Positions 1 to 64,000 of a stretch of 64,000 nucleotides of DNA are shown one piece after another. Below the pieces are notes generated by a model that made no database searches, was not told where the DNA came from, and worked only from the letters and a program-made list of their open reading frames with translations. Every line of letters starts with the position of its first letter. Within the stretch, counting starts at the first letter, position 1. The DNA lies in contig NC_042998.1 of assembly GCF_006345805.1 (NCBI RefSeq), forward strand, positions 7,688,001 to 7,752,000, given 5' to 3'. This DNA is from Octopus sinensis (taxonomy: Eukaryota). The position numbers and the translations under genes are program-made.

Positions 1-720
1 TTCTTATTCTTCTTACCAGAGGGAATGACAGAAGTGAAAGGATAAGAACTGATAAAGACATAACACTCAATGTTTAAACTTAAGAGGTTGTACAAGAGAA
101 GAAATTCGGCATAGAAGCGCTTTTAGAATAGAGATAAAGAAACAGTGTCTTGGAAACAAGAAAGGGGTTGAAGTTGGAGTTCATAAACAGAAGCCAAAAA
201 ATTAGAAACTCGCTTCCGGACTCGATTAAGGAGAATGACAAGACCAGTGGAAATTAGTGTTCTATAAAAAAAGTGAATAAAGGACGTACAAAGATGAATT
301 ATTAATTTGGAGGATGATCTGATATAGAGAGCAAACCTTTATAATGAATGATCTAGTAACAGACCTTAATATTAATATTTCATTAGGAAAAGGTAAAACT
401 GCAAAACGGAGACTAGAAAACTCAGGAAGAACAGCATCAGTCATAGAAATACGAATATCATAAAAAATAAGGACATTACAAGGAGTATACTGTGTAGCGA
501 TGAACATTAATGTTTAATGTGAAACGTGAAGCACTGAAAGGTTAATGTATTGTGGGATCCAATAGAAAGAAGAGTGGTAGCTTTTTCTCAGAATCGAAGA
601 GTCCATAAATATGAACTTTTGTAGACAGGTAGCATCAATACTGAATTGAAGACACTCAACTAAAACGAAAGTATTCAAAGTTGCATTATAGGATATGCTA
701 CAGAAATAGTGAAATGCTAA
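1..720 (-). mobile_element. Decayed LINE (CR1/L2/Jockey-like) RT C-terminal region
   Basis: The minus strand gives broken peptides KVHIY.., LLNRVRKRVSNF, LQPLS..VSLSLF, SSLVQPLKF and YPFTSVIP. They occur in the same order as CR1/L2-type RT C-termini, with many stops and frameshifts. Confidence 0.5.
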
Positions 721-970
721 AAAGACAAAAAAATCCGATTACGATGATATTTTATACCTCTCAAGTGGTTATCTTTCCTTCAGTCTTGAATGCTAAAAGA
801 AATATTGATTTATACAGGGCTTCAGTATACACTATAATGGAGAATATTTGTCTTAATTATATAGAAATAACTACTGCCCATTGTACATATAGATATCAAC
901 ATGTAAGAGCAATTTGTTAAAAGTTAATATTCCAAAACTAAAGCAGAAGAAATATTGTAAATATTTTTAC

Positions 971-1135
971 CTGATCGTTACATATTTTATATTTCGTATG
1001 TTCTCCAGGGCAATCAGCTTGTTTACGGCTCTGGCACATGCGTCGTTTGAATGAAATCCCTTGACCACACGTCTTCATGCAAGGACCATAAGCACTCCAC
1101 GGCGCCCAGTTGCTAAGTACTGGAACACAAACTCC
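971..1135 (-). CDS. Internal exon encoding a thrombospondin type-1 (TSP1/TSR) repeat, ADAMTS/ADAMTS-like/papilin-type extracellular protein
   Basis: Acceptor ttctgcattgcAG|GGA at 1135 and donor CAG|GTaaaa at 971. Length 165 nt, phase 0-0. Peptide GVCVPVLSNWAPWSAYGPCMKTCGQGISFKRRMCQSRKQADCPGEHTKYKICNDQ has the WxxWS..C..TCG.G...R.R.C...C.G...Y..CN TSR pattern. Confidence 0.9.
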
Positions 1136-1656
1136 CTGCAATGCAGAAATAATAATGTTGTAAAGGAATGTTTGCTATTTTATGATAAATTATGAAAATA
1201 TCATCACTAGCGCATGCGCTTGCTATGCTGCAATGGGGAAATCTTTATAGAATTAATTTGCTTCTGGCTGATCTGGAAATGACAAATGAAGAGACAGAAA
1301 AATTTGTACTGCATTGATCAATGCAGGTAGCTTATCGGATGTGATTCTTGGATGTCACCTTTAGGTTAGCAAATTAGCAACTTAGTGTTAGCTGTGTGCA
1401 TTATGTAGTTGCTATATTTCATAGATTCGAAACGATCCAATGCACGGAATAAAATAAATAAACAATAACATGATGGCTGATACAATAGAAGTAATGAAAC
1501 CAAAACTTACAATAAAAGAAATAATATATTATGAACGAAGATTTGCTTAAAATTACTCGCTGAGCAGAGTGGCGCAGTGGAAGTATGCAGATCCCATAAC
1601 TCGACACTGCGCTCTGCGAAGAAACGGAATTGTCTACAAATGTACCAACCACATAT

Positions 1657-1881
1657 ACTCTTTACTCTTTTACTTGTTTCAGTCATTTGACTGCGGCCAT
1701 GCTGGAGCACCACCTTTAGTCGAGCAAATCGACCCCGGGACTTATTCTTTGTAAGCCCAGTACTTATTCTATCGGTCTCTTTTGCCGAACCGCTAAGTCA
1801 CGGGGACGTAAACACACCAGCATCGGTTGTCAAGCAATGCTAGGGGGACAAACACAGACACACAAACACACACACACACAC

Positions 1882-1929
<48 letters not shown>

Positions 1930-2095
1930 ATACGACAGGCTTCTTTCAGTTTCCGTCTACCAAATCAACTCACAAGGCATTGGTCGGCCCGGGGCTATAA
2001 CAGAAGACACTTGCCCAAGATGCCACGCAGTGGGACTGAACCCGGAACCATGTGGTTGGTTAGCAAGCTACTTACCACACAGCCACTCCTGCACC
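1657..2095 (-). mobile_element. SINE family A (tRNA-derived, internal (TA)n(TG)n, TAAAAGAG tail), full length
   Basis: Head GG(C/T)GCAGGAGTGGCTGTGTGGTAAG..GGTTCAGTCCC (A/B box-like), body CTTGGGCAAGTGTCTTCT, tail CAGTCAAATGACTGAAACAAG(TAAAAGAG)n. More than 20 homologous copies in the window. Confidence 0.9.
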
Positions 2096-2099
2096 TATA

Positions 2100-2252
2100 T
2101 GTTTCTTTTCTGTGTATCTTTCTGTCGAAGAGCGTAGGCTCGAAACGTAAAAGACTTGTTCTATTTCTATTCCTGAGCGCCATAATAATACATTTGTTTG
2201 TTTGTACTCCACCTGCCTTCGTCTTTTGTTTATTTTCGTAAACTTTCCCGTT
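2100..2252 (+). mobile_element. Short PLE-derived non-autonomous element with variant minimal hammerhead motif
   Basis: TCTTT-CTGTCGAA-GAGC gtag GCTC-GAAAC-GTA-AAAGA at 2117-2154. The downstream part is homologous to 18757-18860 and to the reverse complement of 13100-13240. Confidence 0.55.
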
Positions 2253-2271
2253 ATATATATATATATATATA

Positions 2272-2595
2272 TCTTTTACTTGTTTCAGTCATTTGACTGC
2301 GGCCATACTGGAGCAGCGCCTTTAGTCGAGCAAATCGACCCTAGGACTTATTCTTTGTAAGCCTAGTACTTATTCTATCGGTTTCTTTTTGCCGAACCGC
2401 TAAGTTACGGGGACGTAAACACACCAACATCGATTGTCAAGCGATGTTGTGGGGGACAAACACAGACACACAAACATATACACACACATACAGTAGTAGG
2501 CTATAGTAGAAGACACTTGCCCAAGGTGCCCGCAGTGGGACTGAACCCGGAACCATGTGGTTCGTAAGCAAGCTACTTACCACACAGCCACTCCC
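2272..2595 (-). mobile_element. SINE family A, internally deleted
   Basis: Same tail and head as 1657-2095 but lacking the segment next to the microsatellite. Confidence 0.85.
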
Positions 2596-3397
2596 GTTAA
2601 AATTATGGGTTTTATTTCTGATTCTTTTCAATATTTCGTGATATATTTACTCTAATTTCTTCTTGTGTTCCTTGTTGTTAAGCAACTCTTGTTCCCAATT
2701 CACGTTAAACATTGGTCATACACAAAATCACTTTTGACAGTATATGAGATCTTGCAAGAAAAAAGTGTTATTTGTGAATGAAATTTGTGTCTCTGTGACT
2801 AAGAAATTCTTGTTTGGTTGCTAATTACCTGGTGCATATTTGAAAGGTCGCCTCTTCACATTCTTACTCTTACGCTCTATACTTCATTATCCTCGGTGCC
2901 TCTCACTCGTTATCTCTAATTCTGTTATAGTGCTCATCATTTTTCTTTCCACCTCTCCTTTTTCACTCGCCCTAATTCTTTCTCTCTCGCTCTTTCATAT
3001 ATCCGATATTCCTATATATGTTCCTCTCACACCCTATTTCCTTTCCTTGATGACTACTTGCAATCTCTTTCTATTCTATGTATCATAGTATATCGATATA
3101 ATGTTGTGCTTTGCCATTGAACTGACATACGTCTTAAGTACCAAAAGCAATTTCTTATTTGGTGCATATACTGTGTTAAACGTACTTAATCCTCAAGTAA
3201 AGTAAAGTGGGGCCCAATTAGAATTTTCTTGAGGTTGAGTAGCCCATGCCGCTCGAATGGTCCTTGAAAAAGGGTTGTTTAAGGATGTTGAATGAAACAG
3301 CCATGTTTCCAGAGGTGAATTATTCAAAGAATTCCTCTCAACACGTGGCTATGATGTTCCCCTACTACTTCTGCTCGTGATAAGAGATGCACATATC

Positions 3398-3604
3398 TTT
3401 TTCTACTCTAGGCACAAAGCCCGAAACTTTTGGGGAGGCGTGGCCAGTTCATTATATCGACACCAGTACGCAACTGGTACTTAATTTATCGACCCCGAAA
3501 GGATGAAAGGCAAAGTCGACCTCGGCGGAATTTGAACTCAGAACGTAACGGCAGACGAAATATGGCTACGCATTTCACACGGCGTGCTAACGTTTCTTCC
3601 AGCA
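3398..3604 (-). mobile_element. SINE family B (Deu/Nin-like central domain), tail type 1
   Basis: Reverse complement contains GAGTTCAAATTCCGCCGAGGTCGACTTTGCCTTTCATCCTTTCGGGGTCGATAAATTAAGTACCAG. Confidence 0.85.
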
Positions 3605-5366
3605 ACCACTAAAGGACATGCTCAACTGGTTAAGGTCAATCAAGTGACAAACAAATCTGTGGTATTGAGCAGAATATTTGTTGTAGCTCATCTTTTATAT
3701 CAATAGAAAACAATGTACATGATAAGACTTTCAACCATACTTTGATGTGACTTTCATTTACGCGCAAATTTTCGTAAAGCGAATGAAATACGATAAATAT
3801 CGTTATTGAAGATGAAATATCATAATTTCAGTGATGTATTACGGGAAAGTATTTTTGTACCTCTTTCAACTTTGTAACAAGAGCTTTCGCTATAACTTCT
3901 GCTGGAATTCAGGTAAATACAGGTAAATGTGACGGGTTAAATAAATCACGGTCTCTCTCTCTCCCCTTACACGACTAAAATGTCATTTGTTAGCTTCTTA
4001 TAAATCGTTCTCAAGCATCTAACTCCGATTTTTATTTATCCAAGCAATTCATTTATTTAAAAGTTTTATCAAATTCCTTTCGATCAAATTCTACCTCATC
4101 ACTCATTCATGTTTTATAAATATAACTTGTTTTGATCATTCTTTTTTTCTGTCTTTCTTTCATTCTTTCCGGGAACTTCTAGTAGAAGAGAAACCAGATG
4201 TCAAAACATCAGTCTCCCCAAATCTCTAGCGCTAGTGAGCCAAATGTGTTATAAACCCGTTGTTGTAAAAGGAAGTTCTTCTGTGACATACACAACAGCG
4301 ACTAGCATATTAGCGTTAGAATCTGCCGGAATGTATTGGGAATAATTATGCAGATCATTGCTCCTTTCGTCTTTTCTTATTTCCTTTCTTCCCATTATTT
4401 CTGTCATGCATTGTACTTTTTCCTTTCTTCTTCACTTGATTTTTCTGAGATTATACAAATACAGGAATTAAATGTATCGTTAGCTAAGACTCGACTCGTC
4501 TTTCTAGTTTCTTTATATAAATATTTGCCCAACGTTAAAAAATCGTTTTCTTTTTTCTTTCTGATTTATTCAGTCTACCGACCGAATATTTTTTTTTTAA
4601 TATTCCAATATTTTCATATCCTAACAAATCTTTTTTGTTATTCCTCACGTGGATAGTTTTTCTAAACTAGACATATGTATATATGTAAAATGTATGTATA
4701 TATACATATATATAATGTATACATGTATGAGTGTAGGTCTATATCATTTAGTATTATTCATATTTACATTTATCAATGTATACGTTGCCCACGCGCTATG
4801 TAAATTAGCGCTTAGCAAACAGTTTTGCAAGGTTGTATACATTATCGTTTGTATAGTAGAGGCCGTGTTTGTCAGTAATAGATATGTCAGATTTGTTAAA
4901 GCGATCTTTCAGCTACCTTCAGAAACGCTATAGTAATAATAAAAGGTTTGTACACTTCTTTTCATGGCAAACTTGAATTTGTCACACGCACATACAAAAA
5001 AGGAAATACAAACGAACAATTTAAATATAACAGTCTAGACTAACACATACATCGAGAAGCTGATGAATGAAGAGGGAAATAATATTTTATTCATATTTGT
5101 ATTACTATCAATCTTAACCATGACTACAAGTTGTAGCTTCTTTAAGTCATTTATCTTATCTTTAGTCATTGTTTCAGTCATTGGACTGCGGCCAAGTTGG
5201 GACACCGCCTGGAAGGTTTAGTCAATGAAAGCCACCTCAGTACATGTATATAGATATATAATCTTTTAACGTGTAGTACTTATTCTATCGATCGGATTTG
5301 CCTTACCACTAAGTTTCGGAGACGTAGACTAACCAAAACTCGTCAAGCACTAGTTGGGGGCGGGTC

Positions 5367-5414
<48 letters not shown>

Positions 5415-6135
5415 GTAACACGGAAGTACATATATACATGCACACACACAATGGACAGATTAAAGTGTCCCCGCTACTCCACAGATTCACACTAACAAAT
5501 TATACAATTGATTTATTTTGACTAAGCATACGATTAGACTTTGTTCAGGGGATTAATTTCGGCGTATTATTGCTACTGGGATTATGAAAAACTAATTCAT
5601 GTAGGACATTTTGCAGAATACAACTTAATATCTGAATGTATCCAATAATTTCATTCATAGTCTTACACACATTTACACACACATGCACTGCTTTTTTCTC
5701 CCATTCCTTAGACATATTCAGAATAATAAGATCAATTGAAATCAAATATATAGAAGGAACTGAATCCAAATGGGAATCAAAGCTGTTTCAGGGATCAGGT
5801 TAACGGAAATTTTGTGTTTCCTCAACAATGTTATATTTTATAAATACACATATGATGAAAATGAGTCACAACCTTGTTTCTTGTTGCAAGAAACGTATAA
5901 ACTACTGCCACAACATTCGTCATTAATTCAACAGGACGTATCGGAATACTCAAGACGACAGCAAATAAATGCACACTTGCAAAAATGGATATTAGTCTCT
6001 CCTATATGCTAGTCTTTGCTCTCTACATTGCTTGGTTAATGCTGTAGTGAGATCAGTTGGTGACCCTTAGAAACCGTATAAATTTCTTTTGCATAAAAAT
6101 TTGTAACTATCCTTGTAGGTACATTTACATATATA

Positions 6136-6540
<405 letters not shown>

Positions 6541-7241
6541 TAGTAACAAAATGACAAAGGGCCAAGAGTTTTGGCGTTCGGTGAGTGCTAACGCTCGAAA
6601 CACTTGGCTCTTGAGTCATTCATTCAGTTACTTCTGCCAAATATCAATATGTGCATACATACATAAATACATACATAATACATTACATACATACATACAT
6701 AGACACACTCACACTTATACACACGTATATATCGTATATTTACAATGTTATAAAATAGATGATAGACACAATATTGATGGCTTACTGGCTGATCTCTTCG
6801 CCTTGTCTAATCTTGTGTATCGGTTCTTCACTTTGGTCCTTCTCTATTTTTTCCCATACCTAGCACTTTTTCAACGGCGCTTGTGCTTGGGTGGCCTTTC
6901 TATTACCTACACACGCTTATCAAAAATGTTATCATTTATAATAATTTATTATCACACCTTAAAAATTGATATTAAATTCAGATCTAGAGGGGCATAAAGT
7001 AGACACGTATCGCAAGTACTCTGGGAAATCAAAAACTACATTTTTAAAAATCTCCCTTTATTCTTAGCTTTTGGGAATGAAATATTGTCAGGGAAATATG
7101 CCATTTATTTAATATTTTCTGTGATTGCTTTATTTTATGTGTTTTTTGTCTCTATGGATAAGATTGACTTAAACAATTCCCTGTAGTTGTAAATAATTCT
7201 TTGCATCGAAATGCAAAGAAATCCTACATTACGTAACGATC

Positions 7242-7286
<45 letters not shown>

Positions 7287-8212
7287 GGATGTACTTTGCG
7301 CAATTAGGATTACCAAAAGTTCAGTGACGTTTAATGACTACCAAAATAACTTCGCATAAAAAGTGCAAGTGCCTTTTAAGCAGCTTGGCGCGATCGTTAA
7401 GATCTACATCTATTAGATATTATCTACATCAATAACGTCAAGAACAAAACACAGACAGCAGATGGTGAAACACTGTTATATCTATCGCCGTCGTTCTTCA
7501 CCCAACTGCTTCCGTTTTCATTATCACAGATATATTTATTTTTGCCTCCGCCTCCAATCTGCTCCAGCCTATCTCTTGTCTATTTAAATATGTCTGCCTG
7601 TCTTGTTCTACGTCTCTTAGTTCCTCTGTCTTTCTATTTTTATGATTTATTTTTTCTCTATCGTTTACACTTTCTCCCTGTCCTATTATTTCCTATGCTC
7701 TTTCCGTTCTTTTTACATCTTTATTAATTCGTATCCGTTTCCTTTTCTTTCTTGTCTCTCTCTCTCTCCGCCTATCTATCTGCTTCTTCTTTCTGTTTTT
7801 TCTCTCCGTCTGTCTGACATTCTGTCTAATTTACTTCTTCATTCAATCGTTCATCTAATTCTTCACAACTGTCCTCGAATTTTTTTCACTTTGTGTCACT
7901 TCCATTTAACCGCTTATTTTATTTTACTTTATTTTATTTTACTTTTCAGAAGCAAGTATTTGTATATATTGGATAGAAAGGGACGAAGTGAGAACTGAGA
8001 AAGATAACTCTACTCGGATTGTTTAAGACGATAAAATGTATTAAGGTTAAGAGGCCAAGTGAACTTTCACCGATAATATTCAATGACACAACAGTTCAGA
8101 TAAATAAAGTAGTATGCAGATGTATAAACTTATACAGGCTTAGATGTTAGTAAACGGCTGGGTGCCATTAACCACTTTGATATTTTGATATTTTTACTTT
8201 GTGCCAGTATGT

Positions 8213-8267
<55 letters not shown>

Positions 8268-8519
8268 CATACACGTTTTCTTTCAGCACATCCTTACACG
8301 CCTCCAGTAACGTACACTCACAAAATCGCTCCTAAACCTTCACAGTAAATATGCTTTAAAGCAATTATATTTGTTTGATAACCATGTTTGTTGTTCCTGC
8401 TGTTTTGTGTTTATAAGATATAGTCTACATTTTATAATATTGTTGTTCTTTAACAGTGGAAGAGGTCTTTAAAAGTGTTTGAACTTTGATACATAATATT
8501 ATTGTCTATAATACATTCT

Positions 8520-8736
8520 CTTTTCTCTTTTTCTCTCTTTTACTTGTTTCAGTCATTTGACTGCGGCCATGCTGGAGCACCGCCTTTAGTCGAGCAAATC
8601 GACCCCGGGACTTATTATTTGTAAGCCCAGTACTTATTGTATCGGTCTCTTTTGCCGAACCGCTAAGTAACGGGGACGTAAACACGCCAGCATCGGTTGT
8701 CAAGCAATGCTAGGGGGAACAAACACACAAACACAT

Positions 8737-8779
<43 letters not shown>

Positions 8780-8942
8780 CGACAGGCTTCTTTCAGTTTC
8801 CGTCTACCAAATCCACTCACAAGGCATTGGTCAGCCCGAGGCTATAGTAGAAGACACTTGCCCAAGGTGCCACGCAGTGGGACTGAAACCGGAACCATGT
8901 GGTTGGTTAGCAAGCTACTTACCACACAGCCACTCCTGCGCC
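8520..8942 (-). mobile_element. SINE family A, full length
   Basis: Colinear with 1657-2095. Confidence 0.9.
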
Positions 8943-9984
8943 TAGGTACTCTATTTCTTAAAGTATGCCAATTCATTTGGAAGCTTAATTTACAACATAA
9001 TTAAGAAACAGTGATCAGCATATTTGCGTTCGAATCTGTCAGAACGTTTTGAGTATAAATTTGCAAATCTTTGTTTCCGATTATTCTGTAAATAGTGCAA
9101 ATAGCGATTTTCTTATCGGTTCACAGATATCAGCTCTGTTCAGCAAACAAACTGTTCGCTGAAAGAATAAACAAAACCACCGGCTCTTGTTTAGGCTCAC
9201 AGATCCAGGGCTGCTTCCGGTTGACGAGACACAACATACCGAAAACACGGATGTCTCAGAACCCATTGCAACATTGAGCTGAGTGTGCTATGAACACATC
9301 ATAAAAAGGAAAATATTTTCTTCTGAGACGTACACAACAGCGAGTAGAATATTTGTCTGACTCTGTTGGAAAATCAAATATGCAAATCATCGTTTCATCT
9401 CTCGCTGCACACAGTATAAATAACGATTTCAAAATGATAGCATTTCAACCTGAATTCGATAATACGACCTTTACACTAAGTCAAACTGTCACCGAGATTG
9501 TTGATTAACTCTAAATCACTTCTGATGATCTACGGGTACTCTAACCTTAGCTACGCTATCATTTTTTTTAATTTTACAAACGGTTTATCTCAGGAAAGGA
9601 TTTGCAATATGTTCATTTTCTTCAAAGACAGTACAGTGTGAATTTGAGGAGGTCTAGCTCCTATTTCTACCAACATACCAAGAGATCGCGAAGCGACTGG
9701 TGTATGCGAACATAAAAATGAGCTATTATTATCTTGTCCTAGAATATTTTTATAGGAGAATACGGAGGAGAAACCTAGCATTTTCACTATTAGTGCTGCT
9801 TATGCAAGAAGACATAACGTTGCAAGATGCAGAGCTTTCATTCTATTATTTTATTTAGAAATATTTCATCCGTTCTGCTATCGAGTTTGCGTTCACAAGC
9901 CAACACAATAAGGTATTTGGAAAAGAAAACCGTTTGCCATTTAAAATCAATCCCACTAAAATCCTTATTTTCCTTCTGGCATTT

Positions 9985-10285
9985 TATTTGCCGGACCGCT
10001 AAGATACGGGAACGCAAATAAACAGACACAAGTTGTCAAGTGATAGTGGAAGCACAAACACATAGATTTACATATATATATATATATATATATACGTGCA
10101 CGCGCACACACATACACACACACACTCACAAACAGGACGGCCTTCTTTCAGTTTCCGTCTACTAAATCCACTCACAAGACATTGGCCGGCTCGGGGCTAT
10201 AATAGAACACACTTGCCCAGGGTGCCACGCAGTGAAACTGAACCCAGAACCACGTATCTGGAAAGCAAACTTTTTACCATACAGC
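9985..10285 (-). mobile_element. SINE family A, diverged
   Basis: TTCTTTCAGTTTCCGTCTAC..CACTTGCCCAGGGTGCCACGCAGTG is recognisable. Confidence 0.75.
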
Positions 10286-11049
10286 TAAGAGCTGTTTCAT
10301 TAAATAAATTTCATTAAGTTCATTGGAGATTAGAATGTGGAGGAGGAGGAGGAGGAGGAGGCTGTAAGAAACTTTGAATATTTGTTGCAGTCTGAGAAAA
10401 TTCTAAGTATTAATGCAATTTGATAATCAAAACGGCTTTTTGAACATTTAGCATTCTCTTCTTCTGAAAACATTTGGCTAACAGCTCCTTCGCTGAAAAA
10501 TATATATTTATATTTTGAAGGAAATTGTATTTAACCTTTGATATGATTTCACAGCTGCAATTAATTAGATTTCATAAAATCCCAGAAGAAAGCTCATAAT
10601 AAATCACCTAAGACGTCACTGCGTATAATGTAAAGTGTTACCAAAGTTGGAGGAAACTCCACATGATTATATCAGGTTGTCGACAGCTAAGAGTAAGAAC
10701 TAGCTACAACAGCCAGATTTCAGTGTCACTCTTCCCTAGTTTTTATTTACTGAATTAATTTATAATTCACCGAGTCAGGATATTCCCAACTTATTGCATT
10801 TTCTGCCTGTCCTAGTTTTCAGTTATACATTGATAAGATTCTAAAGAAACGGCTAAAGTAGCAATGGAAGAAAGAAAAAAATACTGTGTACTTGATGATT
10901 TGATGAATAGTCAAAACGAATTTATTTAATTCTAAGCTCATAAACGTCTACTATAATATTATCCCATGTGGTTTTCAAATGAAATTCCATCCCTCGATGC
11001 GGTCGCATAACACCACCGTTTACCATCATAGAATATTACACATTCTCAC

Positions 11050-11690
11050 ATTCTTTTATAAGGGATTTACGTGTGGCACTATCCACTTCATGTGTGCAAA
11101 ATGTAAAATTTTAACACGTGAATGAGCTCGCTACCACTTTGTTATCTTCAACTTTTCTCTCACACCACTTCAATCTACATAACTCTAAATAGGCCATCTC
11201 CACACGGATCTCCAATAACAATTCCACTAAATATAAGCATTCCTTACTCTTCCACTAACATTGCACTCAGTTCAAGGCTTCTATTCCATTATCTACAATG
11301 ACTAACAAGTTGAGATACCTAAATCTCTTGGACGTGGAAAGAACCCAAGAGATCTTCTCCATTTGAACACTGAACGAACCCACCTTATTAGGAATCTAGT
11401 GTTTATACCCATCAAAAAGACGCTAAGCGAATTCGACTTATGCTGAGTATTTACTCTGAAGAATCCAACTAGATACATACTTCTATGACAGTAGATTGGA
11501 ATCCTTGATGGCTAGAGACAGCTGCCAAAATCATGCAAATCACGTCCTATTTTCTTATACACAGACGGACATGCTAGACAGTGTAGTCCTAGATATAGAT
11601 GCAAAAATAAAGGGTGTTGTTACAACTGTAACGCATTTGATCACACGTTTGCCGACAAGAGTATCTTGGGTCTTAACATTCATAACATCG
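11050..11690 (+). mobile_element. Decayed Penelope-like element (RT thumb remnant plus degenerate hammerhead)
   Basis: Broken peptides AISTRISNN, NIALSSR and NPPY resemble PLE 'IS.RIS..SSN / YN.AL..SG / WFNPPYS'. CTGAAGA...GAGACAGCTGC lies at 11456-11526. Confidence 0.4.
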
Positions 11691-11996
11691 TAAAAGTCTG
11701 TTTAATTTTCAGTGAGTGTTTGTGTGACAAGTTAATCGATTCGACATTCAGTTCTGTTTTGTAGTGTGTATGTGTGTGTATGTGTGATTCTGTGACTGTG
11801 TGTATGTGCATGAATGCAACTCTCAAATTCATTTCATTTGTCTATCTTTTTAATTATATAAGGAAACAGGCAATTACCCCAATTCAAATTCGATGTAGAG
11901 CACGCTTAATGAGTAAATAATTTGATTAGATGAATTGAAATGTGACTTTTGAGAATCTTGTGGGTCTGCTCGTTACCACACCTGTACGTCCATACT

Positions 11997-12400
11997 TTTT
12001 TACTCTTTACTCTTTTACATGTTTCAGTCATATGACTGCGGCCATGCTGGAGCACCGCCTTTAATCGAGCAACTCGACTCCGGGACTTATTCTTTTGTAA
12101 GCCCAGTACTCATTCTATCGGTCTCTTTTGCCGAACCGCTAAGTAACGGGGACGTAAACACACCAGCATCGGTTGTCAAGCAATGCTAGGGGGACAACAA
12201 CAGACACACAAACACACACACACACATATATATACATATATACGACGGGCTTCTTTCAGTTTCTGTCTACCAAATCCACTCACAAGGCTTTGGTCGGCCC
12301 GAGGCTATAGCAGAAGAAACTTGCCCAATGTGCCACGCAGTGGGACTGAACCTGGAACCATGTGGTTGATAAACAAGCTACTTACCACACAGCCACGGCC
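11997..12400 (-). mobile_element. SINE family A, full length
   Basis: Colinear with other A copies. Confidence 0.9.
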
Positions 12401-13056
12401 CATACATACATACATACATATCGGGAAGTTGTGTTTCTTTATGCCTAGATTCTTATGTCTACAGACATCCTGTATAATATAACCTGTTTAAGCATTTCAT
12501 TTTGCCTTTGATCAGAGAACATGATTGTGCCCAAAGTCCGTTACAATACTTCCAAGACTGGTGAGAGAGAAAGAGAGAGGAAATAAGTGATCGTCAAACT
12601 GGAAAAGTAGTTCTATGCTTGCGACAGAGTTAGCGTTCAGCAAAATAATCACGAGCTTAGAGCGTCAAGAGAAGTTGGGCATCACAGAAATGGTAGATGG
12701 TTTACGGTACAAGAGAAATCACTTTAAATTTGTTAAAATAATATTCGAAGCGGTTTATATGATCGGAAATATAATTTCGAAGTGTTCGTGATGTCATAAT
12801 GAGGATCTGATCAAAGACTTTGCAATTAAAAAGAGCAGGAGAAAACTTTTAAAATGGAAATAAAACGGAAGTATACAAAAATAAACATTATTATCCTACA
12901 TACTGTTAGTCTTTGTTTCATTTTGAAAAATAAAAATTCATTTTATGGTTTGTTATTGGTTATATTTTGAATTACATATATATGGGTGCACCAGACTCTT
13001 TTAAGTGCTTAAGGCTTCTATGGGTCTTAATTTGGGCTTGAATAGAGTAGAATCCG

Positions 13057-13099
<43 letters not shown>

Positions 13100-13108
<9 letters not shown>

Positions 13109-13315
13109 TAATCCAAACAAAAAAGCACAAAAAAAAACACAACAACGCGAGGACGTGGAACAAATATAGTATTATTGGACGCTCAGGAAAGAAGGAAAGG
13201 AGGGTTTAACGATTCGAGCGGAGCTCTTCGTCGGAAACATAGAAGAAGGAAAGATCCAGAGAAGGGAAGACAGAGGGAAAAAAAATCGCCAACGGTACAC
13301 ACGAGGTCACATTTA
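13100..13315 (-). mobile_element. Short PLE-derived element with degenerate minimal hammerhead
   Basis: Minus strand GTTT-CCGACGA-A-GAGC tcc GCTC-GAATC-GTT-AAAC at 13204-13238. Homologous copy at 46631-46840. Confidence 0.6.
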
Positions 13316-13323
13316 GCACACTC

Positions 13324-13359
<36 letters not shown>

Positions 13360-14009
13360 ATGTGTGTGTGTGTGTGTGTATATATAATAATTCGGCCCTG
13401 AATAGAGTAGTACCCAAGAGACTGGGTTATATTAAACCGAGCGACGGGTTACTATATAACCCAGCTAGGTCACAATGGAATTCAAACAAGGAATACAAAG
13501 AACGGAACAAATACTGTAAGGTACCAGGTTTGATGTTCTTACAATTCTACCAATCCATTCCTTTGAACTGGGACTTAATTTATCAATCTCGAAAGAATAA
13601 TAAGCAATGTATACACAATGGGACTTGAACTCAGATCGCAGCGAAGCATTCTGCCCGAACTCTAACGATTCATCCCAGTTGCCGCCAATTATGTGATAAC
13701 GGTTTTACTGTTGTATGTCGCTCGTAATTTTTATAAGATGAAATTTCGTTTACAACCTAACACAGAACTCTTTGCCCATTATTCCCCGATACTATCTGAA
13801 CTGGCATAGGGGATTGTAGAATTACAGTGTAACAGTTTCTATGTTTATTCCATATAATTTCCGAATACAGATTGTAATGAACTTCTGTTTTACACATTAT
13901 TATAGTGCCATCGGGATTTTCAATGCCAAGGTTTGTTGCCTACACACAACACACACACACATACACACACGCACGTACGCACGCACGCACACACACACAC
14001 AGACTCATA

Positions 14010-14050
<41 letters not shown>

Positions 14051-15202
14051 GGTGTCCGTAAACACATATATCCTTACACATATCTTAGTACATAACTCGA
14101 TATATTTTTATGTAATAGATATGAAGTTTTGAGAAATTCTATATGTACGTATATTTGCCTATATGTGTGTATATGTGTCTGTGTGTCTGAACGCGTTTGT
14201 GTATGTTATATACACGCATGCACTCAGTCACAGACGTGTGTGTGTGCACAGAACACACGCATAATATACTTTGATTATATATATATATATATATATATAT
14301 AAATACCCCAACACTCCAGCTGGTAAAGTTATAAAGCGTACAGACCTTTCCCCCCGTAAGTCAACAGAGGCAACTGACTTCTGGAATTTACACTTGAATC
14401 CCGGCAACTAGAGGCGATCAGTGCTTTGGGAACAGATATTTTCTGGACAACTGAAAACAGAATGAATGAATGAATATATAAATAAATAAATAAAATTGCC
14501 GATATCGCCTCATCATCTGTGGTGCTAAACATCAATATTCACCTTTCGATATTAATGTGAACTTGAAAGTGTGCATCGCTGTTTATTATATATAATTCTC
14601 AACAGGAATACTGGAAAGAGAGAAGTGTGTGTATTTGCAGGTCTCCTAATTGCTGTGCATCTGGCTTTGTAATCTTCTATTAATTTCCAATATACTTGAG
14701 AGCTGACAAGGCACTACTTGAAACATTTCAGCCTAAGATTACACGATATAATCTCCATGTTAACGTATAATGTATAACATAACACTTCAAGGATATAGTC
14801 TTTCGTGTTTGTTCACGTCGGGACTTCGTCGGGGAGTTTCTGTGAGAGGGTAACGATAGATCGGAATGTTTCCCTATAAAGTACTTTAATGCATTCAAAC
14901 CAATGAGGGCGCATCTACGTAGCCGCTTGACATGCAAGTAATAGCAGCCAAAGGAGTGGAAACAGCAGCTACTTGAGATACGAAATCCTTAAAAGACGGA
15001 AGGTTTCAATAAGAAATCCTTAAAAGAGGAAGGGTTAACATCGATAAAACAACTCTACAATAACAAAACAACAATGCAAACAGTAACTTTAAGGCTTTCC
15101 TATCTAAGAAGCTGGCCCTTCAGAAAATGTTAGTTACCACATCTCGAGCCCGTCTAATACATAACTAAATTATTAAATATATTACGAAACTATTTTAAGA
15201 AT

Positions 15203-15665
15203 AGGTGCGGTTGTGTGGTTAGAAGTTTACTTCTTAACCGCAAGGTTCTGGGTTCAATCCCACTGCGTAACACTTGGGGACGAATAAAACCTTGTGAGAG
15301 AATTTGGTAGACAGAAACTGAAAGAAGCTCCTCGTATATGTGTGTGTGTGTTTTGGTATCTGCGTTTGTCACCCACTTCTGCTTGACAACTATTGTTGGT
15401 TTGTTTAAGTCCCCCTATCCTGTATGTATGTATGTATGTATGTATGTATGTATGGGCCATAGTTACATAATTAGCACATAAGTATGGACGTACAGGTGTG
15501 GTAACTAGCGGGCCCACAGTATGTTGGATAATAATCCGATATGATAAATATCAGTCAGTTATAAAAAAAAATACAATTACTAGGGTCGATTCGTTCGACT
15601 GAAATTTTTCAAGGCGATGCCCCAGCGTGGGCGCAGTCTGATGACTGAAACAAATAAAAAATGAA
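15203..15665 (+). mobile_element. SINE family A, diverged and interrupted
   Basis: Head GGTGCGGTTGTGTGGTTAGAAG. The tail ATGACTGAAACAAATAAA follows an inserted segment. Confidence 0.7.
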
Positions 15666-16334
15666 TAAACGATAAAAATTATCAACAATACTAAGGTCAC
15701 GTAGTTCATGACCCAACACCTCTCAACCCATGTGTACCTCAAAAGTGAGTACATTACACCCATAGTTAACTAAACCGTATGTTTCTTAGCATGCAGTCTT
15801 AACACTGTATTCAAGAAATGTGAGGCAACATTTATCTGGATGGATTTTACGTACACTATCATCTGTCTGAGAAATCCCTCGATTCTTCTGTTAATTCATT
15901 CCCCATATTTTCTGAAACGGGTTATAGTCTGGTGTCTTTATATCTGATCTGCTTTCTTATGTTATATACAGAGGTTATTAAACCCTCTTTCACACAGAAA
16001 GAATAACATACAAGTCTTTTGAAAGTAGACATAAAGACATGAAAATCGATTATCAGCTATAATGAAAAATATCATATTTTACTTGAACCTTACACAGTGA
16101 TGGTGTAAATTCGATATCAAACTATGACTAACTTTTGTTTTCGTTTTTTCGTTTTCTTTTACATATGTGTTCACCGGCAGCCAACACACATTATCACTCA
16201 CTCTATTACAGGCACGCATGTATGAGTATTAGGCAATGAGCACCGAAAAAGACAACAGGGATGGACAAACTTTAAAAAATGTATCAGATTAACGTATGCA
16301 TGTGTGTGTGTGTCAGTGTGTACATACATACATG

Positions 16335-16890
16335 GTGGCTGCCCCCTCGTTATCGAGTATGGCCATTGCACGAAGCTTAATCAATGTTGTTATCGTGCAA
16401 TGCCTGTGCAAGAAGATTTTCTTTTAAAGTGAGGAAAACTGTACACTGAGTCAATCCCACTCACTAAGCAACAGCAGCCATAATCCGAAAAGAAGAACAA
16501 GTCAACATCATCGGTAACCACTGAGCCGCAGGTTTTATATCGGAGTTATCCCAGTTACCTGAGTTACCTTCTCCTAGAAGGATGCCCTAACAAAGGCTAG
16601 GAGTCCTTCACTCCTAATGGTTTAACCGCGCGATCGAGTATTCAGTCCGATTATTTCTATGCCCCGGCGCATGATACAGCTTTAAGACATTTATTGGTTG
16701 GCCGTTGACCCTCGAGAGTTCCTCCGCTCTTTGACGGGTTTTGTTTTTCATCCCACAGGGTGTCCAATAAAAGCCCTCCTCACCAAGCAAACTTGGTAGG
16801 GTTGCCGGTTTAGTCGCCGACGACCCGACGTGCAACAGGTTGTACTGGGTTACATGCTACCAGTAGCACTCAAAAGTGACCTGACACTAC
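16335..16890 (-). mobile_element. RTE-related non-autonomous retroelement
   Basis: GC-richer block flanked by (TACA)n. GAGTTACCTTCTCCTAGAAGGATGCC resembles RTE 5' UTR motifs, and the minus-strand 3' end CAATGGCCATACTCGATAACGAGGGGGCAGCCA resembles RTE tails. Confidence 0.5.
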
Positions 16891-17089
16891 ATACATACAT
16901 ACATACATACATACATACATACATACATACATACATACATACATACATACATACATACATACGTACGTACATATATCCCAACGTTTCATGCAACGGGAAA
17001 ATTCAAATGTGAATAAGAAGCAACCCAAAGAAGATAAACAATATCGAACACACATACAAAAGGTATGTTTTGCCAGTTCGTGGGCATAT

Positions 17090-17491
17090 ATTCTTTTACT
17101 CTTTTACTTGTTTCAGTCATTTTTACTGCGGCCATGCTGGAGCACCGCCTTTAGTCGAGCAAATCGACCCCAGGACTTATTCTTTTTTGTAAGCCTTGTA
17201 CTTATTTTATCGGTCTTTTGCCGAACCGCTAAGTTACGGGGACGTAAACACACCAGCACCGGTTGTCAAGCGATGGTGAGGGGACAAACACAGACGAACA
17301 AACACACAAATATACATGTACATGTACATATATACGACGTGTTTCTTTCAGTTTCTGTCTACCAAATCCACTCACAAGGCTTTGGTCAGCCCAAGGCTAT
17401 AGACACTAGCCCAAGGAGCCACGCAGTGGGACTGGGCCCGGAACCCTGTGATTGGTAAGCAAGCTACTTACCACACAGCCACTCCTGCGCC
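17090..17491 (-). mobile_element. SINE family A, full length
   Basis: Colinear with other A copies. Confidence 0.9.
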
Positions 17492-17494
17492 TAT

Positions 17495-17499
<5 letters not shown>

Positions 17500-17540
<41 letters not shown>

Positions 17541-17750
17541 TGTGTTTGTCCCCTCAACATCGCTTGACAACCGGTGCTGGTGTGTTTACTTCCCCGTAAC
17601 TTAGCGATTCGGCAAAAGAGACCGATAGAATAAGTACTAGGCTTACAAGGAATAAGTCCTGGGGTCGATATGCTCGACTAAAGGCGGTGCTCCAGCATGG
17701 CCGCAGTCAAATGACTGAAACAAGTAAAGGAGTAAAGGAGTAAAAGAGTA
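17500..17750 (+). mobile_element. SINE family A, 3' half (inverted relative to the adjacent copy)
   Basis: (TG)n, body and the TAAA(G)GAG tail repeats are present. Confidence 0.85.
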
Positions 17751-18039
17751 ACTGAAAATATAGATGCAAATAGAAAAGCCATTAGCGTTAATAACAATCC
17801 TTGTCATGTAGTGCAAGGTAGACAACTCGAAAATATAAACTGATTGGAAATTAAATTAATGTCAAGTGTAAACTTTGGTATTTACAGGGAGGACAACAAA
17901 CATGGACCTAAATGTTTAATCGGTACACACTAAGAGTACTAACCCCATCTCTCCCGCATACACACAAACACATATACACTCATACACATGCACGTGTATA
18001 TACACGCACTTGCATGTGTGTGTGTGTGTGTTTGTATTC

Positions 18040-18435
18040 TTTTATTCTTTTATTTGTTTCAGTTATTTGACTACAAGTATTCTGGGGCATCGCCTTCAGG
18101 GGTTTTAGTCCAACAAGTCGACCCCAGGACTTATTTTTTAAGCATAGTATTTGTTCTATCGGTTAGTTTTTGCCAAATAGCCACGTTACGGAGACGTAAA
18201 CACACCAACACCGATTATCAAGCGGTGATGGGAGACAAACACAGACACATACACGCACACACACAAACATATATATATACGACGGGTTTCTTTCAGTTTC
18301 CGTCGACCAAATCCTCTCACAGAGCATTGGTCAGCCCAAAGTTATAATAGAAGATACTTGCCCAAAGTGCTCCATAGTGGGACTGAACCCGGAACCATGT
18401 GGTTGGAAAGCAAGCTACTTATCACACAGCCATGT
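18040..18435 (-). mobile_element. SINE family A, diverged
   Basis: Tail-to-head colinearity with the A consensus. Confidence 0.8.
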
Positions 18436-18857
18436 CTCATGTAAAAAGTCCCATTAACAACGTTAGAAAGTTACTTTAATTGTTGTGTGGTATATGTATA
18501 CATAGAAATACGTACACGCACATACACACACACACACACACACATACACACACACATCAAATACACACACATATACACATTTTTATATTTTAAATACATG
18601 CGTAAATTGCGAGGATGATCCGGTTTTTGACTGAAGATTGAAGGTTTCGAATGTCCCGTCTGTGTTTTTTGTATCGTCTTCTAAATGTTTTGCGTTCTTG
18701 TCCCAGTTTGTATTTTTTTATACATACATACATACACACACACACATATATATATAAAGACTTGTTTTATTTATATTTCCTGAGCGCCATACTAATACAA
18801 TTGTTCGTTTGTTTTCCACCTGCCTTCGTCTTTTGTTTATTTTCATAAAGCTTCCCG

Positions 18858-18897
<40 letters not shown>

Positions 18898-21004
18898 ATA
18901 TATACGTACTATGTATGTGAAGGTGCGTGTGTGTCTGCATATGAATAGATACTCTTTTACTAGTTTCAGTTCGGGGGCTGTGGCCATACTGCAGCACCGC
19001 CAACTGCTGTTATTACACCTTAATTATTTTTTCTTTAATAGTTCGCATTTGGTGAATGAAGCAGATTGCTGTTGCAGCTGCCTTCATTCCCGATTCCTGT
19101 CGTGAAGCCGGCTCATCTAAGACTTTTCTTGACAGTAGGAGATCTAGTTTAGTTTCCAAGACATCGTCATCCACACCATGTATGTCTCCCTCGCATATGA
19201 ATACGTATACATGTATGAGGCTATACGTAACATGTATCTAAATATGTACAGATATATGCATGTTCAATGGGGTTGATGGAATCAACCGAAGTACATATTT
19301 AGTACTCAGTACCCTCGCAACCAGAATACCAACTGTTGTATTGTTTATTTACCTTCCAGGGTAGTTATTTGAATGACTTAATATATTGCTAATATGCTAC
19401 AAGACATGACTAGAAACATATTTCACTGTTTTACTTGCTTCAAGCCCTAAGACTGCGGTCACGCTTGAGTAGCGCCTTGAAGTGTTTAAAGGTGCAAATC
19501 GACCTTAGTGCGTTTTGTTATTCTTGTTGAATTAGGTATTCATTCCGTCGATGTCCTTTGTCGAACGGCCAAGTTACGTTGACGCAAATAAACCGATACT
19601 GGTTGTCAAACGCTTGTCGGATAGCGGGTGGGGAACAAACACAAATCTAAAACTTTCTCTCGGTCTCTCCCCTCTCTCTTTCTCCTTCTCTCTCACACAC
19701 GCATATATATGTATGTAGGCGCGCGTGTGTGTGTGTGTAACATGTCACGCTGTGAGACTGAACCCGAAATCACGTGGTTGCGAAGTGAACTTCATAACCC
19801 TACATACCTTCGCTTAGTCAACGAAAGAAAGAAATCTTATATATAGAATGTCCATAAAATTACCTTTACAATTTCTGTAATTTATTGCATTGTATCGCCT
19901 AAATCTATTGCTTGCAACCAATGGAGCCCGCGTAGAGGGGTTCGAATATTTCTAATAAAGATGTATTTATTTACCCGTGTTCCGAAAGACATTGTCGGGT
20001 TATTCTTGCTTTTTATGTTTTCTGATTATTCTTTTCAAATTGTAAAGATAATATATGGACACCCTGTATAAGTAATAGACAACGACTTTCAGAAAGAAAG
20101 GAAAATATTAATAGCATATCTACTGAAGTGAGAAAAGTGAAATAAACACAAGTAATTAGTGACAGATGTTTAGAAAATTGAAGTAGATGATGATGTACGG
20201 AGTAACGTACGCTGGAAAATGGTTTATGAACTGAAATTTTCCTTTTAGTTAGAGAAAATGCATTCAAACCATTAAGACTCCCCACTCAACTGAATCTAAA
20301 ATTATTCAGGAAACGAAGAAATAATTTCAGAAGAAATTAGATTTTCATTCCTAATATTGTGTACTGCAAAAGAAGAACCAGTTATTTTCATCTAAGGATG
20401 AAAATTCTATTTTCTGTCTGCCGAAGTCAACTTTGGCCTTCAGTCTGATAAAATATAATTTCACACAACTAGGGTTGATGTATCAATGTAATCAATTGAC
20501 AGTTTCATTCAAATATTTGGCGTTATGCCTCAATTATCAAAACAAAAACACCAAAAAAAATCATTGAAATTATCACCCCTTTGTGTCAAAGATGCTACAA
20601 ACTGCCATTTTAAAACAATTTCTCCAACGAAGTGGTAAATGTTATATTTTTCTATGTTTTTTTATAGCATCTACTTGTATTATCTATATCTATGCCTTCA
20701 GCTCACATTACTTCGCTATATGTAAGTTAAAAAATAATGATTTTGCACTTCATAGCACAAACGTCCCTTTATAGGCTTAGTTGTGTACACATCTATTCAA
20801 TGAATGTCGCGGTTACGTGTTTGTACGTATGTATATGGGTGTCTATAGCTTGTGATGAGAATCAGCTATATGGTTACGGGGCGACAACCACAACCTGTCT
20901 CGTGAATACAAGGTGTTTGACAAGGTGAGTTTATGGCAGAGGGGAAGTAATTAAAGATTACCTTAAGCAGCAGAGGTATTCTGGACTATTCATATGTGTG
21001 GTGG

Positions 21005-21038
<34 letters not shown>

Positions 21039-21390
21039 CAAGAATTACCAAACATGAGTGTGCTAGTGTATGTGTGTATGTGTGTGTGTGTCTATGTGCG
21101 TGTAAGTACGCACACGTGTGTGCATGCGTGTATGTGAATTTATACATATATATATATATATATATAGGTAGGTATTTATACACATATATACATATACGTA
21201 TGTATGTATGTATGCATATATGTATATATGTATATACACATGTATATAAAATACAGTCAACAGATGAGATCCAACGATTCTAGGTATAAGAATACATTTT
21301 GTAGCGCCTAAATGATTCGAGCTTAGACTCCGATGTTTTTCTGAGGGGCCAATTCCGCGGAGTAAAGAGTGGCTATAAAAAGAATCCGTG

Positions 21391-21421
<31 letters not shown>

Positions 21422-21784
21422 TGTGTGTGTGTGTGTGTGTGTTGTGTGTGTGTGTGTGTGGTGTGTGTGTGTGTGCGTGCGTGTGTATTTTTCTTACACA
21501 TACGTATATAGAGCGTCCTGCAGTATAATTACGAAATAGTTTACTATCTGAAAGTTTGATAATGTGTAAAACATATTTAGCCTTGCTGGAAAACAATATA
21601 GAATATTTTTGTTGTAATATATACATTTTACCCGAATATATTTTTCAGCAATACTTAATACCCCTTAAACATGCTTTCTTCCACAGTACATGTGAGTGCG
21701 TATATGCATATATATACAATACATGTGAGTGCGTATATGCATGTATATACAATACATGTGAGTGCGTATATAGATAGATAGATA

Positions 21785-21960
21785 TGTTTCTTTATTAGCC
21801 ACACAGGGCTGCATACAGACGGGACAAATTACAAGGTAGAGCTTTTCTTTTGGGGATAAAAAAGGGGGTTTGGTTTTCGATCAAAAGGGATCGTAAAAGG
21901 AAAGAAAGAGGAAAGCAAAAAAAGGGGAGGGGGGTAAAAATAAAAGGTAAAGGAAAAAAT
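21785..21960 (-). mobile_element. LINE 3' end (L1/Tx1-like) sharing its terminus with SINE-B tail type 2
   Basis: Minus strand TTTGTCCCGTCTGTATGCAGCCCTGTGTGGCTAATAAAGAAA versus SINE-B TTTGTCCCCTCTGTGTTTAGCCCCTTGTGGGTAATAAAGAAA. Embedded in (GATA)n. Confidence 0.5.
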
Positions 21961-21961
21961 C

Positions 21962-21999
<38 letters not shown>

Positions 22000-22052
22000 A
22001 ATGGCAGTCAAATATTATACTCGTATTTGCTGAGTTAATTTCCTGCCACTGA

Positions 22053-23051
22053 TTATTTCTAAGCAATTAAATTTCTTGTAACTACGACGATATGGCTATC
22101 TTCCAGTTCCTTTCGCCGCTTTCGGCATCTATGAAAAGTTTTCTTACCACCATGATCCACCCTCGTACCAAGTTCGATTCATTTGATCTGCTGTTCGCCT
22201 CTGGTTTACAACTTCACCACATCTTTATTGCTTAATACTGCTGTTGTGAATTTTTGATTCTGTTTCAAAATTCATTTTTCCGTTTCTCACGACCGGAGAA
22301 TGAGGAAACTTGAAACTTTTTCAACTGTACGGCAACTTTTTCATCCTACATTCTTCGCAAATTTTCTTCAGCTCCGTTCCTCAGAAATTGCAAGAAGCTA
22401 GAATTTCTGGATCAAATTTTGGCAGTTTGCATCTTCTTTCTCTCACATTTGACACGCGTCTTGAGTCAACGTTTCTCGTTGGTTCTGTACCTTACTTTTA
22501 AACTCGGTACCCTGTCATGATTGTTATTCGCTATCGCCACCTTTTGGGATCACCGTTTGCCAATCTTCACACAACATCGTATCCATTTCGTAACATTTTT
22601 GAACTTGACGAATGCTCGACCATCGACATTTTGAATAAACAGCATTTCTTCCTTCACGATACCAGCAGACTATTTTTTTTTTCTCCGTCAACAACGCCAC
22701 TAAAATTTATTTCAACCAGAAACAATATTGCAACCAGTTTACATATGGAAGTTTCAAATCCCAGATTTGTTAACATTTCAACATCCTTTTTCGTCGCAAG
22801 TACAGTAAGCAGCTCATTTCAACATCCTGCTTTGTTCAGTGTATGGCTTACACCGTTTTTCCACTGCAAGTCCAGCTTCTCATCCTTATCTTCGCACAAG
22901 CTCATCTTTTTCACCTGCAAGTTCATTGCTAACTCTCAGCGTTACAGCTTTTGTCATATTGCCATTTAATTTCTATATGAAGTTGCGAGACTTAATTTCT
23001 CGGCGTACTGAACTTTTTCAGAAGAATTTTCCTGCATGCATTTTGCCAATG
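22053..23051 (-). repeat. Block A: ~1 kb segment, inverted copy at 30211-31206; probable decayed Tx1/L1-type ORF1
   Basis: ORF-track peptides 22310(+) and 30948(-) are nearly identical. The minus strand reads QYAEKL..VTLRV..VLATKKDVEML..IVCWYREGRNAVYSKC..DWQTV, like an eroded ORF1 with zinc knuckle. The duplication is certain; the ORF1 identity is inference. Confidence 0.85.
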
Positions 23052-23861
23052 CCTTCCGCTACTGTTTTCATCTTCAGTATTCGTGCGCTACGTACATATC
23101 ATGTATATACATAACTTTCCGTATTTTCGCATCGTTGAATTCAATTTCTGTGGACTTTCAAAAATCTTGCATGACTTGAACTAACTCGAACACTTGCACA
23201 TAGACTGGAACTTTTCCTTAGCTTGCGCCTGATTTGGTACTTCTGTTGCTTGCTTTTTCATGAATTTGTTCACTTAATTTTTAATGTTTCAGAACGTCTA
23301 TTCACGTACATATATTTTTTTACGAATATACTGTATATTTGTAAAATTGTCTCAACGTTCGCACACATGCTTGCATGCATTCACCCAGTTATACACATGC
23401 ACTATATACCATACTTTTGGGTTGCTTTCTCATGATCACCGCGCTCATGTAAGACAGAACTTAACTCTATTAGACCCCTAGATGGTCACGTTATAAATAG
23501 AAAGTTGCCTATCTCTTACAACACGCCAGCATGTCACTGTCGATTTTACCACTCGTTTGCACACTCACTCTGCCTCAGTCACGCTCTGACTGGCATTTTC
23601 TGCGCACGCAAAACAACACTGCTAATTGAAACCACTCGAATAAATCCTGTTCTCTATACATTTCCTTGGATTATGTTTTCCGAGATGCACAATTTTCTCT
23701 ACCTCTATACTACATATACACACACATACATTACAGAAGTTTGAACGTTGATTTTTCACATTGAATCCGGAATATTGCATTTATTCCATTCTGTTTTTAT
23801 TAGTTTTTGACATTTTAAGATGCATACATTTTTGTTATTTTCATTATTGTATACAGTTACC

Positions 23862-24680
23862 TGTAGCTAGATAGTTGAATGATCTCCCTTGCAAGAAAGA
23901 ATATAGAGTAATTTCCCTTTCTGAGTTTCTCGAAGCATCTGTGTCATGAGGCGTGATTCTTAATTATTCAAGAAGTTTAGCGTTTCTCTTGGAAGTTTCT
24001 AGATAGTCTAGCGTTCCATTAATAAAAGCAGCTTGCTAACCCTGCTCCTCGCTTCTTAGTCGATTAGACTTAGAGCCATTCACGTCATAACTATGTCCCT
24101 CTATTTCTCTACACCACACGACTAAAAACCACCACTTAGCTGTTATTTCTACATTTTCTATTTCTGAAGATTCTTTCATAGATTACTTCATTGAACTAGA
24201 TTCTACATTTTGATTATGTATCATCATCGACCACTAAATAAAATATATTTTTATGTAGTAAAAATATATAGTTCTTGTGAAGGCGCATGGCTCAGTGGCT
24301 AGAGCATCGAGCTTACGATCGTGAGGTTGTGAGTTCGAATCCCAGACCGTGCTACGTGTTTTGTTCTTGAGCAAGACACTTTATTTCCCGTTGCTCCAGT
24401 TCACTCAGCTGTAGAAACGAGTTGCGACGTCACTGGTGCCAAGCTGTATTGGCCTTTGTCTTTCCCTTGAATAACACTGGTGGCGTGGAGAGGGGAGGCT
24501 GGTATGCATGAGCGACTGCTGGTCTTCCATACACAACCTTGCCCGGACTTGTGCCTGGGAGGGTAACTTTCTGGGTGCAATCCTATGGTCAGTCATGACC
24601 GAAGGAGGTCTCAGGATATAGTTCTTGAATTTATTCTTCATCTCTAAATGAACTCTTCTAATATTATACACGCAGCCATA
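23862..24680 (+). repeat. Block B: segment with inverted paralog at 31620-32057, interrupted by a SINE-C
   Basis: GTAGCTAGATAGTTGAATGATCT..CAGCTTGCTAACCCTGCTC..GATTACTTCATTGAACTAGATTC matches the reverse complement of 31677-32057. The match resumes after the SINE. Confidence 0.85.
24278..24615 (+). mobile_element. SINE family C (tRNA head, CORE/Meta-like domain), full length with 12-bp TSD
   Basis: GGCGCATGGCTCAGTGG..GAGTTCGAATCCC head and TTCTTGAGCAAGACACTTTATTTC..GCTCCAGTTCACTCAGCTG core. TSD ATATAGTTCTTG at 24266-24277 and 24616-24627. Confidence 0.9.
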
Positions 24681-24834
24681 TATGACCACCACAGGTGCAT
24701 TGAACTATGTTGACATAGGTATAGGAATGTAAGAGATGATGACGGCTGGAACAACGTTGATCATAGACAGGCTCGATCAGAACTGACCTGGGGCTAAACA
24801 ACATGTATTGTTGTAGTTGTTGTGTGACCCCAGA

Positions 24835-25385
24835 AAGGGAGGGAGAGAGAAATAGAGAGAGGGAAAGCGAGAGAGAGGTGCAGAGGGGGAGAGAGAGGTG
24901 AGGAGTGAGAGAAACAGATACAGACAGACAGACAAACAGGCAGAGACATACAGACAGGCCTTGACTGACAGACAGAGAGGTAGAGACAAAGACAGAGACG
25001 GGAGGGTAAGAAGAGAGACGGGGAGAGAGAGGGATAGTCACAGAGAAAGAGATATATTAGGGAGGGAAAAAGAAAGAATGAAAGAAAGAAAGGAAAAAGA
25101 AAAAAAGAAAGAAAGAAAGAAGAACGAAAGGAAAACAAAGACAAGAAAAAGGAAGAGAGAAAAAATGAAAGAAAGAAAGGAAGGAAGGAAAGAAAGGAAA
25201 GGAAAGAAAAATAAAAGAAAGAAAGAAAGAAAAAAGAACGAAAGGAAAAGAAAGACAGGAAAAAGGAAGAGAGAAAAAAGAATGAAAGAACGAAAGGAAG
25301 GAAGGAAAGAAAGAAAGGAAAAGGAAGAAAGAGAGAAAAAGAAAGAAAGAAAGAAGGATTGATTGAATGAGGAGAAGGAAGAGAA
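24835..25385. repeat. Polypurine (GA/GAAA/GACA) low-complexity tract
   Basis: Direct inspection. It includes an internal ~120-bp imperfect duplication. Confidence 0.9.
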
Positions 25386-26139
25386 AGTCGGCACAGAAGC
25401 TGATATAAATTTACTCTCCAGGTTATAATTAGTGTCCTTGCGTTGTTTGGAGGACGAGGGGAGAAGATTATGTCTGTACGTTCACGTCTGTATCTGAGCG
25501 CATCGGATGGAACAGGGAAATCTATACGTCTTCACAATCACTATATTATTCAGAGAGAGACATGTAAAGAAGATACGTTAAGAGAAAAGTCTCCCGTTTG
25601 ATTTACTAATTTCTGCTTGAGAAAACAGAAGTGTGTATTTAACTCTATCCCTGCCTTCAGCAATTCTTCTGCAACGAGCAGCACTGAACTTTTCAACTTT
25701 CCATTACTCTCGTATTTTCTTCCTTCACACTCTCTTTTTCCCCTCACACTTTCTCTGGTTGCCCCTCTTTCTCCTACTCTCCCTCTAACTGTCTCACACA
25801 GGCACACGCTCTCTCTTTTATTCTTATTTCTTATGATAAAGTTTCGTGTACGCAGCAAACTTTTGTGCCTGTTTTCGCCTCTTAAGCATCATTTAAAATC
25901 TCTAGTTTCTAAGCGTGGTTACTAATCACTGTAATTTTGTCCAATAATTCTGGTTTGTATTTTTTCCCATTTCTTTTCTTTGTCTGATTATATCAAGGCT
26001 GGAAAATCAACCATCCTTGTTTGTTATACTATATAACAAATAACGAATCAATTAAGACAGTTAGCTTGCTATGTGAGTGTGTGTGCATTTCTGTCAAACC
26101 AACGGCAATTCAATATGTGAGAGTACAGGCCTGTGTGTG

Positions 26140-26331
26140 TAGTGGCTGTGTGGTAAGAAGCTTGCTTACCAACCACATAGTTCCGGGTTCAGTTCCACTA
26201 CGTGGCACTTTGGTCAACTGTCTTCTACTATAGCCTCGGGCCGACCAAAGCCTTGTGAGTGGATTTGGTAGACGGAAACTTTAAAAAACCGTCGCATATA
26301 TATGTGTGTGTATATGTGTGTGAGTGTATGC

Positions 26332-26378
<47 letters not shown>

Positions 26379-26615
26379 ATATATATATGTATATGTATGT
26401 GTGTGTGTGTGTGTATGTGTTTGTCCCACTTATCCATCGCTTGACATCTAGTGTTGATTATCTTATGATCCTGTAACTTAGCAGTTCAGCAAAAAATACA
26501 GAAAATGTACCAGATTTACAAAATACATACTGGGGTTGATTTGTACGACTACATTCTTCAAAGTCGTGCTCTAGCATAGCCGCTGTCGAATATCCGACGC
26601 AAGCAAAGGATAAAG
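26140..26615 (+). mobile_element. SINE family A
   Basis: Head, microsatellite and diverged tail are present. Confidence 0.8.
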
Positions 26616-26934
26616 ATTAACGCAGTGTGTCGTCGATTTTTACGCATGAGCGTCCCCTTGTTCGATCAAGTGAATCTCCCTTCTCATTGAATTAACCAGC
26701 TAAGTTGCTGACTCGTTCAACCTTAACTTTCAGACAAGAGTCAGTGTGACTCGGTTTGACGAAGTTGGACGTTTGAATAACAAGAACAGTCCATCTGCCG
26801 GGCTTATACATCTGCAGTGTACCCTATTTCATTCGCAAGTCTACACCTGCACCACTTAATACGCTGTGAAATCGATCCCGGCACCACATGGTTTTGATGC
26901 AAACTTGTAAACCATTCAACCATGTCATATCTGC

Positions 26935-27153
26935 ACGTCTATCTATTTATCTACCTACCTATCCATCTATCTACCTACCTACCTACCTACCTACCTATCC
27001 ATCTATCTATCTATCCATCTATCTACCTATCCATCTATCTACCTATCCATCTATCTACCTATCCATCTATCTATCTATCTATCTATCTACCCATCTATCT
27101 ATCTACCCATCTATCTATCTATCCATCCATCCATCCATCCATCCATCCATCTT

Positions 27154-27220
<67 letters not shown>

Positions 27221-27245
27221 GTGTATGTGTGTGTGTGTGTGTGTA
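26935..27245. repeat. Compound (ATCT/ACCT/ATCC)n microsatellite
   Basis: Direct inspection. Confidence 0.95.
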
Positions 27246-27254
27246 TATCTTCTA

Positions 27255-27625
27255 GCTTTTACTTGTTTCAGCCAGTGCACTGTGGCCATGCTGGTGTACC
27301 GACTTGAAGGGTTTAGTTGAACAAATTAATGCCAGTACTTGATTTTTAAAGCCTGTTGCCTATTCTCTCGCTCTCCTTTAGTGAATCCGCTCGATCACCC
27401 GGATGTAAACAAACCAAAACCGGTGGTGAAGGACAAACATAAATATACGCCACGTACATTTCCCCATTTCTGCAAGCTTCTTTCATCCCCCATCTACCTA
27501 ATCTATTAATAAAGCTTCGGTTTACACGGGGCTGTAATAGAAGACACTTCTCCAAAATGCCATGTAGTGGGATTGAACCCGGAATCATGTTGTTGGAAAG
27601 CGAGCTGCCTACCACACAGGCACGT
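27255..27625 (-). mobile_element. SINE family A, old diverged copy
   Basis: TTTTACTTGTTTCAG tail and GTGGGATTGAACCCGGAATCATGT head. Confidence 0.7.
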
Positions 27626-27707
27626 CTGTGCCAATATCTATCTACATGCGTGTGAGTGTACGTGCATGCGTGCATGTATCTATATCTATACATGCACACA
27701 CACACAC

Positions 27708-28087
27708 GGGATCTGTTCAGTTTGGCTCACAGATCTTTTAATTAATATTTTTTTTTAGCTAAACAGTTGGAAACTTCGTATACTGGTGTAATTTCTCACG
27801 CAGAACATGGTTTACTTTGAGCATTATTGTTAAAGTTGTTGTATTTGGGTAATCACTATCGCATAGAGCAGTAGCTTTCTTCACGTTGTTGATTGGTTAA
27901 AATTACCCAAATACAACGTTAACACGAAGTAATTTCAAAAATACGAAATTTTATCAAAATGGTTCAAAGTAAACCGTGTTCTGCGTGAGAAATTACATCG
28001 GTATACGAAGTTTCAAACTGTTTGGTTAAAAAAAAAAAAATCAGCTAAACTAACTAAAAATTCTGTAAGCCAAACTGAACAGATTCC
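27708..28087. mobile_element. MITE with long terminal inverted repeats
   Basis: GGGATCTGTTCAGTTTGGC...GCCAAACTGAACAGATTCC. The arms pair over more than 100 bp (AAACTTCGTATAC, TAATTTCTCACGCAGAACA, TTTACTTTGA). Confidence 0.85.
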
Positions 28088-28582
28088 ACACAGGAAATCA
28101 TACATACTTTCGATCTCTGATTATTCCACGTATACGCAACAGCAAACACACTCATACACAGACACAAACCCACACATACACCTTGCCCTCCTACTCCACT
28201 CTCCAACACACACACACACGCACATACTTATATCCATTTCAGCAGTCAGATGAAATACGCCTGTTTGTACTGTCCACTTAATTACTCTACAATGAAACTG
28301 AAGGCCTTCACAGGATTCACATACCGGATGATAACCTGAAGGTATTCCACAGGTGGTTTCCGGTTGCAGTCAAATACAGAAACACTGATAAATAAATACG
28401 AAGACACACACATGTGTTTATATAGACATAAGGAAACATATGAAACAGATTGATATGAATATATTTTCACCTGGTTTGTTTACTGTAATGTTTCTTTAGG
28501 CACGGAATGTGTGGATGGAATTTAAATTTTATATTTAAATGTATAAACCACAAAATAGCAGAGATACTCATACACACACATT

Positions 28583-28623
<41 letters not shown>

Positions 28624-28704
28624 TATATATATATATATGTATACAGACATACACGCACATACAGACATACATACAAATTTACACTCATGCATATACATGT
28701 ATGT

Positions 28705-28745
<41 letters not shown>

Positions 28746-29084
28746 AACATGCACACACACGCACATATATAATAAATAGGCAGGTAGATAGAGCGAAAGA
28801 GAGGGAGAGGGGGAAAGGGAGAGAGGAGAGGGGAGAGAGGGAGAGAAAAAGAGAGAGATTAGGTGGGAGCAAAGAAGGAAAGCGAATTTTCAATTCTAAA
28901 AGGAAAAAGATATGATTTATTTATTTATTTATTGGAAGCTAAAACTTCACGATTCATACGCTGTGGTACACGTTACCGCTGTGTGTGCGTGCGTACCCTG
29001 TGTGTGTGTGTGTGTGTGTGTGTGCATGTGCGTGCGTGCGTACTCTGTGTGTGTGTGTGTGTGTGTATGCGTGAAATTGTTTGT

Positions 29085-29312
29085 GGAGCCGTGTGGGTTA
29101 GTGGTTAGGGTATTGCACTCATGATTGTAAGATTGTGGTTTCGATTCCTGGGCAGGGTGATACGCTTTGTTCTTGAGCCAAAACACTTCATTTTACGTTG
29201 CTCCGGTCCACTCACCTAACAAAAGTATGTAATTCTGTGACGGACTAACGTCCCGTCCATATATGCGCCACGATATCCAGTAAATCGGCCTTATGAGCCT
29301 ATGACTCGGGGA
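29085..29312 (+). mobile_element. SINE family C head/core with V-SINE-like tail
   Basis: GTGGTTAGGGTATTGCACTCATGATTG..GTTCTTGAGC..GTCCACTCA followed by GTGACGGACTAACGTCCCGTCCA..ATGAGCCT. Confidence 0.7.
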
Positions 29313-29417
29313 TACCACCCTGACAGACAGGTAGATAGATAGATAACCTTCGACACTTCAACCAGCAGAACATCGAGGTTGTGATAGCTGGAAGGCGATA
29401 CGGCTCTATTAGCAACA

Positions 29418-29560
29418 GACTGGTACTCGTTTTCAGCTGAGTTGCCTGGAGCAAAATGTGATGAAGCTTCTTGTTCAAGGGGATAACCAGTTGCTTAGCT
29501 CTGGAATGGAACCACTACCTTACGACTACGTGGCAAACATTCCTAACCACTGAGCCATGC
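29418..29560 (-). mobile_element. SINE family C, diverged partial
   Basis: CAGCTGAGTTGCCTGGAGCAA..CCTAACCACTGAGCCATGC. Confidence 0.65.
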
Positions 29561-29596
29561 ACTTGCATTTACACGCACATAGACATACGTGCATAT

Positions 29597-29640
<44 letters not shown>

Positions 29641-29700
29641 TATATCATACATACATACATACATTACATACATACATACATACACATATACATACATACA

Positions 29701-29735
<35 letters not shown>

Positions 29736-30210
29736 GTATATATATATATAAGGGCAAAAGATCAAACTATTTTAATAGAAAGAGGATGCTTATAGAGATA
29801 ATTTGCCCGGGAGATTAACTGTTAATTTGTTCGACGCTGAGCATGTTATTTTAGCCATTTACGGTAGTGAGATAAGAATGTGAGTTCTACAAAGGAAGAT
29901 TTATTCGTCGTAGTAGTGCTGGAATTGTAAGTCAGCAATGCTCAGTCTCTTAGAAGTAGCCCTTCAGTGTATATGGTTTTGAATGACCCGGGAAGCGCAC
30001 AAGTCGCTCTTTAACATCCCACGTCATTGTACAGAACAGACATATATCGCTATTTCTCCACCCTCGTATCTGATTTTATACGCAACACCTATGGGTGTTG
30101 ATTATAGCGGTTTATTGAGAAAGGGAAGAAAAGTTTGAAGGAACTGTTACAAACGGAGATGATAAGGATAATTGTATAGGTCCAAATTGGATTTCACGAT
30201 AGAAAGGTGT

Positions 30211-31206
30211 CATTGTCAAAGTACATGCAGGAAAATCCTTCTGAAAAAGTTCAGTACGCCGAGAAATTAAGTCTCGCAACTTCATATAAGAAGAAAATGA
30301 CAATATGACAAAAGCTGTAACGCTGAGAGTTAGCAATGAACTTGCAGGTAAAAGTTGAGCTGGTGCGAAGATGATGATGAGAAGCTGGACTTGCAGTGGA
30401 AAAACGGTGTAAGCCATACACTGAACAAAGCAGGATGTTGAAATGAGCTGCTTACTGTACTTGCGACGAAATAGGATGTTGAAATATTAACAAATCTGGG
30501 ATTTGAAACTTCCATATGTAAACTGGTTGAAATATTGTTTCCGGTTGAAATAAATTTTAGTGGCGTTGTTGACGGAGAAAAAACAAAGGTCTGCCGGTAT
30601 CGTGAAGGAAGAAATGCTGTTTATTCAAAATGTCGATGGTCGAGCATCCGTCAAGTTCAAACATGTCATGAAATGGATACGATGTTGTGTGAAGACTGGC
30701 AAATGGTGATCCCAAAAGGTGGCGATAACAATAACAATCATGACAGGGTACCGAGTTCAAAAGTAAGGTACAGAACCATCGAGAAACGTTGACTCAAGAC
30801 GCGTGTCAAATGTGAGAGAAAGAAGATGCAAACTGCCAAAATTTGATCCACAAATTCTAGCTTCTTGCAATTTCTGAGGAACGGAGCTGAAGAAAAATTG
30901 CGAAGAATGTAGGATGAAAAAGTTGCCGTACAGTTGAAAAAGTTTCAAGTTTCCTCATCCTCCGGCCATGAGAAACGGAAAAATGAATTTTGAAAGAGAA
31001 TCAAAAATTCACAACAGCAGTATTAAACGATGAATATGTGGCGAAATTGTAAACTTGACGCGAGTTGCAGATGAAATGAACTGAACTTGGTTACGAGGGT
31101 GGATCATGATCATAAGAAAATTTGTCATAGATGTCGAAAGCGGCGAAAGGAACTGGAAGATAGCCATACTGTTGCAGTTACACGAAATTGTATTGCTTAG
31201 AAATAA
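30211..31206 (+). repeat. Block A': inverted copy of 22053-23051
   Basis: Long near-identical reverse-complement match. Confidence 0.9.
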
Positions 31207-31446
31207 ACATAAATTGGTGACCAACCTACGTGGATCTCAAAGTCTACCCTGGAGTATAATCTCCACAGAAACTGACAACCAACCGACATGATTATTCTCC
31301 AGGCTAGAATTAGGGATCCACGTCTGTTGGTCACCAATTTATGTTTATTCGCAAGATCACCAATTTATGTTTATTCGCAAGATCACCAATTTATGTTTAT
31401 TCTCGGGGTCACCAATTTGTTTTTTTCCCGGAGTCACCAATTTATG
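31202..31446. repeat. Foldback (60-bp arms) plus 26-bp tandem repeats of the arm end
   Basis: 31202-31261 pairs with 31290-31349. TCACCAATTTATGTTTATTCGCAAGA-like units repeat about five times. Confidence 0.85.
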
Positions 31447-31456
31447 TAGTGGTAAT

Positions 31457-31597
31457 ATGTACATTATTTACAGTTGACGGATATTTGTCCTCATCTTGTT
31501 TGTTGTGAACACTTTTTTTCACAACAAAATAGATGAGGACAAATATCCGTCAAATGTAAATAATATACATAATTCCCCATCTCTTAAATATAGAACT
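31457..31597. repeat. Palindromic remnant, probably a PLE inverted terminus
   Basis: ATGTACATTATTTACAGTTGACGGATATTTGTCCTCATCT pairs with AGATGAGGACAAATATCCGTCAAATGTAAATAATATACAT. Confidence 0.75.
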
Positions 31598-31619
31598 GGT
31601 TATATATGGTGAGAACAAG

Positions 31620-32057
31620 TTGATGTGGCTGTGTGTATATTATTACAAGAATTCATATAGAGATGAAGAATAAATTCAAGAACTATATATTTACTACATA
31701 AAAATGTATTTCATTTACTGGTCGCTGTTGATACATAATCAAAATGTCGAATCTAGTTCAATGAAGTAATCTATGCAAGAAAGTTCAGAAATAGAAAATG
31801 TAGAAATAACAGCATAGATAAATAGAAGGACATAGTAATTACGTGAATGGCTCTAAGTCTAATTGAGTAAGAAGCGAAGAGCAGGGTTAGCAAGCTGTTT
31901 TTTATTAATGCAACGCTAAACATTCTAGAAACTTTCAAGAGAAACACTAAGCTTCTTGAATAATTAAGAATCATGTCTCATGACATACAAGCTTCGAGAA
32001 ACTTAGTAAATGAAAGTTACTATATAATTCAACTAGATCATTCAACTATCTAGCTAC
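31620..32057 (-). repeat. Block B': inverted paralog of 23862-24680 lacking the SINE-C
   Basis: The reverse complement reads continuously ..ATATATAGTTCTTGAATTTATTCTTCATCTCT across the insertion point. Confidence 0.85.
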
Positions 32058-32380
32058 TGCCTCCCAACCACATGGTTCCTGGTTCAGTCCCACTGCGTGA
32101 CACCTTGGGTAAGTGTCTTCTACTATAGGTTTAACTTGACCAAAACCTTGTGAGTGGATTTTGAAGTCGGAAATGGAAGCTTGTTGTATATATATATGTG
32201 TGTGTGTGTGAGTATGTTTTGCTGCCCTCTACCACTTGACGATAGGTGTTGGTGGGTTCACGTCCCTAAAAGCTAGCGTTCTGCAAAAGAGTCCGATAGA
32301 ATAAGTACCAAGCTTTAAAAAAAAGGTGGTTCCCCAGCATGGCCACAGTCTAATGACTGAAAAAAGTAAGAAAAAAAGGG
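32058..32380 (+). mobile_element. SINE family A, diverged and 5'-clipped
   Basis: CCAACCACATGGTTCC..CACCTTGGGTAAGTGTCTTCTACTATAG..ATGACTGAAA. Confidence 0.8.
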
Positions 32381-32386
32381 TGAAAG

Positions 32387-32444
<58 letters not shown>

Positions 32445-33130
32445 TGTCCGACTGCGTGCATGGCATGTATGTTTAGGTCATGTGTATAGACGTGATGGCT
32501 TACAGTGAAATCGTACTTCGCTATGAATATGTGTGTGTGTATTTGAGAAAAAAATATACGAAAGCTGCTACCAGCTTAATTTCTACAACGTGTATGCCTA
32601 CGTTATTCCATACATGTACAAATGTTCATTTGTTGGCCATTTTGAACCGTTCCTATGCGTGTACAAACACGGATGTGTTATATTATTATTGACAAGCTAA
32701 CCTCTAAACAAATTCCCTATCTATCCCTGATCAATAATCCCCTCACTTCCCCCTTAGTTTTATTCTCCATCCACTTCCACCCTCTCTCTCCATCCCAAAT
32801 TCGTTTTCTTGTTCGCTCTCCAAACACTTCCCGCTAATGCATTTCCTGTAACTAAATTCTTTACCAATTCCAGCAATTCTCTCCCAATTCTTGGATTTCT
32901 TTGAGTTAGGACAAAGAAAAGAATTTCTATCTGCTCCAAAGAAGGACTCTATTCGAATCATTGGAAACTACTGCCAACGTGATATACGGACTTGAAATCT
33001 TCACATCATGCCACTAAAAGTAATTTTGCCGCCAATGCAAACTCCCCACTCCATTCTGTTTTCTGTTTTGTTTTGTTTTCTTTTACTAGGCACACACACA
33101 CACACAAACACAGTACTGGGATTAGCATGC

Positions 33131-33181
<51 letters not shown>

Positions 33182-33258
33182 CATATATATATATACATAT
33201 ATATATATATAATATATATATACATACATATATAATATACATATATATATATACATAC

Positions 33259-33311
<53 letters not shown>

Positions 33312-33335
33312 ATATATATTATATATATATATATA

Positions 33336-33656
33336 GGTAGGAGCACTCCGTCGGTTAAGACGACGAGGGTCCCCGCTGATACGATCAACGGAACAGCTTG
33401 CTCGTGAAATTAACGTGCAAATGACTGAGCAATCCACAGATACTTGTACCCCTAACGTAGTTCTCAGGGAGATTCAGCGTGACACAAAGTGTGACAAGAC
33501 CTTCACTTTGAAATACAGGTACAACTCCCTTTTGCCAGCTGAGTGGACTGGAGCAACGTGAAATAAAGTGTCTTGCTCAAAGACATAGCACATTGCTGGG
33601 AATTGAACTCACGACCTTACAATCGTGAGCCAAATGCCCTAACCACTAAGCCACAC
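33336..33656 (-). mobile_element. SINE family C head/core with an alternative tail
   Basis: CAGCTGAGTGGACTGGAGCAACGTGAAATAAAGTGTCTTGCTCAA core. The tail ends CCCTCGTCGTCTTAACCGACGGAGTGCTCC. Confidence 0.8.
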
Positions 33657-34209
33657 ACATACACACACACACATATATATATATATATATGTGGAGAGAG
33701 ACAGAAAGACAGAGACAGACAGACGAACAGACAGAGAAAGTCAGAGAGAGACTGAGACAGAGACAGAGAGAGAGAGACAGACACACATAAACATAAATAT
33801 GTGTGCATGTGTTCGTATGTCCATGCATATGCATGTGCCCCTATACAGTATGTAGCTGTATGGTTGAAGCCATATCGTGTACCCTTTACGTGTACCCGTG
33901 TACCCTTTACAGGCACAACTCATTTTCGACAGCTGACTGAACTGGAGAGCAACGTGAAATAAAATGTCTTGCTCAAGGACACGACGTGTCACCAGAAACC
34001 AAATTCACGCGTCTCTACCTGAGTATGCATATAAAGTCTGGAACGCACAGGCGGAAAGCAATATTGAATTACGAAAAGTCCCGGAAAGAAATTGGCTACG
34101 ATTTATAATTTCCGTTTAATAAAATAGATGTCTACGCACGAAAACGATTATCTATCTGGAACTCGAAGAACTTGTAGACCGATGAGCATTGTCAAGGACA
34201 GAGAAATAA

Positions 34210-34605
34210 GTATTTCTTATTTTGACTCAAGGACAACAAGTAAGTAGAAGCGGGTGGCAAATCGATTACATCGATCCGAGTGCTTCAGTAGTATTTGATT
34301 TTTCAGCTCGAAAGGATGAAAAGCAAAGTTGACCACGGTGGAATTTGAACTCAGCACGTAAAGGGCTAACGATTTTGTCAGGAAAAAAAATTCCTTTCAA
34401 ATATAGGCACAGGGCTAGACATTTTGGGTTAGGAAATAAGTCGATGACATCAACACCAGCACTTAACTGGTACTAATTTTTCCACCCCAAAGGAATGAAA
34501 AACAAAATCGACTTCGGCAGAATTTGCTCACAAAATGTTTAGAGACGGAAGAAATGACGCCTGAACATTTTTTCTCTTCCGATGTGCAAACGCTTCTGCC
34601 AGTTA
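34210..34605 (-). mobile_element. Two diverged SINE-B copies
   Basis: AAAGGATGAAA..AAAGTTGAC..GGAATTTGAACTCAG motif occurs twice. Confidence 0.7.
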
Positions 34606-34644
34606 AATAATGCATACGTTTCTTCTCGGTAGGACTTACATACC

Positions 34645-34876
34645 TATTTCTTTATTACCCACAAGGGGCTAAACACAGAGGGGATAAACAAGGACAGACA
34701 TAGGTATTAAGTCGATTACATCGACCCCAGTACGTAACTGGTACTTAATTTATCGACCCCGAAAGGATGAAAGGCAAAGTCGACCTCGGCGGAATTTGAA
34801 CTTACAACGTAACGCAGACGAAATACCGCTAAGCATTTCGCCCGGCGTGCTAACGTTTCTGCCAGCTCGCCGATAC
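34645..34876 (-). mobile_element. SINE family B, full length, tail type 2, 16-bp TSD
   Basis: TSD GTAGGACTTACATACC at 34629-34644 and 34877-34892. Confidence 0.9.
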
Positions 34877-35034
34877 GTAGGACTTACATACCGACTTCAC
34901 TCTTGTAAATGTGACTAAAGAGAAATCGTAAAACTATAAAAGTACCATAGTTAAAAGGTTTTCGTAGCTTAATATTAAGAAAACATGCAGTGACATACAT
35001 ATAGACACATTCATGTACACAACAACACATATAC

Positions 35035-35225
35035 TTAGGAACTGGATTTAATGTGTCCCCTGATTTACCATCATTACATGAACCTTTGTTGCTTTCAGGA
35101 GTATCCAATGGATTGTTGGTATTTGAACCAAGTCTTTGGTAATGGGCAAATTTATGTATTTTAGCTTTTCTCTCTCCTGCATCGGAGACCCTGCCAGAAT
35201 GCCTTGGCATCGGTGGCTCTGCCAT
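35035..35225 (-). CDS. Candidate first coding exon (unverified)
   Basis: ccaATGG start and unique non-repetitive peptide MAEPPMPRHSGRVSDAGERKAKIHKFAHYQRLGSNTNNPLDTPESNKGSCNDGKSGDTLNPVP. Possible donor AA|GTATAT. No recognisable domain. Confidence 0.25.
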
Positions 35226-35302
35226 TGGTAAACCATCAAATACACACACAAAAGTACACGCACTTGCGCACGCACATACATACCTGCGTGTATACATATA
35301 TA

Positions 35303-35473
35303 GGCGCAGGAGTGGCTGTGTGGTAAGTAGCTTGTTTACCAACCACATGGTTCCGGGTTCAGTCCCACTGCGTGGCATCTTGGGCAAGTGTATTCTACTA
35401 TAGCCTCGGGCCGACCAAAGCCTTGAGAGTGGATTTGGTAGACGGAAACTGAAAGAAGCCCGTCGTATATATG

Positions 35474-35504
<31 letters not shown>

Positions 35505-35716
35505 TTGTGTGTCTGTGTTTGTCCCCCTAGCATTGCTTGACAACCGATGCTGGTGTGTTTACGTCCCCGTTACTAGCGGTTCGGCAAAAAAGACCGATAG
35601 AATAAATACTGGGCTTACAAAAGAATAAGTCCCGGGGTCGAGTTGCTCGATTAAAGGCGGTGTTCCAGCATGGCCGCAGTCAAATGACTGAAACAAGTAA
35701 AAGAGTAAAGAGAGAG
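35303..35716 (+). mobile_element. SINE family A, full length
   Basis: GGCGCAGGAGTGGCTGTGTGGTAAG ... GAAACAAGTAAAAGAGTAAAGAG. Confidence 0.92.
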
Positions 35717-36337
35717 TATTATACGCATACATCACTTCTTAACCACACGTGACGCAGCTTAAAATACTAAATGATTCCAAGCAATTTAATTTTACGTTTG
35801 CATTGGATATGCTAAAGTCTGAGTTTCAGTGTAATTACTTTGGTTCTGTATGCTATGTGACATTTTAAAAATCTGTGGACATGTGCTTGTGTGTTTATGA
35901 ATTAAAGGTAATTTGTAAATGTAGCCCATTGGTATGTTCATAAGTCTTAAAAACTAAACCGCCGACATGATGACTCTCTTGTACGTGTTCTGTTCGCCTT
36001 TTAAGTTGTTAGTTGTTCAACATTCGAGGTTTCGGGGAAGCTTGCATGCGTGTATATAAAAATGGATGTAAAGTGAGAGGGAAAAAAGGAGAAATGGTCA
36101 CATAGAAAAGGAATGTGGTATAATTTTACTGCCTCATTTGCATACACCGGATTATTTATTTAATAGCTGTTCATAATATCAGTAAATGTAATTTTGTTCG
36201 TGTCCTATGTTGGAGGCGGCGAATCTCTTCGAGGCACGTGGCTGGCTGCGAGTAAACGTTATTGACAAGGCCTATGAAGATCGAAATGGTATGTCACGTT
36301 CTCATTAACCGCTATTGGGACGATTTTATAAATCCTT

Positions 36338-36379
<42 letters not shown>

Positions 36380-36475
36380 TGCTTGTATATATGTATATAT
36401 GCATGTATGTATGCATATATATATATATATATTTATATATATTTATGAAAAGAAAAACAGGATGCAAAGGATTTA

Positions 36476-36562
36476 GCGGTACATATGTTTCTGGCTTTAT
36501 TGGACAGTTTATATCAATGCATAATTGATGTAACATGTAGGTCAATAGCCTTCTTCAGCCGC
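36476..36562 (-). ncRNA. Mirror copy of the type I hammerhead ribozyme
   Basis: Left arm of the palindrome. Core and stems are identical on the minus strand. Confidence 0.75.
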
Positions 36563-36758
36563 GCACAATTACCACACCAAAGACAGGTATTACATTATAG
36601 CAGGTTTGAGAAGAAACGGTATGGACGTTTTGTTTTGGTGTCTCGCTTTGCTATATACGACTATGAGGATTTTCATCCCCAACGTACCTCGTCTTTTTCC
36701 CAAACTTCTTCGCAAACCTGCTATAGTGTAATACCTGTCTTTGGTGTGGTAATTGTGC

Positions 36759-36845
36759 GCGGCTGAAGAAGGCTAGTGACATACATGTTACATCAATTAT
36801 GCATTGATATAAACTGTCCAATAAAGCCAGAAACATATGTACCGC
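36759..36845 (+). ncRNA. Type I minimal hammerhead ribozyme (PLE type), core intact
   Basis: GCGG-CTGAAGA-A-GGCT..50 nt..AGCC-A-GAAAC-ATAT-GTA-CCGC. Stem I is GCGG/CCGC, stem II GGCT/AGCC, stem III the palindrome ACATATGT, and the cleavage triplet is GUA. Confidence 0.75.
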
Positions 36846-36957
36846 TAAATCCTTTGCATCCTGTTTTTCTTTTGATAAATATACCCTATTACCTACACCG
36901 CTAACTAGCATATACAGGTGCTTACAGTTATCAAGTATTCACCCTGAATTTTTTGTA

Positions 36958-37028
<71 letters not shown>

Positions 37029-37699
37029 CTGTGTGTGTCTGTGTGTGTCTGTGTGTGTGTGTGTGTGTAAAAGATGTAATAATGAAGTCAAACCAAATAA
37101 TGATAGTTTGAAATCATTTAATACGCTCGTATTGGGTTTGGGTAATATATATTAGGTGATGCCTTCATTTAAAACATTTCAAAATATGAGGAAAAATAGA
37201 TGGAAATATTTCGATCTATATTTGCTTAGAGTAGTAGATCACCTACTAAGGTAGAACGCTAAATATGCATACAGAGAAGGAGAAAGAAGAGGAATAGGAG
37301 AGAGAGAGAAAGAAAAAATGGATGGGGAAAAGAAGAGAAGGATATTATTAAGTGTTGGAGTTGTGAGGAGAAGAAAAAATGTACGAGTGAATAATGTTGA
37401 AAGAAAATGGGAGAGTTGTCACTGGAAATTATGAACTTTCGAGAGAACATGAAATAATTGGTTTCTGTAATAGATCTGAAAGCACACATAAAGCTATAAA
37501 TCAAAGCGTGTATATATTGGATTGTAAAACGGTTTTTACTGTGGTACGCGAACCCACAACTCCAGTAGACATGAAAGAGCGTATTCTATATAAAAAGAGC
37601 TTTTTAACCCCAATATTTATTACTTATACCTTTATTTGTCCTTCGAGATCCATTTTAAAAAGAATATATGTGTGTATATTCGTGAGTATAAAATACATT

Positions 37700-38115
37700 T
37701 TAAATTTTGGTACAAGGCCAGCAATTTTGGGGGAGGGGATAAATCGATCAGATAGACCACATTGATCAACTAGCACATATTTTATCAAGCCTGAAAGGAT
37801 GAAAGCAAAGCCAACCTCAGATCGTGAAGACGGATGAAATAGTGCTAAGCATTTTACCCAGGTTGCTAACGATTCTGCCAGCTTGCTGCTTTGCGTGTAT
37901 CTATAATATGGGTTTCAAATTTTGCCACAAGGCCTACAGTTTCGGAAAAGAGTAAGTCGATTACATCGAATCCAGCGTTCAACTGGATCTTATTCTACCG
38001 ATCTCGAAAGGATGAAAGACAAAGTCGGCCCTGACGGAATTCGAACTCAGAACGTAAATGTGAGCGAAATGCTTCTCAGTATTTTGCTCAGCGTGCTAAT
38101 GACACTGCCAGCTCG
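37700..38115 (-). mobile_element. Two diverged SINE-B copies
   Basis: GAAAGGATGAAAG..AAAG(T)C motif and GCTAA..CTGCCAGCT head occur twice. Confidence 0.7.
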
Positions 38116-38240
38116 TGTGTAGGCATAATATTGAATAGATGTTGTTAGTATCATAAACATATATGATAGGGATCTTTACCTTTTGACTGACAGATTTAAA
38201 AAATAATTTTTTGTAACTAAACACTTTCAAACTTCGGACA

Positions 38241-38653
38241 TCTTTTACTCTTTACTCTTTTACTTGTTTCAGTCATTTGATTGAGGCCATGCTGGAGCAC
38301 CGCCTTTAGTCGAGGAAATCGACCCCGAGACTTATTCTTTGTAAGCCCAGTACTTATTCTATCGGTCTGTTTTGCCGAACCGCTATGTGACGGGGACGTA
38401 AACACACCAGCATCGGTTGTCAAGCAATGCTAGGGGGACAAACACACACACACATACACATACACATATATACATATATATACATATATACGACAGTCTT
38501 CTTTCAGTTTCCGTCTACCAAATCCACTCACAAGGCATTGGTCGGCTCGAGGCTATAGCAGAAGACACTTGCCCAAGATGCCACGCAGTGGGACTGAACC
38601 CGGAACCATGTGGTTGGTTAGCAAGCTACTTACCACACAGCCACCCCTGCGCC
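38241..38653 (-). mobile_element. SINE family A, full length, nested in a MITE-like remnant related to 27708-28087
   Basis: Colinear A copy. The flanks GGGATCTTTACC..AAACTTCG and TATTTCGGTAATTTCAACCAATCAA resemble that MITE. Confidence 0.85.
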
Positions 38654-40117
38654 TATTAGCATTTTCGAGAAAAACTTATATTTACGAAGTTATTTCACGT
38701 TAAAATCGTCCTATTTCGGTAATTTCAACCAATCAATGACGTGTATTCAGCTGAATAAAATTACTGCTGTTGCACAGAATCTTAATCCATCGCTTTCTTG
38801 ACCACGGGTTGAATATGAAACAACCACGCGTGCAACAATTGATGAAATTTGCAAACGACACATTGAAATGACAGACGGCGTGTTTGTAAGCTATTGTTTC
38901 GTTGTCAACGACTTTCATTGAATCTAAGAGAGAATGTGACTCGTATAATGAACTGTGTGCGACCAGCATTGATACTGGTTAGAAAGAGGGGAAAAAAGAG
39001 GAAAGAAAAGTATACTGTCATATTTTTCCTGTATTTAATAGACAGATAACAAAACAACAGAAAGGATTAATTAAATTTTAGATTTTGGAGCAACCTTCAT
39101 GAAAAGGGATTCGACCCGTAGCCCTTTGCTTTAACTTCCACGCCTTTTTCTACTTTTGAGAATACATCTTTATTAAAAAGCATTAATAGAGTGAGTCTGA
39201 GAATGAATAGAATGTTTGTACGTCTGTAACAGATGTTACTAACGAGCAAGCGTGGTTTGTTTCATCGTTTCGTTGTTTGTTGCTTGCAAATAACTGTCTT
39301 TATTTATTTATTTATTCATTGCAAATCAACAAAAACGTGTACCATTTTATTTTGTGGTTTGGTGTAGTGAAGGGGGCTAACTTCTCGAAATGTGACTACT
39401 GGTGCTGCTACAACAACAACAACAACAAGTACAACTATTACTACTACTACTACTACTACTAGCAGCAGCTTTTCTCTTCCCTTCTGCTACCATTGTTTTT
39501 ATTAGCTGGTTTCCTCATTCTGCTATTTTCGCTGTTGTTACTATTCCAGACTCATGTCAATCATTATACACACACACATACACACTATTACTTACATGAG
39601 TACATGCATATATATATACATATATATATGAAATAATTTGTACATAGATTTAGGGAGCCACGTGTTTCTCAAAATAATCCCAGCTGATAAAAATAAAGAA
39701 TTTAAAACACGTTTTTTTGCTTGTTTTAGGGTCATCAGAGATAATAAAGCTAGCAGTGAACTTGAAAATATTTGTTGGCGTGGGAGTCAGTTGAGGTTTA
39801 ATAATTCTTTATGAGTGTTTCTTATCTACTCGTCATCAAAGGCCAAAAAGGTAAATTAATTCTAATTTATGGCACCAGCAGTTAATCTTATAAATTAAGA
39901 GATATTCAAGCCGGAAGGAGAATGGAGAGAAAAAATGAACGGCAAAAGCCTTCTCGTTTTTTCCTTCATTACTTGGCATAAAGACGAGGCGTTGAGAGGG
40001 TTTCTTTTATCTGACACATTCAATGCAAATTCTAACTCGCATAATATACTCTCATAATTATGGTAGTGATGGAAATGCTGCTGGCACAATGGTAATTGTA
40101 TGACAAATATTAACATT

Positions 40118-40866
40118 CTTTTCTACTCTAGGCACACGGGCCGAAAGTTTTGGAGAGGGAGCTAGTCGATCAGATCGACCCCAGTACGCAACTGGTACTT
40201 AATTTATCGACCCTCGAAAGAATGAAAGGCAAAGTCGACTTCGGCGGAATTTGAGCTCAGAACATAAAGACAGACAAATCATAATATGTTGTCGGTTAAG
40301 GCGGCGAGCTGGCAGAATCGTTAGCACGCAAGGCAAAATGCTTAGTTGTATTCCGTCTGCCGCTACGTTCTGAGTTCAAATTCCGCCGAGGTCGACTTTG
40401 CCTTTCATCCTTTCGGAGTCGATTAAATAAGTACCAGTTAAGCACTGGGGTCAATATAATCGACTTAATCCGTTTGTCTGTCCTTGTTTGTCCTCTCTGT
40501 GTTTAGCCCCTTGTGGGTAGTAAAGAAATAGGTATTTCTTCCGTCGCTACGTTCTGAGTTGAAATCCCGCCGAAGTCGACTTTACCTTTATACTTTCGGA
40601 TGAGTACTGGGGTCGATGAAATCGAATATTTCCCTCCCCTAAATTTCAGGCCTCGTGACTATAATAGAAAAGAATTTATTAGCACGTCGGGCAAAATGCT
40701 TCGCGGCATTTCGTCTGTCTTTACGTTTTGAGTTCAAATTCCGCCGCCGACGTCACTTTACATTTCATCCTTTCGGGGTTGAGAAAGTATCAGTTGAGCA
40801 CTGAGGTTGATATAATCGACTTAACCCTACCCTTAACTTCCTGGCCTTGTGTCAAAATTTGAAACT
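40118..40866. mobile_element. SINE-B cluster (one minus copy head-to-head with three plus copies)
   Basis: 40118-40275 (-); 40299-40530, 40530-40672 and 40678-40866 (+). Confidence 0.85.
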
Positions 40867-41488
40867 AATGTTATGTTGTTGGTTTAAAAAGAGGGTGATA
40901 AGTGCTTATACAGTCGCACAATATGATAGTAAGAAATAGCAGCCAAATTTTACCCAAATATAAGGCATTCTTTTATGATAGAGTCTGGAGGTAAAGTGTA
41001 AAAAAGTGTAAAAAGTGTAAAAAAAACAAAAAAAAACAAGGCATATGATCATAGGAACTAAATAACATTGACAATGATCACAATAATAATTCTTTCTATC
41101 ATAAGCACAAGGCCGGAACACTTGTGAGAGGGTGGAGGATAATCGGTTCCATTGAAACCGATACTGAACTGGCATTTATATTATCGACCCCGAAAGAATG
41201 AAAGCAAAGTCACAGTCAGCGGAAATTGAACGTAAATCTAGAAGAGATCGTCCTAAGTTTTTGTCTGGTGTACTTAAGATTCTGCCAGCTTGCAGCCATA
41301 AATGGCTTAAGAGAAAAATTAAATGGCAAGGGCACAAAGCACATACATATGCACGATATATATATAAATATATGCGTGTCCATTGCATTGATTCCTTTGA
41401 TAAGTATCTCCTACAACAATCACTCACTGATTAAAGCTTCGTTAGTGGATTTCGTAGACAAAACTAAAAGAAACCCGTCATATATATA

Positions 41489-41521
<33 letters not shown>

Positions 41522-41688
41522 ATTTAAAAATAGGATAAAATCTTCATAAGAAATTATCAAGTAGTTAGCGTGAAAAACCTCATAAGAGAAAAAAATTTGT
41601 AAATTTTTTCCACTTGAGTATATTTATTTATATATTTATCTATATAATATATTTATCTATATAATATATTTATCTATATAATATAAAT

Positions 41689-41726
<38 letters not shown>

Positions 41727-41779
41727 GTATATATATATTTATATAAATATGAAATGATATCTATATTTTTTATCCCTAT

Positions 41780-42361
41780 ATTAGATTCCCTATATAAGAT
41801 GATAATGTTTACTGAAATCATTTTGAAAATTGTCTAAAGTATATTTACTTAAATCTCTTAATAAAGAATCTGGATGTCAAATGGTAGTTAGACATTGAAA
41901 CCTCTAGTGCATTAATAGTCTATCTTCTCCTACCCCTCTAACTTCAACATACTAGCTTTTTGTTTAGTGCATTCAAATGTACCTGGACTGGGTTCCTCTG
42001 AATAGGAACAGATTTATTGGATTTGACATTTGTTCTACCCCTTCCTATATCTATAAATAGAAAAATTCTTTGTCTCCATCCAACCAAAAATCCCCCTCCC
42101 TACTGATAGATCTAAGTAATAAAGTTAAAACCTACAGTCAGAGAGTAGATTTAATACTATCATGTTCTTAAGAATGAAATCAACCTCTCTGTCTGTATAT
42201 CTACCCTCTTTATAATGTTGGCAAATGAAATATGGATAAGAATGTGCATTGTCCGTTTGATTGGAAAATGTCTAACGGTGGCTGAAGATTGCTCGACATT
42301 TTAAAATTGATGTAATGCTTAGTGTTTAATAAAATGAAGTAGCATGAAACGATCGTAACAC
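41780..42361 (+). mobile_element. Decayed Penelope-like (Naiad-like) element ending in a hammerhead motif
   Basis: Broken peptides IIFEN..KESG, KFFVSI..NKVKTYS and *NMDKNVHCPFD/GKCLT (CxCx5C-PL-GKCL linker). These are followed by GTGG-CTGAAGA-TTGCT..AGCAT-GAAAC-GATC-GTA-ACAC. Confidence 0.6.
42278..42361 (+). ncRNA. Type I minimal hammerhead motif (one stem I mismatch)
   Basis: Core CTGAAGA/GAAA/GTA is intact, stem II TGCT/AGCA, stem III palindromic ACGATCGT. Confidence 0.6.
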
Positions 42362-42400
42362 ATTATCTTTGATTATATATATATATGTGTGTGTGTGTAT

Positions 42401-42725
42401 AAAGTTCATAATTGTTTCTTACTAGTCTCAACAGAGTCCACGTAGTGGTGTTTTGTGGGGGTTGGGGTGGATCATAATGGCTGTCTTGTGCATTGACTAG
42501 AATCGTTGGCTGTAATAGTGACCTCTGCTACTACTGCTATTACGGCCAACGTTCACTATTACAGCCAACGCACAAGACAGCCATTATGCTCCCTCCCACA
42601 AAACACCACTACGTGGACTCTGTCGAGACTAGTAAGAAACAATTATGAACTTTTTTATTACACTTAACTTTTGCAAATATTTTTGATAAGGTTCGTTTTT
42701 CAAGAAGAACCGAAACATGTAAAAT
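42401..42725 (+). repeat. ~250-bp foldback followed by a degenerate hammerhead
   Basis: 42401-42521 pairs with 42553-42653. ATTT-TTGATAA-GGTTC..GAACC-GAAAC-AT-GTA-AAAT lies at 42679-42725. Confidence 0.75.
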
Positions 42726-42753
42726 CTCTCAGAAAATTAAAATGTATCTTATA

Positions 42754-42964
42754 TAGTGGCGTTTTCAAACTTTTTTTATAAATATATACCCACTCGTATG
42801 CCACCTACACTTTCTATAAATATATATATATATACATATATATATTGATTAAATTATACATTATGCAGTTTATTGTAGTTTGCTTATACGCATGATTATC
42901 CGGTGCAGGGAAAAAATGTGTTGTAGAAAACCGGTCCATGAAGCAAAAGGGTTGGCAACCGCTG
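42754..42964. mobile_element. Possible decayed hAT/Charlie-type MITE
   Basis: The right end AAACCGGTCCATGAAGCAAAAGGGTTGGCAACCGCTG resembles MER1-type termini. No TSD is visible. Confidence 0.35.
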
Positions 42965-43439
42965 TTATAGGACTAACAAGCCCTTTGGTTTAATACCGTG
43001 GCAACAAGAATGCTTCTATGTGGTTGCTCAAGACTGCTAGAAACAGAAACTAAATCTTAAATCATTGTACAATATAGCTTGAAACATTTGAAAATAATCT
43101 GGTTTATCCATAGCAAGAAAAGGGTTCATAATTAGTCTGCTGCTTAAAGAGGACCATCTTAAGAAATAGACAGCAGCAACATCATTACCATTTCCTTGAC
43201 GTTGAGAGTCTTTTGTAAAGTTAAATCTACTGCAAGCAGTTGGAACTGAATACCTTCATTTTCTAAACTTTACTAGTAAATATCAGTGTTAAGATATTGA
43301 AGCCGGACATTAACTTCGTTAATCCAACCTGTCTGGAAAGGTCTGTAAACGTCCATCTTCTTCCTCCTCCTCCCATCTTCCTCTTGTTTTTTAGAATCTC
43401 TTCTGCTTTTCTTCTCCTTCCTCCTCCCAATATATATTG

Positions 43440-43880
43440 GCCTCAAATTTAGGCACAAGGACAAAAATTTCGGCGGGATGGCGCAGGTCGATTATATCGA
43501 ACCCACTGATCAACTGGTACTTATTTTATCGACTCCGAAATGATGAAACGCAGAAATCGACCTCGGCGGAATTCGAACTCGGAACATAAAGACGGATGAA
43601 ATACTGCTAAGTATTTTGCCTGAAGTGGCAACAATTCTACCAGCTCGCCGTCTTAACTTATTCTGGCGAGCTGGCAGAAACGTTAGCAGGCCGGGCGAAA
43701 TGCGTAGCCATATTTCGTCTGTCGTTACGTTCCGAGTTCAAATTCCGCCGAGGTCGACTTTGCCTTTCATCCTTTCGGGGTCGATAAATAAAGTACCAGT
43801 TACGTACTGGAGTTAATATAATCGACTTAATCCCTTTGTCTGTCCTTGTTTGTCCCCTCTATGTTTAGCCCCTTGTATAT
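43440..43880. mobile_element. Head-to-head SINE-B pair
   Basis: 43440-43650 (-) and 43663-43880 (+). CCAGCTCGCC and GGCGAGCTGG lie about 15 bp apart. Confidence 0.88.
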
Positions 43881-43907
43881 TAAGCAAAATAATAAATTGA
43901 TAGATAG

Positions 43908-43938
<31 letters not shown>

Positions 43939-43975
43939 CACATATATGTAGGAAAAATAAAAGTTGAAAATAATA

Positions 43976-44849
43976 CACTGAGAATAGTTAAAATATTTTT
44001 TATTATTATATTTGAAGATATAACCTGTTTCACAGTTTACACTGATTTTCAAAAATCTGAAATAAAAAGACGTGGCTTATGTCGCAGCTGTTTTGCTTGT
44101 GACCAGCGTTTGAAGCTTGTCCTATTATTATAAGGAGTTCATGGCTCAAATTCGTAGGTTTTGAATCGGGTTTAATTCGTAGAGGATAGTCACATGGCTG
44201 GTTTTACAAACTTTTGTAAGTTTACCGCTACGTCTCTGTGTTAATATCAAGTAACAATACTCTTACTCTTTTACTTGTTTCAGTCATCTGACTGTGGCCA
44301 TGCTAGAGCACCGCCTTTAGTCGAGCAAATCGACCCCAGGACTTATTCTTTGTAAACCTAGTACTTATTCTATCGGTCACTTTTGCCGAACCAGCATCGG
44401 TTGTCAAGCGATGTTGGTAGGACAAACACAGACACACAAACATATACACACACATACATATATATATATACATACATACGACGGGCTTCTTTCAGTTTCG
44501 ATCTACCAAATCCACTCACAAGGCTTTGGTCAGCCCGAGGCTGTAGTAGAAGACACTTGCCCAATGTGCCACGCAGTGGGACTGAACCCGGAGCCATGTG
44601 GTTCGTAAGCAAGCTACTTACCACACAGCCACTCCTGCGCCTATGTTTAGCATTCTAAGTTAAGGCTGATACGGTTGGCTGAACACGGTTGACTGAACAA
44701 GGGCAAGCCTCAAACACTAGTCAGAAGCAAAGCAGCTGCGACATAAGCCACGACTTTCTATTTCAGATTTCTGAAAAATCAACGTAAACTGTGAAACCGG
44801 TGAAATCTTTAAATAGAATAATAAAAAAATATTTTAACTATTTTCAGTG
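43976..44849. mobile_element. MITE with ~147-bp TIRs (Tc1/mariner-like TA|CACTG..CAGTG), containing a SINE-A
   Basis: 43976-44122 pairs with 44701-44849. A further copy of the TIR start begins at 44850. Confidence 0.8.
44258..44641 (-). mobile_element. SINE family A nested in the MITE
   Basis: Colinear A copy with a small internal deletion. Confidence 0.9.
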
Positions 44850-46630
44850 CACTGAGAATAGTTAAAATATTTTCCTCTATATTTCTACCCGTGTGGAATA
44901 AAATAACTTTGTTTTCTGTGTGTGAGTGTGTGTGTATGAGAGAGAGAGAGAGTATGTGCGTGAGTGTGTATGTGGGTGTGTTCTTGGAGTCCTGGTGCAC
45001 ATAAGGCCGTTTATCCGGATTATGAATAAAAGTAAAGTCGAATTCGCGAGTTTTGAGCCTATGGCGGGTCAAATGAAACGAATTCTTCATCCAGCAACCA
45101 TCTGTTTTATTAATAATTCATAATGCACAATTTATTCCTGGCATATAATTTAATAAGTATAATTTCAGACAAATTATTAATTACTTTAATTTCACGTAAG
45201 TGTATTAATTAATATACGGTGTAATACCGAAAGCAACACATTCAATGGTTTCTCCTTACACAAAATATTTCTTAAAGAAAGGAGCAACCTGTTGCATGTT
45301 AATGGAACATAACATGCAACAGGTCTCTGTGATTTCTGTACACACGAAATTAATTCGTGTGCGTGTGTGTGTATGTGTCCGTGTGTGTGTATGTGTCCGT
45401 GTGTGTGTGTGTCTGTGTGTGTGTTGCATTAGAATGTTGAAGTGACTGATATAATCAATTTTGTAAAAAAAAAAAAAAAATTGGTATTTTGTTACATCGG
45501 AAATATTACGTTTATTCTTAGTGGAATTATAATGCTGTTCAACTGGAAAAAAATAGTTAAGTTAACGATAACTGAAGTTATGGGAAGCTTTAAAGTTTAT
45601 ACGATAAAAGCATCATGATATCAGGTTTAGAAACGCAATTAAAGAATAAAAATTTTGCCAGAAAATACTGCATATATTTTAATATTTTGCTATCATCATC
45701 TACCTCGTGCGTGTGTATGTACGTAAGTATGTGGATATATGGCTAATCATATTTCACTCAGTTTGCTTACAATATATTCACATATTTATTTATGAAACTA
45801 TTTCTATAGAACTACCTTTCTCGCATCTCCACTATAATTTTTTTTTAATACCTCTCTATTTTCGGATTTTTAATGTACATCAATTTTACAAGACAAATTG
45901 ATATGCGCATTCGTAGAAAATTCAGTATGACTTACCAAAAATATTAAAAGTTATGCACATAATACGGTTAATCTTAATAAAGTATGTAGGCACTATTACT
46001 TGACATAAACATAAATATGTTTTTTCTACACTACCTTGATATATTTCTGCGTGCTTAATAACATATTACATTGAAACATTCCTGTAGACAGGTATTTTTG
46101 TTATCTTTTACCTGGAGGAAAGGTAGTTCCCATGGTCCTTTACAAGATTTCCAAGTATGAGTAAGTTAAGGAAGAAGGTATCTCCAAAATAATAATCAGG
46201 CCTGAATGCTTGTAACAGCGTAGACTTCGCGAGAGGTATTCGATGTGGTAGTGTTGGACTGGGAGACAAATTAAGTTTACCACCCAAGTTGGCCAAAGCG
46301 GGATTTGAACTTAGAATACAAAATGCTGGAGCAAAACCCAGAAGGTACCTCCGTGACGTTCTTATTTCCGCCAATTCACAATCCTAGATTAGTACTGTTT
46401 TATGTGGAGCCCGAAAGAAGAATAGCCAAAGTTGAACTCAGCGGGATTTGAACTCAGTGTGAAAAAATAAATCTAGACAAACAGTCAGTTTACTTCCCAA
46501 GCACATGGTTCCAAATTCAGTCCCACTATATGGCAACTTGCATAAGTGTATTCTGCTATAACAACGGGCTGACCAAAGCCTTGTGGGTGGATTTGGTCTG
46601 AAAGAAGTCTGTCGTGTGTGTGTGTGTCTG

Positions 46631-46840
46631 TAGTTAATCCAAACATGAACAAGCAAGAAAAAACAACAACGCGAGGACGGGGAATAAGTACAGTGTTATT
46701 GGACGCTCAGGAAAGGAAAGAAAAGAAAGAGCATTTCACGTTTCGAGCGGAGTTCTTCGTCAGAAATATAGAAAAACTCCAAAGAAGGGAAGACGGAGAA
46801 AGAAAATAAGATCGCCAACGATACATACGCTGTCACATAC
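46631..46840 (-). mobile_element. Short PLE-derived element with minimal hammerhead motif
   Basis: Minus strand ATTT-CTGACGA-A-GAAC tcc GCTC-GAAAC-GTG-AAAT at 46733-46767. Homolog of 13100-13315. Confidence 0.6.
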
Positions 46841-47254
46841 ATACATACATACATGCATACATATATATATGAAACTTAGAAGCCTACAGTTAGTTAACCT
46901 TTACCATAATAACATAACTCAACCGAACCCCCAGCCCCATACCCATAAACCTAGAACACCTCTAAGCCTCCTTGCGAACACTAACCCTCATGCTTCCTAT
47001 TCTAATTATATTACTAACACCCGCACCACAAACCTACCTCACGACCAAACTACACCTAATTCAGAAATAAAGAAAGTCAGTGATAATATCCTTAGACATG
47101 AAAGCTACCATGAAATATACCCCCCACTGACGCCTTCCTCAACCCCCTGAGACATACTAATTCCAACGCCGCCACAGAGAATGAACATAACACCGGACCT
47201 TCACTAAATAACAATCACACTGCGAATTCATCTTCAGCATCCGCTACGACTCTG

Positions 47255-47603
47255 TGCAACTTCAGACGCCCCACCCCGTGTCCCCTAGGTAATCGCTGTC
47301 TTACTAAAAACATTGTCTACAAATGTACAGTATCAGCTGCTAATTCTACCGCTCATGCAGCATCACGCCAGAGTGGCGTAATCACTACTCTAGTAGTGAT
47401 CCCCAAGATCTAAGAGCATCTCTTTATCTCGACTAAGCCACAAACTTCAGCATGAATCAATTCCTTATAATTTGAAATGGAGCAAGTGTGATCTCTGCAT
47501 CGCCGAGGTCTCCTCCATTATATAATCCACTGATTACGAACGGGATGGCATAATTTTTACTTGTCAACACAAATTATACAATTTATTCTCTAAGTACAAA
47601 TAA
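47255..47603 (+). pseudogene. Penelope-like (Naiad-type) GIY-YIG endonuclease remnant
   Basis: CNFRRPTPCPLGNRCLTKNIVYKCTV..WRNHYSS..SISLSRLSHKL..IPYNLKWS KCDLCIAE..IIFTCQHKLYNLFSKYK*. This matches PLE endonuclease C-terminal motifs, with internal deletions. Confidence 0.75.
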
Positions 47604-48084
47604 CACCAGTCCCCCCATTCCAACCTCGCATCATCCCCTAACTATCTCCCATGTCCCCAACAGATATCCCCCTACATATATCTTTACAGCAAACTACTTT
47701 TTAACTACCGGTATATTTTCTAAAATTTTTTTAATTATTTTTCAGTTCTTTTTTTATATTCCCCTATCCTTTACGCTTTAAGTTTTCATAACTGTTCTAT
47801 CTCAACACGCATCTCATCCGCACATGATAATATACAAATACCCAAGCAGGCGTACTCATCTATTAGATTCTATAGACGCACAGCATATGCGCGCCTGTGC
47901 GCTAATACGCACTCACGTAATTTCAGACTGAAGCTACAACTCTCACTTCACTCGCCGTCTCTAGATTATTAAATTGAATTACTACTACCAACACAACGAG
48001 CAAAAGTATGTCCCCTATTTTTGACCAAAATACATTATCTTCCACCTCCCTCTCTTTCATTTCTCCCCACCTTATCCATTTCAA

Positions 48085-48516
48085 ATACCTATTTCTTTAC
48101 TACCCACAAGGAGCTAAACACAGAGGGGACAAACAAGGACAGACAAACGGATTAAGTCGATTAATTCGACCCCAGTGCGTAACTGGTACTTAATTTATCG
48201 ACCCCGAAAGGATGAAAGGCAAAGTCGACCTCGGCGGAATTTGAACTCAGAACGTAAAGACAGGCGAAATAAAGCTAAGCATTTCGCCCGACGTGCTAAC
48301 GTTTCTTATTTCTTTATTGCTCACAAGGGGATAAACACAGAGGGGACAAACAAGGACAGACAAACGGATTAAGTCGATTATATCGACCCCAGTGAGTAAC
48401 TGGTACTTATTTAATCGAACCCGAAAGGATGAAAGGCAAAGTCGACCTCGGCGGAATTTGAACTCAGAACGTAAAGACAGACGAAATACTGCTACGCATT
48501 TCGCCCGGCGTGCTAA
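48085..48516 (-). mobile_element. Two tandem SINE-B copies (tail type 2)
   Basis: Repeated TATTTCTTTA..CACAAGG..GAACTCAGAACG units. Confidence 0.9.
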
Positions 48517-48800
48517 ATGTCAAGTATTGATGCACTCAATGATCCAAACATACAATTTAACTGAATTTTTTTTTTTTTTTTTAATAAATCTCGAAGATAA
48601 ACTACAAATATCTATGAAAGTGCCAACATACTGCTTTTCATTCGATAATGGTGACTTGCTCAGTCTTGCATTAGTCAGACCTGTTTACTCGTCTTATCGC
48701 CGGAACTATTCTTATCTTACATTTTATGACATAATCTCATATCTTTGTATGAATTAGGGACATCTTAAAGGATTTATTGGATCAACGATATTTAATACCC

Positions 48801-49027
48801 GCGAGTTGGCAGAAACGTTAGCACGCCGGGCGAAATGCTCAGCAGTATTTCGTCTGCGTTACGTTGTGAGTTCAAATTCCGCCGAGGTCGACTTTGCCTT
48901 TCATCCTTTCGGGGTCGATAAATTAAGTACCAGTTACGCACTGGGGTCGATGTAATCGACTTAATACCTATGTCTGTCCTTGTTTGTCCCCTCTGTGTTT
49001 AGCCCCTTGTGGGTAATAAAGAAATAT
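48801..49027 (+). mobile_element. SINE family B, full length, with TSD
   Basis: ATATTTAATACCCGC at 48788-48802 and 49028-49042. Confidence 0.9.
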
Positions 49028-49479
49028 ATATTTAATACCCGCATACGTGGGTATGCGATATTTTGAAAATACCTCACGGAGTATCAAAAATCTTAAGGAA
49101 TTTATTCGTGATGTACCCGCATACTCGAGTATGCGAGTATTATGAAAATAGCCCACAGAGTGACGACCGTAACCTGCATAGCTGCAGGTTGCCCTTTAGC
49201 AAGGTATACCACCCGTTCAGCCACCCTACCAAGAATACAGCGAAGTCATGGGACTGCAGCATGGCGGATTGTGAACAGGTAAGGGGAGAGCTCAACTGAG
49301 CCACTGGTGCTTCATGCATTGATGGTGACTGGAGGAATCATAGACGATCAACGGTCAAAATCACCAATCTCTATCATGATAGTAACTGCAAAGCATTCAT
49401 AGGGGTGACATCCATGGTTGTGTAATCAGCTAATGAAGGAGTCACTAAGACTCGCGCTCCTAATTCAAATTCATAATAA

Positions 49480-50678
49480 TCTTTTCTACTAAAGACACAA
49501 TGCCTGAAATTTTGTGGGAGGGGACTAGTTAATTACATCGACCCCAATGTTTCACTCGTGCTTAATTTATCAACCCCAAAAGGATGAAAGGTAAAGTCGA
49601 CTCCGGCGGAATTTGGACTCAGAACGTTACAACGAGCAAAATACTTATTTCTTTACTACCCACAAGGGGCTAAACACAGAGAGGACAAACAAGGACAGAC
49701 AAACGGATTAAGTCGATTATATCGACCCAAGCGCGTAAATGGTATTTATTTAATCGACCCCGAAAGGATGAAAGGCAAAGTCGACCACGGCGGAATTTGA
49801 ACCCAGAACGTAACGGCAGACGAAATACGGCTACGCATTTCGCACGGCGTGCTAACGTTTCTGCCAGCTCACCGCCTTAATCAGATGAAATACCTATTTC
49901 TTTACTACCCACAAGGGGCTAAACACAGAGAGGACAAACAGGGACAGACAAACGGATTAAGTGTATTATATCGACCCCAGTGCGTAACTGGTACTTATTT
50001 AATCGACCCCAAAAGGATCAAAGGCAAAGTCGACTTCGGCGGAATTTGAACTCAGAACGTAACAGCAGACGAAATACCTATTTCTTTACTACTCACAAGG
50101 AGCTAAATACAGAAGGGACAAAAAGGGACAGACAAACGGATTAAGTGTATTATATCGACCCCAGTGAATAACTGGTACTTATTTAATCTACCCCAAAAGG
50201 ATGAAAGGCAAAGTCGACCTCGGCGGAATTTGAACTCAGAACGTTACAACGAGCGAAATACTTATTTCTTTACTGCCCACAAGGGGCTAAACATAGAGGA
50301 GACAAACAAGGACAGACAAACGGATTAAGTCGATTATATCGACCCCAGTGAATAACTGGTACTTATTTAATCTACCCCAAAAGGATGAAAGGCAAAGTCG
50401 ACTCCGACGGAATTTGAACTCAGAACGTTACAACGAGCGAAATACTTATTTCTTTACTGCCCACAAGGGGCTAAACACAGAGGAGACAAACAAGGACAGA
50501 CAAACGGATTAAGTCGATTATATCGACCCCAGTGAATATCTGGTACTTATTTAATCTACCCCAAAAGGATGAAAGGCAAAGTCGACCTCGGCGGAATTTG
50601 AACTCAGAACGTAGTGGCAGACGAAATACTGCTAAGACATTTCGTCCAGCGTGAGAACGATTCTGCCAATTCACCGCT
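49480..50678 (-). repeat. Array of six SINE-B units, 184-bp period
   Basis: Junctions (G)AAATAC|(C/T)TATTTC end at 49644, 49893, 50077, 50261 and 50445. Confidence 0.92.
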
Positions 50679-50925
50679 TTATTCAAATTTATGATAATGA
50701 AATTGAATGGCGACAGAGAGTCATGAGAATCCACGAAAGGAGAGCGACCGAAGAATATTTAATACTGAACAAATTACTTAAAAATCTTTATAGATTAAAA
50801 TGACAAAATTAACTCCTCTCACATAATGTCAAATAACCCAATAATTAAGCATGGCCACAGCTCGAACCAGCAAAACAGTATAAATAAGTTGTAAAGAATC
50901 TTGCGGCTTTTATAATATTATATTA

Positions 50926-51340
50926 TTCTTTTACTAGTTTCAATCATTTGACTGCGGCCATGCTGAAGCACCGCTTTGAAGGGTTTTAGTCGAACAAATC
51001 GACTCCAGGACTTATGCTTTGCGAGCCTAGTACTTATTCTATCGGTCTCTTTTGCTGAACCACTAAGTTACGGAGACGTAAACATACCAACATCTGTTGT
51101 CAAGCGACGGTGGAGGGACAAACACAAAGACACACACACATATATACATATATATACATATATATACATATATATATACGACGGGCTTCTTTCAGTTTCC
51201 GTCTACCAAATCCACTCACAAGGCTTTGGTCGGCCCAAGGCTACAGTAGAAGACACTTTCCCAAGGTGCCACGCAGTGGGACTGAACCTGGAACATGAGG
51301 CTGGAAAGCAAGCTTCTTACCACCCAGCCTCACCTGCGCC
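50926..51340 (-). mobile_element. SINE family A, full length
   Basis: Colinear A copy. Confidence 0.88.
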
Positions 51341-51734
51341 TATTACGTAATCAATGGTTTGAACCTTTTTGAAATTACAATTATAATAGAAAGAAATCCT
51401 TGTTAGATTTAGCAGCAAGACATTGAGAATACAACATGCTGTTACATCTTTTATTTGTTTCAGTCATTGAACTGCGGCCACGCTGGGGTACCGTCTGATA
51501 TACATTAAGTTTTGTTTTATATGATTATATAAGTTGAACTTTACAATGGCGTGTGAAGTCTTCCTATAATTTCTAAAACAAACTAATGACTAAGATCTAA
51601 TTCAGTAAATTACTTTCCTTAATGATAAAGATTTTTTTTCTGTCATTTCTATTCAACATTCGGTTTTCCTATCAAGCAAAAATATTGTTTGGTCAAAGTC
51701 AACATGAAGTTTTTAAAAATTTTCTGCCTTTAAC

Positions 51735-52110
51735 CCTATAACACGGAGTATAGGCCACTTATAGTTGAATTCCATGTCGCATAATTTTTCGCTTCTGTAC
51801 TTATACTCTGCCATGAATGTCCCCCTTTCTTTAGTTCCTTTTGTGTTGATCTACGTCACGAGTTCTTAGGCCTACCTCTCTTTCTATATCCATCCGGTTT
51901 CCACTGTAAAGCACTTTTCGCTACATTTGGTGTGTCTTTTCTAATTGTGCTACCAATCCACTTCCACTTTTTCTTAAATATTTGATCCCTAATCGAAACT
52001 TGATTTGTTCTTTGCCATAGCTCCATATTGTTTATGTGTTCGGGCCATCTAATTTTAGGTATACTACGCAAGCATCTGTTAATGAATGGTTGTATTTGCT
52101 TATTTGACTT
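51735..52110 (-). mobile_element. RTE-clade LINE 3' fragment
   Basis: FINRCLRSIPKIRWPEHINNMELWQRTNQ..KKKWKWIGSTIRK..ALQWKPDGYRKRGRPKNS* is a classic RTE C-terminus. Confidence 0.88.
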
Positions 52111-52859
52111 AACATGTTGAAAATGAATACTATATGAAATCAGTGGATTACATTTAACAATTAATCAAACAAGACGTCTGACATCAACTGAAGAAAAGCA
52201 CCAAATGACCTGCTACGTAAGTATTTCGGTGAAAAGGGCGACATTTATCATAACGATTGCAGTCGCTCCCAATCGAGACTGACTTGACTTGGCATCAGAA
52301 TTGCCATTCTTTTCCTAATGGATTTGGTTACCCATGTAGTCACAGCAAATACAAGCACCCTTGACCCAATAAAACGTCGATGGATTTGACAGGTAGAGAG
52401 GGTTAGAACTGCACCGGCGCCAGGTTATTTACTTATTTATTTATTGAGCCCCTAAGGGATAAAAAGCAAACTACCCTTTGGCAGAATTTGAACTATTAAT
52501 GCAACGCATTCAGTCTGGCAATCTACCGACTTAACTTACAACATATACAAAACTACATAAAAGTAAAGTTATCTACTAACTAAATTGTAACTGGACAGCA
52601 TAATGTCATTGTTTTACTTAATACAATTCGATCACAATTTCTGGACAACCGGATGCAGAACGGTGAACATATTTATAAGTATCCCTTTCATGTTTGTCAA
52701 TGTGCTGTTTCATCTCGAACTTAAATACAAAATGATTTGGACAATTAATTATCAGGTTACCAATAAGTTTTACCATGCTCCCAGTTTAGGGTTCGACTTA
52801 GAAAATGAAACAGTTGCGAACACACACACACACACACATATACACATGCATGTATATAT

Positions 52860-53722
52860 ATATATAAATATATGCATATATACATACATATATGTACATA
52901 ACTACATATATATGTATATATAGATGCATATATGGGTACAGGACATAAAAAGAACGTAGAACACGAGAAACGCAAACATAAAAACAAAAACATGGAAACG
53001 AACTATTTTTCAAAGAACGAAAAAGCAAATTACGAGACATACAACACAAGGAATATTCCCCTTCTTCAGTTGTCCCTGTTTCATCTACTCCGCGTTCGAA
53101 GGTAAAGACAAGACGCAACTTCGTTGAAACAATCCTTCCCGCAAAGCAAATTAAATAAGATTTGGGATTTTTTACGGAGGGGTAAAAGTGGTAACAAGAA
53201 CAGGACAGTAAGAACAAAACAAGACAGTAAAAACAAAAGCAAAGACAGTAAAAGACAGGACAAGGAGAATAACACAGTAAAAACAAACGATGTGGGCTGT
53301 TAAGTCGAGACGATGGAAAAATTATTCTGAATGCTTGAGGAGACAGCTTATGAGACAGACAGGATAAGCGGTCTTGGTGAAGATAGCATTTGGAAAGATG
53401 GCTTCCCTCTGATCACGTGTCAGTGACGAGAGAGTCGAGGAGGAGGAGTATGAGAGAGGGAACGGTGAAGGGGAGAGGAAAAGAATAGAGAAGGGTGGGA
53501 GAGAAAACCAGAAAGGATGAAAAACAAGAGGGAGAGAGATAGACAGAGGAGAAATAGTAAAAGTGAAGAGTGCGCATCATAATTATTAAGATAAAACTTA
53601 CTTGGAAAAGGATGCGTGGCGTTCGATCATATTATAATATAAGTAATATATAAATATATGCATACATATATGTACATACCTACATCTATATGTATATATA
53701 CATGCATATATGGGTACAGGAC
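52860..53722. mobile_element. Repeat bounded by ~75-bp direct repeats (possible PLE-type partial tandem)
   Basis: TATATAAATATATGCATA..TATGTACATA.CTACAT.TATATGTATATATA.ATGCATATATGGGTACAGGAC at ~52861-52944 and ~53648-53722. Confidence 0.5.
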
Positions 53723-53881
53723 TGTTTCGAATTTGTTTGAATGAGTATAGAATAATATATCAGTTGAATAAAGTTAAAACAGTCTGATTTTAACGTTTTC
53801 TTTTTAATCATGGTATTTTAACAAAATTAGCGCTTTCATACATAGTATAATCATCAAATTTCAAATGTGTTTAAAGTGTAA

Positions 53882-54211
53882 AGACTCCGTTCGGTCATGA
53901 ATGACCATGGGATTACACCTAGAAAGTTACCCTCCGAGGTACAAGTCCGGGCAAGGTTGTTTATGGAAGACCAGCAGTAATCCATGTACACCAGCCTTCC
54001 CTTTCCATGCTACTGATGTTATCCAAGGGAAAGGCAAAGGGGCCGATACAGCTTAGCACCTGTGATGTCGCAACTCATTTCTACAGCGGAGTGAACTGGA
54101 GCAACAGGAAATAAAGTGTCTTGCTCAAGATCATAAAACGCAGCAGCCCGGTCCAGGAATCAAACTCGCTACATCATGATTGGGAATCCGACACACTAAC
54201 CACTGAGCCAT
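53882..54211 (-). mobile_element. SINE family C, same tail as 24278-24615
   Basis: The reverse complement is colinear with 24278-24615. Confidence 0.88.
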
Positions 54212-54674
54212 ACTATAACATTCAGGCAAATTCATTCGGAGATGACTAACAGTAATTACTCATGCTAAATCTATGCTCACCCCATCAAAAATAGAAAAAA
54301 AATCTAGTGCCTATGTCAGGATGGCATGCAAATTAATGGATTAACTAGGTTATCATTAACATCAGTTGAGTGATATAAAATTTGAAGGCTCCAGTTTTGT
54401 TCATTAACTCAATTATCAAGATTAATTAAAAGTAACTTTTGTGTTTCACGACTGCGTTCTGAAATTCAGTTTCCAAAGGACGAAAGAAACTACGATGATA
54501 CTGACAAACAGTTAATCCTAATACTGTCTTGGTAGTCTGATATCGATAAACATTGATATCTATACCCGTGGTGGTGGTGTATCTCCGCCGTCCGACGAAG
54601 AAGATTCAGTTGTTTGAACTACTGAATTACCTGCTCCTGAATTAACATGTAAGCGACTGAATATTTCATAGACA

Positions 54675-54908
54675 TCTCTTTTACTCTTTACTCTTTTATT
54701 TTTTTCAGTCATTTGACTGCGACCACGCTGGAGCACCGCCTTTAGTCGTACAAATCGATCCCAGGACTTATTCTTTGTAAGTCTACTACTTATTGGATCG
54801 GTCTATTTTGGTGAACCACTAAGTTACAGGGACGTAAACACACCAGCATCGGTTGTCAAACGATGGGGGACGGGGCAAACACAGACACAAAAACATATAC
54901 ATACATGC

Positions 54909-54988
<80 letters not shown>

Positions 54989-55150
54989 GACGGTATTCTT
55001 TCAGTTTCCGTCTACCAAATCTACTCACAAGGCTTTGGTCGGCCCAATACTATAGTCGAAGACATTTGCTCAAGGTGCAACGCAGTGGGACTGAACCCGG
55101 AGCCATATGGTTGAGAAGCAAGCTTCTTACCACACAGCCATTCCAACGCC
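54675..55150 (-). mobile_element. SINE family A nested in an old SINE-C tail
   Basis: Colinear A copy. Flanks 54580-54675 and 55155-55235 resemble the 33336-33520 tail. Confidence 0.85.
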
Positions 55151-56356
55151 TATGTGTGCACCGTTAATATGATTTTCAGGCAACACCAATGTGACATACT
55201 ATATGACAAGGTTGTGCCCTTTGAATTACAGATATGAACTCTCTGACAGGCTTCTATTTCGTTTTTGTCTACCAGACTTAACTCACAAGGTATTGCTTGA
55301 CTCGTGGTATGCAAAACTGGCAATTTTTCAGGATGCCATGCAGTGGAATCGAACCCGGTATCTCGTGGTTGCGAAATGAACTTTTAAATCATTCGGTTAT
55401 CCTGCGCCTATTCATATACCAGTAGGCACCAGAGAAAAGAAAAAGGAAAAAACAGTCAGTGTGAGTGATTCTACTGGGATTTTCGACGTGCTAGCAGGCT
55501 GAGGGACAGAATCTCTATCAAATTACTTTCTGTCGTGAAAATGAAAAGACATTAAAAAATCAACAATACAGGGAAAAGACAGGACGGTCACGCTGGAGAG
55601 CCTCGATCAACGATCTGATTTTTCAGGACTTACATAAAAAGCAACCACAACAAAATCACTTTTGAAGAATACTACCGCTCGAAGCCAAATGATGTCAAAT
55701 ATTAATGTTTTTTTTTTTATCATCATCATTTTTTACTGCTCATATGTTACTTGAAAATAGTTTAGATTCCTTAGGGTTAAGTATTTCACAAATCATAATT
55801 TTTTATCCTCATCCTATCCTCGACGTGACGAAGAATGTTTAAACAAATATTTCAAATTTATATTAAGAAATCTGAGTTATAAAACGGAATCGAAAATCTG
55901 TTCTCAGCGTATCCAATGACAACCACACCCTACTTTCGCCAGCTTTCTCTCTAATAATTATCACGGTAACCAATTGTTTCGCCTATCTTACAGTTTTTTT
56001 TCACACCTGCTTAACTACTTAATCTTTTCAGGTCCTCATCATCGTATTGTTGTCATACTCAATATAAATATCAGACTTCTTTTTCTAACCATTAATTAAC
56101 TCCCAAGATGCTGCTCTTATTGAATAAGCTACCTAATTAATTTCAAGAGAATGATCAAATCTTAAGTATATACGCAGACGTGTTTGTATAAATAGCAACA
56201 GAGAGACAAATATACGAAAGTATAGTGGAGGTATACGTACGAATATGCATTGGATATAACTCTACTTTCGTCTACATTCCAATTTTTTTATTACGATATT
56301 ATGTAACAATCGTGATACAGTCGCTCAAAAGTCGAAAACCACAACTTGTATGCATA

Positions 56357-56747
56357 TACTCTTTACTCTCTTTTACGCTTTTACTTGTTTCAGTCATGTG
56401 ACTGTGGCCATGCTGGAGCACCATCTTCAGTCGAGCAAATCGACCCCAGGGCTTATTCTTTGTAAGCCTAGTACTTATTCTATCGGTCTCTGGCCGAACC
56501 GCTATGTTACGGGGGACATAAACACACCAGGATCGGTTGTCAAGCGATGTTGGGGGAGGGTGGACAAACACAAATACACACACATATATATATACATATA
56601 TAAGACGGGCTTCTTTCAGTTTCCCAAGGCTTTGGTTGGCCCGAGGCTATAGTAGTAGACACTTGCCCAAGGTGCCATGCAGAGGGACTGAACCCGGAAC
56701 CATGTGGTTGGTAAGCAAACTACTTACCACACAGCCACTCCTACGCC
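56357..56747 (-). mobile_element. SINE family A
   Basis: Colinear A copy. Confidence 0.88.
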
Positions 56748-56832
56748 TATATATAACATTTTCCAATGCTAATATACTTATATATTTCTTTGTATCTTTC
56801 CAAGTTAGTGTTTTTGTGCCTGTATCTTCCAT

Positions 56833-57230
56833 CTTTCTTTTACTTGTTTCAGTCATTAAACAACGGCCATACTGCAGCCATCACCTTGAAGGTTTAACCG
56901 AACAAATTGACCCCAGGATTTATTTTTAAAAGCTTGGTACTTGTTCTATCAATCTGTCTTGCCGAACCACCAAGTTACGGTGATATAAACAAACCAATAC
57001 CAAGTTACGGTGATATAAACAAACCAAGTCCGCATCATCCAGTGGTGGTGGGACAAAAGTATACACGCGCGTGAGCACACATTGGCCTCTTTCACTTTCA
57101 GTCCATTAAATCCACTCATAAGGCATTGGTCACTGTGGTTATAGTAGAAGGCACTTGCCCATGGTCTCAGGCAGTGGGACTGAACCCAGAGCCATGTACT
57201 TGGTAAGTAAACTTCATACGACACAGATCC
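56833..57230 (-). mobile_element. SINE family A, diverged, with an internal ~30-bp duplication
   Basis: CCAAGTTACGGTGATATAAACAAACCAA occurs twice. Confidence 0.75.
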
Positions 57231-57243
57231 GTCTATATAGTGA

Positions 57244-57607
57244 CTAGCAGTATCGCCCGGCGTTGCTCAGGTTTGTAAGGGAAATAACTATAAAGCATTT
57301 TTAAAGAGTTATAGCCAAAAAATAGAAAAAAAATGATGGTAAATTTTTTTTCAGAGTTAAAAAAGGTGGAGTTGCGTCCCCTAGACGGTCTGTGGTTTGG
57401 GTTTCTGATTCTCGACCCCATGTCGAATTTATCGATTTTTTTCAGAACTGGGGGAACTTTTCAAAATTTTCGCTGCGTTAGTTTTGAATTATGACATTGG
57501 GCTATGTGTGTGTCAAGTTTCATCAGAATCGGTTGAAAGCCGTGGTCAGGGTGAGGGTACAACCTGACAGACACACACAGACAAACTGCCGTTTATATAG
57601 AGAGAGA
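57244..57607 (-). mobile_element. Non-autonomous Helitron
   Basis: Minus strand A|TCTCTCTCTATATAAACGGC..(GTCT/GT)n..CCTGAGCAACGCCGGG hairpin..CTGCTAG|T. It has a 5' TC, a 3' CTAG, an A|T target and no TSD. Confidence 0.85.
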
Positions 57608-57974
57608 TATATAAGCGTACAAGTGTGTGTGTGTGTGTGTGTGTGTAGATATGTGCGTCTGTAGCCACGTATTTTTATGTCTTGTGTGTCCAGTGTATTC
57701 GCATCTTTATTTTTGTTTTTTTTTTTTCAATTTTTTATATTTCTCAACGATTTGCTCTCTAAATATTTCATCCCGTTTCAGTCTCCGTGTTTTTTTTTCT
57801 TTCCTTTACCAAATAAAGGCGAAATATCTATACACTATTTCCCATGAGGCGCATCGAGTCACAAATGTAAACATACACAAATTCAATTTCCTCTCTGATT
57901 TTCCATACACATGTGCTGCTACAAATCGTCACAAGTATATACATTAAATAAATATAACTTTGTATACGCACACA

Positions 57975-57977
57975 TGA

Positions 57978-58049
<72 letters not shown>

Positions 58050-58767
58050 GTATGTATATATGTATATATATGTATGTATGTATGTATATATGTATATATA
58101 TGTATGTATATATATATGTATATATGTATATATATATATGTATATGTATATATATGTATATATATATGTATATATGTATATAATATGTATATATATTATA
58201 TATGTATATGTATATATATATGTATATATATGTATATATATATGTATATATATGTATATATAATGCATATATAATATAGTATATATATATGTATATTATA
58301 TGTATATATATGTATATATATATGTATATATGTATATATATATGTATATATATATATATGTATATATGTATATATATATGTATATATATATATATGTATA
58401 GATGATATATATATGTATATATATGTATATATATATGCTATATATATATGTATATATAGTGTATTATATATGTATATATATGTATATGTATATAATATGT
58501 ATATCTATGTATGTATTTATGTATGTATGTATTTATGTAGTATGTATTTATGTATGTATGTATATATGTATGTATTTATATATGTATATATATGCATGTA
58601 TGTATATATGTATGTATGTATATATGTATGTATATATGTAGTATATTTATGTATGTATGTATTATGTATATGTATGTATTTATATATGTATATATATATG
58701 CATGTATGTATATATGTATGTATTATAATATATATATATGTAATATGTATGTATATATATATGTATG

Positions 58768-58798
<31 letters not shown>

Positions 58799-58865
58799 GT
58801 ATGTATATATATATATATGTATATATATATATGTATATATATATATGTATGTATATATATATATG

Positions 58866-58905
<40 letters not shown>

Positions 58906-58998
58906 TATGTATATATATATGTGTATATATATGTATGTATATATATATATGTATGTATATATGTATGTATATATATATATATGTATGTATATGTATGT

Positions 58999-59038
<40 letters not shown>

Positions 59039-59161
59039 GTATATATATATGTATATATATGTATATATATATGTATATATATATATGTATATATGTATGT
59101 ATATATATATGTATATGTATGTATGTATGTATATATGTATATATATATGTATATGCGTGTG

Positions 59162-59199
<38 letters not shown>

Positions 59200-59285
59200 A
59201 TACATGCGTTTCTGTGTTTCTGTGTAAAATATGTAAATCCATATATATATATAATATATATATATATATGTGTGTGTGTGTGGAT
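57975..59285. repeat. ~1.3-kb degenerate (TA)n/(TATG)n microsatellite
   Basis: Direct inspection. It is the source of the long Y/I/M/C/V ORFs. Confidence 0.97.
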
Positions 59286-59732
59286 TTACTTATGCTTTTG
59301 ACCGTTGTCAGGCTATCATGTTTGTATTTATTTATGGTAAATCCCTGTGGTATCTGTTTTCTTAGCAACCCGTGTATTTTCTGATTATAAATTCTACTGT
59401 ATTTTTGGCATATTTTTAATGCGAAGCCCATACGAAAACTTAGTACATTTTCTGTTATTGCTTCAAAACATAAATCTATTGCAATATGTTTTGAATACTG
59501 GGTCATGTTGTCGCTGTTGTTTACACATGCATCATCTCTGATCAAAAAGACCCAAGATTAAAGACATTCTAACCGTTACCGCCCTTGGCAGATAATCTAG
59601 GGACAATTGTGTAACGTGTCCTTCTTTTCTGTGGTGGAAGGATGTGATTTACGGTAACCTTGCTTACTATTTCTAAGTGAACGACAAACCGCGTAGGGGT
59701 TCCTTCGTTAGATCGTTTTCAAATGAATAATA

Positions 59733-59766
<34 letters not shown>

Positions 59767-59767
<1 letters not shown>

Positions 59768-60082
59768 TTTTTGTTTCACCCTTTTCAAGCCTAGCCAGGC
59801 TCATGGCCCCGGTTTCCCGGTTTCTGTGGCGTATGTGTCCCCCCCCCAGCTGGACAGGATGTCAATCTATCACAGCGTTACTCAAGAAACAGGAAGAGAG
59901 AGTGAGAGAAAGTTGGGGTGATGAAAGAGTACAACAGGTGTCGCCACCATCCCTGCGGGAGCCTCGGGAGCTTTTTAGGGTTTTCGCGCAATAAACACAC
60001 ACAACGCCCGGTCTGGGAATCGAAACCGCGATTCCTCCGACCGCGAGTCCGCTGCCCTAACCAATGGGCCATTGCGCCTCAC
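59767..60082 (-). mobile_element. SINE family D (tRNA-Arg-like head, V-SINE-like tail) inserted in (AAT)n
   Basis: GGCGCAATGGCCCATTGGTTAGGGCAGCGGACTCGCGG..GGTTTCGATTCCC head and GATAGATTGACATCCTGTCCAG..CAGAAACCGGGAAACCGG tail. Confidence 0.8.
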
Positions 60083-60084
60083 AC

Positions 60085-60116
<32 letters not shown>

Positions 60117-60117
<1 letters not shown>

Positions 60118-60285
60118 TCTTTCTATTATAGGCTCAAAACTTGAAATTTTGAGGGAGGGGGATAGTCCATTACATCGACCCAGTACTCTTCGAATTCGGA
60201 AGAATGAAAGACAAAGTCGACCTCGGCGATATTTTAATTTAGAACGTAAAGCCGAAAGAAATGCCACTAAGCATTTTGTCAGGAT
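60117..60285 (-). mobile_element. SINE-B, diverged
   Basis: GAATGAAAGACAAAGTCGACCTCGGCG. Confidence 0.75.
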
Positions 60286-60363
60286 AATAATAATAATAAT
60301 AATAGTAACAATAATAATAATAATGATGATAAAAATAATAATAATAATAATAAATAAAAATAA

Positions 60364-60394
<31 letters not shown>

Positions 60395-60417
60395 AGTAAT
60401 AATATTAATAATAATAA

Positions 60418-60560
60418 CTAGGCACTGCACATATCCTACGCAGAACACTTTCCATACAATAACCATCAGAGCATCACAACAAATCACAGCACATACCCAA
60501 GGCACACAGAGCTGCGCTCGGTAGTGAAGTGAAAGCACGCTATAAAAATAAAACTACTGA
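60418..60560 (+). mobile_element. R4/Dong-clade LINE 3' end in a (TAA)n array
   Basis: Encodes LGTAHILRRTLSIQ* (60418-60462), the typical R4/Dong C-terminus, followed by a short 3' UTR. Flanked on both sides by (TAA)n. Confidence 0.8.
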
Positions 60561-60654
60561 ATAATAATCACAATAATAATTATAATAATAATAATAATAA
60601 TAATAATGAAAATAATAATAATAATAATAATAAAAATAATAATAATAGTAATAA

Positions 60655-60830
60655 TTCTTTCTACTTTAGGCACAAGGCCTGGATGACCTCAGTACTCCAC
60701 TGGTACTTACTTTATCGACCTCGAAAGGATGAAAGGCAAAGTCGTCCTCGGCGGAATTTGAACTCGGAACGTAAGGACGGACGAAATGCTACTGAACATT
60801 TTGTCCGACATGCTAACGATTCTGTCATCT
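60655..60830 (-). mobile_element. SINE-B
   Basis: CTGGTACTTACTTTATCGACCTCGAAAGGATGAAAGGCAAAGTCG. Confidence 0.8.
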
Positions 60831-61920
60831 TCCCAACAGAGCATGAGAGTTAGGAAGATTTGCTATACTTTCTTCAATCCTAACATGTATTCGATAATTA
60901 ACTTGATTAAATCTAAGTAGATTTATTTCTTCGTTAAGGGACACAATAGAAGGACCACAATGGGGAAGAAGGAATTGAAAACGAATGGGATTTCCATTGC
61001 CAGAATATCAAATTTTAGAAAGTGCTTACTAAATTAAGACACGGATTGCTGATATGGCTTGTTCCAACTTGGGAGTAAAATAAACAAGCTTTTAAAAACA
61101 AACGTATGAGTGATATGAAAGAATACAGAACAGAGTTATGTCTGTCAGGGAGAGAAACCCTACCATGGGATTACTTGATGATATTAAGTGTTTTTAAGGA
61201 ACCTATCCGTGAGAAAACTCTCCGTGTGAAGTATCTCCAGTTAAAGAGGGTGTATCGTGTCACAGACTTAAAGACCTATGGCTAATAAGCTCAGATCTCA
61301 AAAAGGAGACTGACAGGCCTGTATATGTAACACAAGTGTTTCAATATCAGACATTACAAGCAGACGATATTCCTAACGTCAGGAGACTTAAATTGTCATG
61401 TATATATGTTTACAAGATGTGCTTAAATTATATCTGCTACTAACTCCTACTAAGTACTTATACTGGGAAAGCAAAAACAAAAAAAAAATGTAGATGACTG
61501 ATACTTGAAAATCTGCAATCATTAGCAAATTCCCCCGTCTCCAATAAATCGTATAGTTATTCTCAAGACAGTTTTAAGAAGTATTAATGGCGAATTTATA
61601 AGATATGGGTGTATATACGCATATATGGCTCAGTATAACCATAACAAATTAAAAGTTTTAAAAATTTTATATCAGAATAAATATTTTAGACGGATTTACG
61701 TAGACATATGCAATCAACATGAATAATAGAGATATCAACGTATACCTCTTTGTATTCACAAAATATATTAATGCACACAAGAATATTGTAACAACCACGG
61801 GAGACAAGAAAACAAAGAACAACTTAAATGAAACGAATGCATTTAAATGTTGCCCCGGTGCTACTATAAGTCTGTTACAAACGATGTTACAACACTAGAA
61901 GCAATTACACCAAGATTATA

Positions 61921-62134
61921 TCTCTTTACTCTTTTACTTGTTTCAGTCATTTGACTGCGGCCAAGCTGGAGCACTGCCTTTAGTCGAGCAACTTGACCCC
62001 GGGACTTATTCTTTTTTTGTAAGCCCAGTACTTATTCTATCGGTCTCTTTTTGCCGAACCGCTAAGTGACGGGGACGTAAACACACCAGTATCGGTTGTC
62101 AAGCAATGCTAGGGGGACAAACACAGACACACAA

Positions 62135-62190
<56 letters not shown>

Positions 62191-62352
62191 GACAGGCTTC
62201 TTTCAGTTTCCGTCTACCAAATCCACTCACAAGACATTGCTCGGCCCGGGGCTATAGCAGAAGACACTTGCCCAAGATGCCACGCAGTGGGACTGAACCC
62301 GGAACCATGTGGTTGATTAGCAAGCTACTTACCACACAGACACTCCTGCGCC
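61921..62352 (-). mobile_element. SINE family A, full length
   Basis: Colinear A copy. Confidence 0.92.
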
Positions 62353-63634
62353 TATATGTGTACTGGACAAAGAAACCCAGATTAGATAATATATATTACG
62401 TCACATGGTCAATATCAAACATTCTATAACGAAGCTGCTGGTTGACGTATTTACAAAATGGAACTGTTCTAGTTTATTTTGTTATACTGAAAGTACGAGA
62501 TACTAGTATTATTGATAATACAAATTGTATTAATAATGACAGTGATATCAATGTTGGCGATAAGCATAATCGTATTTCATTTTATAATAGTTCAAACTTT
62601 AAAAGCTCTGGACGAGATAATATGCTTTTTATCTATTTCATCATCGACAAGAAATCTGGCCTCTAGTTTTGAAATAGTTCAGCCACATTCCTGGGGAGAG
62701 ACCAGAAAGTCGATAACACATGTATCATCAGTATCATATGAAGTTAACTGTAACAAATTAAATTTACTACAACGAATATAAGTGTCAACGTTGATTAATG
62801 AACATTGTCAACAATGTATAAAGGGAAATCCAATATTATAATTTATCAGTAAGCGATAGGAGTGAGTTAAATAATCTTTTTTTTTTTTTGCGCTCGCGTA
62901 ATCACAACAATGGAGAATTTGAGATATACAAAAGGTAAGTATCATTAAGGGAAAGGAAACGATTATAAGAATAGAATTTATTGATATACCCTACGTAGCG
63001 CAACAAGTAAAATAACCTAGATAACAGAGATAACCTTTGCAGAAAAATGAAGGAAAATATGTCCCGAACGGCAAATAAGTACAGTATAACAATGAACAAT
63101 CGCAGTAGCAAACAATGATGTTCTGTAAACAAAACAAGAGATAATATTCACTTTAAATGATAACGTAAAAGGTCCAATAACAGGGCAAAACTATTCTCTC
63201 AAAACTATACACCTTTAAAAGCAACCTGCTTAAATTCAATAGGACAATACGTTGTTAGAGCATAATTGATAAGCTACATCAGTAAAAAAGAGAATTCGAA
63301 ACATTTTAGAAATTGGACAAATGCCATGTTGTATTTGTTCCAGTTGATGGCCATTTTCTTGCACTTGAGATCATGGCACTCTCACATTCCTAAGCCTGCT
63401 GTATTTGTTCCATTCTGATCCATAAGTGTGGTCAGTACAAAACGAAGTTAATAGTTTTTTGTGTGTTTTTAAATGGATAATATGTGCCTTCCATGCTGCA
63501 ATCATGTGAAATCATTTACGAGCGTGTTCAGTGATCTGCTAATATATGAGTGCTTATGGGTGAGTATGTGTGTGCATCCTGAAGTCGTTGTTGCTCTCCT
63601 GGTGTAGTTTCTTGGTATTGTGAATCAGCGGTTT

Positions 63635-63850
63635 ATGTGTCTGTGTTTGTCCCCCCACAACCACCATCGCTTGACAACCGATGCTGGTGTGTTTACATCC
63701 CCGTAAGCTAGCGGTTCGGCAAAAGAGACCGATAGAATAATTACTAGGCTTACAAAGAATAAGCTCTGGGGTCAATTTGCTCGACTGAAGGCGGTGCTCC
63801 AGCATGGCCGCAGTCAAATGACTGAAACAGGTAAAAGAATAAAAGAAGAA
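63635..63850 (+). mobile_element. SINE family A, 3' half
   Basis: TGTCTGTGTTTGTCCCC..CAGTCAAATGACTGAAACAGGTAAAAG. Confidence 0.88.
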
Positions 63851-64000
63851 TGCATAATTCTCTTTTTAGAGAGTATCTCGAATTACTTAAATATTTAAAT
63901 TAGCTTTGGTGACAGTCATATAGTTTTGCCCAAATCAATGCTACCACCAGTCGCCAGATTTAAATGCAATATGCAAATAATTTTCCATAAGAAACACGTT

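Follow-up and report, generated by a model that had tools for sequence, protein, structure and literature searches.

The element at 36438-36960 of the window, the whole 64-kb stretch of Octopus sinensis DNA analysed here, is very probably one 5'-truncated insertion of a Hydra-clade PLE in which two pLTRs lie head to head, and whose two hammerheads are likely inactive at this site. An inverted PLE end with twin hammerheads is already known in kind; dual PLE hammerheads are described on opposite strands ~100-700 bp apart (PMC4209133, Cervera and de la Pena 2014), inverted 5'-truncated PLE copies with one-sided tails have been reported (PMC8557442, Craig et al. 2021; PMC3846280), and the head-to-head arrangement is called the most frequent form (PMC3846280). 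PLEs are also listed as a partly recent component of an octopus genome (PMC13282606).

Architecture of the insertion

The insertion is built around an inverted repeat of two 178-nt arms (36438-36615 and 36706-36883) which are 97% complementary and have 90 nt between them (Table 1). A sequence-only reading of this DNA had reported a palindrome with two hammerhead motifs, which is real, with arms of 178 nt rather than 168. Its inverted repeat stands but its extent does not, as it overlooked both the ~77-nt tail and the asymmetry of an element that runs from 36438 to 36960. The + copy covers 36610-36960 including this tail, and most of the 90-nt 'spacer' is therefore the longer 5' part of that copy. 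The arms differ at five positions (36712, 36726, 36776, 36781 and 36874 in right-arm coordinates), two of which are in loop II and none in the core or stems; four of the five fall inside the 168-nt limits, in agreement with the earlier count of about four differences that spare the core. A variant at 36735 is common to both arms and absent from the subfamily majority, which points to a single insertion event. That the palindrome is an assembly artefact in the form of a fold-back chimera is highly improbable; none of the sequencing-run contigs compared spans the junction, but the arms differ at five positions, the asymmetry is typical of the family, and 17 other examined loci have the same design with different junctions.

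Table 1. Features of the insertion and its surroundings, in window coordinates
Feature	Position	Strand	Basis
Second coding exon (TSP1 domain) of host gene madd-4/ADAMTSL; element in intron upstream of it	971..1135	-	Pfam TSP_1 E=9e-11; exon mapping
Left-flank target microsatellite, (TA)n-rich	36324..36437	.	sequence
Left arm: inverted pLTR copy, more strongly 5'-truncated, without tail; sense to host pre-mRNA	36438..36615	-	97% match to unit positions 97-274
Left-arm hammerhead motif, predicted cut after 36480	36476..36562	-	descriptor match at 36562; mirrors 36759-36845
AAUAAA hexamer in left-arm loop II, candidate poly(A) signal	36496..36501	-	sequence
Head-to-head junction, few A-rich bases common to both copies	36608..36615	.	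left copy aligns to 36615, right from 36610
Right copy: 5'-truncated pLTR / 3' UTR end of Hydra-clade PLE, including 'spacer'	36610..36883	+	80-97% to genomic copies; homologous to both L105 pLTRs
Right-arm hammerhead motif, predicted cut after 36841	36759..36845	+	descriptor and family alignment
Right-arm stem I	36759-62/36842-45	+	
Right-arm CUGAAGA	36763-69	+	
Right-arm stem II	36771-74/36825-28	+	
Right-arm loop II	36775-824	+	
Right-arm GAAA	36830-33	+	
Right-arm palindromic helix III	36834-39	+	
AAUAAA hexamer in right-arm loop II, 16 nt before predicted cut, candidate poly(A) signal	36820..36825	+	same place in 98/108 copies
PLE 'tail', ~77 nt, on one copy only; leads toward ORF start in tandem elements	36884..36960	+	copy alignment
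Right-flank target microsatellite, (TA)n	36961..37012	.	sequence

When the 2.7-Gb genome was searched at the DNA level, the 40 scored of 1,193 candidates yielded 96 matches, and the 3' half of the motif, used as an exact 21-mer, has 482 genome matches, its sister form 1,560 and reversed-pattern controls none. Among the first 100 listed of the 482 matches, 30 form 15 minus-then-plus pairs within 5 kb, and there is one plus-minus pair and one tandem (same-strand) pair. A survey of 3' ends examined 60 loci, 45 of which were left once 15 overlapping duplicates had been dropped. The 66 3' ends in these 45 loci, which were partly picked with the palindrome as query, comprise 36 with the tail, 30 without it and none that is intermediate, and a TA repeat of at least 8 nt lies within 40 nt after 59 of the 66. 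Two opposite copies occur in 18 loci, with the tail on exactly one copy in every case, and the combination of 5' truncation, an inverted 5' copy and a one-sided tail is present in the window as in all 18 paired loci.

The same survey bears on the reading of the palindrome as a MITE, a non-autonomous DNA transposon whose terminal inverted repeats would be the 178-bp arms. Long inverted repeats, a short spacer and a TA context would all suit a MITE, but the inner ends vary among copies, many copies are solo, the tail is on one end and the sequence runs upstream into an RT-endonuclease element. The varying extent of 5' truncation among copies and the connection with the RT ORF refute it, which leaves it next to no probability. 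Non-LTR retrozymes, which share with the insertion a non-coding PLE-related sequence and a type I hammerhead, form head-to-tail arrays with a hammerhead per unit on one strand (PMC7229834; 10.64898/2026.07.22.740005). This identity was rejected as well, there being one inverted pair here and a single same-strand pair among the 100 listed matches.

The preferred reading of a PLE insertion is in keeping with the earlier suggestion of inverted termini and a PLE pLTR origin, which is borne out by the family copies and a linked RT/endonuclease ORF. The further impression that twin intact ribozymes are something special did not hold, since they are the usual product of PLE insertion and are found in several families here and in published work. 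A second head-to-head twin-hammerhead insertion, of another family, lies in the same madd-4 intron (L163:4000-4560, window-equivalent about 128,000-128,560); its hammerheads have a short loop II and a helix III of CG, and it adjoins a TA tract. Head-to-head hammerhead pairs of other families were also seen at L003:797-851, L094:3102-3205 and L187:1404-1784 and 8733-9120, and several such pairs are inserted near copies of the window's family.

Both copies in the window continue past the cut site, which implies that the template RNA was uncleaved. It is proposed, from the architecture and the PLE literature, that the parent protein nicked the (TA)n tract and that uncleaved element RNA was then copied from two start points downstream of the hammerhead, which would yield one copy with the tail and one inverted copy without it. 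Poseidon PAc of the green anole similarly has two classes of 3' end downstream of its hammerhead, with and without a tail, and its insertions are copied from uncleaved RNA (Frangieh et al. 2024, PMC11167929). PAc belongs to another clade, its hammerhead overlaps the ORF start whereas here it lies ~180 nt before the ORF, and its activity has been measured (PMC11167929); the tail of the present element is ~77 nt long.

The parent element

Three loci (L064, L066 and L067) connect window-like pLTRs to an RT-endonuclease ORF, with a low-complexity 3' UTR of 2-3.6 kb upstream of the pLTR and fragments of RT and endonuclease beyond it. The 3' UTR (L033, L047, L050, L056 and L059) is TG/TA-rich and microsatellite-like, yet 73-89% identical between copies. 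When the RT fragment was used as query, the 150 scored matches included a sister subfamily, ~88% identical, in which three open frames are 842 aa long; these Hydra-type ORFs (L105:2288-4813, L103 and L104) have N/T-rich low-complexity sequence between RT and endonuclease. L105 is organised as pLTR, 842-aa ORF, UTR and pLTR with the same hammerhead on either side of the ORF, and L104 also has pLTRs on both sides of the ORF and a C-terminal endonuclease. The sister subfamily may be recent, given the pLTRs on both sides in L104 and L105. L064 aligns with L105 at 75-84% from the RT to the pLTR. A genome search for a tail of the window's subfamily that runs into an ORF gave no matches, and thus no intact parent of its own subfamily; the window copy is tied to the parent via relatives at 77-86% identity.

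The hallmarks given for the Hydra clade are DKT instead of DKG, a CxCX5C linker, no CCHH motif and CxxC and CxH motifs near the late E and N (PMC8557442). L105 has DKT at 132, the CxCX5C linker at 702, no CCHH (one C only at 720-738), CxxC at 799 and CxH at 829, and the family ends show the (TA)n target preference of the clade. The RWK motif reads RWA in L105, RWK in L122 and RWR in L120. The parent is assigned to the Hydra clade from these motifs and the TA targets, with RWK reading RWA, and is thus a putative member. Pfam found neither RT nor GIY-YIG on L105 and a PDB search gave nothing, and part of the Atlas neighbours of the parent protein carry GIY-YIG. The Neptune clade was rejected as the CX2-5CxxC linker and the CCHH motif are absent.

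Described members of the Hydra clade include Penelope-13_HM and the octopus family Hydra-1_Obim (PMC8557442). The clade resembles the present family in its C-terminal endonuclease, a hammerhead near the 3' end and (TA)n targets (PMC8557442), and the entry for Penelope-13_HM gives an inverted 5'-truncated copy with one hammerhead per strand (PMC8557442 File S2). Hydra-1_Obim has a hammerhead sequence other than that of the window and is hence a different family. Hydra elements are given as 'generally <3 kb', in contrast to ~5 kb or more here, with the 2-3.6 kb of low-complexity 3' UTR.

The PLE fragments in two loci, L068 and L061, are unrelated to the element and were set aside as mere neighbours. 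Two other sequences adjoin family copies, an LTR retrotransposon with two long open frames of 350 and 1,081 aa (L071:2079-6271, +) and a cysteine-patterned open frame (L045:1889-2440, +) that may resemble an IL-17-like cystine-knot protein.

The hammerhead motif and its conservation

Each arm reads GCGG (stem I), CUGAAGA, A, GGCU, a 50-nt loop II, AGCC, A, GAAA, CAUAUG, UA and CCGC. The type I core (C3 U4 G5 A6 N7 G8 A9, G12 A13 A14, A15.1-U16.1, H17) is present in both, and H17 from the descriptor, which is A36841 on the + strand and 36480 on the - strand, coincides with the cut positions that had been predicted. The sequence-only reading had proposed that the motif be sought with a descriptor and with Rfam. 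A simple hammerhead descriptor run over the 64-kb window gave two matches, exactly the two arms, each with the layout of a type I hammerhead with a palindromic helix III as had been claimed. Rfam matched neither arm; there were no matches at the gathering score, and the 36 matches at E<=10 include no hammerhead, which is likely due to the 50-nt loop II.

The motif resembles the minimal type I hammerheads of PMC4209133 in having CUGANGA followed by one unpaired base, a 4-bp stem I, a palindromic helix III and U-rich flanks, and differs from them by the extra base between stem II and GAAA and the poly(A)-type hexamer in loop II. At the extra base the G10.1-C11.1 pair next to G12 is absent, with A (66/108 copies) or C (41/108) between stem II and GAAA standing opposite an unpaired A to give an A.A or A.C mismatch. 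The canonical pair is present in the lineage B hammerheads of the same genome, and many Hydra hammerheads are tabulated with the same layout in the form of an unpaired U.U (PMC8557442 File S2).

In folding, the arms are no more stable than shuffled sequences (z +0.84 and +0.77), and the mismatches avoid the core at chance level (P=0.70 for none of five in the 12 core positions, 0.33 for core plus stems), so the intact core at this locus says little. Conservation was assessed on 108 distinct copies (149 matches before removal of duplicates) with seven clusters of at least three. Columns that differ among the seven subfamilies, which are not independent of each other, number 0/12 in the core, 1/23 in the stems and 49/111 in the loop and flanks. 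The core is intact in 81/90 copies not chosen by motif and in 39/45 of the window's subfamily. The window copy departs from its subfamily majority at only 3/148 positions, which suggests that it is young. Private substitutions in the window subfamily affect 11/1,575 positions of core and stems and 59/4,995 elsewhere (p=0.12), and they are also rarer in core and stems in the sister subfamily (p=0.039). Such a deficit is not given by pure decay, but hidden master lineages together with alignment filtering can produce it.

Close copies are uninformative for covariation. RNAalifold on 14 of them yields a non-hammerhead consensus at -4.2 kcal/mol, and the covariation of the hammerhead structure in this set is not above shuffles. 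Between lineages, compensatory changes are found in stem I, stem II and helix III; stem I occurs as GCGG/CCGC, UCGG/CCGA, UUAG/CUAA and UUUC/GAAA and helix III as CAUAUG, CAAUUG and CGAUCG. Some copies depart from the palindrome, and helix III is palindromic in most lineages, down to ~40% RT identity. The genome-wide covariation check that had been proposed thus turned out in favour of the motif, with a conserved core and stems that covary between lineages, if not above shuffles among the 14 close copies. An invariant core with covarying stems across distant lineages suggests that the motif is selected in active elements.

A chance look-alike that would be functionless even in an active element could account for the missing Rfam match, for folding no better than shuffles, for covariation in the 14 close copies that does not exceed shuffles and for the A.A or A.C mismatch at the base of stem II. 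It is hardly credible, however, as the core is invariant while loop and flanks diverge, stem I covaries, helix III is palindromic in most lineages down to ~40% RT identity, the position in the pLTR is that of all PLEs, and Hydra hammerheads are tabulated with bases left unpaired on either side of stem II (PMC8557442 File S2). Rather than a look-alike, the motif would be a hammerhead kept by selection in active lineages, not at this locus.

Host gene and predicted fate of the RNA

The element is located in the ~191-kb first coding intron of octopod madd-4/ADAMTSL, the first coding exon of which lies at window-equivalent 192,658 (L169), is 36 nt long and has a GT donor. Exon mapping of this - strand gene confirms the earlier placement in an intron of a TSP1 gene with the left arm sense to the pre-mRNA. 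The reading of the host exon as that of an ADAMTS protease was rejected, since neither PF01421 nor PF17771 had a match close to the window when the genome was searched with them.

In secondary-structure prediction the bare 87-mer forms stems I and II at a probability of 0.5-0.65. In one whole arm stem I is lost and the hammerhead fold carries a penalty of 7-11 kcal/mol, and in the whole insertion the hammerhead fold is predicted to cost ~122 kcal/mol relative to the duplex. Read-through RNA from either strand contains the antisense arm first and one ribozyme only, which means that two ribozymes are unable to dimerise in cis as the palindromic helix III calls for (PMC4209133). The sequence-only reading had envisaged a competition of cleavage and duplex formation; an antisense arm that comes first, one ribozyme per strand and a predicted preference of ~120 kcal/mol for the duplex speak against a competition on an equal footing, and self-cleavage at this site would be unlikely. 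In the madd-4 pre-mRNA the antisense arm would be made first and the sense arm would then be captured in a predicted 178-bp duplex, a likely ADAR substrate that would be discarded with the intron. ADAR editing of duplexes is described as a general fate of young repeats (PMC9989829), and by analogy the likely fate of the arms is such a duplex and its editing.

Within the window, 15 other inverted pairs of at least 150 nt within 5 kb are listed, some of them redundant. One inverted pair of a common dispersed repeat (35300-35712 and 38248-38656, 92%), 2.5 kb apart, encloses the element and is a second possible duplex. Contigs from 4 of 20 sequencing runs were compared with the locus; none spans it, and neither their beginnings nor their ends pile up there. 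A contig of run X1, guessed to be RNA and with a depth of 8, covers 36806-36878 with T>C changes at 36836, 36840 and 36846 which are absent from 108/108, 108/108 and 107/108 genomic copies, respectively; judged by its loose end, the contig comes from another copy. The clustered T>C changes hint weakly at A-to-I editing of antisense RNA and are not used as evidence.

A role for the host is conceivable in that the left-arm hammerhead or its AAUAAA could have been recruited to cleave the madd-4 pre-mRNA, or to terminate it, within the 191-kb intron. The left arm is sense to the pre-mRNA with an intact core, and its AAUAAA precedes the cut by 16 nt, with U-rich sequence following. Such co-option is nevertheless very unlikely. 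The core is equally intact in those 81 of the 90 copies not chosen by motif, the copy is young with 3/148 positions off the majority, the antisense arm precedes the left-arm hammerhead in the transcript, the rest of the intron holds no partner for this family's dimer-type helix III, and PLE hammerheads are described as cleaving poorly alone (PMC4209133) or as needing the element protein (PMC11167929). The locus itself matters little, being retrotransposon debris in a very long intron that contains many other inverted repeats.

The long loop II and its poly(A)-type hexamer

The ~50-nt insert in stem II that the earlier reading had singled out as unusual is indeed present as a 50-nt loop II in both arms, and it is this part that looks undescribed. 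Loop 2 measures 3-10 nt in all 26 Hydra rows of File S2 of PMC8557442, as opposed to 41-52 nt here where helix III is a 6-nt palindrome, and the descriptor of PMC4209133 allows a loop 2 of 3-10 nt, so that the present motifs fall outside it. In 19 hand-picked long-loop representatives 45-77 nt lie between the core boxes, and short-loop hammerheads of other families occur in the same genome as well. Compared with published loops of 3-10 nt, these octopus Hydra hammerheads thus look new at the sequence level. The literature search found no paper on octopus PLE hammerheads or on a poly(A)-type signal within a hammerhead, and Lunse et al. 2017 or the Cervera supplement may show long loops.

The loop contains AAUAAA or AUUAAA, the two principal poly(A) signals, in 13/19 representatives, 16-27 nt before the cut, with a hexamer just after the cut in 3/19 and none near in 3/19; the background frequency per 55 nt is 8.9%, and shuffling the individual loops gives 1-34%. 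AAUAAA and AUUAAA switch within one lineage. In lineages A and B the stretch 8-40 nt downstream of the cut is 50-66% U. AAUAAA lies just after the cut in L185 and L187 and inside loop II before the cut in their close relatives L189 and L190. The hexamer in loop II may be regarded as a lead, as the representatives are related (about 4/8 groups positive), the DNA is AT-rich and the pattern was noticed post hoc. A tentative and rather doubtful interpretation is an undescribed long-loop hammerhead, in more than 2,000 genome copies, whose helix II, lengthened by 40-55 nt, carries the element's poly(A) signal 16-27 nt before the cut, and in which self-cleavage and host polyadenylation would compete for one 3' end.

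Implications

Surveys in which loop II may not exceed 10 nt overlook a large group of animal hammerheads, here more than 2,000 exact matches to the two 21-mers. The low-complexity 3' UTRs of these elements may contribute to the amount of simple repeats in the octopus genome. The family also includes long open ORFs between pLTRs (L104 and L105), in a PLE clade whose mechanism is unstudied. The PAc hammerhead cleaved only with protein, and cleavage was not needed for insertion in vitro (PMC11167929). In light of this result from the anole, the hexamer in loop II, should it function as a poly(A) signal, would be relevant to the question of what hammerheads do for PLEs.
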